NCBI GenBank assembly: GCA_963707505.1
Contig: CAVPQB010000004.1
Span: 224,001-288,000, forward strand
DNA: 64,000 nt
Source of the DNA: an uncultured Gemmatimonadales bacterium
Lineage (GTDB): Bacteria > Gemmatimonadota > Gemmatimonadetes > Gemmatimonadales > Gemmatimonadaceae
Direction of reading: 5' to 3'
Position numbers and translations under genes: made by a program. Below the pieces are notes generated by a model. The model was given only the letters and a program-made list of their open reading frames with translations, ran no database searches and was not told where the DNA came from. Of the stretch, positions 1 to 64,000 are shown piece after piece (position 1 is the stretch's first letter; every line of letters starts with the position of its first letter).

Positions 1-551
1 AATGCGGCAAATGCGAACTCCGGTCGCTCATCCCGGACACGTTCCACGAATCTGTCGCCAATGTTGCGATCGATGTCCAGCCAGCCGGAAACCTTCCCCC
101 GATAGTGTGTGATCGCAGTGCGCGCGACGAATGCGGCGCCGCTCCCGATCTGTCTGGACGACGGCAGTCCGCGTCGAATGACACTCAGCGCGCCGATGCT
201 CGAGTCGGCAAGCTCGAACATTGTTTCGGCGTCCTCATTCAGATCGCGATCCAGAAAGCGACACTGCGGCCCGATATAGCTGCGCGCATAGCTCGGCCAT
301 CTGCACGCCGAGTGCGCGCGATCGTACCATCTGAGACCCGGCAGGCCGACGGAACCGGGATGCTGCCCGGTGAGAAACGGAGTATATGCCGGCCCGGTTA
401 CCGAAGGGAATGCGGTAGTGATCGTGTGGAATCCACCATCCTCGGCAAGTTGCGCGAGTGCGGGAAGCTCGCGGGACTGCAGCGCGGCGCCCAGTACGTC
501 CGGGCGTGCGCCGTCGGCCAGCAGGATTATTACAGAGGGGGAAGGGGGCAC
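1..551 (-). CDS. Alkaline phosphatase superfamily (nucleotide pyrophosphatase/phosphodiesterase-like) protein, runs off the window edge
   Basis: Not in the ORF track. Manual translation from GTG at 551 gives MPPSPSVIILLADGARPD...TITTAFPSVTGPAYTPFLTGQHPGSVGLPGLRWYDR, with the xDG metal-binding strand and the PSxT nucleophile motif. Confidence 0.8.
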   Translation of the reverse strand, partial: MPPSPSVIILLADGARPDVLGAALQSRELPALAQLAEDGGFHTITTAFPSVTGPAYTPFLTGQHPGSVGLPGLRWYDRAHSACRWPSYARSYIGPQCRFLDRDLNEDAETMFELADSSIGALSVIRRGLPSSRQIGSGAAFVARTAITHYRGKVSGWLDIDRNIGDRFVERVRDERPEFAFAA

Positions 552-562
552 TAGATTCGGTT

Positions 563-1615
563 ATGGCAAAAACCGCAGCCAGACAATCTAAGAAGACCAA
601 GAAGCGCGCCACACCGACGCTTGTTCGTGATCCCGTCTCTACCGAGCCAGTTCCAACGAAGGCCGCCAAGGCACCAAGGACCGCTTCCGGTAAACGGGTA
701 AACCCGCAACTGCTCAAGCAGGCGAGCAAGACTGCACTGGAGGGAACCAGGGAGCGCACCGAGGCCGGCCACATGATGGCGGGCCGGACCCCTCCATCTC
801 AGGTGAATCCACAGCGTCAGTCCGGTGCCACGCGCAAGGTCGACGAGTCGATCCGCGATACGCCAGAGTACGTCTCGGCTTCCAGCGTAACCGAGGATGA
901 GAAGCTGCTCCAGGCGCCACGCTCCGCGGAGGAGGACTATACCAAGACGGATCCGTGGCGCGTCATGCGCATCACCGCAGAGTTCGTCGAGGGGATGGAT
1001 GCGCTCGCGGACGTTCGGCGCGGGGTTTCGGTATTCGGTTCCGCGCGCACTGCACCGGATGATCCCATGTATCAGGCCGCCGAGGAGACTGGCCGATTGC
1101 TTGCCGCCGCCGGTTTCACCGTTGTCACCGGTGCGGGACCCGGCGTGATGGAGGCCGCGAACAAGGGCGCCAAGGAAGGAGGCGGACACTCGGTCGGCTG
1201 CAACATCGAGCTTCCATTCGAGCAGGGTGCGAACCCGTACGTCGATACGCTTGTGAACTTCCGCTATTTCTTCGTGCGCAAGACGATGTTCGTGAAATAC
1301 TCCAACGCGTTCGTCATCTTTCCGGGCGGATTCGGCACGCTCGATGAAATGTTCGAGGCGATCACGCTGATACAGACCGGCAAGATCTATCAGTTCCCGG
1401 TCATTCTGTTCGGCCGGGCGTACTGGGCAGGACTCGTGCGCTGGCTCCAGTCTAAAGTGCTGGTCGAGCGGAAGATTTCGCCCACCGATCTGGATCTGCT
1501 GATAATGACCGACGATCCGCGCGAAGTCGTGGACACCATATCGCAGGCGTATGTCGCCGAAACGCGTACCGTCGAGCGCCGCAAGATCGGGCCGGCCCAC
1601 TCGGCGGGCAAGTAG
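563..1615 (+). CDS. LOG family (TIGR00730-type) nucleotide phosphoribohydrolase with a long basic low-complexity N-terminal extension
   Basis: Motifs VSVFGSAR, TGAGPGVMEAANKGA, FFVRKTMF and PGGFGTLDE. Start uncertain (ATG 563 or 773). Confidence 0.9.
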   Translation: MAKTAARQSKKTKKRATPTLVRDPVSTEPVPTKAAKAPRTASGKRVNPQLLKQASKTALEGTRERTEAGHMMAGRTPPSQVNPQRQSGATRKVDESIRDTPEYVSASSVTEDEKLLQAPRSAEEDYTKTDPWRVMRITAEFVEGMDALADVRRGVSVFGSARTAPDDPMYQAAEETGRLLAAAGFTVVTGAGPGVMEAANKGAKEGGGHSVGCNIELPFEQGANPYVDTLVNFRYFFVRKTMFVKYSNAFVIFPGGFGTLDEMFEAITLIQTGKIYQFPVILFGRAYWAGLVRWLQSKVLVERKISPTDLDLLIMTDDPREVVDTISQAYVAETRTVERRKIGPAHSAGK

Positions 1616-1644
1616 ATTTGGCAATCAATTCCAACGTGACTACG

Positions 1645-2634
1645 ATGACAGATAACTCTTCCAAAGCACCGATCACCGCATTCATTCGCGAGCATTTCCG
1701 CCATTTCAATGCCGCGACGGTTATCGACGCCGCGGATGCGTACAGCAAGCATCTCGATAACGGTGGCAAGATGCTCGTGACGCTTGCCGGCGCGATGAGT
1801 ACTGCAGAGATCGGGAGATCACTCGCAGACATGATCCGTCAGGACAAGGTCCACGCAATCAGCTGCACGGGCGCCAATCTGGAAGAGGACATCTTCAATC
1901 TTGTGGCGCACGATTACTACGAGCGTGTTCCGCATTACCGCGATCTTACTCCGTCTGATGAGCAGGCGCTGCTGAATCGTCACATGAATCGTGTTACCGA
2001 CACCTGCATCCCCGAGATGGAAGCCATGCGCCGCATCGAGAGCGTCGTGCTCGATGAGTGGGTTGCGGCAGATCGGAAGAAGGAACGCTTTTTCCCGCAT
2101 GAATTCATGTACAAGATTCTTCGCGGCGGAAAGCTCAAGGGCGAATATCAGATCGATCCAAAAAACTCCTGGATGCTCGCGGCGATGGAGAAGAATCTTC
2201 CAATGTTCGTGCCAGGCTGGGAGGATTCCACGCTCGGCAACATGTATTCCGGCCACGTGATAACGGGCGACGTGAAGAATGTGCATACCGTTCGTACCGG
2301 CATCGAGTACATGATCGAGCTCGCAGACTTCTACACAACGCTGACCAGATCCACCTCGCTCGGATTCTTCCAGATCGGTGGAGGGATCGCCGGTGATTTC
2401 CCGATCTGCGTCGTCCCGATGTTGCATCAGGATCTGCAGCGTCCGGAAGTTCCGCTGTGGGGCTATTTCTGCCAGATCAGCGACTCGACCACGAGCTACG
2501 GATCGTATTCCGGCGCCGTCCCGAACGAGAAGATCACGTGGGGCAAGCTGGGCATCGATACTCCCAGGTACATCATCGAGAGCGATGCATCGATCGTCGC
2601 ACCGTTGATGTTCGCGATGATCATGGGTCAGTAG
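1645..2634 (+). CDS. Deoxyhypusine synthase-like protein
   Basis: Motifs LAGAMSTAE, TGANLEED, GWEDSTLG, IGGGIAGDF and SYSGAVPNEKITWGK. Confidence 0.9.
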   Translation: MTDNSSKAPITAFIREHFRHFNAATVIDAADAYSKHLDNGGKMLVTLAGAMSTAEIGRSLADMIRQDKVHAISCTGANLEEDIFNLVAHDYYERVPHYRDLTPSDEQALLNRHMNRVTDTCIPEMEAMRRIESVVLDEWVAADRKKERFFPHEFMYKILRGGKLKGEYQIDPKNSWMLAAMEKNLPMFVPGWEDSTLGNMYSGHVITGDVKNVHTVRTGIEYMIELADFYTTLTRSTSLGFFQIGGGIAGDFPICVVPMLHQDLQRPEVPLWGYFCQISDSTTSYGSYSGAVPNEKITWGKLGIDTPRYIIESDASIVAPLMFAMIMGQ

Positions 2635-2637
2635 GCG

Positions 2638-3024
2638 ATGCAGCCCGTCGCGCGTACGTTCATCGCACTCGGTAGTATCAACGCCGCGCTAGCCGTAATC
2701 CTCGGCGCATTCGGAGCGCATGCGCTCAAGGCGCGGATCTCGCCGGAGATGTTGTCCGTGTATCACACGGCGTCGCAGTACCATTTCTATCACGCACTCG
2801 GCATGTTGCTCATTGGCGCGCTCGCAAGCCAGTTTCGGACTCCTGGAGCGCTGCAACTTTCCGGCTTCCTGATGCTCGCGGGCATCGTACTGTTTTCCGG
2901 CAGCCTTTACATCCTCGCGGTAACCGGTGTTACGTGGCTCGGCGCCATCACACCATTGGGCGGTGTGGCATTCATCGCGGCGTGGGTCGTGCTGGGCTAC
3001 GCGGCGCTGCGGGCGACCACCTAA
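2638..3024 (+). CDS. DUF423 family membrane protein
   Basis: Motifs LGAFGAHAL, YHFYHAL, LFSGSLY and GAITPLGG. Confidence 0.9.
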   Translation: MQPVARTFIALGSINAALAVILGAFGAHALKARISPEMLSVYHTASQYHFYHALGMLLIGALASQFRTPGALQLSGFLMLAGIVLFSGSLYILAVTGVTWLGAITPLGGVAFIAAWVVLGYAALRATT

Positions 3025-3533
3025 CCGGACTTCCGCCCCGCACCATCTCCGGCAGCGAGCGTCTGCTCCAGACGAGTCAGCAACTCCCCCTGCGCCGCGT
3101 TGATTCGCCCGCGCGCTGCCGCCGAATCGAACCAGCCGCAGCGATCCACTTCCGGAAAGGTGATCATACGACCCGATCCGCGCGGCCATTCGGTTGTCAT
3201 GCTGTTACTGACAATCGTGTCTGGATCGGCGTCCCCCTCGAACGCCCATGCATGCACGATCTTGCCGGCGCGCTGCCGGATGCTGCCCAGATCGATGAAC
3301 GGACCCGCAGGTGCGATCCCGGTCTCTTCCTGAAATTCTCTGCGCGCCGCATCCAGGATTGCCTCGCCGGCTTCCACGCCACCCTTGGGTATCGTCCACG
3401 CGCCGTCCTCCCGGTTCGCCCAGAACGGACCGCCCGGGTGCGCCAGGAAGAATTCGAGCGCGGCCGACCCCGCACCGCGGCGAAACAGAAGTAGTCCCGC
3501 ACTGAGGTTGGGGCGGCGAGCCTGTGGACTCAT
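3021..3533 (-). CDS. NUDIX hydrolase
   Basis: HPGGPFW, Nudix box PKGGVEAGEAILDAARREFQEETG, and FPEVDR. Confidence 0.9.
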   Translation of the reverse strand: MSPQARRPNLSAGLLLFRRGAGSAALEFFLAHPGGPFWANREDGAWTIPKGGVEAGEAILDAARREFQEETGIAPAGPFIDLGSIRQRAGKIVHAWAFEGDADPDTIVSNSMTTEWPRGSGRMITFPEVDRCGWFDSAAARGRINAAQGELLTRLEQTLAAGDGAGRKSG

Positions 3534-3690
3534 GAGGGGTTGGATGGTTTGATAGGTGCGTAGGATGAACAGCAGTTCGAATGCGAAGCCACGCCGCGAT
3601 CCGTGGTAATCTATATCTACGTCCGAGCGTATTCATTTGGTCCGTGTTTCTGACCTTTCGCACTTCACAGTACTACACATTCACTTCATG

Positions 3691-4164
3691 TTACTGCGCT
3701 CTCGGGACGAACAGCAACTGCATGGCGTCGCCGTCCGCCAGGAATCCGTGCCTCTCGTACATCGCGCGCGTGCGGATCGTCGGCCAGAGAAACACGGCAT
3801 GGACCTGCCTTCGCGCACTCCACTCGAGAACCCTGGACAGCATGTCGGACCCGATACCGCGCCCGCGAGCCGGCTCCAGCACAAAAAAGTTCGTGAGATA
3901 CGCATGTTCTTCGGGCTCGTCGGTCGGGGTCGGGATCTTCTCAACGAGCTGAATCCAGACGTTTCCGATCAGCCGGTCACCATCTTCAGCGACCCAGCAA
4001 TACCAGCGACCGTCACCCAACCGCTCGATCATCCATGACCGGCAGCGCTCGATAAAATCCCGCGCATCTTCGATGGGCGCCGAGAGATTGGAGCGAAAGT
4101 CGTAGCGAAGCTGGGCTAGCCGTGCGACGTCGTCGCGGCTTGCGTGTCTTATCTGGTAAGCCAT
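3691..4164 (-). CDS. GNAT family acetyltransferase
   Basis: Acetyl-CoA binding motif V..PARGRGIG and C-terminal MYERHGF. Confidence 0.85.
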   Translation of the reverse strand: MAYQIRHASRDDVARLAQLRYDFRSNLSAPIEDARDFIERCRSWMIERLGDGRWYCWVAEDGDRLIGNVWIQLVEKIPTPTDEPEEHAYLTNFFVLEPARGRGIGSDMLSRVLEWSARRQVHAVFLWPTIRTRAMYERHGFLADGDAMQLLFVPRAQ

Positions 4165-4210
4165 CCGATCAGTCGAATACGAATAGATGAGTGGCGGATC
4201 GGGCTGGCGC

Positions 4211-4840
4211 TCAACGCCGGCTTGCCAGCGCGATCCGAAGTCCGAGTCCGATGAATATCATGCCGGTGATCTTGTGCAGTATATCGACCGACTTGCTATT
4301 CGCGCGCACGCGTTCGGCCGCGCGACTCGCACCGAGCGCGACGATCGTGTTCACCGCAGTGCCGGACGTGTCGAAGATCAGGCCGAGCACGACGATCTGC
4401 GCAGCCGCACTTCCGCGTGCGGGATCGACGAACTGTGGCAGGAATGCGAGGAAGAAAAGCGCGACCTTTGGATTCAGAATATTGGTGATTGCACCCTGGC
4501 GAAAGATCGTCGCGAGAGATGCGTGCGCGACTTCTCGTGTCGCGATCGGTGAGTGCTTCGCGAATGCTCGCACGCCCAGATACATGAGATAGATCGCGCC
4601 GCCAATGCGCACGACTGTATACGCGATTGGCACAGCCGCGAGCAGTGCGGCCAGGCCGAGCGCCACCGCGGTAATGTGAAACAGTGTGCCCGTCGCGATG
4701 CCGAGCGAGGAAACAATGCCGGCGGCGCGCCCCTCGCTGGTGCTGCGTGCCGCGACGTAAAGCATGTCGGGTCCAGGTGTCACATTGAGAGCGAGGCCGG
4801 CCGCCATGAAGAGCAGCAGCGAATGTAGCGGAGGAATCAC
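4211..4840 (-). CDS. LysE/RhtB family translocator
   Basis: TPGPDM, GGAIYLMYLG and NILNPKVALFFLAFLPQF; hydrophobic helices. Confidence 0.92.
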   Translation of the reverse strand: MIPPLHSLLLFMAAGLALNVTPGPDMLYVAARSTSEGRAAGIVSSLGIATGTLFHITAVALGLAALLAAVPIAYTVVRIGGAIYLMYLGVRAFAKHSPIATREVAHASLATIFRQGAITNILNPKVALFFLAFLPQFVDPARGSAAAQIVVLGLIFDTSGTAVNTIVALGASRAAERVRANSKSVDILHKITGMIFIGLGLRIALASRR

Positions 4841-5460
4841 GAGGTGGATGACTGGTTCCCCTCACCTCGCCCCCGCGATATCGCGCGCGCATCCACCTCC
4901 GCGATCGCTTGTTGGGCCTGTTGCCAGTCGATGACAGGGGCGACGTCCTCGTCATCGAGCTGCAGCGATTCGGTCGCGCGCTGCACAATCGCTTCGCCAT
5001 TCGGAATCGCCAATCCGAATTCGAGCTCGGCTTGTCTGCACAGCCTTTCTTCGTCCGGTCGTTCAGTCGGATCGGATTTTCCCATCGCGAACACGTGCGC
5101 GTGCATTCCCTCGTGCACGATTGACGACGCGATCTGCGCTTCGGTGAATTCCGGATTCACGCTGAACGTGAGCTCGACCAGACATGTGCGCGAATCGGGA
5201 TAGAACGCCGCGCGGCATGGATAACGCACGACGTGGATGCGGGAAAAATCCTGCGTCAGCTGCGCGAAAGTGGCGGGCCGGTATTGCTGGATGAGTCCAA
5301 GCGCCGTATCGAGGCGCCTGAACACGAGCTCGGAGTTTATGTCGGGGCGCGTGTTGATCAGCGTAACCGGGAGCCCGCGCAGGGTGCGCTTCTCGGTGGC
5401 CCAACCCTGCAACGCGCGCATCGCCTGTACGCGCCATCTTTCAACGAGGTCGCCCAGCAT
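4837..5460 (-). CDS. Hypothetical protein with an HExxH motif (possible zinc metallopeptidase)
   Basis: IASSIVHEGMHA with downstream EE; stop overlaps the lysE start. Confidence 0.6.
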   Translation of the reverse strand: MLGDLVERWRVQAMRALQGWATEKRTLRGLPVTLINTRPDINSELVFRRLDTALGLIQQYRPATFAQLTQDFSRIHVVRYPCRAAFYPDSRTCLVELTFSVNPEFTEAQIASSIVHEGMHAHVFAMGKSDPTERPDEERLCRQAELEFGLAIPNGEAIVQRATESLQLDDEDVAPVIDWQQAQQAIAEVDARAISRGRGEGNQSSTS

Positions 5461-5537
5461 GATCGTAACTTCGCTGGCGACGCTGGGGCTGTCTAGTTGG
5501 GACGCAGTGCGGCGAAGTGCCGCGTTAGTCGGAAGCA

Positions 5538-5585
5538 GTCATCCCGCCCTGCATCGTCATCCCAGCCTTCGGGGGGATGACGATG
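5538..5585. repeat. CGTCAT-tagged REP-like palindrome with a truncated tandem copy
   Basis: 12-bp perfect stem catcgtcatccc (5552-5563) / gggatgacgatg (5574-5585); partial copy gtcatcccgcc at 5538-5548. Confidence 0.75.
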
Positions 5586-5605
5586 GAAGCGTGAGGTCGT
5601 GCCTC

Positions 5606-5782
5606 CTACTTGCCGCCCCCGTGCGGCGCCGCCTTGTTGATCAGCGTGCCGATCGTCATTCCGGCGGCGATTCCGAGCGCGACGGCGACCGGGAGATGGT
5701 GCGTATTGGCGGCGAAGGTGGCGCCCATGGCACCTCCTATGATGATCCAGCGGCCGCGATTGTCATTGGCGTTGACCTGCAT
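5606..5782 (-). CDS. Small (58 aa) Gly-rich membrane protein
   Basis: Below the ORF-track cutoff. MQVNANDNRGRWIIIGGAMGATFAANTHHLPVAVALGIAAGMTIGTLINKAAPHGGGK; GGAG RBS upstream. Confidence 0.6.
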   Translation of the reverse strand: MQVNANDNRGRWIIIGGAMGATFAANTHHLPVAVALGIAAGMTIGTLINKAAPHGGGK

Positions 5783-5883
5783 CGGCTTCTCCGTGCAAAG
5801 GTTCTGTCGCTCGATCGGGCTCTGGAGGCAGCCCAGTTATAGACGTGCCTCGGGCGGCGACGTCACCGGCCCGGGGGGGGCGG

Positions 5884-6384
5884 TTATCCCTTCGTATCGG
5901 CGGAAGGCCCGTAAACAGATGGTAAGGGGACGTCGTTCAGACGCAGATAGACGCTCAACTGCCCACGGTGGTGGATCATGTGGCTCAGGATGAATGACCT
6001 CAATACGGCGGCGCGCGGAAGGGTCCAGACCGTCCTGCCAGCCCTCCGGAGTGTCCAGGGTTCCATCATGTCGGAATCCGACGCCGACTCGATGGCTGCG
6101 CGGGCGCGCCGTACATTCTCGTCGAAAGTGCGAATCAGATTCGCCGTGGAATCGAATTCCGGACTTCTTCCGCCGCCCGACTCGCTCAGGTCCAGCTCGT
6201 CCGCTTCCATTGCTATGAGACCAAGCCGCGGCAGATTGCCGATGTGCGCCGCGAGCTCGCCCAGAGTCCATGACTTGATGTGCGGTGTCCATTGCGCGCG
6301 AGTTTCGGGCACGCGTTCGAGCATCGTGCGAGTTGTCGCCATCTCCTGATCGAACTCTGGAAGCACGCTTGCGGCAATCGACAT
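5884..6384 (-). CDS. DinB family protein
   Basis: MSIAASVLPEFDQEMATT, WTPHIKSWTLGELAAH and HMIHHRGQLSVYLRL..VPLPSVYGPSAD; CAGGAG RBS. Confidence 0.9.
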   Translation of the reverse strand: MSIAASVLPEFDQEMATTRTMLERVPETRAQWTPHIKSWTLGELAAHIGNLPRLGLIAMEADELDLSESGGGRSPEFDSTANLIRTFDENVRRARAAIESASDSDMMEPWTLRRAGRTVWTLPRAAVLRSFILSHMIHHRGQLSVYLRLNDVPLPSVYGPSADTKG

Positions 6385-6419
6385 CTCATTCTCCTGACAG
6401 AGTCGCGACGGAGAATTTT

Positions 6420-6706
6420 CTAACGCTTCTCCGCCGAAGAGTCGAGCTCGAATACAGGAAGCTGCAACCCCCAGAGGATTGCCGCTAGACGTAGCCCGGC
6501 AATCAGCACCATTCCGGCGAACGAGGGGATGGGGCGCGGGACGCCCAGTGCCTCCAGCGCGACGCGAACCATGCCACCGGCGGATCTGTGATCGTGCCGA
6601 GCACGACGCAGCTCGCTGGCGGAAGCCCCGTCCGCTCGGCGATCTGCGCTCCGCTGACGGCGAACACCGACACGCCAACAAAGTCGAGTACTGCAGGTAG
6701 CGTCAC
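6420..6706 (-). pseudogene. Internally deleted, frameshifted remnant of a TRIC/UPF0126 family membrane protein gene
   Basis: N-terminus VTLPAVLDFVGVSVFAVSGA in one frame, C-terminus AGGMVR...LRLAAILWGLQLPVF* in another; 287 nt, about half the usual length. Confidence 0.6.
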
Positions 6707-6720
6707 GCGTTTCTCGCGCG

Positions 6721-7251
6721 CTACACCGCCATCCCGTACCGATCCTTTAGTATTCCGATGTGATGCGTGGCGTGGCCGGTGATGATGTACGCCAGAGCGC
6801 GTGCACTCACCGTGAATCCGCTGGCTGTCCCGGTTCGGAGCCACGCGTCGGTGTCGATCTCGTTCGCGAGCGCGAGCGTCGCCGCGCGAGTTGCGCGAAA
6901 CGAATCGACGAGAGTGCCGATCGATAGACGGTCGAAATGCGCGGCATCGACGTACGGCTGCTGATCGAAGCCGGGTAGCGGCGTCTGGTCGCCGCGCGCG
7001 ATGCGGAGCATGCGGCACGCGAAGATTCGCTCGGCGTCCGTGATGTGGCCGACGACTTCCTTCACGCTCCACTTATCCGGCGCATAGCGGTGCAGCGCCT
7101 GAGCGTCGCCAAGCGAGCGGAGTGCGTCCAGAGCCCCGAGCTGCGTGACGAGCGTCTCGAGCGCGTTCTGCCCCGCGACGGGCGCGATGTAGGTGTTGTA
7201 ATAGGGCGCGTATTCGTCGGCGCCGGGATGGGAGAGCACGTGAGTCGTCAT
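6721..7251 (-). CDS. DinB/YfiT family protein
   Basis: EYAPYYNTYI, YAPDKWSVKEVVGHITDAERIF, LPGFDQ and GHATHH. Confidence 0.9.
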   Translation of the reverse strand: MTTHVLSHPGADEYAPYYNTYIAPVAGQNALETLVTQLGALDALRSLGDAQALHRYAPDKWSVKEVVGHITDAERIFACRMLRIARGDQTPLPGFDQQPYVDAAHFDRLSIGTLVDSFRATRAATLALANEIDTDAWLRTGTASGFTVSARALAYIITGHATHHIGILKDRYGMAV

Positions 7252-7283
7252 CAGTTCCGTGTCAGTTCCGTGTCAGTTCCGTT
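7251..7283. repeat. Three tandem copies of an 11-bp unit (tcagttccgtg)
   Basis: Copies at 7251-7261, 7262-7272 and 7273-7283 (last base differs); abuts the dinB start codon. Confidence 0.9.
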
Positions 7284-7286
7284 GGG

Positions 7287-7817
7287 TTACCAGGCTATCA
7301 GCGCCCCGACGCCATACGGCACCGCGGCCGTGCACGCCGGTGCGGTGCCGACGTAGCTCTGGTCCAAGGTAACGACTTCCGATCGCAGCGAGAAATGCAT
7401 CTCCCACACGCGCCCGCTCGCGAGGTAAGTACGCTCGCCAGCGGTGTAGTCCATCTCGAGCCGGACGCAGCAGATCCGGTCTTCGGAAATTCGCGCGTTG
7501 TCGAGCTGCGTGCGCAGCCAGAGCCGAAGACGGTCGACCAGCCCAATTGCGTCCACATCCGCATCGTTGAGCGTGCAGCGGCGCGCGAGGACGTCGAGAA
7601 CGAGCAGCCCGCCCTGCGGATGATTGAGCCGCACCTCGTTGGGGTAGCGCCGGTCCACCGTAACCATATTGCACAGTGAGTTGGCGACGGTCTGGAGCGC
7701 CCTGTGGCGCTGTTTGTCACGTTGGCGCCACGCGTTGCGTCCGAGCTCTGACATGAGCGCAAGCGGCGGCATGTAGTCGGTAAGGGCAGCAAGCCACAGC
7801 GTCGGCCTCGCGTTCAT
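7287..7817 (-). CDS. Hypothetical protein
   Basis: 176-aa ORF with ATG start, co-oriented with neighbours; no motif recognised. Confidence 0.55.
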   Translation of the reverse strand: MNARPTLWLAALTDYMPPLALMSELGRNAWRQRDKQRHRALQTVANSLCNMVTVDRRYPNEVRLNHPQGGLLVLDVLARRCTLNDADVDAIGLVDRLRLWLRTQLDNARISEDRICCVRLEMDYTAGERTYLASGRVWEMHFSLRSEVVTLDQSYVGTAPACTAAVPYGVGALIAW

Positions 7818-7867
7818 ACAGCAATCCTGGTGACGACAGTCATTGGCACAATGGGGTAGCTCTGGAG

Positions 7868-8140
7868 CTATCGTAGAAAACGGTCTGCCAGCTGCACCAG
7901 ACGGTCGTCGTTTGCGCCTTCCGCTCTGTCGCGAATCCGGCGAACGTGCTCGTGCAACCTGCGCTCACCCCAGTAGTATCCCGTCGCTTCCTCGGCGCTC
8001 GCAGTCTCGCCGGCTCGCGCCGCTTCGAGTAGAGCGGCTGCGGCAGCTGCGTCGAACGTGGGATCGTCGCGCTCGGGAAGCGCATAGTTGCGGCGCGGTA
8101 CGGTTCCACCTGCATCTTCGTTGACAAATGCTCGCGACAA
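7868..8140 (-). CDS. Small hypothetical protein with an MSRAFVxED N-terminus
   Basis: The N-terminal peptide resembles a GreA/GreB-like subfamily, but the Gre C-terminal domain is absent; TTG start. Confidence 0.6.
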   Translation of the reverse strand: MSRAFVNEDAGGTVPRRNYALPERDDPTFDAAAAAALLEAARAGETASAEEATGYYWGERRLHEHVRRIRDRAEGANDDRLVQLADRFLR

Positions 8141-8285
8141 GTCGGGCCGGCTCGGGTTGGGCTGGGTTGAAAACGTCCGTATTGCAAGATCGGTACTAGA
8201 GACGGCCGGAAGGCGCGGTGGGAAGCTGGTACACGGGCCATCATCCCCGGCGAATGTCGTCGTCCCGCCGAAGGCTCCGTCGCGT

Positions 8286-9020
8286 CTAATTCTTCAGGAA
8301 ATAATCCACGGTCGAAACCACGCGGACCGTTTTCGCGACCTGGCTCTCCTCAGTGATCCCCTGGGCCTGATCGCGCGGGAGGATCTCGAACACTCCCTGA
8401 CTCGCCTGGCGAATGCCACCGAGGTCGCTCTTGGAGTCGGTGGCGAACCTGGCGGCGGCTTCGCGGGCTCGCGCCGTGGCCTCGCCGATCATCACCGGCT
8501 TGAGCTTGTTGAGACCGGTGAAGACAAAGGTCGGGCCACCGTTTCCATACTCGCCGCCCGATGACAGGACCACGCCCGAATTGACCAACTCTGCCACGTG
8601 CTGGCTCGCTGCGAGAACAGTCGTCGGGTCGTTCGAGCGAACGACGATCGTTTGATGGATTACGTAGCGCGTCGGCGCGCGATCGCTTCCACCGTACTGA
8701 TTGGTGAATGCGTCCGAAACCTGGAAATTCGCGAGCGTGGCCTGCGTGGTGTCGATCTTTTGCGCGGCGAGAAACTGCATGATCTTCTGAACGCTCGTCT
8801 GAAGCTTGGCATGCGCGACTGTCAGATCGTTATCGGCAGATACCACTCGCAATGGCCAGATCGCGAGGTCGGCCTGGACGTCGCGCTCCGCAACGCCCTT
8901 CACTGTCACGAACCGGTCGGCGGAGCGACCGCGCGCGAAGCCGTTTCCGATCAGGAGGCCGCCGATCGCTACTCCGAGTGCCAGGAGGATGGCGGGTACT
9001 GTTGACTGCTCCATCTTCAT
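8286..9020 (-). CDS. SIMPL (DUF541) domain protein
   Basis: N-terminal TM, VTVKGVAERDVQADLAIWPL, LGGIRQASQGVFEI and KTVRVVSTVDY. Confidence 0.9.
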   Translation of the reverse strand: MKMEQSTVPAILLALGVAIGGLLIGNGFARGRSADRFVTVKGVAERDVQADLAIWPLRVVSADNDLTVAHAKLQTSVQKIMQFLAAQKIDTTQATLANFQVSDAFTNQYGGSDRAPTRYVIHQTIVVRSNDPTTVLAASQHVAELVNSGVVLSSGGEYGNGGPTFVFTGLNKLKPVMIGEATARAREAAARFATDSKSDLGGIRQASQGVFEILPRDQAQGITEESQVAKTVRVVSTVDYFLKN

Positions 9021-9083
9021 CGCGTTTCTCTCGCTCCGTTATGAATGGAGGGCGCGGCCGCTGGCCGGCCCATTTACGAGCGG

Positions 9084-10472
9084 CTACCGCGCTCGCCCTT
9101 TGTTGCCACCGGGACGCCGCGGAGAACTTCCGGCTTTCGGCCGATTGGTGCCGGGCACTCCGGGCCGTGCCGGCTTGGAAGGCTGGCCCGACCGCCCTCC
9201 GGACTGTCCGGACTGTCCGGACTGACCAGCGCCACCCGTCGACCGACGCGCCGCCTTGGCAGCGGCGCGTGCGCGATCCTCGGCTTTTTTTGCGCGGATC
9301 GCTGCGATGCGCTCGCCGCGCGGTACCTCGAGCTTCTGCGCGGGGCGCGCGTCGTAATCGAAATCCGGTACGGTCACGCGCGGCAGCCGCTTGCCCACTG
9401 CCTTCTCGATCGTGCGAATGTCGCCTTCCTCGTCGGGTGCCACGAAGGTGAATGCTTCACCCGTCGCATCCGCGCGCCCGGTACGGCCGACTCTGTGGAT
9501 GTAATCTTCCGCAACCAACGGCACGTCGAAATTGACTACATGGCCCAGCTCTTCGACGTCGATCCCGCGCGCAGCGATGTCAGTCGCGACGAGCACCTTG
9601 TACGTCCCGTTCTTGAATCCGGCGAGTGCCGCCGTGCGTTGAGTCTGTGACCTGTTGCCATGAATGCGATCAGCCTTGACACCGTTTCTCACGAGAAAGT
9701 CCGCGAGGCGGTTGGCGCGATGCTTGGTGCGCGTGAACACCAGCGCCTGTTTCATCTCGCCACGGTTCAGCAGCGCCAAAAACAGCGGAGCCTTGAGCTC
9801 CTGCGAAACGGGATACACTGCCTGCGTGATTCCCGTTGGCGGCGCGGCGTTGCGCTCTATGCGCAGCATTGCAGGGTTGGTCAACATCTCGCGCGTGAGC
9901 GCCGCGATCGGAGGCGGCATCGTCGCGCTGAAGAACAGTGTCTGCCGCTTGGCCGGAAGGAGGCGCAGAAGCTTCCGGATCTCCGGAAGGAAGCCCATGT
10001 CAAGCATGCGATCGGCTTCGTCCAGGACCAGAAACTCGAGCCGGTCCAGCTTCGCGTACGGATGTCGCAGATGATCCAGCAGCCGCCCCGGAGTCGCAAC
10101 GAGCACGTCCACACCGCTCCGGAATGCGTGCTCCTGTGGCGACATGCCGACGCCGCCAAATATTGCTGCACTCGTTATCGGTGTATGAACGGCGATCTCA
10201 TTGAGATGCTCGGCGATCTGTGCCGCAAGTTCGCGCGTGGGCGTGACGATGAGTGCGCGCGTAGTTCCGCGCGGCCGCTCCATCAGCTTGTGAAGTATTG
10301 GAAGCAGGAACGCCGCCGTCTTTCCGCTTCCGGTCGCGGCGCACGCAAGCACATCGCGCCCCTCCATGGCCGGTGGTATGGCGTCCATCTGAATTGGCGT
10401 GGGACGAACGAAGCCCAGTTCCTTAAGGCCTTTGAGAAGATTGGGGTCGAGCTTGAAACTGCTAAATGACAC
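9084..10472 (-). CDS. DEAD-box RNA helicase (RhlE-like)
   Basis: Q motif GFVRPTPIQ, ATGSGKT, PTRELA, DEADRMLDMGF, SAT and HRVGRTGR; Gly/Arg-rich tail; GTG start at 10472. Confidence 0.95.
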   Translation of the reverse strand: MSFSSFKLDPNLLKGLKELGFVRPTPIQMDAIPPAMEGRDVLACAATGSGKTAAFLLPILHKLMERPRGTTRALIVTPTRELAAQIAEHLNEIAVHTPITSAAIFGGVGMSPQEHAFRSGVDVLVATPGRLLDHLRHPYAKLDRLEFLVLDEADRMLDMGFLPEIRKLLRLLPAKRQTLFFSATMPPPIAALTREMLTNPAMLRIERNAAPPTGITQAVYPVSQELKAPLFLALLNRGEMKQALVFTRTKHRANRLADFLVRNGVKADRIHGNRSQTQRTAALAGFKNGTYKVLVATDIAARGIDVEELGHVVNFDVPLVAEDYIHRVGRTGRADATGEAFTFVAPDEEGDIRTIEKAVGKRLPRVTVPDFDYDARPAQKLEVPRGERIAAIRAKKAEDRARAAAKAARRSTGGAGQSGQSGQSGGRSGQPSKPARPGVPGTNRPKAGSSPRRPGGNKGRAR

Positions 10473-10663
10473 GCGGAGTCCGTTTTTAGGGCAATCCTGA
10501 AAGTTAGTGGAATGATGGCCGATCGGGCTAAACGGGTGATTGAAGGCTCGCTGAGCGGCAACGATCGATGCCAGGTGGCTGTCCTCAGCGACCATACGTG
10601 ATTCTGCCGAATTGGCATCAAGACTGCTTTCTTGTAACTTCCAGTCATGACCACCAATCCAGC

Positions 10664-11632
10664 ATGAACATGTCAGAGGCGGAGACGCTGGCCAAAGTAG
10701 AGGTGCTGGCGGATCTCGAGGAAGAGGTACGCCAGCTCATGGTGGCTCATGAGTCCAAGCGGATACTCTGGTTTCCGAGTGAGCTGCTTTCTGCGGCCCC
10801 CGACACGGACCCGGACAAGCACGTCCGGGATCTCCGGCGCCGGGCCGAGGGGATCAGTACTCCAGCGCGGGTCGCGCTGGCCCTCAATCTTCTCACTGAA
10901 GAGGGGCTCCCGCACTTCCATCGTCTGCTCGCCGCGTACCTCGGCGGCGATACATTCTGGTCCAAGTGGACCAATCTGTGGACCGCTGAAGAAGATCGAC
11001 ACGGCGCAGTACTTCATGACTATTCGCGCGACAGCCTGGTGCTGAACAATCCTGTGCTCGAGAAGATGCAGTTCGAGTATCTCAAGTCCGGCTTCGAGCC
11101 AACGTGGGACAAGGATCCGTATCGCGTTTTCGTGTACACCACGCTCCAGGAGCGGGCAACACAGGTCAGTCACGCCAATACCGGCAAGCTGGCAAGCGAA
11201 TACGAGCCGATGATCGGCACCGTGCTGGCAAACGTGGCGAAGGAGGAAGCTCGTCACTACGTGTTTTACCGCAACGTCTTTCAGGAAGTGCTCGTCCGCG
11301 ACCCCAATCGTGCGCTCGAGTCGGCCGCGTCGATCATGCCGTCCATCGACATGCCGGGAGTGAACATGCCTCACTTCCGCGAGATGGCGGACGTGATTCG
11401 GCGAGCCGGCATCTACGGACCGCGTGATTATCTCAGGATCGTGGAAGAGCAGATCCGCTACTGGGCCATCGACGCGATCGAAGGGCTCAACGATATGGGG
11501 AAAAAGGCGCAGGAGAAGATCATGTCGATCCCCGCCCGCCTCGAACGTGTCGCCGACGCGATGGAAACGCGCAGCCGCGCGAAGACGTTCGCATTCGCCG
11601 TCGCCTTTGCACGCGAATTCGAGATGGAGTAA
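10664..11632 (+). CDS. Acyl-ACP desaturase (soluble di-iron, ferritin-like; DesA1-type)
   Basis: NLLTEEGLPHFH, WTAEEDRH, YTTLQERATQVSH and EEARH di-iron motifs. Confidence 0.9.
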   Translation: MNMSEAETLAKVEVLADLEEEVRQLMVAHESKRILWFPSELLSAAPDTDPDKHVRDLRRRAEGISTPARVALALNLLTEEGLPHFHRLLAAYLGGDTFWSKWTNLWTAEEDRHGAVLHDYSRDSLVLNNPVLEKMQFEYLKSGFEPTWDKDPYRVFVYTTLQERATQVSHANTGKLASEYEPMIGTVLANVAKEEARHYVFYRNVFQEVLVRDPNRALESAASIMPSIDMPGVNMPHFREMADVIRRAGIYGPRDYLRIVEEQIRYWAIDAIEGLNDMGKKAQEKIMSIPARLERVADAMETRSRAKTFAFAVAFAREFEME

Positions 11633-11641
11633 CGCGCCGGC

Positions 11642-13771
11642 TCAGCGCTGACGCATGACTACAATCGAATATGGTGGCAACGTCAGCGTCTCACCGGCGC
11701 TGACGTTCATTTTTAGCGGCCCGGTATTCGGCTTCGCGAATCCGTTAGCGCCATTCGGGTGCCACTTGTACTCTGCGCCAGACAGTCGCCATACGTCGAA
11801 TGTCGCGTGTGCGTCGCCGACTCCGCGAACATCGGCGGTCCAGGAATTTGCGGGATCGCGATTCGCGATCAGCACCGCGATCCTTCCATCAGGCCGACGC
11901 AACGTGTATGAACCGATCGGAGGCGCAATGCCGGACGCCGCCGTCACCTTTGTCGCAAGCATGCTGTGTGGACCGCCAGCCGAGTCGGCCCAGAGCGTCG
12001 TGAGCATGTGCGCCGCGTGGTACGTCGAGTTCTTCGCGAGAATGTGACGGTCGTCGTCCGCGACGAAGAGCGTGTTGTCGCCCCAGCTATCACATGCGGC
12101 ATCGCGATCGAGACTGCTTGGCTCTGTTCCATAGAAGAATGCCTCTGAGCCTCCCTCAGCGAGGAACTCGGCGACCGCTACCGTATTGAGAATGGCACCA
12201 GCGCGATTCATCTCGGACGCCGTCGAGAACGGCGAATAGCCATACTCGGTCATCAACAACGGAACGCTTTTAGGCACGCCATCGCTGCGAAACTGCGCGA
12301 CAGCGTTGCGTATCTTTCGGGCCACCTCCGCGAGCTGCAGCGCGCTTCCGGAGCACGCGTCATCGAATGGATAGAACTCGAACGAAACGAAGCCGAGGTC
12401 GCGCCCATGGCCGCGCGCCGCGAGAGCCGTGACGAAACGAGCCAGCCATGAACGCTCATCCGAGTCGCTTTCCTTCCACGCCATCATGACCTTGGTGCGT
12501 GCATCCTGCAGCGACGGACCGCCGAGTATGATATCGGCATCGACGGCACGGAGTGAGTCGGCAACCTGTGCGTAGAGTGCGGCAAAGTCGAGCGGTGATG
12601 CGAACTGACCGTCTGGTTCCTCGCCCAGCTCTATGCGCGGGATAGGATAGTGTCGCTTGCGCACATAGCGAAGCAGCGCAGCTGCATTCGCCGGTGTGTC
12701 GTACAGCACGCCGACAGGAGTGAGCATTGGTAATCCGCGCGTGATCCCGCTCGCAAACACGAGATCGATGCCAGGCTGCTCAGTCCCTTCATCCCGATCA
12801 ATTTCGCGATGCCACGGATCCGTGCTGGAAACGTACGTGCGGCTCTGGCCGCCTGGATTCGGAGCGTGTCGAGTAACTTCGCGGAAGCTTCCGTTTTCGA
12901 TTCGACCCAGAGAGATCTCACGAATCGCAAAGCCCAGCCCATCGCGCACATCGCTCGAGCTGGCCGCTGCGCGGCCCGAGCTCGTGCGCAGCAGAATCCG
13001 GATCCAGCGTGTGCTGATGGAACGCCTCGCCAGGCTGAGCGTTACGTCACCACCGTTGCTGCTTCGTATTGATCCGTTGGAGAACGTGCGCCATCCGGTG
13101 TCATCGGCATTGTCATCCGGACCTTTAGGCTGCTCGCCTTCCCAGTACTGCACGTCGTAGCTCGTTGCGTACGGCGTTCCCCACATTATTCGCACCGCGT
13201 CGATCGGTTCATTGTGCTCGAGATCGACGATCGCCCACTGCGGATGGCTGTTGCTCGGTTCGTGAGTGTAGCGCGAATCCAGATATGGGTTGCTTTTCCA
13301 GAATGATGTGGTATCGCCGTCGGTCAGGCGCGAATAGCCCTCGTCGTTGGCCTGATCGATCGTATTGCCGCGTCGAGGCAATACGTAGCCGTACGACACC
13401 GTTATCCGGGATCCGATCGTATCGGCTGATGTCCAGTAGCCCTGTCGACGGGCCGGATCGCTCCAGTGCCCGCGCGGATTCCAGTGCCAGGCTTCGATGC
13501 CAAGCTCGGTGCGCAGACGGTACGATATCGGATGAAAGTTCACCGACTTCATCGCCGACACATTCGCTCGCGTGAAGATGTAGCGCGTCGCGTCCTCGCC
13601 GTGTCCGTCGATGGTCGAGCCGAGCGCTGTTATGGGATCGAAAGCGGCGATCGAATCACGAGGATCGATGGTGATCGTGACGCGGTGCTGCTGTGCGGGT
13701 AGCGGTGATGCGCACAGTATCGACAGTAGCAACAGTGGGTTGGTGAACGTCGCGGCGCCCCGATCCGTCAT
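11642..13771 (-). CDS. Secreted clan GH-A-like glycoside hydrolase with an inserted discoidin (F5/8 type C) domain
   Basis: Signal-like LLLLSILCASPLPAQ; discoidin WAIVDL...IDAVRIMWGTPYATSYDVQYW; IELGEEPD and LLMTEYG resemble the two catalytic Glu motifs. The ORF-track N-terminus (WIPAFAGMT) is translated repeat. Confidence 0.65.
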   Translation of the reverse strand: MTDRGAATFTNPLLLLSILCASPLPAQQHRVTITIDPRDSIAAFDPITALGSTIDGHGEDATRYIFTRANVSAMKSVNFHPISYRLRTELGIEAWHWNPRGHWSDPARRQGYWTSADTIGSRITVSYGYVLPRRGNTIDQANDEGYSRLTDGDTTSFWKSNPYLDSRYTHEPSNSHPQWAIVDLEHNEPIDAVRIMWGTPYATSYDVQYWEGEQPKGPDDNADDTGWRTFSNGSIRSSNGGDVTLSLARRSISTRWIRILLRTSSGRAAASSSDVRDGLGFAIREISLGRIENGSFREVTRHAPNPGGQSRTYVSSTDPWHREIDRDEGTEQPGIDLVFASGITRGLPMLTPVGVLYDTPANAAALLRYVRKRHYPIPRIELGEEPDGQFASPLDFAALYAQVADSLRAVDADIILGGPSLQDARTKVMMAWKESDSDERSWLARFVTALAARGHGRDLGFVSFEFYPFDDACSGSALQLAEVARKIRNAVAQFRSDGVPKSVPLLMTEYGYSPFSTASEMNRAGAILNTVAVAEFLAEGGSEAFFYGTEPSSLDRDAACDSWGDNTLFVADDDRHILAKNSTYHAAHMLTTLWADSAGGPHSMLATKVTAASGIAPPIGSYTLRRPDGRIAVLIANRDPANSWTADVRGVGDAHATFDVWRLSGAEYKWHPNGANGFAKPNTGPLKMNVSAGETLTLPPYSIVVMRQR

Positions 13772-13903
13772 CGGCACGAAAACGGGAATCCATCCGATCG
13801 TCATCCCCGCGAAAGCGGGGATCCATTTGTTGCCGACCCGCGTCCCACGGCCATTGCACTCCGAGATTGATGACATGGATTCCCGCTTTCGCGGGAATGA
13901 CGA
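13766..13903. repeat. REPIN/MITE-like inverted dimer of the CGTCAT palindrome plus a degenerate tandem copy
   Basis: Left arm tcgtcatccccgcgaaagcggggatccat (13798-13826), right arm atggattcccgctttcgcgggaatgacga (13875-13903), 27/29 identical as inverted repeats; degenerate copy at 13766-13793. Confidence 0.9.
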
Positions 13904-13915
13904 CTTACAAACGGC

Positions 13916-14503
13916 CTACTTCTCCACCGCTTGCAGGCCGGTAATAACATCCGCGGTGCTGCGCACTCTGCCGATCGTCGGGAAGAAACGACGAACCGGA
14001 AACTCGTGAAGGTCCACCTCACGCGCGGCCATTGCATCCTCGACGAATATCTGATCGTAACCGCGCTCCTGCGCAGCGCGCGCTGTGGACTCGACACCAA
14101 TATTGGTGGAGATTCCGCCCAGTATGATGGTACGAATGCCGCGGCGCGAAAGGTGAATTTCGAGATCGGTCGCGAAGAATGCGTTCGGCTGATGCTTTGT
14201 TACGATGACGTCGCGCTCGCCTGCACCAAGCTCAGGTACGAGATCCGACCAGCCTGCTGACGCGTTGAACGCCGGCCGTGGCACGTCGGAGTTGACGCGC
14301 GGAAAGAGTATACCATCCGGGCCAACGTCCACGCGCACGAAAATCACGAGCACGCCCGCATCGCGACACGCCTGCGCCAACCTGGCCCCGTTCTGCACGA
14401 CGACCGACGCTGCGTGTGGAACCGTGGTGCCGCCGGCGATCCCGCGCTGGAGATCGATGAGGACGAGCGCTGTCGTCGTCGGAGTTATCGATATGGGAGT
14501 CAT
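13916..14503 (-). CDS. Isochorismatase family cysteine hydrolase-like protein
   Basis: TALVLIDLQRG, VTKHQPNAFFATDL and GISTNIGVESTAR. Confidence 0.9.
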   Translation of the reverse strand: MTPISITPTTTALVLIDLQRGIAGGTTVPHAASVVVQNGARLAQACRDAGVLVIFVRVDVGPDGILFPRVNSDVPRPAFNASAGWSDLVPELGAGERDVIVTKHQPNAFFATDLEIHLSRRGIRTIILGGISTNIGVESTARAAQERGYDQIFVEDAMAAREVDLHEFPVRRFFPTIGRVRSTADVITGLQAVEK

Positions 14504-14515
14504 GCTACGCACATC

Positions 14516-15106
14516 CTATGCACATCCCTCCACCCACTGGACCTGTGGCAGCTGGCCAGCTCTGTAAGATGTGACGCGAGCTCCATCCGTCTCGAAGATC
14601 AAACGGAAATTGCTGTCAGTTGGCGGTACGGGAGACACAACGAGATAATGACCGTTCGGCAGGTATTTGTGTGGCTCGACTGAAACGCGCGACCCGTACA
14701 GCGCCTTGACGCGCGCTTCCGAGTCGCCGACACGCACCCCGAGTCCCGTCGGCACCGTGCTCGAATCGACCTCGATGCGCGCGACGGTTCCACCGGTGAC
14801 CATTATTCGCATGCCTTGCGGTGCGGTGCTGAAATGGACGTACGCGCATGCCGTATCGAGACCAACCGTAGATGGAGCAGGTGAGCCGAGTGCGTTTGCG
14901 GCGGCAGCGACGGTCATTCCGATTCGGAGTGGACCGTAGCCCGTTGCAGTTACCGTGATGGCGGTGTCGGCCGCTGCGGTGTCGGCGCGACGTTGTGCGA
15001 CCGAATCCGATCTGGCTGTCCCCGAATCAGGTTTCTGAGACGACTCGAAGCGCGAGCACCCGCCCAGCGCGGCGAGTGCCGCGATCCCGAGTATGAATCT
15101 GCTCAT
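14516..15106 (-). CDS. Hypothetical lipoprotein
   Basis: Lipobox-like ALGGC after a hydrophobic leader; GPLRIGMT, GVRVGDS, PHKY and a terminal EGCA. Confidence 0.7.
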   Translation of the reverse strand: MSRFILGIAALAALGGCSRFESSQKPDSGTARSDSVAQRRADTAAADTAITVTATGYGPLRIGMTVAAAANALGSPAPSTVGLDTACAYVHFSTAPQGMRIMVTGGTVARIEVDSSTVPTGLGVRVGDSEARVKALYGSRVSVEPHKYLPNGHYLVVSPVPPTDSNFRLIFETDGARVTSYRAGQLPQVQWVEGCA

Positions 15107-15119
15107 GACTTCAGCACTA

Positions 15120-15746
15120 TCACGTCAACCGCCGCGGTGCGCGATGCGCGAGCCGCACGGAGCTCGGCAGCTCGGCTTCGATCTGAACCGAGCCCAAAAC
15201 AGCACGTCCGCTGATGCGCACCACGCGATCGGCATCGGTGGGATAGCCTGCGATCATCGCCGCCTTGCAGTCAAAATTGCCGAGTAGAGCGTCGCCGGCG
15301 CATTCGACGCGGATGCCCAGCGGAAGCGTCAGCTCGACGTTGCCCAACACGGCCGATATCCGAATCTCCGTAACGCCGGATGCGAAGGTGGCGTCCGTCA
15401 TGTCCATCTCCACGTTACCGAAGATGGAGGCGATCTCGAGTTCGCGCGGGATGGTCATCGGGCCGTTGCGCTCGTAATTGCTGAATTTCGCCGAGATTCT
15501 TCCGTGCTCCGGAACGGCTGGCAGCGTCGTTGCCGGCGCAAGGTCGGCCACCAGATCGGCGAGTTCGGTTGCCGTCCTCGTCTGATACGCCACAGCCACG
15601 CGGCGCTCGAACTCATCCAACGAGAGATGGTCGTCGGCGAATCGCAGCTGCAGCAGATCCACCACCCGCTCACGCTCGCTCAGCGTCGGGCCGGTACCAG
15701 GGGCGGCGATTGCCGCTCCGTTCGATGAAGGAGGAGAGCCAGTCAT
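15120..15746 (-). CDS. DUF1707 (SHOCT-like) + LiaF/DUF2154-like protein
   Basis: ERERVVDLLQ..FADDHLSLDEFERRV...ELADLVADL, then beta repeats FGNVEMD / LGNVEL / LGSVQI. Confidence 0.8.
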   Translation of the reverse strand: MTGSPPSSNGAAIAAPGTGPTLSERERVVDLLQLRFADDHLSLDEFERRVAVAYQTRTATELADLVADLAPATTLPAVPEHGRISAKFSNYERNGPMTIPRELEIASIFGNVEMDMTDATFASGVTEIRISAVLGNVELTLPLGIRVECAGDALLGNFDCKAAMIAGYPTDADRVVRISGRAVLGSVQIEAELPSSVRLAHRAPRRLT

Positions 15747-15859
15747 GACAGCTGGATGAAGATACCCAATCGGATATCACCCGGTGCTGGGCTGTACCTC
15801 GGCTCGGCATCGGATTGCGCCTTCCAGTGCGGTCGGATAACTTGCACCAATAATCCGTT

Positions 15860-15892
15860 CGCCCGACCCCCCGGCCGGGCGTTCATTTTTTT
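15860..15892 (+). terminator. Intrinsic-terminator-like hairpin in the greA leader
   Basis: cgcccg...cgggcg stem followed by ttcattttttt, about 42 nt upstream of the greA ATG. Confidence 0.6.
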
Positions 15893-15934
15893 GCCTCCCC
15901 CTCTCACATCAGGCATCGTCGCATCGAGGCTCCC

Positions 15935-16399
15935 ATGATCGAAGAGCTCAAGCTCAAGCTCGGCGCAGAGGTCGAGAAGCTGCAGCACGAGTTGAACGTT
16001 GTATTACCGAATGAGATCCGTAAGGCCGTCGAGCTCGGCGACCTGCGTGAGAATTCGGAGTACAAGGCCGCCCTCGAGCGTCAGCAATTCGTTCAGGCGC
16101 GTCTGGGGCAACTGCGTCAGCGTCTGTCCAAGCTGTCGCAGATCGATGTCTCACAGATCGCGCGCGATGCCGTCGGACTCGGCTCCGAAGTCACGGTGCA
16201 GGACGAGAAGAACGGCAAGACCGAGGTTTACAGCCTCGTCTTCGGCGACGGTGACTTCGAGGACGGCCACGTGTCGATGTCATCGCCGATCGGAAAATCT
16301 CTGGTAGGGAAAAAATTGGGAGACACCACGATCCTCCGCCTTCCGACCGCCGTGCGACACCTCAAGGTCACCGGGATCAAGACCATCCACGATATGTAA
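15935..16399 (+). CDS. greA: Transcription elongation factor GreA
   Basis: GDLRENSEYKAA, VGLGSEV and SSPIGKSLVGK. Confidence 0.92.
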   Translation: MIEELKLKLGAEVEKLQHELNVVLPNEIRKAVELGDLRENSEYKAALERQQFVQARLGQLRQRLSKLSQIDVSQIARDAVGLGSEVTVQDEKNGKTEVYSLVFGDGDFEDGHVSMSSPIGKSLVGKKLGDTTILRLPTAVRHLKVTGIKTIHDM

Positions 16400-16507
16400 G
16401 ATCCGTGCGTGCCGCCGATGCTGGCGGCACGGCGCACGACTTGCGCCACGCTCCGGTACAGAAAGGAGCAGATCATTCATATTCGTCATGAGGCCCGTTC
16501 CCGCAGC

Positions 16508-17047
16508 GTGCGACGCACGTGCTCGACCCTGCGCCGGCTTGCGTCGTACGCTGTCGCCGGCACCTTGCTCGGCGCTGCACTCGTAGCATGCGATCGGACG
16601 GGATTGCCAACAAAAGTTTCCGTCCCACCCGACAGCGCAGCCAGTGAAGTCGAGTTCCACCTGGCTCCCCGAGGCTCGGCTATCCTCGTCACTGCATTCA
16701 TCAACGGACACGGACCAATCGACCTGATTCTGGACACGGGCGCCACGCTTACCTGTCTGGATGATTCTCTGACGCACCAGTTGGATCTGCCGGCGCGAAA
16801 GGGTGCAGTGGGCGTGGGCGCCGGTGTGGGGCTTAGCGGGCCCCTTCGGCTCCTGCGTGTCGATTCACTGCGAGTGGGATCGGCCGCGGCGACGAACCTT
16901 ACGGTCTGCTCGCTCGATCTCAGATCGCTGCAGCAGGTGAGCCCCGGCGCTCGCGGCCTGCTCGGCCTCAACTTTCTGAAATCGTTCAGAGTGAACATCG
17001 ACTTCAATCGAAGGGTACTCCAACTCGCCGCGCCCGGACGGTCCTGA
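16508..17047 (+). CDS. Retropepsin-like aspartic protease, probable lipoprotein
   Basis: LILDTGAT and GLLGLNFL; LVAC lipobox-like motif; start uncertain. Confidence 0.8.
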   Translation: MRRTCSTLRRLASYAVAGTLLGAALVACDRTGLPTKVSVPPDSAASEVEFHLAPRGSAILVTAFINGHGPIDLILDTGATLTCLDDSLTHQLDLPARKGAVGVGAGVGLSGPLRLLRVDSLRVGSAAATNLTVCSLDLRSLQQVSPGARGLLGLNFLKSFRVNIDFNRRVLQLAAPGRS

Positions 17048-17157
17048 TAAGGGCTCGAGCGGCACTCGCATCCGGCATGGCAGCGCTTAGGCTTGCTGCG
17101 ACGTAATTACCGCGTACAGTGCAGGCCGAGGCATATGACTCTCCGTTCAGCGTGACC

Positions 17158-17937
17158 ATGGTACATGTGCGGCTGGCGGGGCTAGGCGCTGGCATCGCCC
17201 TTGTGCTGTTCGGTGGATGCACCCTGCGCAGACTGGAGCACACGGCAACGCGCACGGTGCATGTCCCCGTCGCAGGAGCAACCCTGCTTGTGCTGAATGC
17301 CGGCGCGGGCTATCTGCGGGTTCAGGGAACGGGCTCCGCCACGGGAGTCCTTGTCACCGGTATCGCGCACGCCGCGACCGTCGCGACCCTCAACGCGATC
17401 CAGATAACGAGCCGAAGGGCGGGCGATACGCTCCTCGTCTCGGCCATTCTCCCGCCATCGCGGCACGAGCCTGGAGCCGCCGCGACACTCGATCTCATGA
17501 TTCAACTGCCATCGTCGCTTGCCCTCGACGTGACGGACAGCACGGGCGAGTCCACGTTCCGCAACGTCGGGACGATGCGGTTGACACACGGCGACGGCGG
17601 GCTGGACATAGATACGGTTGGCGGCAAGCTCGACATTACAGATGGGGACGGCGACATGATCGTCGCCAACGTCAATGGCAACGTCCGTATCGTGGATCGC
17701 GGCGGCTCCATTTACTTGAGCAACATCGCCGGCTCCGTCAACATCCCGCAGGACGGGTCCGGAGAGATCCAGCTGTCCAGCGTGGGCGGCGACGTGACTG
17801 TTGGATCAAAGTCGTCCGGGGAGGTCGCAGCGCGCGGGGTCGGCGGCAATCTGGTCGTGCGGGCCAACGGGAACGGGTCGATCGAGTACCGTGACGTGAA
17901 GGGTCACGTAACGATTCCGGCAGCCAGATATCACTAA
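17158..17937 (+). CDS. DUF4097-like beta-repeat lipoprotein
   Basis: FGGC lipobox-like motif; repeated DGDGD / DGSGEI / NGNGSI units. Confidence 0.75.
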   Translation: MVHVRLAGLGAGIALVLFGGCTLRRLEHTATRTVHVPVAGATLLVLNAGAGYLRVQGTGSATGVLVTGIAHAATVATLNAIQITSRRAGDTLLVSAILPPSRHEPGAAATLDLMIQLPSSLALDVTDSTGESTFRNVGTMRLTHGDGGLDIDTVGGKLDITDGDGDMIVANVNGNVRIVDRGGSIYLSNIAGSVNIPQDGSGEIQLSSVGGDVTVGSKSSGEVAARGVGGNLVVRANGNGSIEYRDVKGHVTIPAARYH

Positions 17938-18013
17938 TATGATGTCGTCTGCGCGATTGTCGGTTTCTTTTCGCGATTGCAGCATCAGGTGCCGATCCTT
18001 AGCTTGACCGAGC

Positions 18014-18589
18014 ATGAAAAACAGCCACGGCAAGAGCCGTATCACAAATCTTATGAGCGTCGCGGTTCTTGCCGGCGCTTTATTTGTGTCGCCGGCGGGT
18101 GCCCAGGCTGTGACCATCACGCAGCCCAGGGCTGTTCCGGAGCCCAAACCATTCCAGCAGCTGAGCAGCTCGATTCATGCGCTCCGGGATTCGATAGTTG
18201 CCTTGTCGCGCGCGCAGCTCGGGATCAGGTACAAGCGCGGCGCCGAATCGCCGTCCTCGGGTTTCGATTGCAGTGGGCTCGTACAGTACGTGATGGAGCA
18301 TTTCGGGGCCAAGTTGCCGCGGACGTCGCGCGAGCAGGCCCTGGTCGGCAAGAAGATCGAGCGCGACATAGCGTCGCTCAAGCCCGGCGACCTGCTCACC
18401 TTTGGCCACGGCAGGCGTATCTCGCACATCGGCATCTATATAGGTGATGGCCGTTACGTGCACGCGCCAACACCGGGATCCCGAGTGAAGGTCGAAACAT
18501 TGGCAAACACAAAGAGCAACTGGTGGAAGGGCGCAAGGCGCGTATTCGCCTTCGATGATTCGCAGAACCCGGACTCGGTACTGAACTGA
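18014..18589 (+). CDS. NlpC/P60 (C40) cell-wall peptidase
   Basis: Signal peptide; GFDCSGLV, LPRTSREQ, PGDLLTF and HIGIYIGDGRYVHA. Confidence 0.93.
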   Translation: MKNSHGKSRITNLMSVAVLAGALFVSPAGAQAVTITQPRAVPEPKPFQQLSSSIHALRDSIVALSRAQLGIRYKRGAESPSSGFDCSGLVQYVMEHFGAKLPRTSREQALVGKKIERDIASLKPGDLLTFGHGRRISHIGIYIGDGRYVHAPTPGSRVKVETLANTKSNWWKGARRVFAFDDSQNPDSVLN

Positions 18590-18609
18590 GTCGACCCGAC
18601 CCGCGCTGC

Positions 18610-18632
18610 GCCGCCCCATGGGCGGCTTTTTT
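18610..18632 (+). terminator. Rho-independent terminator
   Basis: gccgccc-cat-gggcggc followed by tttttt, just after the NlpC/P60 stop. Confidence 0.85.
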
Positions 18633-18786
18633 GTACCCAAAATCCGGGACTTGCAGGCGAATCGCGCAAGGTTGCGCGTCAGTGCGTGTTCACATCGGTA
18701 TTAATAAGGCTGATGACGTTCTGACAGGATCCGGCTACCGGGGCCGCTCGGTAGCACAACGCACGACTGCTGTCTAAGTTCCCGCA

Positions 18787-20083
18787 ATGCCGACCTTTGG
18801 AAACGGGCGCCGCGTCGCGATCGTCGCGGGCGTGCGGACGCCGTTCGCAAAAGCCGGCACTGCGTTCAAGGGACTCTCGGCGATCGAGCTCGGCAAGCTG
18901 TGCGTCGCGGAGCTGCTCCAGCGCACGAATCTGAGCGGCAAGCGAAGTCGAGGCGCTCGTCTTCGGCACCGTCGTTCCGTCCGTGCTCGCGCCGAACATC
19001 GCGCGCGAGGTCTCGCTGATGCCGATGCTGCCAAAGGGCGTGCAGGCGTACAGCGTGAGCCGCGCGTGCGCGTCGGCGAACCAGGCGATCACCGACGCCG
19101 CCGATCAGATCGCGCTCGGTCACCACGACGTGGTGATCGCCGGCGGCGCGGAATCGCTCTCGAACGTTCCGATTCTGCACTCGCGTGGATTCGCAGACGC
19201 GCTCGTCGCGGCGTCGCGCGCCAAATCCATCACCGGCCGCATCGGTGCACTCTCGCGGATCCGGCCCAGAGATCTCGTTCCGATCACGCCGGCGATCGCC
19301 GAGCCGACCACCGGCGAGACGATGGGCCAGAGGGCCGAGAAGATGGCGAAGATCAACGACATCTCGCGCGAGGATCAGGATCAGTTCGCGCTTCGCTCGC
19401 ACCGGCTCGCGGCCGCCGGGACCGCGGATGGACGACTGACGGCCGAGATCATGCCGGTGCTCGTGCCGCCGAAGTTCGAGACCGTCGTGACGACCGACAA
19501 CGGCATTCGTGAGGACACATCTACGAGCAGCTCGCGGCGCTCAAGCCGGTGTTCGACAGGCAATACGGCACGGTGACCGCGGGCAATTCGTCGCCGCTCA
19601 CCGATGGTGGTGCATGCGTCCTGCTCATGAGCGAGGACAAGGCAAAGTCGCTCGGCTACACGCCGCTCGGCTACATCAAATCGTACGCGTACGCCGCGCT
19701 CGATCCCGGCGAGCAGCTCTTGATGGGCCCCGTGCTCGCGGCGCCGGTCGCGCTGCAGCGCGCGGGACTCACGCTCGCGGACATGGATCTCGTCGAGATG
19801 CACGAGGCGTTCGCCGCGCAGGTGCTGTGCAATCTCAAGGGCTTCGAGTCGCGTGGAATGGGCGGAGCGCGCGGGCTTCGAGGAGCCGGTCGGCGAAGTC
19901 GATCGCGCGCGACTCAACGTGATGGGCGGCTCGATCGCGATCGGGCATCCGTTCGGCGCGACAGGTGCGCGCATCACGACGACGCTCCTGAACGAGCTGC
20001 GCCGGCGCGAGCGCAGTTCGGTCTGATGACGGTGTGCGCCGCCGGCGGAATGGGCTTCGCGATGGTGGTGGAGCGGACGATGA
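18787..20083 (+). CDS. fadI: Acetyl-CoA C-acyltransferase (thiolase), several frameshifts
   Basis: Fragments across frames: [52 protein letters not shown] and VCAAGGMG. The indels are probably sequence errors. Confidence 0.85.
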
Positions 20084-22289
20084 CGGAGCCTCGCATGAAC
20101 ACTCCGGCCGCGAATGGGCGGTCCCAGGCTCCCGTGACGATGGAAGTCGACGACGGCATCGCGATCATCACGTTCGATCTTCCCGGCGAGTCGGTCAACA
20201 AGCTCACGCGCGGTATGCGCGACGCGTTCGTCGCACTGTTCGATCGCCTCGAGCGCGACGACACGGTGAAGGGCGCGTGTTGATCAGCGGCAAGCCCGAT
20301 ACCTGGATCGCCGGCGCCGACATCGAGGAGTTCACGCAACTGCGCGACGCGGCGGACGCCGAGCGCTGAGCCGCGACGGACAGGCACTCGTCGAGCATTC
20401 GAGAAGCCGCGCATTCCATTCGTCGCGGCGATTCACGGCGCGTGTCTCGGCGGCGGACTCGAAGCGTCGCTCGCCTGTCGATAGCGCATCGCGACCGATC
20501 ATCCGAAGACGATTCTCGCACTGCCCGAAGTGCAGCTCGGATTGATTCCCGGCGCGGGCGGAACGCAGCGGCTGCCGCGGCTGATCGGAGCCCGTGCCGC
20601 GCTCGACATGATTCTCACGGGCAAGAACGTGCGCGCGAAGAAGGCGCTCCAGATCGGGCTCGTCGACGAGATGGTGCATCCCGCGATTCTGCGTCGCATC
20701 GCGATCGATCGCGCGCGCAGGGCCTTGGGTGAAGGACGACTCGAGCGCGGCGCGCGCTCCCGCGGCGCATCCGGCTTGCTGCTCGATCGCAATCCGGTCG
20801 GCCGCAGCGTCGTGTTCAGGAAGGCGCGCGAGGAGGCGGAGAAGAAGACGCACGGCAATTACCCCGCGCCGCTCGCCGCGATCGACGCCGTCGACGCTGG
20901 CTTCGAGCAGGGGAATGCCGCTGGTCTGCGCGAGGAGGCGCGACTGTTCGGCGAGATGGCGGTGACCGATGTGTCGCGGCAGCTGATCTTCCTTTTCTTC
21001 GCGACGACGGCGCTCAAGAAGGACAGTGGACTTCCCGCAGGTCACACGGCCGCCGCACTCAACGTCGAGAAGATCGGCATAATCGGCGCGGGATTCATGG
21101 GCGCGGGGATCGCGACCGTCGCGGTGCAGCAGGGAACGCTGGTGCGACTGAAGGATGCCGATCAGGCGCGCGTCGGCGAAGGGATTGCGCGCGGTGCAGC
21201 GACGTGCTGAAGGAACGGCTCACCAGGCGAGCAGATCACGCGGGTCCAGTACCGCGATACATGTCGCTCGTCGGCGGCACGATCGACTATTCCGGCTTCG
21301 CGAACGTCGATCTCGTGATCGAGGCGGTGTTCGAGGATCTCGCGGTCAAGCACCGGTGCTGCGCGAGGTGGAAGCCGTCGTCAAGCCGGACGCGATCTTC
21401 GCGACCAACACGAGCACGATTCCCGTCTCGCGAATCGCGGAGGCGTCGCGACGGCCCGAGCGCGTGCTCGGCATGCACTTCTTCTCGCCCGTGCAACAAG
21501 ATGCCGCTGCTCGAGGTGATCGCGACCGAGCGAACGTCGGACTCGGTGACCGCGACGGCCGTCGCCTACGGCAAGAAGCTGGGCAAGACAGTCATCGTCG
21601 TGAACGACGGCCCGGGCTTCTACGCCAACCGGATTCTGGCGCCGTACATGAACGAGGCCGGCCGGCTGCTCGACGAAGGCGCGATCGATCGAGACGATCG
21701 ACAAGGCGCTCGTCGATTTCGGATTTCCGGTCGGCCCGATCACGCTCATCGATGAGGTCGGACTCGACGTCGCCGGCAAGGTGGGCCAGATCATGTTCGA
21801 CGCGTTCGGCGCACGTCTCTCGCAGCCCGAATCGCTGCGAAGCGTGATCGACGCGGGACGTTACGGACGAAAGTCGAAGAAGGGCTTCTACCTCTACGAC
21901 GAAGCCGGAAAGAAGGGTGAGGTCGACCCGTCGGTGTACGCGCTCTTCTCGGCACCCGGTCGCGCGCGCGCGGTCGATTCCCGAAGATGAGATCCAGCGC
22001 CGCACAGTTCTCGCGATGCTGAACGAGGCGGCGCGCTGTCTCGAGGAAGGAATCATTCGCTCGCCGCGCGACGGCGACGTCGGCGCGGTATTCGGAATCG
22101 GCTTTCCGCCGTTTCGTGGCGGACCATTCCGTTACATGGACAGCGTCGGGATCGAGCACCTCGTGCAACAGCTGGACGATCTGAACGCACGGTTTCCAGG
22201 GACGGTTCGAAGCCGCATCCGATCTGTTGCCAAATGGCGCGCTCCAACGCGCGCTTCTACCTGCAGGACTGACCAGCCAACACCACTAG
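20080..22289 (+). CDS. fadJ: Fatty acid oxidation complex subunit alpha, several frameshifts; end approximate
   Basis: [69 protein letters not shown] and [11 protein letters not shown]. Confidence 0.85.
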
Positions 22290-23935
22290 ATGAGCCATAC
22301 TATCACGTCCGCCGCGCGCGGCGTCGTCGCGGTGAGCATCGCATCGTTCGCCGTAGCGTGCGCAGCGCGAATCGATCCATCCCGCGCTGATCTACCCGAT
22401 GCCTCAGACTCGCGCCGAGGCGACCGACTACACACAAGACGTCCACCTACGGCGATGTGATCTCGTTCCTCAACGGGCTTCGCTCGCGCAACCGCCCGCT
22501 CGCGTATCGGCGCGATCGGCAAGACGACCGAAGGGCGCGACATTCCGTATCGTGATCGCGTCGCGTCCGCTCGTCAGGACGCCAGAGGAAGCGCGAAGCG
22601 TCGGGCCGGCCGATCGTGTACGTCAAGGCGAACATCCACGCGGGCGAGGTGGAGGGCAAGGAAGCACTGCTGGCGCTCGTGCGCGATCTCGCGTCTCAGC
22701 GCGGCCCCAACGTGCTCGACTCGATCGTTCTCATCGCCGTGCCGATCTACAACGCCGACGGCAATGAGAGGTTCGCCGCAGTCGGTCAATCGCACGGAGC
22801 AGAACGGACCGGAGACTGGTTGGACCAGCGCGCCAACGCCCAGGGCCTCGACCTCAATCGCGACTACGTGAAGGCCGAGGCGCCGGAGACGCGCGCGTCG
22901 CTCGCGATGTTCAACACGTGGGATCCGGACGTGTTCGTCGATCTCCACACGACCGACGGCAGCTTTCACGGCTACGCGCTGACTTATTCGCCGTCGCTGA
23001 ATCCGGCATCTCGCGCCGGGTTTGCCGGTGGTTCACGCGCGACACGATCCTTCCCGAGCTGCGCGCGCGCATGCACACCCGCGGCTTCGAGGTGTTCGAC
23101 TACGGCAACTTCGGACGCGAGTACGGGCAGGCGCAACTGACCGACACGGTGAAGGATGGCTGGTACACTTACGAGCACACGCCGCGCTTCGGAACCAACT
23201 ACTACGGAATTCGTGGGCGTATTTCAATTCTGAGCGAGGCGTACTCGCACGATCCGTTCAAGCGCCGCGTGGCTTCGACCTACGCGTTCGTGCAGGAGAT
23301 TCTGTCGGCCGCAGCGAGGCATGCAGCGCAGCTCGAGCAGATCAGATCCACCGCCGACAACGTTCAGGAAGCCGACGTTCCGATTCGCTCCCGACTGACC
23401 ACCAAACCATTCGACGCGCCGATTCCTTTCGAGGTTCTGACGCGGACTGGCGATTCGACGAGGACGCAGGCCGGCGTGCCCAATGGCATACGACGTACCG
23501 GCCGCTTCATCACGCAGGTGATGCCGGTGTACGACCGTTTCGAGCCGACACTGGCGGTGCGTCATCCGGATGCGTATCTGGTCCCGAGATGCGAAGATCG
23601 TGGCGCTACTCAAGCTTCACGGACTCACCGTCGAACCTTTCTCGTCCGCCGGTACGACCAGTCGGCTTTCAGTATTCACCATCGATTCGGTCATCACGGC
23701 GCCGCGAGCGTTCCAGGGACACAACGAAACGCATGTGACTGGCACGTGGAGTACGCCAGCCGCGCGCGACGTTACCGCCGGCGGATACGTGGTCGTATCG
23801 GCAACCGGGCGCTTCGGCCCGCTCGCCGCTTATCTTTTGGAGCCGGAGTCCGATGATGGACTCGTCGACTGGAACTTCTTCGACACGTCGATCGCAACTG
23901 GCAAACCGTTCCCCGTAATCCGCTTATACAAGTAA
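22290..23935 (+). CDS. M14 family zinc carboxypeptidase, frameshifted
   Basis: [35 protein letters not shown] and LSEAYSH. Confidence 0.85.
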
Positions 23936-23936
23936 G

Positions 23937-24869
23937 ATGCTCCGAAACACACTTCTCTATCTCTCCAACCAGCCGCGCGTCTTCAAGTTCGTCCGGACAA
24001 ATCGTCTCGCCAAGCGATTCGCCTCGCGCTTCGTCGCTGGCGAGACGCTCGAGACCGCGGTTGCCGCGGTTCGCGAGCTCAACGGTCGCGGAATCACGCG
24101 TCGCTCGACCTGCTCGGCGAGAGTGTTCACAACGAAGCCGAGGCACGCGCCGCCGGCGCTGAGTACTTGAAGATCCTCGATCGCATCGCGCGCGAGAAGC
24201 TCGATGCGAACGTGTCCGTCAAGCTCACGGCGATGGGGCTCGACATCTCCGAGGAGCTGTGCGTCTCGATCATGCACGACGTACTCGACCGCGCGCGCAA
24301 GTACGGCAGCTTCGTGCGGCTCGACATGGAAGCGAGCGACTACACGCAGAAGACGCTCGAGCTGTTCGAGCATCGCCTCTATCCCGACTTTCGCGGCACG
24401 TCGGTGTCGTGCTGCAGAGCTATCTGTATCGCACGCAGGCCGACGTCGAGCACATGAACGCGCTCGGTGCTCGCGTGCGCATCTGCAAGGGCGCGTACAA
24501 GGAGCCGGCGAGCGTCGCGTTTCCCGAAAAGAACGACGTCGACGCGAATTACGTCAAGTGCATGCAGAGCTGATGCTGCACGGCAACTATCCGGGCATCG
24601 CGACGCACGACGAAGTCGATCATCGAGAAGGCGAAGCGGTTCGCGCGCGAGAACGACATCCGCCCGATCGCTTCGAGTTCCAGATGCTGTACGGCGTTCG
24701 CCGCGATCTGCAGGAGAAGCTCGTTCGCGAGGGGTGGCGAATGCGGTGCTACGTCCCGTTCGGGACGCAGTGGTATCCGTACCTCATGCGCCGGCTCGCC
24801 GAGCGTCCGGCCAACGTCGCGTTCATCACCGGCAACATCATCAAGGAGATGGTGCGCGGCCGACGTTGA
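23937..24869 (+). CDS. Monofunctional proline dehydrogenase, frameshifted
   Basis: [42 protein letters not shown] and [22 protein letters not shown]. Confidence 0.88.
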
Positions 24870-24886
24870 GCCGCCACTGAGCCCCG

Positions 24887-25264
24887 ATGGGCCGATTTCT
24901 CCCCGCCGACCATGACGCCGGTGATGCCAACACGGTTGGCGGCTACCGTGCGGTACATTCGCGACCGGCCGCATTCGAAGGCAAGGACGGCGCTTCGTAC
25001 AGCGTGGACATCGTCGTGGACGAAGTGCGCGAGCCGGCTGGGCGCTTCGGCGCCTATCTGCTGTTCGTACACTGGCGTCGTGGCGATCCGTCCGCCGCCG
25101 GCCATCTCGAAACCGATTACATCGCCTTCGGCGAGACCGAGGACGCCGCACGCGCCGCGCTCGGTGCAATGCGATTGAGCGACGCGAAGCGCACGCTCGA
25201 TGACCTGATCACACGTGCAGAGACGCCATCGCGGCCGTGGTACGACGTCATGCGAGATTCGTGA
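24887..25264 (+). CDS. Hypothetical protein
   Basis: 125-aa ORF coupled to rsgA (GTGA overlap); HSRPAAFEGKDG and GHLETDY. Confidence 0.7.
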   Translation: MGRFLPADHDAGDANTVGGYRAVHSRPAAFEGKDGASYSVDIVVDEVREPAGRFGAYLLFVHWRRGDPSAAGHLETDYIAFGETEDAARAALGAMRLSDAKRTLDDLITRAETPSRPWYDVMRDS

Positions 25265-26220
25265 CAGGGACACCACGAACCGTGGAGGGACCGTCCCACC
25301 TCGGACGCGTCCTGTCAGGTACCGGCGGCGTGTGGCAGGTGCGCACGACCACCGGCGAGATGCATGACGCGTCGTTGCGCGGCCGTCTCAAGCTGGTGAG
25401 CGATTCAGGTGTCAAGCTGTCGGTCGGCGACAATGTCAGGGTCATCGAAGGCGAGCGTGGCGACGGATGGATGATCACCGAGATTCTTCCGCGTACGTCG
25501 CAGCTCGCTCGACGTGAGCCGGGTGGGCGCGCCGGCGAGCGGGTCGTCGTTGCGAATCTGGATCAGGTAATCGTCGTGTTCGCCGCGGCGAATCCCGAGC
25601 CGCACCCGCGAATGCTCGATCGTTTTCTGGTCATCGCCGAAGCGAACTCGCTCACCGCACGCGTAGTGATCAACAAGACTGACCTGTCAGACGAGGAAGA
25701 GATCCGCGTGCGTTTCGCCGACTATGACGCCGCTGGTTATCCGGTTCACCTCACGAGTGCGATCGCGAGGAGTGGAATCGCAGAGCTGCATGCTGTGTTC
25801 GACGGAAAGACGAGCGCGTTGAGCGGTCCGTCGGGCGTCGGCAAGTCGTCGTTGATGAATTCGCTGTATCCCGGACTCAACTTGCGAGTCGGCGCGATCA
25901 GCGAATCGGTGAACAAGGGACGCCACACGACCGTGGGTGCGGTGATGCATCCGCTTCCGGCTGGTGGCTACGTCGCGGACACTCCCGGACTGCGCGAGGT
26001 CGGAGTGTGGGGTCTCGACCCTGTGGATCTGCCGGACTGTTTCCCTGAATTTCGGCCTTTCATCCACGAATGCCGCTTCGGAAACTGTTCACATCTATCG
26101 GAGCCTGGCTGCGCGGTCATCGCCGCGGTTCAGTCCGGGACGGTGAGCGCAGCCAGATACGATAGCTATTCGAGACTGCGTGTAGAACTCGAGGAGACGG
26201 AAAAGCGCTGGAGTAAGTAG
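25261..26220 (+). CDS. rsgA: Ribosome small subunit-dependent GTPase A
   Basis: Circularly permuted G motifs NKTD, GPSGVGKSS, GRHTT and DTPG; zinc finger CRFGNCSH.EPGC. Confidence 0.95.
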   Translation: MTGTPRTVEGPSHLGRVLSGTGGVWQVRTTTGEMHDASLRGRLKLVSDSGVKLSVGDNVRVIEGERGDGWMITEILPRTSQLARREPGGRAGERVVVANLDQVIVVFAAANPEPHPRMLDRFLVIAEANSLTARVVINKTDLSDEEEIRVRFADYDAAGYPVHLTSAIARSGIAELHAVFDGKTSALSGPSGVGKSSLMNSLYPGLNLRVGAISESVNKGRHTTVGAVMHPLPAGGYVADTPGLREVGVWGLDPVDLPDCFPEFRPFIHECRFGNCSHLSEPGCAVIAAVQSGTVSAARYDSYSRLRVELEETEKRWSK

Positions 26221-26260
26221 CGCTGCAGTATCACCTCGGCGGATGAGTTGGCAGCGCGAA

Positions 26261-26554
26261 TCAATGGCCGTGCCTGCGCGTCTCCCAACCCTTCTTGGCA
26301 GCTCTGCTTCTCTCCGCGTGACTCTCGGAGTGGCCGCCAATGCGGCCGCCCTTGCGCTCCGGCTCACGATTCTCGGACGTTCCGCGGCCTGATCCGCCAG
26401 CCTTTCTCCCACCGTGACTTATCGCGTTTTCCGTCGCCCACGCGCGCCGCTCCGATTCCTTCTCCGGAACACCGCGTGATTCATATCCCTGTTCGATATG
26501 TTCGGCCTGTCTTTTCTGCTTGTCCGTGTATGCAGATTTGTCGCCTCGTGGCAT
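26261..26554 (-). CDS. Small basic hydrophilic protein (family often labelled plasmid stabilization protein)
   Basis: MPRGDKSAYTDKQKRQAEHIE..YE.RG...ERRAWAT...AAKKGWETR; CAGGAGG RBS. Confidence 0.75.
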   Translation of the reverse strand: MPRGDKSAYTDKQKRQAEHIEQGYESRGVPEKESERRAWATENAISHGGRKAGGSGRGTSENREPERKGGRIGGHSESHAERSRAAKKGWETRRHGH

Positions 26555-26726
26555 CGCGCCCTCCTGTTGGCGTGTAGAAGTGCCGCTCAGCAATCGTGCA
26601 TAACACATGCCCCTGTGTGAGTGTCAACGCCGCTTCGTGTCGTTGAGCGAGAGATGCGGACGACTCGCGGGATGTCGCGGGTATGCGCGAGCTGCAACCG
26701 GTGCCGCGCGAACACGACGAATCCCG

Positions 26727-27125
26727 TCATGACCCGTTCAGTGCGACCGCGGCACGTATGAGCGCCTTGAACGCATCCTCATCTATCTCATCACCCTCAT
26801 GGAAATCGATGGCACGCCTGGTGTTGCCTTCAAGGCTGGAGTTGAACAGCCCGGAAGGGTCCTTGAGCGAAGCACCCCTGGCGAACGTCAGCTTCACGAC
26901 GCTCTTGTACGTCTCGCCGGTGCAGATCATTCCCTCGTGATACCAAACCGGAACCCCTCTCCACTTCCATTCCTCGACCACTTGAGGGTCGGCCTGCTTG
27001 ATGAGCGCGCGGACACGGGAGAGAGTTTTGCCCCTCCAGTCGCCCAGCTCCTCGATCCTCGCGTCGATCAAGCGGGAAGGGGATTCGGCCTTGGACGCAC
27101 TCTTGGTCGTTGAGCTCTTTTTCAT
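26727..27125 (-). CDS. DUF1801 domain protein
   Basis: LGDWRG, VVEEWKWRGVPVW, CTGETYK and FNSSLEGNTRRAID. Confidence 0.9.
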   Translation of the reverse strand: MKKSSTTKSASKAESPSRLIDARIEELGDWRGKTLSRVRALIKQADPQVVEEWKWRGVPVWYHEGMICTGETYKSVVKLTFARGASLKDPSGLFNSSLEGNTRRAIDFHEGDEIDEDAFKALIRAAVALNGS

Positions 27126-27137
27126 TTTGTCTGGCTC

Positions 27138-27530
27138 CTAGCCCCAGGTGAGCTTCACGAGCTGGATCAGGTTGCCGCAAGTGTCGTCCAGCACCGCAAT
27201 GATGGAGCCCGTCGTTGAGGTGACCGGCATCGTGAACTTCACACCCTTGGCCACCAATCGATCGTGCTCCGCCTGCACGTCGCTCACCAGGAACTGGGCC
27301 GCTGGTCGGCTCTGGGCGCGAACCGCTTCCTGGTAGGCTTTGCCCGCGGGGTTGGCGTTTGACTCCAGCACCAGCTCCGTGCCCTCCGGGTCTTCTGGTG
27401 AGACAACCGTGAGCCAACGGTAGGTCCCCTGCGAGAAATCTGCTTTCTTCTGGAAGCCGAGCTTGTCCGTGTAGAACTGCAGCGCTTTATCCTGATCGTC
27501 AACGTACAGCGTAGTCCACTTGATGCGCAT
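27138..27530 (-). CDS. VOC/glyoxalase family protein
   Basis: YVDDQDKALQFYTDKLGF, RWLTVVSPEDP and DDTCGNLIQL. Confidence 0.9.
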   Translation of the reverse strand: MRIKWTTLYVDDQDKALQFYTDKLGFQKKADFSQGTYRWLTVVSPEDPEGTELVLESNANPAGKAYQEAVRAQSRPAAQFLVSDVQAEHDRLVAKGVKFTMPVTSTTGSIIAVLDDTCGNLIQLVKLTWG

Positions 27531-27588
27531 CGCTTTCTCCCTGTCTTTGGTTTTTGTCGATACTGGCTCAGCGCCGCGGACGACGCGT

Positions 27589-28048
27589 TCAGATTGTCTC
27601 GGCCGACTCCGGGATCCTCGCGAGCAGGTCGACGAGCTTTCCGCCCATCATCTTCCAGCCGTAGCGCGCGCCGCCGAAGTTCTGCTTCTGGTCCGGCTTG
27701 AAGCCCGACTGCACGAGCGACAGGCGCGTGCCCGACGCCGTGGGCGTGAGCGTGAAGGTCACGACGGTGTCGCATGTCGCCGACGACCCACGTGTAGCTG
27801 AGCTTCCTGTGCGCTTCGATCTCGAGGATCCGGCAGTTCACGGTGCCGTCCCAACCGGGCTGCGGCTGCGTCTTGAACGTGAACGCCGCCCCCGGCTCGA
27901 GCTTGAGATCGACGACGGGCAGGAGCCACTCCGCGAGCAGCACGGGGTCGGTGAGCGCGCGCCACACCTTCTCCGGCGGATGATGCAAATCGAATTCGAA
28001 CGAAATGGATTCGGTCTGCGATGGTGCGGTCTTGTCGATCGGAGTCAT
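27589..28048 (-). CDS. SRPBCC/AHSA1 domain protein, one frameshift near 27775
   Basis: HPPEKVWRALTDP..LAEW, LSYTW, then in a shifted frame DTVVTFTLTPT..GTRL..VQSGF...GARYGW. Confidence 0.85.
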
Positions 28049-28375
28049 TCGTCCATTTTCTCCAGCAGTCGTTCGAGGCGATCGACGTGCTCCGTCCAGA
28101 AGGCGCGGTAGTGCGCGATCCAGTCGATGAGCGGCTTCATCCCGCGCGGCTCCACCCGGTAGTAGACGCAGCGCCCCTCGCGCCGGCCGTTCACCAGGCC
28201 GGCGTCTTTCAAGCGCGGCGAGATGCTGCGAGACCGCCGGCTGCGAGATGTCGAAGCGCGCCGTGAGGTCCTTCACCGCCGCTTCGCCGCGCGTGAGCGA
28301 CTCGAAGATCGCCCGGCGGCTGGGGTCCGCCAGCGCCTGGAAGATCTTGTTCTCGACCGCGGCCGCGCTCTGCAT
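28045..28375 (-). CDS. ArsR/SmtB family regulator, one frameshift near 28208
   Basis: IFQALADPSRRAI, ISQPAVSQHL, then in a shifted frame AGLVNGRREGRCVYY; ATGA overlap with the SRPBCC gene. Confidence 0.85.
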
Positions 28376-28482
28376 GCGCAAACAATAAGCCGATACTTAT
28401 TGATTGTCAAGCACGGGTCGCAAGATCGGTCGCGCACCGCGGTCAAGGTCACCTGCGTAAGGCGCCTGACTTTCGCGCTTCG

Positions 28483-28995
28483 CTAACTCTTCGCCGGCAC
28501 CAGCTTGGTACTGCGTGTGATGAACAGCAGTGTCACCGCGATCGCGACGGCGGCGGTAATGGCGCATGACAACACGACGCCCCATACCAGGCCTGCCTGG
28601 GCTGCCTTTACGAGATACGACGTCCACAGTTTTTGAAGTCCGACATCGAGCGCGCCAGCCAGCGCACCGGACATTGCAGCGCCGACGGCAAGCATCCCCT
28701 TTCCGGTGAGCCGGCCGCGGACTCTTCCAGAGATCACCAGCGCAAGCCAGCAGGCTACCGCCGCCACCGTCGTGCGCTCCACGAGACGGATCATCGCGTT
28801 GCGCCAGATCGCCGGCATGATGCTGGCGCCGAGCAACTTGCGAAACAGCATGTTGAGCGGAACTACGCCAATCGCGAACACGAGCACCGCGTACGCGATC
28901 GCGAAGAGCAGTATGACGAGTGATACGCGGATCACCCGTGGAGAAGCCGAGCCGTAGAGGTGGCCTCTGGAGTCTGTTCTAGCCATCATGTCCAA
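28483..28995 (-). CDS. Hypothetical membrane protein (about 4 TM)
   Basis: Four hydrophobic stretches; no family recognised. Confidence 0.6.
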   Translation of the reverse strand: MDMMARTDSRGHLYGSASPRVIRVSLVILLFAIAYAVLVFAIGVVPLNMLFRKLLGASIMPAIWRNAMIRLVERTTVAAVACWLALVISGRVRGRLTGKGMLAVGAAMSGALAGALDVGLQKLWTSYLVKAAQAGLVWGVVLSCAITAAVAIAVTLLFITRSTKLVPAKS

Positions 28996-29058
28996 AAGAC
29001 TGAGAAGCGTGCAGATCGGTCACCGGTGGTCGCTCCGGGACCCCGGTGCAGCCGGGAG

Positions 29059-29739
29059 TCAGGCTGGGCGCGCGATGGTCGGACTCGCCGACAGCTCGCG
29101 CGCCAACGCCATCAGCTGCCGTGGATCTCCGGGCGATTCGACGTATGGAAAGCTCACCACCGGAACTGTGAGCAGCAATTCCTTGAGTAATGCCTGATTG
29201 GTGCGCTCCGCAGTGCCGCCCCGCCCCCTGGAGAGCGTCGTCAGCACGACAGCGCGAACACGCAGCCCGTGCTCTCGCACGATCTGAAGATTCATGAGAA
29301 CCTGACTGACTGAACCCACACTATTTGGCGACACGATCACGATGTCGAGTCCCCATCGCCTGAACAGTGTCGCGAAACTCTCGCTCTCAGTGATCGGCGC
29401 CAACAATCCGCCTGCTTCCTCCACGACCACCGCATCGCTCATCGTGCAAAGCTCGGCGAAAGCGCGATCCAGCATCTCGACGTCGATCGGTGAATGGCCG
29501 CGCCGCGAGGAGACCAGCGGCGAAGCCGCATCCTCGAATGCAACAGGTTCCACGAGCCGGTGGGGACAGTTGATGCCGGACGCCGCTGTCATCTGCTCGA
29601 TGTCGCCCGATCCACGACGGCCAATCGGCTTCATGGGCGCGACACGAGCTCCCGCCTCGCGCATCGCAGCGATGATCGCGCATGCGACCACCGTTTTCCC
29701 GACGCCGCTATCCGTGCCGACGACGCCGATTCGCGTCAA
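29059..29739 (-). CDS. bioD: Dethiobiotin synthase-like protein (divergent)
   Basis: P-loop GTDSGVGKT, MKP, ASP, and VEEAGGLLAP where the canonical motif is EGAGG. Confidence 0.75.
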   Translation of the reverse strand: MTRIGVVGTDSGVGKTVVACAIIAAMREAGARVAPMKPIGRRGSGDIEQMTAASGINCPHRLVEPVAFEDAASPLVSSRRGHSPIDVEMLDRAFAELCTMSDAVVVEEAGGLLAPITESESFATLFRRWGLDIVIVSPNSVGSVSQVLMNLQIVREHGLRVRAVVLTTLSRGRGGTAERTNQALLKELLLTVPVVSFPYVESPGDPRQLMALARELSASPTIARPA

Positions 29740-29746
29740 CGCGATT

Positions 29747-30166
29747 TCACTCGCCAGTCAGTGACAGCGTCCAGTCCACCGGAATGTCCTCTCTCAGTGA
29801 ATCCCGGACCGAACAGTATTTGGTGACGGAGAGATCGATCGCGCGCTCCGCGTGAGCGCGCTCGATCCCGGCTCCGCCAATCTCGAAATTGAGCGTCGCG
29901 CGCGCGAGTCTCCGCGGAGTGCCGTCCACGCGTTCCGCCTTGACGTTCACACTGAGCGAGCTGACCGGTGTCCGTCGCTTGGCGAGAATGTCCACCACGT
30001 CGACCGACACGCAGCTGGCCAGCGCGCAGAGCAGCGTGTCGACCATGCCAGGCCCCGTCTTCGCCGATGAGTCGAGATGAATGGTTGGACCGCCGGGGCG
30101 CCCACCCTCGAACTGTCCCTCGCCAGCCCAGACCACCGTTACTTCCGCCGGTATCGTCCCGCTCAC
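29747..30166 (-). CDS. OsmC family protein
   Basis: [20 protein letters not shown] and [12 protein letters not shown]; the GTG start overlaps the sulfurtransferase stop. Confidence 0.88.
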
Positions 30167-31042
30167 GAGCCGACCGCGATGGGCGCGCGCACAGTGTTGC
30201 CCCATTCGGTCCACGATCCGTCATAGTTTCTGACGTTGGGATAGCCGAGGAGGTAGGTGAGGACGAACCAGGTATGCGCGGAGCGCTCGCCGATGCGGCA
30301 GTAGGTGATGATTTCGTCCGACGCTCCGAGGCCCTGCTCGCGCTCGTAGATCGCTGCGCAGATCCGCAGCCGACTTGAAGGTTGAATCGCTGTCGGCGGC
30401 TCGTGCCCACGGGACCGAGCGAGCGCCGGGAATGTGGCCGCCGCGGAGCGTTCCTTCCTGAGGATAGTCGGCCATGTGTGTGCGCTCGCCCGTGAATTCC
30501 TGAGGACTTCGTACGTCGACCAGCGGTTTCGCAGCTTTTGATTGTGCGAGCGCGTCGCCGGAGAATGCGCGAATCTTCTCGTCGGAGCGTGGTGGCGCGT
30601 CGTAGGAAGTGCGCGGGAACGACGGACGCTCGCTATTCATCGGACGGCCTTCAGCTTCCCACTTGGCGCGCCCACCATCCAGCAGCCGAATGTTCTCGAA
30701 GCCGAACAGCTTGAACACCCACAGCGCATACGCGGCCCACCAGTTGTTCTTGTCGCCGTAGAGCACGACGGTTTTCGACTCGTCGATCCCACGCGAGCGA
30801 AGCAGTTCCTGAAACTGTTCGCGGCTCACGTAGTCGCGAATCACGGAATCATTCAGATCGGTGTGCCAGTCGAGCTTCTGCGCGCCTGGAATGTGTGCGA
30901 CTTCGTACAGCAGCACATCTTCGTCACATTCGAGTATACGGATCGAATCATCACCAAGTCGTTCAGCGAGCCATTCGGTGCTCACGAGAGCTTCGGGATG
31001 CGCGTATCTCTTTGCAGCGATTACGGGGTCGACTTCACTCAT
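30163..31042 (-). CDS. Tandem-domain rhodanese/thiosulfate sulfurtransferase, frameshifts near the 3' end
   Basis: LVSTEWL, HIPGA, LLDGGR..W and GGHIPGA; shifted frames give YCRIGERSA and [12 protein letters not shown]. Confidence 0.9.
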
Positions 31043-31073
31043 AAAACATCAGTTTGTGAGGGGCGGTTATTAT

Positions 31074-31448
31074 ATGATGAATATGGCACCGTTACCAAGG
31101 CCAATGGAACCGTATTCGCGCCACATCATCATCTGCACCGGCGGCTATTGCTCACCGGAGCGCCGCGGCCGCTCGCTGTACACGCTGCTGGCATCGCTGC
31201 TTCAGCGCGAGGGATTGCTGTTCGGGCCGAATCGTGTGAAGCGGGGCGAGACTCCGTGTCTTGGAGTTTGCGAGGGCGGGCCGATAGCCGTCGTCTATCC
31301 TGAAGGTGTGTGGTACGCCGGCGTGACACCCGAGCTTCTCGAGCGAATAGTGGTCGAGCATCTCAAGGGCGGCCACGTTGTGGAAGAGGCCGTGTTCCAC
31401 CGCGTAACACCGGGTGGCGATACGACCGGTTTGCGTGGATCGCGTTGA
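31074..31448 (+). CDS. Thioredoxin-like [2Fe-2S] ferredoxin
   Basis: HIIICTGGYC...CLGVCEGGPIAVVYPEGVWY...IVVEHLKGG. Confidence 0.9.
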   Translation: MMNMAPLPRPMEPYSRHIIICTGGYCSPERRGRSLYTLLASLLQREGLLFGPNRVKRGETPCLGVCEGGPIAVVYPEGVWYAGVTPELLERIVVEHLKGGHVVEEAVFHRVTPGGDTTGLRGSR

Positions 31449-31522
31449 TGTAACACACATGGCACGCGCTCTGCCAATGACTGTGCTACATGAAATGCCG
31501 AGGTCGCGCGTCGCTCGCAGCA

Positions 31523-33271
31523 ATGCGATTCTGCGCTACCACACTACTTGTCTGCGCCACGATTCCACTAGCCGCATGCAATCGCAAGGCAAGCAGCGCG
31601 AGTAGCGCGGGTGGCGCCACAACTGCGCGCGGTACCGTCGACGTTGCGCGTGCCGATCGCGACCTGCGCACAGCGATGGCCGACAGCGCTGACTGGCCCG
31701 CTTACGGACGAGACTTCAGCAACCAGCGCTTCTCGCCACTCACCCAGATCAACACGCGCAACGTGGGCCAGCTTGCGCCTGCCTGGGTGTATCACACCGG
31801 AATTGTCTCCGGCTTCGAGACGAGTCCGGTAGTCGTTGGCGGCGTGATGTACATCTCGACGCCGCTCAATCACGTCGTCGCGCTGGACGCCGCCACGGGC
31901 GCAAAGAAGTGGGAGTACACCCACGAATACAGGACGACCGTTGACTGTTGTGGTCCGATCAATCGCGGCGTCACGGTTTACGGTGGTCGGGTTTACATGG
32001 GCACCGTCGACGCCCGACTGGTCGCACTCGACGCCGGCACTGGAAAGAAACTGTGGGACGTTCAGGTCGGTGATAACGAGAAAGGCTACCACATCACGTC
32101 GGCGCCGCTCGCGGTGGACGGCAAGATCATCACCGGAATCAGCTGCGGCGAGCAGGGCGGCCGTTGCTACGTCACGGCCTATGACGCAAGCACCGGAAAA
32201 TTGGTCTGGCGCTTCTACACGATTCCTTCTCCGGCGGAAGGTGGTTGGTGGGGAAAGTGGCGCACGACGGATGATTGGGGCTTGTCGTTCGGACGAGACA
32301 TCGCGAAGGAAAAGGCGGACAGCGCCAGCTATCCCGATTCATGGGAACGTGGCGGCGCGCCGATGTGGCACATACCGCTCGTCGACACAAAGCTTGGCCT
32401 CGTCTATCTGAACGTCGGCAACGCGGCACCGGATCTGGACGGCTCCGAGCGCCCGGGCGACAATCTGTATTCAGATTGCATGGTCGCGCTCGATCTCGAG
32501 ACCGGCAAGCTGCGCTGGTACTTCCAGGAAGTGTCGCACGACAGGTGGGATTACGATCTTGCATCGCCGCTCGTGATGCTCGACCTGAAGGATTCCAGCG
32601 GTGCGACGGTTCCCGCACTCGCGGAAGCCGGCAAGACGGGATTCGTGTACGTGGTGGACCGCAGGAACGGCAAGCCGATTCGCCGGAGCGACGCGTTCGT
32701 TCCGCACGAAAACTTCATGAAGTCGCCGACCGACAGTGGCATCATGATCCAACCGGCCACGCTCGGCGGATCTGACTGGTCGCCGCCGGCGTATTCGCCG
32801 CAGACAGGCTATCTCTACGTCGACGGGAACTACATCCCGATGCTGTACAAGCTGCATCACGAACAGCTGCAGCCACCCGCGCAGTACTGGGGCGGCGCGG
32901 TGCTGGTGCCGACAGTCGGCAGCTACGGGCTCTTCACCGCGATCGATCTGAACACGGGCAAAATCGCGTGGCAAACGCGCACCGCCAAACCGCTGATCAG
33001 CGGTGCCGTCGCGACGGCCGGCGGAATAGTGTTCACCGGCCTTACAGATCAGAAATTCGCAGCGTACGACGCTCGGAGTGGTGCGGAGCTGTGGCACTAT
33101 GCCACCAGGGCCGGAGTGAACGCGCCGCCCATCACGTACATGATCAACGGCCGTCAGTACGTCGCGGTCGCGGCCGGCGGAAATTTGCCGCTTAACAGCG
33201 TTCGTGGCGACGAGCTGTTGGTCTTCGCGCTTCCCACGGCAACGCGTATCGCAGGCGCGGCGTCCCAGTGA
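31523..33271 (+). CDS. PQQ-dependent alcohol dehydrogenase-like lipoprotein (copy 1)
   Basis: LAAC lipobox; WPAYGRD..NQRFSPLTQIN, ETSPVV, vicinal CC (DCCGPINRG), RPGDNLY, HDRWDYD and beta-propeller repeats. Confidence 0.92.
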   Translation: MRFCATTLLVCATIPLAACNRKASSASSAGGATTARGTVDVARADRDLRTAMADSADWPAYGRDFSNQRFSPLTQINTRNVGQLAPAWVYHTGIVSGFETSPVVVGGVMYISTPLNHVVALDAATGAKKWEYTHEYRTTVDCCGPINRGVTVYGGRVYMGTVDARLVALDAGTGKKLWDVQVGDNEKGYHITSAPLAVDGKIITGISCGEQGGRCYVTAYDASTGKLVWRFYTIPSPAEGGWWGKWRTTDDWGLSFGRDIAKEKADSASYPDSWERGGAPMWHIPLVDTKLGLVYLNVGNAAPDLDGSERPGDNLYSDCMVALDLETGKLRWYFQEVSHDRWDYDLASPLVMLDLKDSSGATVPALAEAGKTGFVYVVDRRNGKPIRRSDAFVPHENFMKSPTDSGIMIQPATLGGSDWSPPAYSPQTGYLYVDGNYIPMLYKLHHEQLQPPAQYWGGAVLVPTVGSYGLFTAIDLNTGKIAWQTRTAKPLISGAVATAGGIVFTGLTDQKFAAYDARSGAELWHYATRAGVNAPPITYMINGRQYVAVAAGGNLPLNSVRGDELLVFALPTATRIAGAASQ

Positions 33272-33858
33272 ATACCGCTGCGCGCATAGTCGCCATCGTC
33301 ACCGTAGCCGCATCCGCGTTGGTCATTGCGCCGCCCACGGCTCATGCGCAGGAAGGCCGCCCCCAGGTCGCACGCCAGCCAGCCAAGAAAACGAGCGGGA
33401 AGATCGAAACGAACGAAGATCTCCAACCAACGGTTCTGCCACCGCTCCCGCCAGGAATGACGCTCGACATGATTCGCGCCGGAGACCAGCTCTTCCACAC
33501 GAAAGCCGGCTGCTTCGTCTGTCACGGATCCGAGGGACAGGGAATGCCGGCCGCTGGTGATGCAATAACAAATTCCCTATCCTACGTGCAGCACGATTGG
33601 CGGCAGATAGACTCGCTCATCACCGCTGGCCTTCCCGATGCATACACGCGAAGTCCGATCGCGATGCCGCCGCGCGGAGCGCGGAGCGACCTCAGCGATG
33701 CCGAGATCCAGCGCATTGCCGCTTACGTGTGGGCGATAAGCGCGGTCAGGGGTGAGCCATGGCCAGGCGGTCATGCGAACCACGATTCGGTAAGCAGTGT
33801 TGCAGCGCCGTCGGGCACCGTACCCAGGCCGGCGCCGCGCAAGTCCAAACTGCCATGA
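33268..33858 (+). CDS. Monoheme cytochrome c (copy 1)
   Basis: Signal peptide; CFVCH; MPPRG axial Met; IAAYVWAIS. Confidence 0.9.
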   Translation: MNTAARIVAIVTVAASALVIAPPTAHAQEGRPQVARQPAKKTSGKIETNEDLQPTVLPPLPPGMTLDMIRAGDQLFHTKAGCFVCHGSEGQGMPAAGDAITNSLSYVQHDWRQIDSLITAGLPDAYTRSPIAMPPRGARSDLSDAEIQRIAAYVWAISAVRGEPWPGGHANHDSVSSVAAPSGTVPRPAPRKSKLP

Positions 33859-33906
33859 GCTGGTCGCGCCACGGGTCAGCTTTCGATTTCGACGCTGAAA
33901 TCAGCG

Positions 33907-35628
33907 TTGAGATCGCCATTGTCCGCGACAGCCCTCTGCATCGCCACCGGAGTTTCGATTGCGTGCGACAACGTCGCGAGTGCGCGCCGCGCGGATCGCA
34001 TCGACATCTCGGCTGCCAACGCCAGGCTGACGAAGGACATGCGCGACGCCGCCACGTGGCCGTCGTTCGGGCGCGATTACACCAACGATCGCTACTCGCC
34101 GCTGTCGCAAGTCAATACCGGTAACGTCAGCGGTCTTCAGCTTGCATGGACATACCACACGGGTATCACGCAGGGATTCGAAACTTCGCCCGTCGTGAGC
34201 GGTGGAGTGGTGTACATCTCGACGTCGCTGGGACATGTGGTCGCACTCGACGCGCGGACGGGGCGCCGCCTCTGGGAACACGTTGAGACAACTGGCCGCA
34301 CGATCCATTGCTGCGGCGTGATAAATCGCGGTGTCGCGCTGTACGGCGGACGCATATACATGTCGACGCTGGACGCGCGACTCGTCGCGCTCGACGCCCG
34401 CACCGGCAACGCAATCTGGACTGCCCGGGTCGGCGACAACACGCAGGGCTACAGCCTCACCGCCGCGCCGCTCGCCGTCGACGGGAAGATCATCATCGGG
34501 ATCAGTGGCGGCGAGTATGGCATCCGCGGCTACGTGAGCGCGTACGACCCCGCGACCGGCAAGATGTTATGGCGCTGGTACACGATTCCGTCACCGAGTG
34601 ACGGCGGGTGGTGGGGAAAGTGGAATACCGCAGATCCGTTCGGCACTCCATTCAATCGCGACATCGCCGGTGAGAAGCGTGACTCGGCGAAATACGCCGA
34701 TGCATGGAAGACTGGCGGCGCGCCGATGTGGCAGACTCCGGCATACGACACCGCAACGCACACGCTCATCTTCTCGACAGGGAACCCGTCACCCGATGTG
34801 GACGGAAGCATGCGGCCGGGCGACAACCTCTACGCCAACAGCATCGTCGGTCTCGATGTCCGTACGGGCAGGATCAGGTGGTACATGCAGGAGGTCTCGC
34901 ACGACGTTTGGGATTTCGATGCGGCCAGCCCCGTAATGCTCTTCGACACAAAAGACGCGAGCGGGCAGACCGTTCCGGCCGCCGCCGAAGCAGGCAAGAC
35001 CGGTTGGCTTTATGTGGTCGATCGAAGGAACGGTCATCCGATTCGCAAGTCGCAGGAGTTCACTCCGCACACCAACATGTTCACGCAGCCAATGCCGCAG
35101 GGCATCAAGCAGAAGGCCGGAGCGTTTGGTGGATCGGAGTGGTCGCCGGCTGCATACTCACCGCAAACTGGTTATGCGTACGTGCTCGGCCTGGATCTCG
35201 CCATCGAGTACAAGGTCCGACATGAGGATCGTGATCCCGGCGCGTGGTGGGTTGGTGGCGCGTACTATGGCGCGACCGCGAAACCAGCGGGAACGTTCAC
35301 GGCTATCGACGTCAACACCGGCAACGTTGCGTGGCAGGCAAAATTCGACAAGCCCATGATCGGCGGCGCACTCGCAACGGCCGGCGGCCTCGTATTTACC
35401 GGGACCTCGGATAAACGATTCGTCGCATTCGACGCGCGCACCGGACAGACGTTGTGGCAGTACAACGCGAGCGCGGGCGTCAACGCGCCACCCGTCAGCT
35501 ACGCCATCGGCGATACACAGTTTGTCGCCGTCGCAGCAGGCGGAAACTGGATCGTCGACAGCCCACGTGGCGACGCCCTGCTCGTCTTCCGGCTCGGTGC
35601 GGCTCCGGCGGCCAGAGGCGGGCGATGA
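33907..35628 (+). CDS. PQQ-dependent alcohol dehydrogenase-like lipoprotein (copy 2)
   Basis: SIAC lipobox-like motif; WPSFGRD, HCCGVINRG, SGGEYGIRG, RPGDNLY and HDVWDFD; colinear with copy 1. Confidence 0.92.
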   Translation: MRSPLSATALCIATGVSIACDNVASARRADRIDISAANARLTKDMRDAATWPSFGRDYTNDRYSPLSQVNTGNVSGLQLAWTYHTGITQGFETSPVVSGGVVYISTSLGHVVALDARTGRRLWEHVETTGRTIHCCGVINRGVALYGGRIYMSTLDARLVALDARTGNAIWTARVGDNTQGYSLTAAPLAVDGKIIIGISGGEYGIRGYVSAYDPATGKMLWRWYTIPSPSDGGWWGKWNTADPFGTPFNRDIAGEKRDSAKYADAWKTGGAPMWQTPAYDTATHTLIFSTGNPSPDVDGSMRPGDNLYANSIVGLDVRTGRIRWYMQEVSHDVWDFDAASPVMLFDTKDASGQTVPAAAEAGKTGWLYVVDRRNGHPIRKSQEFTPHTNMFTQPMPQGIKQKAGAFGGSEWSPAAYSPQTGYAYVLGLDLAIEYKVRHEDRDPGAWWVGGAYYGATAKPAGTFTAIDVNTGNVAWQAKFDKPMIGGALATAGGLVFTGTSDKRFVAFDARTGQTLWQYNASAGVNAPPVSYAIGDTQFVAVAAGGNWIVDSPRGDALLVFRLGAAPAARGGR

Positions 35629-36239
35629 AGCTCGCTCAGCTCGGCGTCCTCGCGATTGTGATAATCGCGCTGATCCTGCTCGTCGCGCTCGCGCGCACCG
35701 GCGGTCCCAGGCAGGACCCCGCGTTCTTCGCGTACGGAAACCAGACTCGCGTGGTCGCTCTTCCGGCACAGGGTCGCAACAGGCTGACGACCGCACGTGT
35801 GCTCGATCACGACGATGACACGCAGCCGGACACGCTTCCAACACTTCCGTCGCGCATGACCCTGAGCATGATCGTCGACGGTGATGCGATCTATCACCGC
35901 GAAGGCGGCTGCTTCCTGTGCCACGGTGAAGAAGGCACTGGCGTGCAGCAGCGTGGCTCCGCGATTACAAACGCGGTTCTCAAGGTCCCCGTCGCAGACT
36001 CTGGTGGTTGGGACGCACTCGATTCGTTGATACTAAACGGCGTTCCCGAATCGGTCACACGCTCCTCCATCGGAATGCCGCCGCGTGGGATCCACTCCTC
36101 CCTCAACACCGATGAGAGCCGCCGCGTTGCAGCGTACGTGTGGGCGATATCGCAAACTCGCGGCGAGCCATGGCCCGGTGGACACACGAGTCATTCGAGC
36201 TCCAGTTTCGTCACCATTGCCAGAACTACCGGCCCATGA
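35625..36239 (+). CDS. Membrane-anchored monoheme cytochrome c (copy 2)
   Basis: N-terminal TM; CFLCH; MPPRG; VAAYVWAIS..RGEPWPGGH shared with copy 1. Confidence 0.9.
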   Translation: MKLAQLGVLAIVIIALILLVALARTGGPRQDPAFFAYGNQTRVVALPAQGRNRLTTARVLDHDDDTQPDTLPTLPSRMTLSMIVDGDAIYHREGGCFLCHGEEGTGVQQRGSAITNAVLKVPVADSGGWDALDSLILNGVPESVTRSSIGMPPRGIHSSLNTDESRRVAAYVWAISQTRGEPWPGGHTSHSSSSFVTIARTTGP

Positions 36240-37183
36240 ACGAGCTACCCGGCGGAATACCGAACATGCTCGCGCCGCGTGGGATCGCGGCGCAACATCT
36301 GGCGACGCTCGGATGGGTCCTGATCGTCATCTCCATCATCGTGCTCATCCTCGTTCTGATAGCGCTGCTCGCGCCACTCGGACGCAACCGGGAGCGCGCA
36401 GTGGACCACGAACGCGGGTACAACGCGCGCGAGCACAGTTTCGTCCTGGCGGTCGGCGCAGCAATCCCGGCATTGATACTGCTCGGTGTGTATTTGTACT
36501 CGATGAAGGACATCGGCCTGTGGGAGTTTGGCAGCCACTCCACTGCCGACGTCGAGGTGATAGGGCATCAGTTCTGGTGGGAAGTGCGCTATCCCAAACT
36601 CGGTATCCACACCGCCAATGAGATCTACATTCCGTCCGGTACACGCGTGAGGATCGCGTTGATGTCGTCCGATGTCATTCACTCGTTCTGGGTGCCGCAG
36701 CTGCACGGAAAGCTCGATCTCATTCCTGGACGCGTGAACCGCTTTTGGATCGAAGCTGACAGCGCAGGACAGTATCGCGGCGAATGCGCGGAGTTCTGCG
36801 GTCCACAACACGCGCACATGGACTTCACCGTAGTCGCCGTGCCGAAAGGTGAATTCTCGCGCTGGGCGGCGGACCAACAGAAACCTGCCGCGCCACCGGC
36901 AGATCCCGCCGCCGTGGAAGGACGACGCGCGTTCCAGTTTGCCGGATGCGCATACTGTCACACGGTCGACGGCAACGGCGCCGCGGGACGCGTTGGCCCG
37001 GATCTCACGCACTTCGCCAGCCGACTCACCATCGGTGCCGGCATGATGCCGAACACACGCGGCGATCTTGCTGGCTGGGTGGTTGGAGCACAGCACCTCA
37101 AGCCCGGAATCCGCATGCCGGACGTCACCATGTCGGGCGAGGAGCTGCAGGCGGTACTCGCGTATCTCGAAGGACTGAGGTAG
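36236..37183 (+). CDS. ctaC: Cytochrome c oxidase subunit II with fused cytochrome c (caa3-type)
   Basis: GHQFWWEVRY, DVIHSFWVP, CuA motif CAEFCGPQHAHM, C-terminal CAYCH and GPDL. Confidence 0.93.
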   Translation: MNELPGGIPNMLAPRGIAAQHLATLGWVLIVISIIVLILVLIALLAPLGRNRERAVDHERGYNAREHSFVLAVGAAIPALILLGVYLYSMKDIGLWEFGSHSTADVEVIGHQFWWEVRYPKLGIHTANEIYIPSGTRVRIALMSSDVIHSFWVPQLHGKLDLIPGRVNRFWIEADSAGQYRGECAEFCGPQHAHMDFTVVAVPKGEFSRWAADQQKPAAPPADPAAVEGRRAFQFAGCAYCHTVDGNGAAGRVGPDLTHFASRLTIGAGMMPNTRGDLAGWVVGAQHLKPGIRMPDVTMSGEELQAVLAYLEGLR

Positions 37184-37191
37184 GAGAAACA

Positions 37192-39099
37192 ATGGGAGTC
37201 ACCGCATCGCTGGATGAGAGACTCGGTTTCCTGTGGGAAACGCCGCGCACGTTCATGGGTGCGTTGACGACCGTGGATCACAAGACTCTCGGCAAGCGCT
37301 ACCTCATAACCGCGTTCGTCTTTCTCTGCCTCGGTGGAATCGAAGCGGCGATGATGCGCGCGCAGCTCGCGCGGCCGGGCGAGCATCTGCTCTCACCGGA
37401 AGCGTACAATCAGCTCTTCAGCATGCACGGGACGACGATGATGTTCCTGTATGCCGCACCGGTACTCTCCGGCTTCAGCAACTACTTCGTTCCGCTCCTC
37501 GTTGGGTCGCGCGACCTCGCGTACCCTCGCCTCAATGCGTTCAGCTACTGGATATTTCTGTTCGCCGGAATCTTTCTCTACTCCAGCTTTCTCGTTGGCG
37601 CGGCGCCGAATGGTGGATGGTTCAACTATGTCCCGCTCACCACACGGCCATTCGATCCCGGCATCAACATCGATTTCTACAATATCGCGCTGATCTTTCT
37701 CTCGGTATCGACCACAGTCGGTGCAATCAATTTCATCGTGACGATCCTGCGCATGCGGGCGCCGGGGATGACGCTGGGCCGCATGCCGATCTATCTGTGG
37801 AGCACACTCAGCATCTCCGTCGTCATTCTCTTTTCCCTCCCAGCGCTCACCGGTGCGTGCCTCATGCTGGAGCTGGATCGCCGGCTCGGCACACACTTCT
37901 TTGATCCCAGTGGCGGCGGAAGCTCGCTCTTGTGGCAACACCTTTTCTGGGCGTTCGGCCACCCGTGGGTGTATGTAGTCGTTCTGCCCGGCTTCGGAAT
38001 TGTATCGATGGCGTTGCCCGTGTTCGTGCGCAGGCCGCTCGCCGCTTTCGAGTACGTCGCCATGTCCACTGTAGCCATCGCGATAATCGGCTTCGGCGTC
38101 TGGGCGCACCACATGTTCGCCGTGGGGCTTCCAACCGTCGGTATGGGATTCTTCAGCGCAGCGAGCATGATAATCGTTCTGCCCAGCGGAGTATCCGTAA
38201 CCGCATGGTTACTTACTTCCTGGACCGGAAGACCGGTCTACACCACGAGCTACCTGTTCATCCTCGGCTTTCTCGTGATCTTCGTGATCGGCGGCCTCAG
38301 TGGCGTCATAACCGGCATCGTGCCGTTCGACTGGCAGATCCACGACACCTACTTCGTGGTCGCACATCTGCATTACGTGTTGATCGGCGCGAACCTGTTC
38401 CCCGTCATTGCCGGCGTCTACTACTGGTTTCCAAAGATGACCGGCCGCCTCATGAGCGAGCGCATCGGCAAGTGGAGCTTCTGGTTGATGTTCATCGGCT
38501 TCAACATCGGCTTCTTCCCGATGCACATTGCGGGAATTCTCGGGATGCCGCGCCGGGTGTACACGTATTACGAAGGAATGGGCCTCGACACCGTCAACAT
38601 GGTGGAGACGATCGGCTCGTACATCTTCGCCGTCGGTGTGCTCGTCTTCATCATCAACGTGATCCTGAGCGCGCGCCGCGGTCCGCTGAGCGGACGTGAT
38701 CCGTGGAACGGTGCCACACTGGAATGGTCCGTTCCGTCGCCGCCACCGCCGTACAACTTCGAAGTGCTTCCGATAGTCACCACGCGCGATCCGATGTGGG
38801 ATGAGCCGCTCGAGAACATCCGCGGTGGTCAAAACGATCCCTCGCGCACTCTTACCAGCGGCCGCGAGACACTCACCACGACTGTGATGCACGCCCGTCC
38901 CGTGGGAATTCTACACATGGCCGAAGATTCGATCTGGCCACTGCTGCTTGCGCTGTCGCTCACGATTCTGGCTTACTCGTCGCTGCTCGACGTGACGATC
39001 GTTTCGATAATCGCCGGCATCGCCGCGCTGTTGTCGATCGGCGGCTGGTTCTGGCCCGAGCCGCTGCGTGACCGCGAGGAAGGGCGGGCGACGCCATGA
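37192..39099 (+). CDS. ctaD: Heme-copper oxidase subunit I with non-canonical proton-channel residues
   Basis: DHK, FSMHGTTM, GHPWVY, WAHHMF, HDTYFVVAHLHY and GMPRR; AGGAG RBS. Confidence 0.95.
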   Translation: MGVTASLDERLGFLWETPRTFMGALTTVDHKTLGKRYLITAFVFLCLGGIEAAMMRAQLARPGEHLLSPEAYNQLFSMHGTTMMFLYAAPVLSGFSNYFVPLLVGSRDLAYPRLNAFSYWIFLFAGIFLYSSFLVGAAPNGGWFNYVPLTTRPFDPGINIDFYNIALIFLSVSTTVGAINFIVTILRMRAPGMTLGRMPIYLWSTLSISVVILFSLPALTGACLMLELDRRLGTHFFDPSGGGSSLLWQHLFWAFGHPWVYVVVLPGFGIVSMALPVFVRRPLAAFEYVAMSTVAIAIIGFGVWAHHMFAVGLPTVGMGFFSAASMIIVLPSGVSVTAWLLTSWTGRPVYTTSYLFILGFLVIFVIGGLSGVITGIVPFDWQIHDTYFVVAHLHYVLIGANLFPVIAGVYYWFPKMTGRLMSERIGKWSFWLMFIGFNIGFFPMHIAGILGMPRRVYTYYEGMGLDTVNMVETIGSYIFAVGVLVFIINVILSARRGPLSGRDPWNGATLEWSVPSPPPPYNFEVLPIVTTRDPMWDEPLENIRGGQNDPSRTLTSGRETLTTTVMHARPVGILHMAEDSIWPLLLALSLTILAYSSLLDVTIVSIIAGIAALLSIGGWFWPEPLRDREEGRATP

Positions 39100-39689
39100 C
39101 AGCTCCCGAATCCATTCCGGCACCCACCGGCGGAGGCCCACTCGATCGCCACGATCTTTCGTGGTGGGGCATGGTGCTGTTCATTGCAACCGAGGCAACG
39201 CTGTTCGTTTATCTCATCGCGAGCTACTTCTACGTAGGTGGTTCGGCGACCACGTGGCCACCGCTCATCCCCGGCATACAGATAACCGGGATCAACACGA
39301 TTCTCCTGCTGTTGAGCAGTGGCTCGGCGATCATCGCGGACCGCTCGGTGAAACGCGGCCGAATCGGTGCACTGCAGGCTTGGCTCATCGTCACGATCGT
39401 ACTCGGCGCGGTATTCCTCACGTTGCAGATGCATGAATACACAACGCTCGAGTTTCACCCGCAAACCGACGCATACGGCTCGTTCTTCTATCTGATAACC
39501 GGTCTGCACGGTGCGCACGTTGCCGCTGGGCTCATCATGCTCGTGTACGTCCTGGTGCGCGCGCTCGCGGGTCACTTTGATGCCGTCCGAAATTCCGCGG
39601 CGAGAAATGCGATCCTCTACTGGCACTTCGTGGATGTGGTGTGGCTTGTAGTGTTCACCTCGCTGTATCTACTACCGAGGCTCCGGTGA
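39096..39689 (+). CDS. ctaE: Cytochrome c oxidase subunit III
   Basis: WWGMVLFIATE, NTILLLLSS, FYLITGLHGAHV and YWHFVDVVW. Confidence 0.93.
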   Translation: MTAPESIPAPTGGGPLDRHDLSWWGMVLFIATEATLFVYLIASYFYVGGSATTWPPLIPGIQITGINTILLLLSSGSAIIADRSVKRGRIGALQAWLIVTIVLGAVFLTLQMHEYTTLEFHPQTDAYGSFFYLITGLHGAHVAAGLIMLVYVLVRALAGHFDAVRNSAARNAILYWHFVDVVWLVVFTSLYLLPRLR

Positions 39690-40942
39690 TGATCGGGCCG
39701 GTGATTGGCAGCTTGCTGCTCCACGTCGCCGACGCCGACGTAGTCACGCCTGCCAACATCTGGCAGCACTGGGGCGGCGATCCCGGCGCGCTTCTCTCCG
39801 TTGTTATCATCGGAACATTGTACGGCGTTGGAGTGCGGCGCCTGTGGACGAGGGCGGGGCGCGGGCACGTGGTGTCACGCGGCGAGGTCGCGTCGTTCTA
39901 TCTCGGAATTATCACGCTGCTCCTCGCACTCTGCTCGCCACTCGATGCAGTCGCCGACACACTGTTTTCCGCCCACATGCTGCAGCACGTGCTGCTCATC
40001 AGTGTGGCCGCGCCGCTCGCGATCCTTGGCGCGCCGCTGCTTCCGTTTCTGTGGTGCCTGCCGCACGATGCTCGCATAGCCGCCGGACGCACATGGAACG
40101 CGAGCGGGATGCGGCGTGGCGCTGCAATACTTGTTCTGCCCCTGTCTGCGTGGGGCCTTCACACCATCGCATTGTGGGGATGGCACCTTCCCGGCCCGTA
40201 CTCGGCCGCGCTCGCCAGCGCGCCCATCCATGCACTGGAGCACAGCTGCTTCTATCTCACTGCGCTACTCATGTGGTGGGTTGCACTCAAGCCCCTTCGC
40301 GGCCACGGCGGAATTGCGGGCTCTCTCTTCGTGCTCGTTGGCACCATGGCGCAGAGCGGTGCACTTGGCGCGATTCTCACGTTTTCCGGCACACCATGGT
40401 ACTACTCGCAGAGCGCAGGCGCCGCGCTGTGGCACCTGACCGCGCTCGAAGATCAGCAGCTGGCCGGACTCATCATGTGGATTCCGGCCGGATTCGCGTA
40501 TCTGATCGCACTGCTCGCTGTGCTGCGCCGAGTGTTCGATGTGCCGGAGCCGTCGAAGTTGGCGGGCGGTATCGCCGCTGCGACAGTACTCATCATCACC
40601 ACATCCATATCTGGCTGCAGGCGCGAGACGAGCGAGACGAACGGCGATCGGGAAGTGGCGGGTGGAGATGTGCATCGCGGGGCGCTGGCCATCCAGCATT
40701 ACGGATGCGGTTCCTGCCACGCGATTCCTGGTATCCCCCTGGCGACCGGCGCAGTCGGGCCGCCGCTCGCCGGAATTGCCGAACGTGGCATGATAGCCGG
40801 AATAGTCCCGAACACACCGGACGAGATGGTCCGGTGGATCGTCATGCCGCAATCCATGTCGCCAGGCAACGCGATGCCCGATCTCGGGGTATCGGACGGG
40901 CAGGCGCGCGACATCGCGGCTTACCTCTACACGTTACATTAG
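39689..40942 (+). CDS. ctaG: Caa3-type CtaG assembly factor fused to a C-terminal cytochrome c
   Basis: SPLD..ADTLFSAHMLQH, WGWHLP, HALEH and LEDQQLAGLIMWIP, then CGSCH, GPPL and AMP in the same frame. Confidence 0.85.
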   Translation: MIGPVIGSLLLHVADADVVTPANIWQHWGGDPGALLSVVIIGTLYGVGVRRLWTRAGRGHVVSRGEVASFYLGIITLLLALCSPLDAVADTLFSAHMLQHVLLISVAAPLAILGAPLLPFLWCLPHDARIAAGRTWNASGMRRGAAILVLPLSAWGLHTIALWGWHLPGPYSAALASAPIHALEHSCFYLTALLMWWVALKPLRGHGGIAGSLFVLVGTMAQSGALGAILTFSGTPWYYSQSAGAALWHLTALEDQQLAGLIMWIPAGFAYLIALLAVLRRVFDVPEPSKLAGGIAAATVLIITTSISGCRRETSETNGDREVAGGDVHRGALAIQHYGCGSCHAIPGIPLATGAVGPPLAGIAERGMIAGIVPNTPDEMVRWIVMPQSMSPGNAMPDLGVSDGQARDIAAYLYTLH

Positions 40943-40948
40943 AAAGGC

Positions 40949-41266
40949 TTGACGAACCCCATTGACCCACGACGGCTGGCCCTCGGCGCAGCCCAAAAAA
41001 TTCTATTCGACGGACGCGACCCCGAGACGATCCTCGACCGGATCGCCAACATGGGAAACGAGCCGTCACAACCTTCCTATCGCCCTATGTCACGTCCCCG
41101 CGACAGAATTCTTGCCAACCTCGACGAGATGTATCGCGAGGCATTCGAGCGCGCCAAGGCCACTGGCGACCAGTCCCAGATGGCCACCCTCGACTTTGCG
41201 TACCGCAGAGAGCAGCTGTATTTCGAGATCCTGCTCGACGTGCGCGATGCGATGGAGCGCAGATAG
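40949..41266 (+). CDS. Hypothetical protein
   Basis: Helical ORF ending LDFAYRREQLYFEILLDVR; the true start may be ATG 41087. Confidence 0.6.
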   Translation: MTNPIDPRRLALGAAQKILFDGRDPETILDRIANMGNEPSQPSYRPMSRPRDRILANLDEMYREAFERAKATGDQSQMATLDFAYRREQLYFEILLDVRDAMERR

Positions 41267-41276
41267 GGTTTGACCG

Positions 41277-42227
41277 GTGGGCGCGGAGATGATCCATTCT
41301 CCGCTGATCCCATGGATCGCGTTCAACGCGGTCGTCCTGATCGCACTCGCGATCGACCTGGGTCTGTTCAGCACGAACAAGAAGCTTTCAGTAAAGGAAG
41401 CTGCGATTCGAAGCGCCGTGTGGGTCGCTCTCGCCCTTCTCTTCGCTGCTGGGGTCTTTTACTTCCAGGGCCATCTCGCCGGAGTCGAGTTCATCACGGG
41501 CTACCTCGTGGAGTATTCGCTCTCGGTCGACAACATATTTGTGATGGTATTGATCTTCTCCTACTTCAACATCAAGGAGGAGTATCAGCATCGCGTGCTG
41601 TTCTGGGGCATACTCGGCGCTCTCGTCATGAGGGGACTCATGATCGCGGCCGGTGCGGCCCTGTTCAGCCGGTTCGGTTGGATCACATATGTGTTTGGCC
41701 TCTTCCTCGTCATTACGGGGATACGGATGGGCATGGGCGGCGAGAAGCACGTCGATCCCGGCGCCAATCCAGTGCTCAGGTTGGTTCGTCGTCTGATCCC
41801 GGTTTACAATGAATACGAGGGCGAGCATTTCTTCGTCCAGGTAAGCGACGAGAAAGGCGCAGCGAAGCGCAGAATGGCGACTCCACTGTTCGTCGTGCTG
41901 GTTCTGATCGAGACGATGGATCTCGTTTTCGCGGTCGACAGCATACCAGCGGTGTTCGCCGTGACGCGCGTGCCGTTTCTGGTTTACACGTCGAATGTCG
42001 CAGCGATACTCGGGTTGCGATCGCTGTACTTCCTGTTGTCGGGCGTTGTCGGCAAGCTTCGGTATCTCACCATTGGTCTGGCTTTCATACTCGTCTTCGT
42101 GGGACTCAAGATGCTGACGGCCGCGTGGTACGAAGTTCCCACAGTCGCATCACTCGGTGTGATAGTCGTCATCCTCGGGACCGCCGCCGGTGCTTCCATC
42201 TACGTGGACAGAAGGGAATCCGTGTGA
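41277..42227 (+). CDS. TerC/Alx family membrane protein
   Basis: GYLVEYSLSVDNIFV, QHRVLFWGILGALVMR, ETMDLVFAVDSIPA and SNVAAILGLRSLYF. Confidence 0.93.
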   Translation: MGAEMIHSPLIPWIAFNAVVLIALAIDLGLFSTNKKLSVKEAAIRSAVWVALALLFAAGVFYFQGHLAGVEFITGYLVEYSLSVDNIFVMVLIFSYFNIKEEYQHRVLFWGILGALVMRGLMIAAGAALFSRFGWITYVFGLFLVITGIRMGMGGEKHVDPGANPVLRLVRRLIPVYNEYEGEHFFVQVSDEKGAAKRRMATPLFVVLVLIETMDLVFAVDSIPAVFAVTRVPFLVYTSNVAAILGLRSLYFLLSGVVGKLRYLTIGLAFILVFVGLKMLTAAWYEVPTVASLGVIVVILGTAAGASIYVDRRESV

Positions 42228-42502
42228 CCGGCACCGGGCTGTCGGTCATCGTGACGAACGCCCGCGTCGAGACTGGCAATCCCGCACGTCCCTGGGCGAC
42301 GGCGCTCGGCATCCGGGACGGAAAGCTTGCAGTTGTGGGTACGGCGGCGGAGATTCTCAAGATGGCGCGCGCAGACACGAGGGTAATCGACGGAGCCGGA
42401 CGACTCCTGACGCTTCCTCCGGGAGCGGTCGCGGGAAGTCACGTGACGGTGACTGTTGCGCCAGACGGCCGTTTGACTGTCCACTCATCGCAGGAGCCGT
42501 AA
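42224..42502 (+). CDS. Stand-alone fragment resembling the N-terminal beta domain of amidohydrolases
   Basis: VIVTNARVETGNPARPWATALGIRDGKLAVVG...TRVIDGAGR; GTGA overlap with terC. Confidence 0.65.
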   Translation: MTGTGLSVIVTNARVETGNPARPWATALGIRDGKLAVVGTAAEILKMARADTRVIDGAGRLLTLPPGAVAGSHVTVTVAPDGRLTVHSSQEP

Positions 42503-42507
42503 TAAGC

Positions 42508-44454
42508 GTGGCTCCCAAGTCTCATCCGCTGGATCAGATACTCGGCACACAGGCAGCAGTACGCGTGTTGCGCGTGCTCTCACCAGGAGGAGAGCACGCG
42601 CCCCCACGCATCGCGCGCGAAACGAAGATCAGCAGACCCGCGGTGCGCGAGGCGATCATTCGCCTCGAGAAGGAAGGCGTCGTCGAGCGCGTCGGCGATG
42701 GCCGAAACGTGTTGTACAGAATCTCGTCGAATCACCCACTAGCAAAACGAATCGTGAAGCTTTTCAAGACCGAGGCGAAGCGGGGAACGCTCGCCGGATT
42801 GTTGCTGTTCTGCGCGTCTTCGTTGTTCGCCCAGGGAACCGTGACAGCGCCAGCGCCAGCCGACCTCATAGTGACCGGCGGCCACATCTACACGGTTGAC
42901 GACACGCGGCCGGCAGCGCAGGCGTTCGCGGTGCGCAACGGCGTCTTCACATTCGTCGGATCGACGAGCGAGGCGATGACGCTCAAGGGCCCGAACACAC
43001 GCGTTATCGATCTGCATGGTGCGACGGTCCTGCCCGGTCTCGCCGATGCGCATGGGCACCTGACAGAGCTTGGCGAAACGCTGCACGAAGCCGATCTCGC
43101 CGGCAGTCTGTCATACGAAGAAGTGATCGACAGGACGAAAAAACACGCCGGCGCCGTTCCCAAGGGCGAGTGGATAATGGGACACGGCTGGGATCAGAAT
43201 CGCTGGGCATCCAAACAGTTTCCGACGAGCGATGCGCTGACACGCGCGTTCCCCGACAATCCGGTCGTGCTGGAGCGCATTGACGGACACGCACTGCTCG
43301 CCAATGCGCGTGCAATGCAGGCGGCGAACATCACCGCGGCCACGAAGGATCCGAGTGGCGGCCGAGTCGTTCGCGACGCCAGCGGCAATCCGACCGGTGT
43401 ATTCGTCGACAATGCACAGGGCCTGATCGACCGCGCCGTTCCGCCGCCGACCGATGCGCAGCTGGAACAGGCCATTTCTGCAGCCATTGCCGACGTGCAC
43501 CGCTGGGGCCTCGTCTCGATCCACGATCCGGGCGAGCCGCGCAGGATCATCGACGTCATGGAGTCCATGGCGAAGAAGGGCACCTTCGATCTCCGTGGCT
43601 ACATACTCATAGCCGACGACAGTGCGGCGATCGCGCACTACTACTCCATCGGTCCGCGTAGCGAGCTGTATGGCGGTCACCTCTGGGTCCGCTCGATCAA
43701 GCTCTACGCTGACGGCGCACTCGGCTCGCGTGGTGCAGCACTACTGTCTCCATACTCCGATGATCCTGGCAACACGGGTTTGCTCGTCTCCACCGAAGCG
43801 CATCTTCAAAGTGTTGCGACATCGGCGCTACAACACGGTTTCCAGGTTGCCACTCACGCGATCGGCGATCGCGGCAACAGAAACGCGCTCGATGCATACG
43901 AGGGCGCGCTCAAGGCTGTGCCGACCGCCGATCATCGCTTTCGAATCGAGCACGCACAGATTCTCGATCCCGCCGACATCCCGCGCTTTGCGCAGCTCGG
44001 TGTGATTCCGAGCATGCAGGCGAGTCACCAGACCAGCGATATGCGCTGGGCAGAGGACAGGCTCGGTCCATCGCGCATACGCGGTGCATACGCATGGCGC
44101 TCACTGCTCAATACCGGCGTGATCATTCCGAACGGCACCGATTTCCCGGTCGAGAACGTCAATCCACTCATCACGTTTCACAGCGCGGTTACACGCGCCG
44201 ATTCCACCGGCTGGCCCGACGGCGGCTGGTATCCTGAGCAGAAGATGACGCGGGATGAGGCGCTCAAGTCGATGACGATCTGGCCCGCATATGCCGGATT
44301 CCAGGAGCACGTGATGGGCTCCATCACTCCCGGCAAGTACGCGGACTTCACCGTGCTGGATCAGGACATCATGACGATACCTGCGAGCGACATCCTCAAG
44401 ACGAGCGTCGTCTCGACGTACATCGGTGGCAAGAGCGTTTACGAGCGCAAATAG
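42508..44454 (+). CDS. Winged HTH fused to a YtcJ-like amidohydrolase (Amidohydro_3)
   Basis: N-terminal HPLDQILG...VRVLRVL...RIARETKISRPAVREAIIRLEKEG; then LPGLADAHGH, KLYADGALGSRGA, HAIGD, RIEHAQ and GTDFPVE. Confidence 0.85.
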   Translation: MAPKSHPLDQILGTQAAVRVLRVLSPGGEHAPPRIARETKISRPAVREAIIRLEKEGVVERVGDGRNVLYRISSNHPLAKRIVKLFKTEAKRGTLAGLLLFCASSLFAQGTVTAPAPADLIVTGGHIYTVDDTRPAAQAFAVRNGVFTFVGSTSEAMTLKGPNTRVIDLHGATVLPGLADAHGHLTELGETLHEADLAGSLSYEEVIDRTKKHAGAVPKGEWIMGHGWDQNRWASKQFPTSDALTRAFPDNPVVLERIDGHALLANARAMQAANITAATKDPSGGRVVRDASGNPTGVFVDNAQGLIDRAVPPPTDAQLEQAISAAIADVHRWGLVSIHDPGEPRRIIDVMESMAKKGTFDLRGYILIADDSAAIAHYYSIGPRSELYGGHLWVRSIKLYADGALGSRGAALLSPYSDDPGNTGLLVSTEAHLQSVATSALQHGFQVATHAIGDRGNRNALDAYEGALKAVPTADHRFRIEHAQILDPADIPRFAQLGVIPSMQASHQTSDMRWAEDRLGPSRIRGAYAWRSLLNTGVIIPNGTDFPVENVNPLITFHSAVTRADSTGWPDGGWYPEQKMTRDEALKSMTIWPAYAGFQEHVMGSITPGKYADFTVLDQDIMTIPASDILKTSVVSTYIGGKSVYERK

Positions 44455-44457
44455 CGC

Positions 44458-45498
44458 ATGTACTCGACCTGCCTCTTCTGCCACAATAACCTCGGCGCGA
44501 ACGAAGTAGTCGAGCATTTCCCCATCGGCCGCCGCCTGGCGTTCGATGGGGCGAAAGGCAGGTTGTGGGTCGTCTGTCGCACGTGCGAGAGATGGAACCT
44601 CACGCCCATCGAGGAGCGATGGGAAGCCATCGAAGAATGCGAGCGACTGTTTCGCGACACAAAGCTGCGCCTGTCCACGGAGCACATCGGACTCGCGCGT
44701 GTGAGCGAGGGTCTGGAACTCGTTCGCGTTGGAGATCCGCAGCGTCCCGAGATGGCTGCATGGAGATACGGTGATCAGTTCGGCAAGCGACGCCAGCGGC
44801 ATTACATCATGGCCGGAGCTGGCGTCGTCGCTGTTGGCGTGCTCGTGTCTGGGGCTGTTTCGGTTGGACTCTTCGCAGGCGGCGGAGCCAGCCTTTACAG
44901 CGTGGCGTTTAACAGCTTCAACGCAGTACGGGGGCGACGCGTCGTCGCGAAAGTTCCTACGCCGAACGGAATTGTGAAAGTCACTCGCGCACAGTTGCCG
45001 CACGCAAAGATCATTCGATCGTCCGAATCGGCCTGGCAACTTTCGCTTCCCCAGGGCACCCACAAATGGCGCGGGATGAATTCCCGGCGTATCGACGCCG
45101 GGCCCAGAGTGAACCTGGATCCGCACGACGCGATCCCGGCACTTGCCGCCCTCCTTCCCGCAGTGAACGGTCGCGGTGGAACGAAGCGCCATGTCCAGAC
45201 TGCAGTCGAACTCGTCGAGCAAGCGGGTAATGCAACCCGACTCCTGGATACTGCTGCTTCATTTGCAATGAAGACAAGTCGGAGCGCGACGGCACAGGGC
45301 CGCCTTTCCAACATCCCACTCGAAGCCCGTCTCGCACTCGAGATGATGACGCACGAAGACGACGAGCGTCGCGCACTCGAAGGTGAGCTCGCCGCTCTCG
45401 AAGAACGATGGAAGGAGGCTGAGGAGATCGCCGAAATCTCCGACAACATGTTCCTCCCATCGTCGATCACAGATTGGATGAGCAAGATACGAGGGTGA
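44458..45498 (+). CDS. Hypothetical protein with an N-terminal Cys4 zinc-ribbon-like region and a central TM segment
   Basis: CLFC...CRTC; hydrophobic segment; C-terminal coiled coil WKEAEEIAEISD. Confidence 0.75.
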   Translation: MYSTCLFCHNNLGANEVVEHFPIGRRLAFDGAKGRLWVVCRTCERWNLTPIEERWEAIEECERLFRDTKLRLSTEHIGLARVSEGLELVRVGDPQRPEMAAWRYGDQFGKRRQRHYIMAGAGVVAVGVLVSGAVSVGLFAGGGASLYSVAFNSFNAVRGRRVVAKVPTPNGIVKVTRAQLPHAKIIRSSESAWQLSLPQGTHKWRGMNSRRIDAGPRVNLDPHDAIPALAALLPAVNGRGGTKRHVQTAVELVEQAGNATRLLDTAASFAMKTSRSATAQGRLSNIPLEARLALEMMTHEDDERRALEGELAALEERWKEAEEIAEISDNMFLPSSITDWMSKIRG

Positions 45499-45570
45499 TG
45501 AACACCACCACGTGGGATCGCGCGCAACCGCGTCGGTGTACAAACGTGCTCACTTCATAACGGAGTAACG

Positions 45571-46599
45571 GTGGCCACACCGCTGCTTGAATTCTTCGGC
45601 CTCGTGCCCGGCGCCTCCAAGCGCGGCACTGTGGACGTCGTCGCGCCGGTACGCACCTTCGCCGACGTGATTCTCCCGCCCAAGACGCGCCAGACCCTGG
45701 AGCAGGCTCTCGCACAGGTGCGCAACCACGACCTCATCTTCCGGCAGTGGGGACTCGGCGAGCGTCACGCGACGGGACTCGGCCTCGCATTCAACTTTGC
45801 AGGCCCCCCGGGCACCGGGAAGACGATCTGCGCCGAGGCCATAGCGCAGGCGTTGGGACGACGTCTTCTGGTCGTCCGCTATTCTGAGATGGAGTCGATG
45901 TGGGCCGGCGAGACACCCAAGAACGTCGCTGCGGTGTTCCGTGTCGCAGACGAGCAGGGTGCGGTGCTTTTCTTCGACGAAGCCGACGCGATCGCCGCGC
46001 GACGCTCGACATCTGACCTGCAGCCGATGCAGCGCGAGTCGAACACGACTGTGAACGTGCTGTTGCGCGAGCTCGAGAGTTTCAACGGCGTCGTGATATT
46101 CGCGACGAACCTTGCCGCGAACTTCGATCCCGCGTTCGAGCGCCGCATCCGCACGCACGTTCTGTTCGAGCGACCTGGTGCCGAAGAGCGCGAGCAGATC
46201 TGGCGCGTGCAGATCCATCCCGACAAGACACCGCTCGCCGCGGACGTCGACTTCCACGTGCTTGCGGACCTGTTCGACGCGAGCGGCGGCGAGATCAAGA
46301 ACGCGGTCCTCAAGGCAGCCGCGATGGCCGCTGCCGAGCCCGCGACAACATCACCGCGTGCGATTCACCAGGCACACTTCGAGGCCGCGATGCGCGACGT
46401 GCTCACGGCCAAGAGCATCATGCGGCAATCGCTGTTCGATCCGGATCAGATGCCGGAAGACAGCGCCGAGAAGCGGGTGATGGCGGCATTTCAGGAGGCG
46501 CAGGGGCGATGGGCGGCGGCGGTGCGGGTCACCCTGATCGTTGCGGGCGCCGCGCTGGTGCTCGCTGCCATAGCGCTCCTCGTGACTCTGGTTCGTTAG
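45571..46599 (+). CDS. AAA+ ATPase with a C-terminal membrane anchor
   Basis: Walker A GPPGTGKT, Walker B FFDEAD, SRH TN..NFDPAFERR; hydrophobic C-terminus. Confidence 0.9.
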   Translation: MATPLLEFFGLVPGASKRGTVDVVAPVRTFADVILPPKTRQTLEQALAQVRNHDLIFRQWGLGERHATGLGLAFNFAGPPGTGKTICAEAIAQALGRRLLVVRYSEMESMWAGETPKNVAAVFRVADEQGAVLFFDEADAIAARRSTSDLQPMQRESNTTVNVLLRELESFNGVVIFATNLAANFDPAFERRIRTHVLFERPGAEEREQIWRVQIHPDKTPLAADVDFHVLADLFDASGGEIKNAVLKAAAMAAAEPATTSPRAIHQAHFEAAMRDVLTAKSIMRQSLFDPDQMPEDSAEKRVMAAFQEAQGRWAAAVRVTLIVAGAALVLAAIALLVTLVR

Positions 46600-46748
46600 A
46601 GTTTCGAACGATCGTCCGATCGAGTTATCACGCACGATTTGCCGACCGTGCAGGTCCCGTCCGGCTTAACGTTCGCCTCGTTTTGACGTCGTATGTTTAG
46701 CCGCGCGATCGGGCATGCGCGGCATCAAATCAAGGAGAAGTGAAAGAC

Positions 46749-47261
46749 ATGAAGCTACAATTTCTGGCAGTAGCGGCTGCAGCTGGTCTGATGGCCGTTC
46801 CCGCACTGCACGCTCAGGCAACGACCCCGCCTCAGGCATCGATTACGGGCCACAATCCCCCGCAGCGCGGGATGATGATGCACCGCGGGATGATGCGGAA
46901 CCTGAATCTTACCGCAGACCAGCAGGCCAAGATGAAGGCGATCCACGAGAAGTACGCGCCCCAGATGAAGGCCGCGCGTGAGAAATCCAAGCCGGACTTC
47001 GACGCCATGAAGAAGGCTCGCGCAAGCCACGACACCGCGGCGATGAAGGCAGCTCGTGCCAGGCTCCAGGCCGACATGGCGCCGACCCAGAACGTCATGA
47101 AGCAGCAGATGGCGGAGATGCGTGCGATCCTGACACCTGAGCAACAGCAGAAGATGGACAGCGCGCGCGTGCACATGCAGGGGCGCATGGGCGGACGTGG
47201 ATTTCATTCGGGAATGGGCGCCAGACAGACGCAGCCGGTAAAGCCAGCCAGCACGTTGTAG
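46749..47261 (+). CDS. Spy/CpxP family periplasmic chaperone
   Basis: Signal peptide; LNLTADQQ and ILTPEQQ (LTxxQ) motifs; Met-rich; AAGGAG RBS. Confidence 0.88.
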   Translation: MKLQFLAVAAAAGLMAVPALHAQATTPPQASITGHNPPQRGMMMHRGMMRNLNLTADQQAKMKAIHEKYAPQMKAAREKSKPDFDAMKKARASHDTAAMKAARARLQADMAPTQNVMKQQMAEMRAILTPEQQQKMDSARVHMQGRMGGRGFHSGMGARQTQPVKPASTL

Positions 47262-47302
47262 TCGCCACCGGCCGGCTTTTTCAACCAAGCTCCTTTGCAC
47301 CC

Positions 47303-47342
47303 GACGCGGGCCGTCCTGATTGGATTGCCCGCGTCTTTTTTT
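47303..47342 (+). terminator. Rho-independent terminator
   Basis: gacgcgggc / gcccgcgtc stem followed by a T7 tract. Confidence 0.8.
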
Positions 47343-47423
47343 CATCGGCCTGATTGCAGAACACCAACAGATATTCTCCCTCGCGCGGAACGCCCGCGCT
47401 CACAACCCAAAAAGGGAGATGTC

Positions 47424-47789
47424 ATGACTATCAGCCGGATACTGTTCGCCGCCATCGCATGTTGCGTCACCACCAGCTCGATGAGCGCGCAATCAAACCA
47501 TACCTATTCGCGCCCGAAGGCCGCCATGTGGACCGCGCTGCAGCTCACCGAACCGCAGAAGGCACAGGTGAAGGTCGTTCACGAGAAGTACGTGCCCGTA
47601 ATGAAGGCTGCGCGAAAGATCGGCGCTGACAGCGCAGCCACGATCAACGATCACGAGATGCGCGACGTGCGCGTATTGCTCACGTCGTCGCAGCAGCTGA
47701 CGTTCGATTCGTACATGACGGGCGGGAAGAGGTCGAAGCGGAGTGCGCAGGTGAAAGTGATGCCGGCGAAGATCGCGGTGCCGAGGTGA
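47424..47789 (+). CDS. Short Spy/CpxP-like secreted protein
   Basis: Signal peptide; LQLTEPQK and LLTSSQQ; GGGAG RBS. Confidence 0.7.
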   Translation: MTISRILFAAIACCVTTSSMSAQSNHTYSRPKAAMWTALQLTEPQKAQVKVVHEKYVPVMKAARKIGADSAATINDHEMRDVRVLLTSSQQLTFDSYMTGGKRSKRSAQVKVMPAKIAVPR

Positions 47790-47812
47790 GGTCGCGACTG
47801 GATGATGAGAGT

Positions 47813-48289
47813 CGTCATCCCCGGAAAGCCCGTCATCCCCGCGAAAGCGGGGAACCACGGACGAGGCCATGAACTTAGATCCCATATTTGCAGGAGTGGT
47901 CACTCGATTGAGAGACTCTCATGAGAACACCAACCGTGTACATCCTCGCCAGCAAACCCCGCGGAACTCTCTACATTGGCGTGACATCCAACCTGGTGCG
48001 GCGTATCTGGCAACATCGAGAAGGCGCTACCGATGGATTCACCACTCGGCATCGAATCAAGCGTCTGGTGTGGTACGAACAACATCAGACGATGCTCAGC
48101 GCAATCGCACGAGAGAAGCTTCTGAAGCGATGGTTGCGGCCATGGAAGTTCGAGCTGATTCAAACGATGAATCCGAGATGGCGCGATCTCTGGCCCGACA
48201 TAATCGGCCTGTCGAGACCGCACACTCCTGCAAACTAGGATTGGCGATTCGCATCGTCGTCCGTGGTTCCCCGCTTTCGCGGGGATGAC
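47813..48289. mobile_element. Putative repeat-bounded element carrying a GIY-YIG nuclease
   Basis: Perfect 33-bp inverted repeats at 47832-47864 and 48257-48289; inner 12-bp inverted repeat at 47887-47898 and 48223-48234; truncated extra arm at 47813-47830. Mobility is inferred. Confidence 0.7.
47921..48238 (+). CDS. Stand-alone GIY-YIG nuclease family protein
   Basis: VYILAS...LYIGVTSNLVRRIWQH, GFT, LVWYE, AIAREK.LKRW.R.WK and NP.W.DL. Confidence 0.93.
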   Translation: MRTPTVYILASKPRGTLYIGVTSNLVRRIWQHREGATDGFTTRHRIKRLVWYEQHQTMLSAIAREKLLKRWLRPWKFELIQTMNPRWRDLWPDIIGLSRPHTPAN

Positions 48290-48432
48290 AACCGCCACCG
48301 GTTGCAAATTTTGTCGCCTAGCGTAAAACCGCGCAGCCGAACAATATTCGGCCCCAACAGAACGACGTCGTCGCGGCCGGCTGTGCTGAAGCCGCGACGA
48401 CTGATTCAACCATTCAACTCGCGGCCGACATC

Positions 48433-50046
48433 ATGCCGAATTTTCGCCCCGTAACTCTGCTTGCGTCTATAGTCTGCGCGAGCGTCGTCGCCGCTTCCGC
48501 TTCGGCAGCGGTCGCGCACGCACAGAAGTCGGACTCGGCCGACCTTCTCATCCGCGGTGGCACAGTTGTGGATGGAACCGGCAGTCCGGGCCGAACCGCG
48601 GACGTCGCGGTTCGCGGCGATCGCATTGTCTTTGTCGGTAATGCCGCGACCGCGCACATTCGCGCAGCCCGTACGATCGATGCCCGCGGCCTGATCGTCG
48701 CGCCCGGCTTCATCGACTCGCACACTCATGCGGAATCGGATCTGTCCAGCCCGGCAAGACATGGCAACATCAACTACCTCATGCAGGGCGTGACGACTGT
48801 CATGACCGGTAACGATGGATCGAGCCCACTCGACGTCGGAAAGACGCTCGACACCTGGCAGCGCCAGGGGATCGGCACCAACGCAGCCATGTTCATCGGC
48901 GAGGGATCGGTGCGCGGACACGTGCTTGGAATGTCCGACGCCAAGCCCACCGCTGCGCAGATGGACAGCATGCGTGCGCTCGTCGCGCGCGGAATGGACG
49001 GCGGCGCACTCGGCATCTCCACCGGTCTTTACTACGCGCCCGGAAGCTATGCCTCGACCGAGGAAGTGATCGAGCTTTCCAGGGTTGCAGCGCAGCACGG
49101 TGGAATCTACGACACGCATCTCCGCGACGAGAGCTCCTACACCGTAGGACTCATCGGCGCGGTGAATGAGGCGATCCGCATCGGGCGCGAGGCGCACATG
49201 CGCATCCACATCTCGCACATCAAGGCGCTGGGCACCGATGTGTGGGGTGAGAGCGACACGGTGATCGCGCTCATCAACAATGCACGCGCCGCGGGAATCG
49301 ATGTTGTCGCGTGTCAGTATCCGTACACCGCGTCCGGTACGAGTGTTGGCGCGTCACTTCTGCCACGTTGGGCCGAGGAGGGTGGGCGGGACTCGCTGCT
49401 TGCGCGGATTGCGGATGCGCCCACGCACGCGCGGCTTGTCGCGGACATGCAGAACAACCTGCGCCGACGCGGCGGAGCTGCCGCGCTGCTCATCACGACT
49501 CAGCACGATACCGGTGCGACCGCTGGCCTGCGTGGCAAGACGCTGGATCAGGCTGCGAAGGCGCACAACCGCTCACCGATCGACGAGGCTATCGAGATAG
49601 TGAAGAGCGGTGACGCGAGTGTCGCGTCGTTCAACATGAAGGACGCCGACATCGACAACTTCATGAAGCAGCCGTGGGTGAGCACCTGCTCCGACGGATC
49701 GGGCGGTCACCCGAGAAAGTATGGAACGTTTCCGAGGAAGCTGCGTGAGTACGTGTACCAGCGACACGTTCTCACGCTTCCGCAGGCCGTGCATGTGAGC
49801 AGCGCGCTCACCGCGCACACGCTCGGAATCAAGGATCGCGGAACGCTCGCGGTTGGTAACTACGCCGACGTCATAGTCTTCGATCCGAAGACAGTCGCGG
49901 ACAAATCGACATACGAGCAGCCAACGCTTCTGGCAGTGGGCATGCGATACGTGCTGGTGAACGGCGTTCCCGCGGTCGATGGCGGAACGTACACCGGCGC
50001 GCTAGCGGGGCGCGCCATCAAGCGTGTGGGGACACCGGCGCCGTAG
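48433..50046 (+). CDS. N-acyl-D-amino-acid deacylase family amidohydrolase, secreted
   Basis: Signal peptide; DLLIRGGTVVDGTG, APGFIDSHTH, STGLYYAPG, HLRDE, HISHIK, YPYTAS and HPRKYGTFPR. Confidence 0.9.
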   Translation: MPNFRPVTLLASIVCASVVAASASAAVAHAQKSDSADLLIRGGTVVDGTGSPGRTADVAVRGDRIVFVGNAATAHIRAARTIDARGLIVAPGFIDSHTHAESDLSSPARHGNINYLMQGVTTVMTGNDGSSPLDVGKTLDTWQRQGIGTNAAMFIGEGSVRGHVLGMSDAKPTAAQMDSMRALVARGMDGGALGISTGLYYAPGSYASTEEVIELSRVAAQHGGIYDTHLRDESSYTVGLIGAVNEAIRIGREAHMRIHISHIKALGTDVWGESDTVIALINNARAAGIDVVACQYPYTASGTSVGASLLPRWAEEGGRDSLLARIADAPTHARLVADMQNNLRRRGGAAALLITTQHDTGATAGLRGKTLDQAAKAHNRSPIDEAIEIVKSGDASVASFNMKDADIDNFMKQPWVSTCSDGSGGHPRKYGTFPRKLREYVYQRHVLTLPQAVHVSSALTAHTLGIKDRGTLAVGNYADVIVFDPKTVADKSTYEQPTLLAVGMRYVLVNGVPAVDGGTYTGALAGRAIKRVGTPAP

Positions 50047-50047
50047 G

Positions 50048-50143
50048 TGGATTCACATCGCGTCTTGGGAATCCATGTGGCCCTCGTCATTCCCGCTTGC
50101 GCGGGAATGACGAGACTTGAGCACGCTCCCGCGGAATGACGAC
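50048..50143. repeat. CGTCAT-tagged REP-like palindrome cluster between convergent genes
   Basis: Perfect 14-bp stem ctcgtcattcccgc-ttgc-gcgggaatgacgag (50083-50114); fragments tggattc..gaatcca (50048-50075) and gcggaatgacgac (50131-50143). Confidence 0.85.
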
Positions 50144-50158
50144 CTTGCAACTGCACCC

Positions 50159-50938
50159 TCACATCGTGAATTCGCTGCGGTAGCCCAGCTGTTCCGATAG
50201 CGAGTTGGCAGCCTTCAACACCGCCTCGCTGCACAGCTTTAGCCTGTCTGCCGGAACTCTGGAAATCGGCGCGCCGATGGTGAGCGCGCCGACCACCAGT
50301 CCCGTGTGATTCCGGACCGGCGCTCCGACGGCAGCGAGGTCGTCCTCCATTTCGGCCCACGCAACGGAATAGCCCTGCTCGCGCACCGTCGCCAGCTCTT
50401 CGAGGAAGTCGTCGAGGTTGGTTATGCTTCGCGCGGCAAGCTTTGGAAACTGCGCCGGCAGCAGTCGTCGCAGCTCCGCGGGGGCGTGCCAGGCCAGCAA
50501 GGACTTGCCCGCGGCGGTGGCATGCACAGGAAGCCGGCGACCAACCCAACCCGTATGCATGATGGGACGCGGGCTCTCGACCGCCGAAAGGTTCATCGCT
50601 TCGGACCCGACCAGCACCGCAAGATTGGAAGTCTCACCCGTGGTAGTCGCGAGCCACTGAAGCTCGGCGATCGCCAGCCGCTGGAGGCTTGTGGCATCGC
50701 GTGCCAGCTCGCCGATGACCGCGAGCCGCGCGGATAGCCGGTAGCGCAGCGACACCGGGTCGCGATCGAGAAATCCCGCAGACTCCATCGCGCTCAGCCA
50801 GCGTGACAGAGTTCCCTTGGAAAGTCCGAGCTGGTTCGCTGCATCGACCACGCCGACCTCGCGCAAGCTGGGCGAAAACAGCTCCAGCACGCTCATGCTC
50901 TTTTTCAGCACAGTCCTTCCCGTGACAGGTGAATGCAA
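50159..50938 (-). CDS. IclR family transcriptional regulator
   Basis: HTH GLSKGTLSRWL, TGETSNLAV, PVHATAAGK, VREQGY and VGAPV; start uncertain. Confidence 0.92.
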   Translation of the reverse strand: MHSPVTGRTVLKKSMSVLELFSPSLREVGVVDAANQLGLSKGTLSRWLSAMESAGFLDRDPVSLRYRLSARLAVIGELARDATSLQRLAIAELQWLATTTGETSNLAVLVGSEAMNLSAVESPRPIMHTGWVGRRLPVHATAAGKSLLAWHAPAELRRLLPAQFPKLAARSITNLDDFLEELATVREQGYSVAWAEMEDDLAAVGAPVRNHTGLVVGALTIGAPISRVPADRLKLCSEAVLKAANSLSEQLGYRSEFTM

Positions 50939-51105
50939 CCCGGTTGCAAACTCTAGAACTCTAACGCATTCGCTTATATACGCACGGGAGCGGCCGTTGT
51001 GATGAGCGAATCCCTTGCTTTCGCGGGATCGGGGAGAAAATCCATCCTTGCGCTATACGACATGCCGTACGATGTTAATTCCGCGTTAAGACAATTGATG
51101 GGACG

Positions 51106-51126
51106 GAGTTGCAGAATATGCAACTC
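51106..51126. promoter_or_regulatory. Candidate operator palindrome in the iclR/susC intergenic region
   Basis: gagttgca-gaata-tgcaactc (8-5-8) in an AT-rich stretch; related tgcaacc-c-ggttgca at 50934-50948. Confidence 0.55.
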
Positions 51127-51239
51127 TTTTTCGATATGTTCTTGACGCCAGGCGATGCACGAAGCGACCCTCTACCGCGGAGAACAGGTGTTAGTTGCCA
51201 GCCCTTGTCTGCTCGCTCCCTTTCAACAGGACATCTGAC

Positions 51240-54200
51240 ATGATTACTGATCTGCTTCGCGCCCGCTGTCGTGGCGCGATTGGCGCGTTCGTGCTGCTTG
51301 TGTCGTTCGCTGGTGTGGCTGCTGCCCAGACGGGAACCATTACGGGACACGTGACGGTGAAGGGCACGACCCAGCCGATTCCCGACGCGCACGTGACCGT
51401 CACGGGGACCAATCTTGGCGCGTCGACCAACGCGACCGGCGCCTACAGGATTTCCGGTCTGAAAGCGGGAACGTACAGAGTGCGCGCGCTGCGCATCGGG
51501 TATGCAGAGCAACAGCAGTCGATCACCATCACCGACAGTCAGTCGCCAACCCTCGACTTCGCGCTCGAACCAGTTGCGACCAAGCTCGAAGGGGTTGTGA
51601 CTACGGTGACAGGTCAGCAACGAAAGATCGAGGTCGGTAACGCGATCGCGCAGATCGACGCGGCCAAGGACGTCCAGACCAAAGCAGTGGCGAACGTGGC
51701 CGATCTCCTCACGTCGCGAGCGGCCGGCGTTCAGGTGACGCCCGGTCTCAATACCGGCGGCGGATCGCGCATCCGCATTCGCGGAACGAGCTCGCTGTCG
51801 CTCTCCAACAATCCGATCTACGTCATTGACGGCGTTCGCGTCGAAGGAACGACCGGGTCATCGACGTTGAGCGTGGGCGGAACGACGCCGGACCGAATCG
51901 ACGACATCAATCCTGAAGAAATTGCATCCATCGAAGTAGTTCGCGGCCCATCAGCGGCGACGCTGTATGGCACCGACGCGGCAAACGGCGTGATCGTCAT
52001 TACGACGAAACACGGCATCGCCGGGAAGACTGAGCTGAAGTACTTCACCGAACAGGGCGTACACGTCGACAACAACACCTATCCGGATGCCTACACCGGA
52101 TGGACGACGGGCAAGACTGCGGCGACGACGTCGAGCGTGTCCAACAGGGTGAATTGTTATCTGACCGCCCAGGCGTACGGCACCTGTACGCAGGACAGCG
52201 TGACCAGCTACAATCTCTATAACGACCCTCAATCGACGCCGAACGGCGCCGGTTATCGTCAGGCGCACGGGCTTCAGTTGAGCGGCGGATCACCGGCAGT
52301 TCGCTACTTCATGAGTGGCCAGTGGGAGAGCGAGGATGGCGTCCTCAAGGTGCCGGAGTTCGACCAGGCCTATCTCGCGGCGCACAATCTCAAGCTTCGC
52401 CCGGAAGCGGCCGACCCGAACCACATGGGCAAGATCTCGACCCGCGCGAACTTCAACATGGCGCTCAGTCCGAAGTTCGACCTCGCGTTCAACACGGGCT
52501 ACACGTCGCAGAACATGCGACTCCCGACGAGCGACGACTCGGGAACCGAAGGAGTCGCCGGCAACACGTACGGCGGACCGGGATTCAAGTACAACATCAT
52601 CCGACGACCGGCGACACGTTGTACGGCTGGCGTCAGTTCACGCCACGCGACATCTACCAGGTCTACACCAATCAGGCGATCCAGCGCGTGATCACGGGAG
52701 GCAACTCCAACTGGCGGCCGACCGACTGGCTTCACGGTCCGCGCGGATCTCGGCCTCGACTACATCAACCGCACGGACACGCAGCTCTGCCGCTTCGGCA
52801 GAGTGCCCGGACCTCGGCGGCGACAGCCGGCTCGGCTTCAAGATCGACAACCGTACCAACTTCTTCACCTACACTGCCAACGTCAGCGGCAGCGCGACAC
52901 ACCAGATCAACGACGATGTCGGATCGACCACGACGATCGGCGTCCAGTTCATTCGCAGTCTGTTCGATCGCAATGGTGCGAGCGGGATTCACCTCTCGCC
53001 CGGCGCAACCACGATCAGTCGGCGCTGGCACATCAGCGCCGACGAGTCGACCACGGAGACCCGCACGCTCGGCGCCTTCCTCGAAGAGCGTCTTGCCTTC
53101 AGTGACGACCTGTTCCTGACCGGCGCGGTGCGCTCGGATCGCAACAGCGCATTCGGTGCGAACTTCAAGACGGTTCTCTATCCCGAAGGTGTCCGCATCG
53201 TGGGTCATCTCGAACCAGTCGTTCTTCCCGAAGTTCAGCTGGGTCAACCAGTTCCGTCTTCGCAGCGCTTACGGCGCATCGGGCGTCGAGCCTGGAACCA
53301 CCGACGCCGTGCAGTACTACTCGGCGACAACGCACTTACGTCCGAGTGCGGGACGCGCCGGCCGTCGTCTTCAGCGCGCTCGGCAACCAGCAATCTCAAG
53401 CCGGAGCGGTCGTCGGAGTTCGAGGTTGGCGTGGACGGAACGTTCTTTGGCAGTCGCATCTCCAGCGAGATTACGTACTACAGCAAACAGTCCAAGGATG
53501 CACTCATCAGCCGCGTTCTGCCGCCGTCGCTCGGCACCGGAACCACTGCACGTCTCGAGAATCTTGGGCAGGTGAGCAACAAGGGCTGGGAAGCGTTGCT
53601 CACGTTGATACCGATCCAGCACGTTGGATACGGCTGGGACATCACGTTCAACGGATCGACGAACACCAACAAGCTGGTGAGCCTGGGCGGGGTGCCGCCG
53701 ATCGTCCTGAGCACGACGCAGCAGGATCGCGAGGGATATCCACTCAACGGCTGGTGGACAAAGCCAATTCTGAGCTACAGCGACAAGAATCACGACGGCA
53801 TCATCGAGTACAACAAGGACCCGCATTGAGCGAGGTTACGGTCGGCGATACTGCGGCGTATCTCGGCAACTCGATGCCGAAGTACGAGGTGGCGATGACG
53901 AACGGCATCGACTTCTTCCACCGCCTGTTCCGCGTCGGAAGCGATGCTCGACTACAAGGGCGACTTCAAGATCTACAACAACACCGAGCGCATCCGTTGC
54001 GCGAGCCGCAACAACTGCTCCGGTCTGATCAATCCGGCGTCATCGTTGTTCGAGCAGGCACGCACGGTTGCGGTGCGCGAGCATCGCCGAGTCGTACCGT
54101 CGCCGGCTTCATCGAGCCTGGCGACTTCATCCGCTTCCGCGAGCTCAACGTTACGTTCACGGCTCCGGACCGCATGGGCGCACAAGGTTCTCCACGGCCG

Positions 54201-54363
54201 AGCCTGGCCGTCACGCTCGCTGCGCGCAACCTCGGCATTCTCTGGACGAAGTACAGCGGTGTCGATCCCGAAGCGTTTGCGACAACGGGCGACGCGCCGT
54301 CGGAATTCCAGGCGTTCGCGCCACCGACGTACTACATGCTCCGCTTCTCCACTCGGCTTCTAG
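51240..54363 (+). CDS. SusC/RagA family TonB-dependent outer membrane transporter, 3' half frameshifted
   Basis: Signal peptide; carboxypeptidase-regulatory-like domain; plug motifs IRIRGTSS, PIYVIDG and DINPEEIASIEVVRGPSAATLYGTDAANGVIVITTK; LKPERS; YSGVDPE. Confidence 0.9.
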
Positions 54364-54364
54364 G

Positions 54365-55790
54365 ATGACACCTCCAATGACTTCACAAATGACAATACGT
54401 TCGCGCGGCTTCTCTGCTGCGCTGGGCAGCGCCGCTCGCGGCTGCTGGTACGCTCGCGCTTGCCGCCTGTAACGTCTCTGACGTGCTGAAGGTTACAGAT
54501 CCGGACATCATCAATCCGAGCGACGTACAGTCCGCCGCCGGTGCGTACGGCGGTCCGCGTATGGCGCGATCAGCACGACTCAATGCAGCAACCAGCGGTG
54601 GTAGTAGCTGGCTCCGAAGGATTGTTTCTTCTGAGCGGCTTGCTCGCTGACGAGTGGATCAACGGTGATTCCTTCATCGACCGTCAGGCAGTCGACCAGC
54701 GCGTGATCAATCACGTCGAACAGCTTCCTCACCGACGTCGACCGGATGCTGCACCGTGCGAGGCTGTCGGCCACGCAGGCAGTACAGTCTGCTGCAGAAG
54801 TACAGTCCCAACGGTCCGCCGTCGGACATCGCCGAGATGTACTTCGTTCAGGCGTACGTCGAAAACGTGATCGGCGAGAATTACTGCAATGGTCTCATAC
54901 TGAGCACCGTCACCAACGGCACGGAAGTGTACGGCTCGCCGATGTCGACGACGGATGCGTTCAACCTCGCACTTGCGCATGCCGACAGTGGACTTGCGCT
55001 GATCACCGGCAACGTCTGCCGCCGATCTGAGAGTCGAAGGACGCGCTCATGGTGACGCGCGGCCGCATCCTGCTCAATCTCAACAGGCCGGCGGACGCCG
55101 GCCTGGCGGTAGCGGGCGTGCCAACCAGCTTCGTATACCAGAATCTGCATTCGCAGGCTACCACCGACAATCAGATCTGGAGTTACAACAACATCGCGCG
55201 GCGCTACAGCGTCAGCACCGGTGAAGGTACGAATGGTCTGAACTTCGCGACGTGCGAACGATCCGCGAATCCCCATCTGCACAGGTGGCGATACAAAGTG
55301 CAAGGCGATCGGCGCCACGTTCAGCACGCGAGACGACGGGTCGACTCCGCTATTCGTACAGATCGATCTGGCCGACGCGCGATGCTTCGGTGACGATCGT
55401 TGGCGGTGTCGAAGCGCGTATGATCGAAGCCGAGGCGGCGTTCCGCGCAGGCAATCCAGCCGGCGCGATCGCCAAGCTCAATCAGGCACGCAGTGAAGGC
55501 GGTGTCGCCGGACTTCCAGCGAACGCTGACCGATCCCGGTACGGACCCGGCACGCGTCGATCTGATTTTCCGTGAGCGTGCATTCTGGCTGTTCTCGACC
55601 GGGCATCGTGTTGGCGACATGCGCCGCCTCATCAAGTTCTACAACAGGCCCGCCGAGTCGGTCTTCCCGACGGGCGCCTGGCACAAGGGCGGGCAATTAC
55701 GGTACGGATGTGAACTTCCCTGTTCCGCAGGCGGAGCAGAACAATCCGAACCTGCCGTCTGCTCAGACATGCACTGACCGCAACGCGTGA
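54365..55790 (+). CDS. SusD/RagB family lipoprotein, frameshifted
   Basis: LALAAC lipobox; LLADEW, RGRILL, EARMIEAEA, RERAFWLFSTGHRVGDMRR and FPVPQAEQNNPN across frames. Confidence 0.82.
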
Positions 55791-57964
55791 TGCATTCGGC
55801 ATTTTCGCAAAGCGCCATGCGGTCGCTCCTTGTAGTTCCGCTTTTCGTCTGTGCCTCCACGATCGTGGAGGCACAGACGGGTCCGCCGGATATCGCGAAA
55901 CACGTAGAGGTGCGGCGCACGGAACATGGTGTGCCGCACATTCGTGCAGATAACATGGAAGCGGCCGGGTATGGTCTGGGGTACCTTCAGATCGAAGATT
56001 ACGGTGCCCGTGTCGCGATGGGTTTGCTGCACTCGCGGGGTGAGATGGGTCGCTGGTTCGGACGCGACAGCATCGAAGGTGACTTCAACGCACGTCTGAC
56101 GTACGAGACAGCGGTCCGCGGATATCCCACGCTCGATACGGATACACGCGCGATCTATGACGGATTCGCCGAGGGCGTGAACCGCTACATCGAGCTGCAT
56201 CCCGAGGAGTTTCCAACGGGATTCGCGCCGCATTTCACCGGCTATGATGTACTCGCGCATGAGGTGTCGGGCGCATCAGCGCGTGAGGCTGCGCGGTTTC
56301 TCAGCAGGGTCGATCCCAAGGCGCGCCGCGCCAGAAACGCGGAGCCGGAAGTTGCAGTTGCGTCCCCGATCGCCGGCGGTCAGGATCCGCCGGACGAAGG
56401 TTCCAATGCGTGGGCCTTCGCGCCCAGCCGCACCAAGTCGGGACACGCGATTCTGTTGCGCAATCCACATCTAAACTGGAATTCCGGTTACTACGAGGCG
56501 CAGCTCACGGTGCCTGGAGTGATGGATTTTTACGGCGACTTCCGCATAGGCAGTCCGTTCGGAGTGGTCGGAGGCTTCAATCGCGACCTCGGGTGGTCGA
56601 CGACCAATAATTCGCCGCTGCTTTCCCAGATTTACTCGCTCGACGTCGATTCAACTCAGGTGGATCACTACTTGCTCGATGGTGCGTCGATTCCGTTGCA
56701 ACGCCAGCTGACGACAGTGGAGTTTCGCAACGGCAACGGTCTGTCGAGTGAGACGCGCGAAACGTTTCGCACCACGCTGGGGCCGGTCATCTATCGTGGC
56801 AATGGCAAGATCTACGTTTTGAAGGCAGCTGGTGATGGCGATGTTCGCGGTGGCGAGCAGTTCCTGCGCATGATGCGCTCGCACTCGCTCGCCGAGTGGA
56901 AGGACGCGATGCGCATGAGAGCGCGCATCACCTCCAACTTCACCTACGCGGATCGCGCCGGCAACATTCTTTACGTGTGGAACGCATCGATACCGAAACT
57001 TCCGCTGCCGAGCGGCGGTGATACGGCCGCGGTACCGATCACGCGCACGTCCGAAGCGTGGACCAGCTACATACCGTTCGACTCGCTGCCGCAGTTGCTC
57101 AATCCGAAGGGTGGGTATGTCGAGAATTCGAATGACCCGCCGTACTTCACCAACCTTCAGCAACCGCTTGACCGTTCAAAATATCCCGCGTACTTCCCCG
57201 AGCCGCGCCTCGGTCTGCGACAGCAGCTTGCGCTCAGTCTGATCAACAACGATCGCAAGTTGAATCTGCAGGATGTGCTCGCGCTCAAGCATTCGTACAG
57301 GATGCTGCTCGCAGATCGCGTACGTGACGATCTGGTGAAGGAAGTGCGCGCGTCCAATCCGTCGCCGGATGTCGCAAAGGCGATCGACATGATTGCCAAT
57401 TGGGACAAGACTGTCGCACCTGGGAGTCGCGGCGGGGTCCTGTTCGAGATGTGGTGGCGCAAGTACATCGATCACACTCGGCCCGACACGATGTATGCCG
57501 TGCAGTGGACCGAGAAGCAGCCAGCATCGACGCCAAGCGGGATTCGTTTTCCAGATCGCTCGGTCGACGCGTTCAAGTGGGCTGTCGAGGAGACTACGCG
57601 ACGCTTTGGAGCCCCGGACGTCGCCTGGGGTGACGTGCATCGCGTGCGAATCGGAAAGGTCGATGTTCCGGTTGGTGGCTGCAACGGTGACATCGGATGC
57701 TTCCGTGTTCTGTGGTACAAGGACGATCCCGACGGCAAGCGCGAAGCAAACGGTGGTGATGGCTGGATTCTCGCGGTGGAGTTCGACAACGAGCCACAGG
57801 CCTACTCCGTACTCGCTTACGGAGAGAGCTCAAGGGAGGATTCACCTTTCCACAGTGACCAGGCGGAGATGTTTGCTCGTGGCGAGCTCAAGCGCGTCTA
57901 CTGGCAGGAGAAGGATGTAGAGACGCACACTATCCGACGCTACCGTCCTGGGGAAAAGCGGTAG
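55787..57964 (+). CDS. Penicillin/cephalosporin acylase family Ntn hydrolase (S45)
   Basis: Signal peptide; HGVPHI, GSNAW (catalytic Ser), LLRNPHL.W, NFTYAD and WGDVHR. Confidence 0.92.
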   Translation: MMHSAFSQSAMRSLLVVPLFVCASTIVEAQTGPPDIAKHVEVRRTEHGVPHIRADNMEAAGYGLGYLQIEDYGARVAMGLLHSRGEMGRWFGRDSIEGDFNARLTYETAVRGYPTLDTDTRAIYDGFAEGVNRYIELHPEEFPTGFAPHFTGYDVLAHEVSGASAREAARFLSRVDPKARRARNAEPEVAVASPIAGGQDPPDEGSNAWAFAPSRTKSGHAILLRNPHLNWNSGYYEAQLTVPGVMDFYGDFRIGSPFGVVGGFNRDLGWSTTNNSPLLSQIYSLDVDSTQVDHYLLDGASIPLQRQLTTVEFRNGNGLSSETRETFRTTLGPVIYRGNGKIYVLKAAGDGDVRGGEQFLRMMRSHSLAEWKDAMRMRARITSNFTYADRAGNILYVWNASIPKLPLPSGGDTAAVPITRTSEAWTSYIPFDSLPQLLNPKGGYVENSNDPPYFTNLQQPLDRSKYPAYFPEPRLGLRQQLALSLINNDRKLNLQDVLALKHSYRMLLADRVRDDLVKEVRASNPSPDVAKAIDMIANWDKTVAPGSRGGVLFEMWWRKYIDHTRPDTMYAVQWTEKQPASTPSGIRFPDRSVDAFKWAVEETTRRFGAPDVAWGDVHRVRIGKVDVPVGGCNGDIGCFRVLWYKDDPDGKREANGGDGWILAVEFDNEPQAYSVLAYGESSREDSPFHSDQAEMFARGELKRVYWQEKDVETHTIRRYRPGEKR

Positions 57965-58060
57965 CGTGGCCGGCCCGGTTGTGCTCAACACCGGGCCGAC
58001 GACGCGATGGAGCAGTTCGGGTGGGAAGATCATTTCAAGACACTGGAGATTGGGCAGTAG

Positions 58061-58714
58061 ATGACAGAGCACGTGCGGTACGTCGAGCAGTCCCCCATGC
58101 GCGTCGGCCCGGTAACGCTGGAAGGAAGTCGTGTCCGGCTGATACCAATGACGCTGGATCACGTTGAAGCATTGTTCGAGGCGGCTGACTTCCCTGCGAT
58201 ATGGGAGCACACCACGACCCAGCCGATGGAAACGGTCTCCGACATAAAGACATACATAGAAACCGCGCTCGCCGAGCAGGCGGCCGGTCAGACGATTCCC
58301 TTCGTGACGACGGACCGTGTTACAGGTGAAGTGCTCGGATCCACGCGTTTTGCCGACATCAGCCCCAACGACAGGCGCCTCGCGGTTGGTTGGACATGGC
58401 TGCGCCCCGACCGTCAACGCACCGGAATCAACGGCGAGGCGAAGGCGTTGATGCTCCAGCAGGCGTTCGACGTCTGGGGCGCACTGCGGGTCGAGATCAG
58501 GACTGACGTGCGCAACACCAGATCAAGAGCGGCGATCGAGCGGATCGGTGGCACCTATGAGGGGACCCTTCGACAGCACATGATCGTCGACGGCCGCGTG
58601 CGCAACACCGCCTATTACAGCGTCATCGACACCGATTGGCGGGATCCTGGTCACCGTGCGTACAAGAACGCGCGTTCCTATGGCATCATCCCCAGGGTCG
58701 AGCCACTGGTCTGA
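58061..58714 (+). CDS. RimJ/RimL-type GNAT acetyltransferase
   Basis: LEGSRVRLIP, GSTRF, GWTWL, QRTGIN.EAK and NTRSRAAIERIGG.YEG.LR. Confidence 0.9.
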   Translation: MTEHVRYVEQSPMRVGPVTLEGSRVRLIPMTLDHVEALFEAADFPAIWEHTTTQPMETVSDIKTYIETALAEQAAGQTIPFVTTDRVTGEVLGSTRFADISPNDRRLAVGWTWLRPDRQRTGINGEAKALMLQQAFDVWGALRVEIRTDVRNTRSRAAIERIGGTYEGTLRQHMIVDGRVRNTAYYSVIDTDWRDPGHRAYKNARSYGIIPRVEPLV

Positions 58715-58751
58715 GCACCGCCGGTCCTGTCAGCTAGATTTGAAGGCGAAG

Positions 58752-59573
58752 ATGTCCTCCCAGCCGACTTTCAACGTGGGCTCGCCCGAAAGCGCCGGAT
58801 CCATCACCATCCGCCGTGTCGCCACGCTCCCCGAATACGACGAGTGCGTCGTCATCGAGCGCGAAACGTGGGGCAGTCAATTCGCCGAGGTGGTACCGAG
58901 CATCATTCTGCGCATCGCCCAGGAAATGGGCGGCGTTACAGCTGCGGCGTTCGCGGCCGATGGCTCCATGCTCGGCTTCGTTTTCGGCATTACCGGCGTT
59001 CGCGACGGCGAGCTTGCTCACTGGTCAGACATGCTGGCGGTGCGTGTTGGCGCGCGTGACATGGGTCTCGGGAAGAAGCTCAAGACATACCAGCGCGATC
59101 TCCTGCTCGAGATCGGCGTGCGCAAGATGTACTGGACGTATGACCCTCTCGTGGCGCGCAATGCATATCTCAATCTGATGCAGCTCGGTGCGCGCGCGGT
59201 GGAGTATCGCACGAATTTCTATGGCGAGGATACGGGCAGTGTATTGCACAGCTCACTCGGCACGGATCGGTTCATCGTTGCCTGGCAGCTCGACGACACC
59301 GCGCCGCGCGGCGGCGGCCTGGACACTGTAGAGTGGGCGAGCACACCCCTCATCGAGGAAGTACTGCCGACTATCCTTCCCGAGGATGCGCGTGTGCGGG
59401 TCGCTATACCGAATGATATTTTTGCAATACTCGACGCCGACGCAAAGCGTGCTGCCCGGTGGCGTGAGACAACTCGCACCGCCCTCACGACGTATCTTGA
59501 CCGCGGATATTCCGTCCTCGGCTTTTTGCGCGGCGATGACGCCGCGCCTGGCACCTATTTGCTGGCACGATGA
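58752..59573 (+). CDS. GNAT family protein, probable D-amino acid N-succinyltransferase
   Basis: HWSDMLAV, GLGKKLK.YQR, WTYDPLVARNAYLN, YRTNFYG and TDRF; directly upstream of an NSAR/OSBS gene. Confidence 0.8.
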   Translation: MSSQPTFNVGSPESAGSITIRRVATLPEYDECVVIERETWGSQFAEVVPSIILRIAQEMGGVTAAAFAADGSMLGFVFGITGVRDGELAHWSDMLAVRVGARDMGLGKKLKTYQRDLLLEIGVRKMYWTYDPLVARNAYLNLMQLGARAVEYRTNFYGEDTGSVLHSSLGTDRFIVAWQLDDTAPRGGGLDTVEWASTPLIEEVLPTILPEDARVRVAIPNDIFAILDADAKRAARWRETTRTALTTYLDRGYSVLGFLRGDDAAPGTYLLAR

Positions 59574-59595
59574 CACGCACCAACGGACTCAATCG

Positions 59596-60720
59596 ATGAT
59601 TCGAATTCAGGAGATCACCCTTCACGAAATTCGGCTTCCACTCAAGGAGCCATTTCGTATCTCGTCCGGCTTGTGCACCGAGAGGCGAATCATGCTTCTC
59701 AAGGTGCGCGATGCCGACGGCGTCACGGTGTGGAGTGAATGCGTCGCCGGCGAGCGCCCCAACTACGCCTCTGAAACGATCGACGCCGCATGGCTCGTGA
59801 TCAGCGAATACGTCGCGCCGCGCGTGTTCGGAACGGAATTCGAGCAGGCTGCGCACGTTCACCCGGCGCTCGAGGTCAACTTCCGTGGCCACAACATGGC
59901 GAAGGCCGCGATCGAAATGGCCTCATGGGCGCTCGTCGCCGAGCGCGATGGCATGCCGCTCGCGCGACTGCTCGGCGGCACGCGTACCGAGATTCCTACA
60001 GGAATATCAATCGGTATTCAGGCATCGCCCGATGCGCTGGTCGCACGCGTCGGACGTGCGCTCGCCGACGGATATCGCAAGATCAAGCTCAAGATCGAGC
60101 CAGGTCACGACCTGGATTTCATTCGCGCGGTACGCAACGCGTATCCTGATGCACCATTGATGGCGGACGCGAACAACGCCTATACTCTCAAGGACGCCGC
60201 GCATCTCAAGCAGCTAGACCCGCTTCACCTCGTGATGATCGAGCAGCCGCTCGCGTATGATGACATCGTGCGTCACGCCGAGCTGCAGCACATGCTCACG
60301 ACGCCGATCTGCCTGGATGAGTCGATAACGAGCGTGGATCGCGCCGAGGATATGATCACGCTCAAGAGCGGTCGCATCATCAACATCAAACCCGGCCGCG
60401 TTGGCGGATTCCAGCAGGCGCGCGCGATCCACGACCTGTGCGCCAAGCATGGAATACCAGTTTGGTGCGGCGGAATGCTGGAGAGCGGAATCGGTCGCTC
60501 GTACAACGTTGCGCTCGCATCGCTCCCGAATTTCACCATCCCTGGCGACCTGAGCCCGAGCGCGCGGTACTGGGAGCGTGACGTCATCAAGCCCGAGTGG
60601 ACGATGAGTCCCGAAGGCATGATGCAAGTGCCGCTGAATCGTGCAGGCATCGGTGTCGCGGTAGACGAAGATCGCATCGACGATCTCACCGTCCGTTCCA
60701 CCACGCTCAGCGCGAAGTAA
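59596..60720 (+). CDS. N-succinylamino acid racemase / o-succinylbenzoate synthase (enolase superfamily)
   Basis: KIKLK, DANNAY, IEQP, CLDES, NIKPGRVGG, WCGGMLE and PGDLSPSARYW. Confidence 0.9.
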   Translation: MIRIQEITLHEIRLPLKEPFRISSGLCTERRIMLLKVRDADGVTVWSECVAGERPNYASETIDAAWLVISEYVAPRVFGTEFEQAAHVHPALEVNFRGHNMAKAAIEMASWALVAERDGMPLARLLGGTRTEIPTGISIGIQASPDALVARVGRALADGYRKIKLKIEPGHDLDFIRAVRNAYPDAPLMADANNAYTLKDAAHLKQLDPLHLVMIEQPLAYDDIVRHAELQHMLTTPICLDESITSVDRAEDMITLKSGRIINIKPGRVGGFQQARAIHDLCAKHGIPVWCGGMLESGIGRSYNVALASLPNFTIPGDLSPSARYWERDVIKPEWTMSPEGMMQVPLNRAGIGVAVDEDRIDDLTVRSTTLSAK

Positions 60721-60738
60721 CACAACAGAGAAACCGAA

Positions 60739-61962
60739 ATGCCGAAACAAACAACAAGCGACAGTTCCGCGCCGCGCGTTCCTGATTCCGTGCGCGCCCT
60801 GTTCCCCGACGATCTTGCTCTTCAGCTCTCCGCGCTGCGCCGCGACCTGCATCGCAATCCCGAGCTGTCGTGGCACGAGAAGCGAACGTCGGAGCTGCTC
60901 GCGTCGACGCTGGAAGGGTTCGGCGTCACCGACATCAAACGTGTCGCCAATACGGGACTCATCGCACGCGTACCGGGTCGCGACCACTCCGCACCGATAG
61001 TCGCGCTGCGCGGAGACATCGATGCGCTACCAATCCACGAAGATACCGGATTGTCGTTTTCGTCGGCAAACGATGGCGTGATGCACGCATGTGGTCACGA
61101 CGTGCATGCGAGCTGGGCTGTTGCGGCGACGCGCCTGCTGCTCGAATCGCCAGCGCGTGGCGACGTGCTCGTCGTCTTTCAGCCTGCCGAAGAAGTCGGC
61201 GAAGGCGCGCGCGCGATCCTTGCAACCGGCGCGCTCGACGCGGTGCGCGCCATATTCGGCGGCCACGTCGATCGCAGATTCGAGGTTGGGCAGATCGTCG
61301 CGCAGGAAGGCGCACTCGCTGCATCCACCGATACCTTTCGCATAACGCTCACCGGAGCCGGATCGCACGGTGCACGTCCGCACGAGTCACGCGACCCGAT
61401 CGTCGGAGCAGGTGCGCTGATAGGCGCGTTGCAGACGATCGTGTCGCGACAGCTGGATCCCGCAAAGCCGGGCGTGGTGACGGTGGGTACGATCAAGGGT
61501 GGAAGCGCACCGAACATCATTCCAGACAGCGTCGAGCTGAGCGGCACCATTCGCGCGACAACCACCGAGACGCGCACGCTGCTCACAGGTGAAGTGCAGC
61601 GCATGGCCGAGGCAATCGCCGCAACGTACGGACTAACCGCCGCTGTTGTGCTCAAGGGTGGAACTCCGCCAATCGTAAATCCCGCGATCGGCGCCAACTG
61701 GGCGCGCCAAGCCGTCACTCAGGTGCTTGGCGCCGATGCGCTCGTGCCGCTTGGCACCACCAACATGGGTGGTGAGGACTTCGCGGAGTACATCCAGAAG
61801 ATTCCCGGCTGCTTCATGCGAATTGGTGCACGCGAGAAAGGTGGCCGCGTGATCGCTGCGCACTCGCCGTCGTACTATGCATCGGAGGACGCACTGTTCA
61901 TTGGTGCGGCCGTTCTGGCGGAATGTGCTCGCGTCGCATCGGAGTCGCTGGCGGGGAAGTAG
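60739..61962 (+). CDS. M20D family amidohydrolase (candidate N-succinyl-L-amino acid desuccinylase)
   Basis: RRDLH.NPELS, LRGDIDALP, MHACGHD, FQPAEE, SHGARPH, GGEDF and AHSP. Confidence 0.9.
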   Translation: MPKQTTSDSSAPRVPDSVRALFPDDLALQLSALRRDLHRNPELSWHEKRTSELLASTLEGFGVTDIKRVANTGLIARVPGRDHSAPIVALRGDIDALPIHEDTGLSFSSANDGVMHACGHDVHASWAVAATRLLLESPARGDVLVVFQPAEEVGEGARAILATGALDAVRAIFGGHVDRRFEVGQIVAQEGALAASTDTFRITLTGAGSHGARPHESRDPIVGAGALIGALQTIVSRQLDPAKPGVVTVGTIKGGSAPNIIPDSVELSGTIRATTTETRTLLTGEVQRMAEAIAATYGLTAAVVLKGGTPPIVNPAIGANWARQAVTQVLGADALVPLGTTNMGGEDFAEYIQKIPGCFMRIGAREKGGRVIAAHSPSYYASEDALFIGAAVLAECARVASESLAGK

Positions 61963-61967
61963 TCTTC

Positions 61968-62816
61968 CTAGTAGTCCACCGGCCGCAGATACGACTCACC
62001 AATCGCTGTCGGACTCAGCATCGCCACCGTCGGAAGCTTGCGCTTCCAGTGAGTCGAGCCGAGCCGCTTGCGCACGATCTCCACGTCGTCGGGAGCGAAG
62101 CCGTGCGCAACGATCTCTTCTGGTGTGTATCCGGTCAGCAGCCAGTTGAGAATCGCATCGGCCTTCGCGTACGAGATCCCGAAATCGCTTTCGTCAGTCT
62201 GACCCTGAATCAGGTCAGCTGATGCGGGCTTGTTGATGATCGCGTCGGGAACACCGAGGAATCTGGCAAGCTCCCACACCTGCGTCTTGAAGAGATCGCC
62301 CAACGGGTTGATCGGCGGCGAATCATCGGCGTGCCAAGTGAAGTAGCCAAAGAGCCGCTCGGTTTTATTGCCAGTGCCGACCGGCAGCGCATGGTACTTC
62401 GCCGAGAGGTCGAATAACACGATCATTCGCATCCGCGCCATTACATTGCCGCGACGGGATGCGTCGGCGTCGGCCTCATTTTCGAGATATCCATCCACCG
62501 CGGAAGTGATGTCGATCGTGCGCTCCACCAAGCCGAGCGCGTCGGTTACAAGCTTCGCATGCTCGAGTGATTGTCGGTTGCTCGTGCGATATGGCATACG
62601 GACTGCGATCGTATTCTCGGCACCGAGCGCGCGGGCGCACAGAAATCCGGTGACCGCAGAGTCGACTCCTCCCGACATGCCGACCACCGCTTTCCTGAAA
62701 TCACGCCGCTTGAATTCTGCGCGCAGAAAGGCAACCAGCCATTCGGTCGTGAGCTCGCAGTCGAGTGCGAGCGGCGGTGGCGTTGTGCCTGTGATTAGTG
62801 GAGCGATGGGTTTCAC
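61968..62816 (-). CDS. nadE: NAD+ synthetase, synthetase subunit
   Basis: GMSGGVDS, GNVMARMRM, GTGNKTE, INPLGDLFKTQV and KPASADL. Confidence 0.95.
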   Translation of the reverse strand: MKPIAPLITGTTPPPLALDCELTTEWLVAFLRAEFKRRDFRKAVVGMSGGVDSAVTGFLCARALGAENTIAVRMPYRTSNRQSLEHAKLVTDALGLVERTIDITSAVDGYLENEADADASRRGNVMARMRMIVLFDLSAKYHALPVGTGNKTERLFGYFTWHADDSPPINPLGDLFKTQVWELARFLGVPDAIINKPASADLIQGQTDESDFGISYAKADAILNWLLTGYTPEEIVAHGFAPDDVEIVRKRLGSTHWKRKLPTVAMLSPTAIGESYLRPVDY

Positions 62817-62822
62817 GAGAGC

Positions 62823-63722
62823 CTATTCACGCTCGCCGGCGCGTCCAAGCGAGCGCAGCATGTGCGGCAACATCGTTTTGAGATCCGCTAGCAGCGGCGA
62901 GGACGCGCGCGCACGCGTGATGTCGCGCAGGTCGAGTGCGACAGCTATCGAAGCCTCGTCCCACAACGGTGCGCGCGCGCGAATGTCGCCGTGCGGGCCC
63001 GCGATAACCGATCCGCCGGGAAATGCCTTTCCCCCCTCGTTGCCCGTGAGCTGAATCAGTGCTACGAACACGCCGTGCTCTTCCGCGCGGTCGCGTGCGA
63101 GACGCTCCCATCGATGCATGCTCGCGGGTCCGCGTATCTCCTCGTCCGGTTGTGGCCACGCGCCCCGCGCTGGAGATGCGGATGGAACGAAGATGATCTG
63201 CGCGCCGTCGAGCGCCGCTGCGGTAGCGGTGAGCGCATGCCACGCATCCTCGCAGATGAGGATTGCAGCGCGTCCCCAGCGCGTGTCGAACGCGCGGACC
63301 CCGAGCCCATGTTCGACGAACCTTTCTTCATCGAAGAGACCGTACGTGGGGAGAAAGACCTTGCGGTGCACGTGAGCGATCACCGGCTCGTCGCCGCCGA
63401 GCGTGACGTACATCGCGCTGTTGAAGTATGTGTTCTCGTGCAGCTCGTAGAATCCGGCAACTACATCGACGTGCCCGGCACAACGCGCGCGAAACGCACT
63501 GTTGAGGTCGGTCGCGAAAGTCGAGGCCGGCAATGCGACATCACGAACACCCCCCTCGACGAAATAGCCGGTAAGCACGGTTTCCGAGAACGCGATGACG
63601 TCAGGCCGCGGCTCAGCGCTCATGAACGACTCGAACAGTTGTTCGAATCGCTTGAGATTGCCTGAATAATCGCCCTTCTTCGGCTGGAATTGCGCGATGG
63701 TGAGGTTCACAACGTCGGCCAT
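62823..63722 (-). CDS. Nitrilase-family carbon-nitrogen hydrolase (probable glutaminase partner of NadE)
   Basis: E-K-C triad in FSET..TGY, HRKVFLPTYGLFDEERF and ICEDAW. Confidence 0.88.
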   Translation of the reverse strand: MADVVNLTIAQFQPKKGDYSGNLKRFEQLFESFMSAEPRPDVIAFSETVLTGYFVEGGVRDVALPASTFATDLNSAFRARCAGHVDVVAGFYELHENTYFNSAMYVTLGGDEPVIAHVHRKVFLPTYGLFDEERFVEHGLGVRAFDTRWGRAAILICEDAWHALTATAAALDGAQIIFVPSASPARGAWPQPDEEIRGPASMHRWERLARDRAEEHGVFVALIQLTGNEGGKAFPGGSVIAGPHGDIRARAPLWDEASIAVALDLRDITRARASSPLLADLKTMLPHMLRSLGRAGERE

Positions 63723-63821
63723 GGTAGAAACTTCACACTGGTCGGAAGGGGGCGGTAGGTGCAGCGGATATATCCACGCCGTGCGCGGGAGCACCAATTC
63801 GGTGAGTGGATGGACGTCGTC

Positions 63822-64000
63822 TTACCGCACCCGCAATATCCCCTCGCTTACCAGCACGGATTCTCCAGCGACTCTGACCGCAGAAATATTCCCGCCGCTC
63901 CTTTCCGCCGACAGCGACAGAATACTCGGTCGCCCCATCTCGAATCCCTGCTCGACGGTCCAGCTCAGCACCGCACCATCTGCCGAATGTTTCGCGAGAT
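63822..64000 (-). CDS. C-terminal part of a PhzF family isomerase
   Basis: Manual translation: ...[15 protein letters not shown]...[18 protein letters not shown]. Confidence 0.85.

Follow-up and report, generated by a model that had tools for sequence, protein, structure and literature searches.

The ssn gene of the window, the stretch of 64,000 nucleotides from an uncultured Gemmatimonadales bacterium that was analyzed here, lies between two inverted copies of its own hairpin repeat, and the resulting 460-bp SRM-ssn-SRM cassette (47831..48290, + strand) very probably moves as a unit. This conclusion follows from a block with 99% identity found in two contexts, the preference of cassettes for sites that already hold a repeat, the discord between cassette and flanks at one site and the existence of gene-free doublets that share the arms. 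The limits of the cassette were set by the arms and repeat matches and by the ends of the block common to two metagenome contigs (L149 and L152). On balance we favor, with moderate confidence, a model in which cuts trigger recombination or repair by the host and the block thereby passes from one hairpin site to another and from one relative to another; whether the cut of the nuclease itself would be the driving event is, on the sequences compared, about evenly balanced. The pairing of gene and repeat and the activity of the enzyme are already published (Chenal et al. 2025, PMC11893778), and the cassette is another member of that system. The present work adds comparative evidence of block movement and of a preference for existing repeat sites, with which the question of mobility becomes testable.

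The ssn gene and its protein

The ORF at 47921..48238 (+ strand) encodes 105 aa in an open frame of 108 aa, and its last codons enter the right arm of the cassette. A preliminary description of the same DNA, made from the letters alone, had called the product a stand-alone GIY-YIG protein. The domain search agreed, Pfam GIY-YIG (PF01541, E=1.9e-14, residues 5-76) being the sole Pfam match, and the protein is single-domain and shorter than 150 aa, the size and domain content of Ssn. A genome-wide search found the gene in single copy. In a gap-free alignment Y7, Y18 and E65 correspond to Y6, Y17 and E64 of SsnA, and all three essential residues are kept.

The protein is 63% identical (E ~1e-37, residues 3-96) to 94-aa proteins of the genus Neisseria (L320, L324, L326 and L327), which carry Y6/Y17/E64 and have strict NTS on both sides, a match being present in 20 of 61 Neisseria-genus genomes. 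These Neisseria-genus proteins stand as proxy for N. meningitidis SsnA itself in the similarity that delimits SsnA homologs (E<1e-10 over >75% of the length). Identities of 65% and 62% were found to proteins of two genomes scored Ssn-positive by Chenal et al. (PMC11893778), the latter being the sole match in U. suis, a species scored positive there. Compared with diverged homologs, dN of ssn was far below dS. NCBIfam assigned no family to the ORF, and a PDB sequence search gave no match at E<=0.01. The protein tree was a quick and weak version built on 96 columns from 166 of 183 rows, the others having been omitted as near-duplicates (13, removed by name) or as partial or rich in stops; by eye, sister pairs in the protein comparison share hairpin stem subtypes. 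Judged by sequence, the ORF almost certainly encodes a member of the Ssn family.

Chenal et al. (PMC11893778) described small cd10448 proteins flanked by SRM hairpins, on both sides in 42%. For N. meningitidis SsnA and three homologs they reported cleavage of ssDNA close to the hairpin, which in the case of SsnA falls a few bases upstream. Cleavage by the homologs was specific for ssDNA and for the strand, dsDNA and RNA not being cut. The cassette resembles that system, with its NTS-SRM repeats, in the single-domain GIY-YIG protein of ~100 aa with three essential residues, the SRM on both sides, the many genomic repeat copies and the repeat-gene-repeat layout. It differs in its Gemmatimonadota host, three Gemmatimonas/Gemmatirosa rows in the table of that paper being Ssn-negative, and in arms that reach 68 bp with a TTTGCAGG box and a stem in which base 24 is A and not T. 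We assigned the cassette to the known Ssn/SRM system because both arms match the SRM, the protein is homologous, the catalytic residues are present and the homologs are flanked in the same way. By analogy, the 105-aa protein is predicted to cleave ssDNA beside the hairpin and would be one more candidate for site-specific cutting of ssDNA, at a hairpin of variant sequence. The preliminary description knew of no established mechanism; the same paper contains the Ssn biochemistry and likens the repeat-gene-repeat layout to IS200/IS605 and RAYT/REP, raising this as a hypothesis (PMC11893778).

Structure of the cassette

The left hairpin repeat (47831..47858, + strand), which is SRM/NTS-like and of the CGTC-type REP kind, matches the SRM pattern exactly and has 4 mismatches to the NTS consensus; the inverted right repeat (48263..48290, - strand) matches the SRM pattern with 5 mismatches to the NTS consensus. 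The SRM are thus within 500 bp of ssn on both sides, and they are the only SRM matches within ~6 kb in either direction. Directly 5' of the cassette (47813..47830, + strand) the repeat is present once more in truncated form, and here the metagenome contig L147 has several partial copies in tandem.

Two inverted pairs had been noted, an outer one with 33-bp arms (47832-47864 and 48257-48289) and an inner one of 12 bp (47887-47898 and 48223-48234). The outer arms are 33 nt long, 100% complementary and 392 nt apart, and the inner pair is exact. Both pairs exist, but they are not separate, being the ends of a single imperfect arm of 68 bp with 52/68 positions matched. The left arm (47831..47898, + strand) is made up of the hairpin, CCACGGACGA, a variable stretch and the TTTGCAGG box, and the right arm (48223..48290, - strand) was delimited by inverted-repeat search. 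The proposed folding of the unit into a long stem was borne out, with a DNA MFE of -118.7 kcal/mol (z=-7.8) equaled by 0 of 100 shuffles. The extended-arm design was seen in 11 of 183 homolog loci, the window's locus counted, and in six gene-free doublets of 182-201 bp of the same genome. The stems of both arms are direct as well as inverted repeats (repeat family D19).

The left repeat keeps the tag G and the C after the stem, both needed according to PMC11893778. It is the predicted Ssn target on the top strand, where the cut would fall a few nt 5' of the repeat, and the right repeat is the predicted target on the bottom strand. As stated before, no target-site duplication is seen at the junctions of 47831-48290; nor is one seen at the L149 and L152 junctions. 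With one copy and no such duplication, the cassette is neither an insertion sequence nor a MITE by the usual definitions. A promoter scan of 47300-48500 gave 0 sigma-70-like sites, leaving the TTTGCAGG box without support as a -35 element, and one terminator-like site against 1.2 expected. Contigs from three DNA sequencing runs were short pieces, one of which crosses the left junction and none of which spans the cassette.

The repeat also fits the description of CGTC-type REPs (Di Nocera et al. 2013, PMC3733652), sharing with them the CGTC/TGTC tag, the 8-9-bp stem, the 4-5-nt loop, the CCA tail, the high copy number and the occurrence mostly as inverted dimers. Those repeats were reported without a dedicated transposase; in that survey no dedicated enzyme was found and 'GIY' is absent from the main text, whereas here the repeat is paired with a GIY-YIG gene.

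Repeat flanking of homologs

The preliminary description had suggested testing whether the palindromes flank homologs of the ORF more often than other genes. Flanks of 500 bp to either side were available for 70 of 80 homolog loci; the SRM lay upstream in 34 of these, downstream in 33 and on both sides in 24, facing inward in 22, as against 4 of 136 control windows.

The Spy-like/amidohydrolase site in relatives

Upstream of the cassette lies a second Spy/LTXXQ-like gene (47424..47789, + strand), whose PF07813 match is weak and below the cut-off (E=6e-4) and which has an 82-nt repeat in common with the first Spy-like gene. Downstream lies a gene for an amidohydrolase family protein (48433..50046, + strand), a synteny anchor identified by domain and synteny searches. 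The two Spy/LTXXQ-like paralogs (46740-47261 and 47424-47789) are in tandem, and at the 3' end of the second the genus has a hotspot of repeats, occupied by ssn, a doublet, other repeats or other genes. Further upstream, in the listed 754-aa ORF at 42190-44454, an amidohydrolase is apparently preceded, in frame, by a helix-turn-helix-like stretch at the N-terminus, and the ORF is possibly two genes or a fusion.

A match to ssn was found in 6 of 21 same-genus genomes, one of them (G016) with an internal stop, and G003 has a broken second copy. Twelve relatives have the Spy-like gene. In G005 and G009 it is immediately followed by ssn and then by a different downstream gene, and in G013 and G003 by a gene-free doublet; in four no repeat was matched, in G018 the contig ends in a repeat, and G014, G015 and G016 have other repeats. 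In these last three the order of Spy-like gene and amidohydrolase is the same as in the window (93-94% protein identity), and the gap holds a different repeat family and no ssn. A clean empty site between the two genes, for which the preliminary description had suggested a search, was not found: G014-G016 hold other repeats, and in G006 and G010 the amidohydrolase is in another context. The gap in L135-L137 (G015, G016 and G014) contains a second, unrelated palindromic repeat family with a GGATGCATCC core, and a similar pattern has 28 matches in the window's genome (G000).

The gene also lies behind Spy-like genes in G007, an unpublished genome, and the metagenome contigs L147, L148 and L150 have it at the Spy-like site. 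In G005, G009, G007, L147, L148 and L150 it has kept its place after the same Spy-like gene and so is often stable, which counts against the proposed mobility. Such long residence, together with the single copy and a dN far below dS, favors the main rival explanation, namely that ssn is a domesticated, restriction-like host gene, a modulator of ssDNA restriction or recombination as in N. meningitidis, and that the cassette moves passively, reshuffled like anything else that lies between abundant repeats by gene transfer and ordinary homologous recombination. The only in vivo phenotype shown for SsnA, a reduced integration of transforming DNA that bears the repeat (PMC11893778), points the same way and counts against movement driven by cuts. 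The presence of ssn in so few genomes of the genus, the stop in G016 and the broken copy in G003 argue against domestication, and we consider this explanation possible but rather unlikely.

Alleles of ssn at this site are not inherited with their flanks. The amidohydrolase of L147 groups with those of G014, G015 and G016 (99/99 support), which have no cassette at the site, and the L147 cassette is 92-96% identical to the window's, against 78-88% in the near flanks. At four-fold sites L147 differs from the window at 6/45 positions in ssn vs 97/244 in two neighbors (p=6e-4), L148 at 22/30 vs 98/274 in the neighbors (p=1e-4) and L150 at 23/30 vs 94/266 (p=2e-5), the key loci L147-L152 being short metagenome contigs, whose assemblies can misjoin at repeats. 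Thus the L147 ssn is closer, and the L148 and L150 ssn are further away, than the flanks, from which the independent inheritance follows. L148 and L150 are 76% identical in ssn and 99% identical downstream of the right arm, a switch at the right arm that would be expected of either a recombination break or a chimera. L005, a 3.8-kb contig labeled Acidobacteriaceae, is probably mis-binned, since it is identical to L150 and syntenic with the window.

Exchange of contents at other repeat sites

The contigs L149 and L152 have a 492-bp block in common at 99% identity, with unrelated flanks; in one of the two the cassette lies behind a recN-like gene and in the other behind an aroE-like gene (names read from translations). 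Since the block is 99% alike and the flanks are 82-85% identical to the window's genome, at least one copy arrived after that split. The common block starts at the CGTC tag and ends at the tag or within 3 nt of it, near the position of the SsnA cut, which argues against the passive shuffling of a domesticated gene. In the window's genome a palindrome with the same rare type of stem lies at the recN site and aligns as if the left start of the L149 cassette had been fused to its right end, and the aroE site holds a degenerate palindrome.

Of the other cassette sites of relatives, 5 of 6 hold the hairpin repeat in the window's genome, as against 98 of 2953 gene ends (3%), in a count for which a second search pattern was added after the recN site had been seen, in which the aroE match is degenerate and two sites are placed by one flank, and from which the family-level G022 site is left out, its flanks not being adjacent in the window's genome. 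The ssn of G016 sits where the window's genome has a 201-bp gene-free doublet. The cassette is thus found mostly at sites already holding the repeat and not at naive sites.

Gene-free doublets were compared in a sample of 44 regions around the first 100 of the 159 directional repeats of G016 (three clusters skipped), with 8 palindromes of G016 and 12 of G015. Of the 36 G016 doublets 35 could be mapped, and at these sites the window's genome has a strict palindrome in 8 cases, a degenerate repeat in 10 (an automatic label, doubtful in two), a single directional repeat in 3, a doublet in 2 and nothing in 12. The reverse case, a palindrome in the relative and a doublet here, is seen at 13800..13901 of the window, where a gene-free 102-bp doublet of the cassette's hairpin repeat corresponds to a single palindrome in G015 and G016, and by eye at two more sites. 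Repeat sites persist while their contents change among cassette, gene-free doublet, single palindrome and nothing.

The sites with nothing in the window's genome (12/35), the IS-like layout, the gene-free doublets with the same arm design and the CGTC repeats reported without a dedicated transposase (PMC3733652) would suit an autonomous element with a RAYT-like nuclease that cuts out doublets, inserts them at new locations and gave rise to the CGTC repeats. We regard such an element as improbable, since there is no target duplication, the gene is single-copy, the tail-to-tail junction expected of an excised circle has 0 occurrences in the genome and the cassettes are mainly at repeat sites. 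To our knowledge, moreover, GIY-YIG chemistry involves neither a covalent intermediate nor strand transfer. The system is similar to RAYT/REPIN (Bertels and Rainey 2011, PMC3116915) in its single-copy nuclease gene flanked by its own repeats, in the fixed-length doublet as a unit and in the palindrome left by deletion between repeats. It differs in the enzyme: a RAYT is an HUH tyrosine transposase, and a REPtron has an HUH Y1 transposase between its repeats, whereas the ORF of the cassette belongs to PF01541, a hydrolytic GIY-YIG nuclease without an HUH motif. Of the autonomous REP-like unit that the preliminary description had proposed, one part stands, in that gene and CGTC hairpins belong together and the block acts as a unit. 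The other part, a spread of the repeats driven by the nuclease, stays hypothetical in view of the single copy, the repeat-rich genomes without an ssn match and the preference for repeat sites.

The repeat family in the genome

The hairpin is repeated throughout the genome, where its core matched 77 times; five control genomes drawn from a first-order Markov model had no match at all. With looser criteria the number rose to 142 matches, which form 82 clusters. Gene-free inverted doublets account for some of these, 13 with a length of 101-112 bp and 6 with one of 182-201 bp. Single full palindromes number 32, against 0-2 in controls, and one of 26 bp, the form of a collapsed doublet, lies at 50086..50111 of the window.

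The six longer doublets (G000 C3:85249, C3:487804, C4:12049, C4:323255, C6:56929 and C6:361728) have arms with a fixed spacing from the hairpin to a TTYGCAGG box and varying bases between, the design of the ssn cassette arms. They were considered as deletion derivatives of ssn, an origin that was not supported because their interiors gave only 7-nt chance matches and the arms alone are shared. That these interiors are unlike ssn counts against our preferred explanation.

The 102-bp doublets of G000 and G016, such as that at 13800-13901, have nearly invariant ends and an interior of fixed length that is ~71% alike between any two copies; the 112-bp form is 10 bp longer. At one site common to G000 and G016 the doublet interiors are 77% alike and the flanks 93-97%. 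A recent clonal burst of the G016 doublets was not supported, the interiors being 71% alike within and between genomes (one misoriented row included). With ~71% likeness within as between genomes, insertion and collapse are indistinguishable.

An effect of intact Ssn on the yield of palindromes was not supported, the ratio of palindromes to directional repeats being 0.03-0.64 with an intact gene and 0.03-0.44 without one in tallies of the genus that include the unpublished genomes G007 and G017. G016 has the most repeats (159 directional) and an ssn with an internal stop. Both observations count against movement triggered by the nuclease, and repeat numbers and palindrome ratios that are not tied to an intact gene agree with domestication. 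Thirteen genomes of the genus, which include G000 and are mostly incomplete MAGs, have at least 18 directional repeats, and 7 of these gave no match to the ssn protein.

Repeat-rich genomes without detected ssn could also be explained by a Y1/HUH transposase or recombinase that acts in trans and moves the doublets, ssn being cargo in one of them. Two Y1_Tnp matches in the genome and the citation of dRS3 as target of a phage recombinase (PMC11893778) are compatible with this explanation. By eye, no CGTC repeats lie within 900 bp of either Y1_Tnp match, which are on another contig and one of which looks truncated, the text of the 2013 survey gives no such link (PMC3733652), and the repeat-flanked homologs across phyla would be left unexplained; a mobilizer in trans therefore appears very improbable. 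The Y1_Tnp matches (RAYT/TIRYT-like; G000 C6:582144-582467 and C6:766487-766648) apparently lie between long inverted repeats of another type, and gene-free repeats similar to those around them occur at C2:144628, C1:53793 and C6:141578.

Putative mechanism of movement

In the mechanism that we favor, Ssn would bind the hairpin in single-stranded DNA and cut it a few bases upstream. The first step would be a cut at a hairpin exposed on the lagging strand, in a cruciform or in incoming DNA, and repair of this cut templated by another hairpin-bounded locus would copy or swap the interior, be it the gene or a short spacer. In a second step slippage between the arm stems would delete the interior and leave the 26-bp palindrome, as may occur because the arm stems are also direct repeats. 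A long palindrome left by deletion between REPs has been mentioned for REPINs (Bertels and Rainey 2011, PMC3116915). In a third step the palindrome, which lacks the C after the stem, would be invisible to Ssn: it is predicted to escape because it has G where SsnA needs C for binding, and doublets or single directional repeats would then be the targets.

Tentatively, Ssn cassettes may even be minimal homing elements with a multicopy target, in which repair copies the gene or a gene-free doublet between hairpin sites and species, and the 26-bp palindromes would be scars or landing sites that Ssn does not recognize. The swapping of alleles at the same site and the preference for repeat sites would fit homing-type behavior. 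GIY-YIG homing endonucleases of the I-TevI type are modular and cut dsDNA at one long site, usually in introns or phage genomes. They belong to the same catalytic fold family and spread by a cut and copying repair, as proposed here for the cassette. Unlike them, the window's protein has no module for DNA binding and is predicted to act on an ssDNA hairpin that occurs in many copies and is carried by the cassette itself. GIY-YIG enzymes hydrolyze DNA and are not known to rejoin ends, and if the cassettes do home, the missing mobilizer of CGTC REPs would be a nuclease without joining activity.

These considerations bear on what spreads the CGTC repeats (PMC3733652) and on the hypothesis that the repeat-ssn-repeat unit is mobile (PMC11893778). 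The text of the latter paper has no comparison of filled and empty sites of the kind made here, and a literature search, mostly of papers outside subscription, found no study of Ssn mobility beyond the hypothesis in it. The genus offers natural filled, doublet-only, palindrome-only and empty versions of sites, together with a 99%-identical cassette at two loci, and such versions define exact donor and target substrates for a test of mobility. In other phyla, further candidates for recent movement are the ssn pairs L012/L071, L073/L225 and L060/L214, which have 90-94% DNA identity and no shared flanks.
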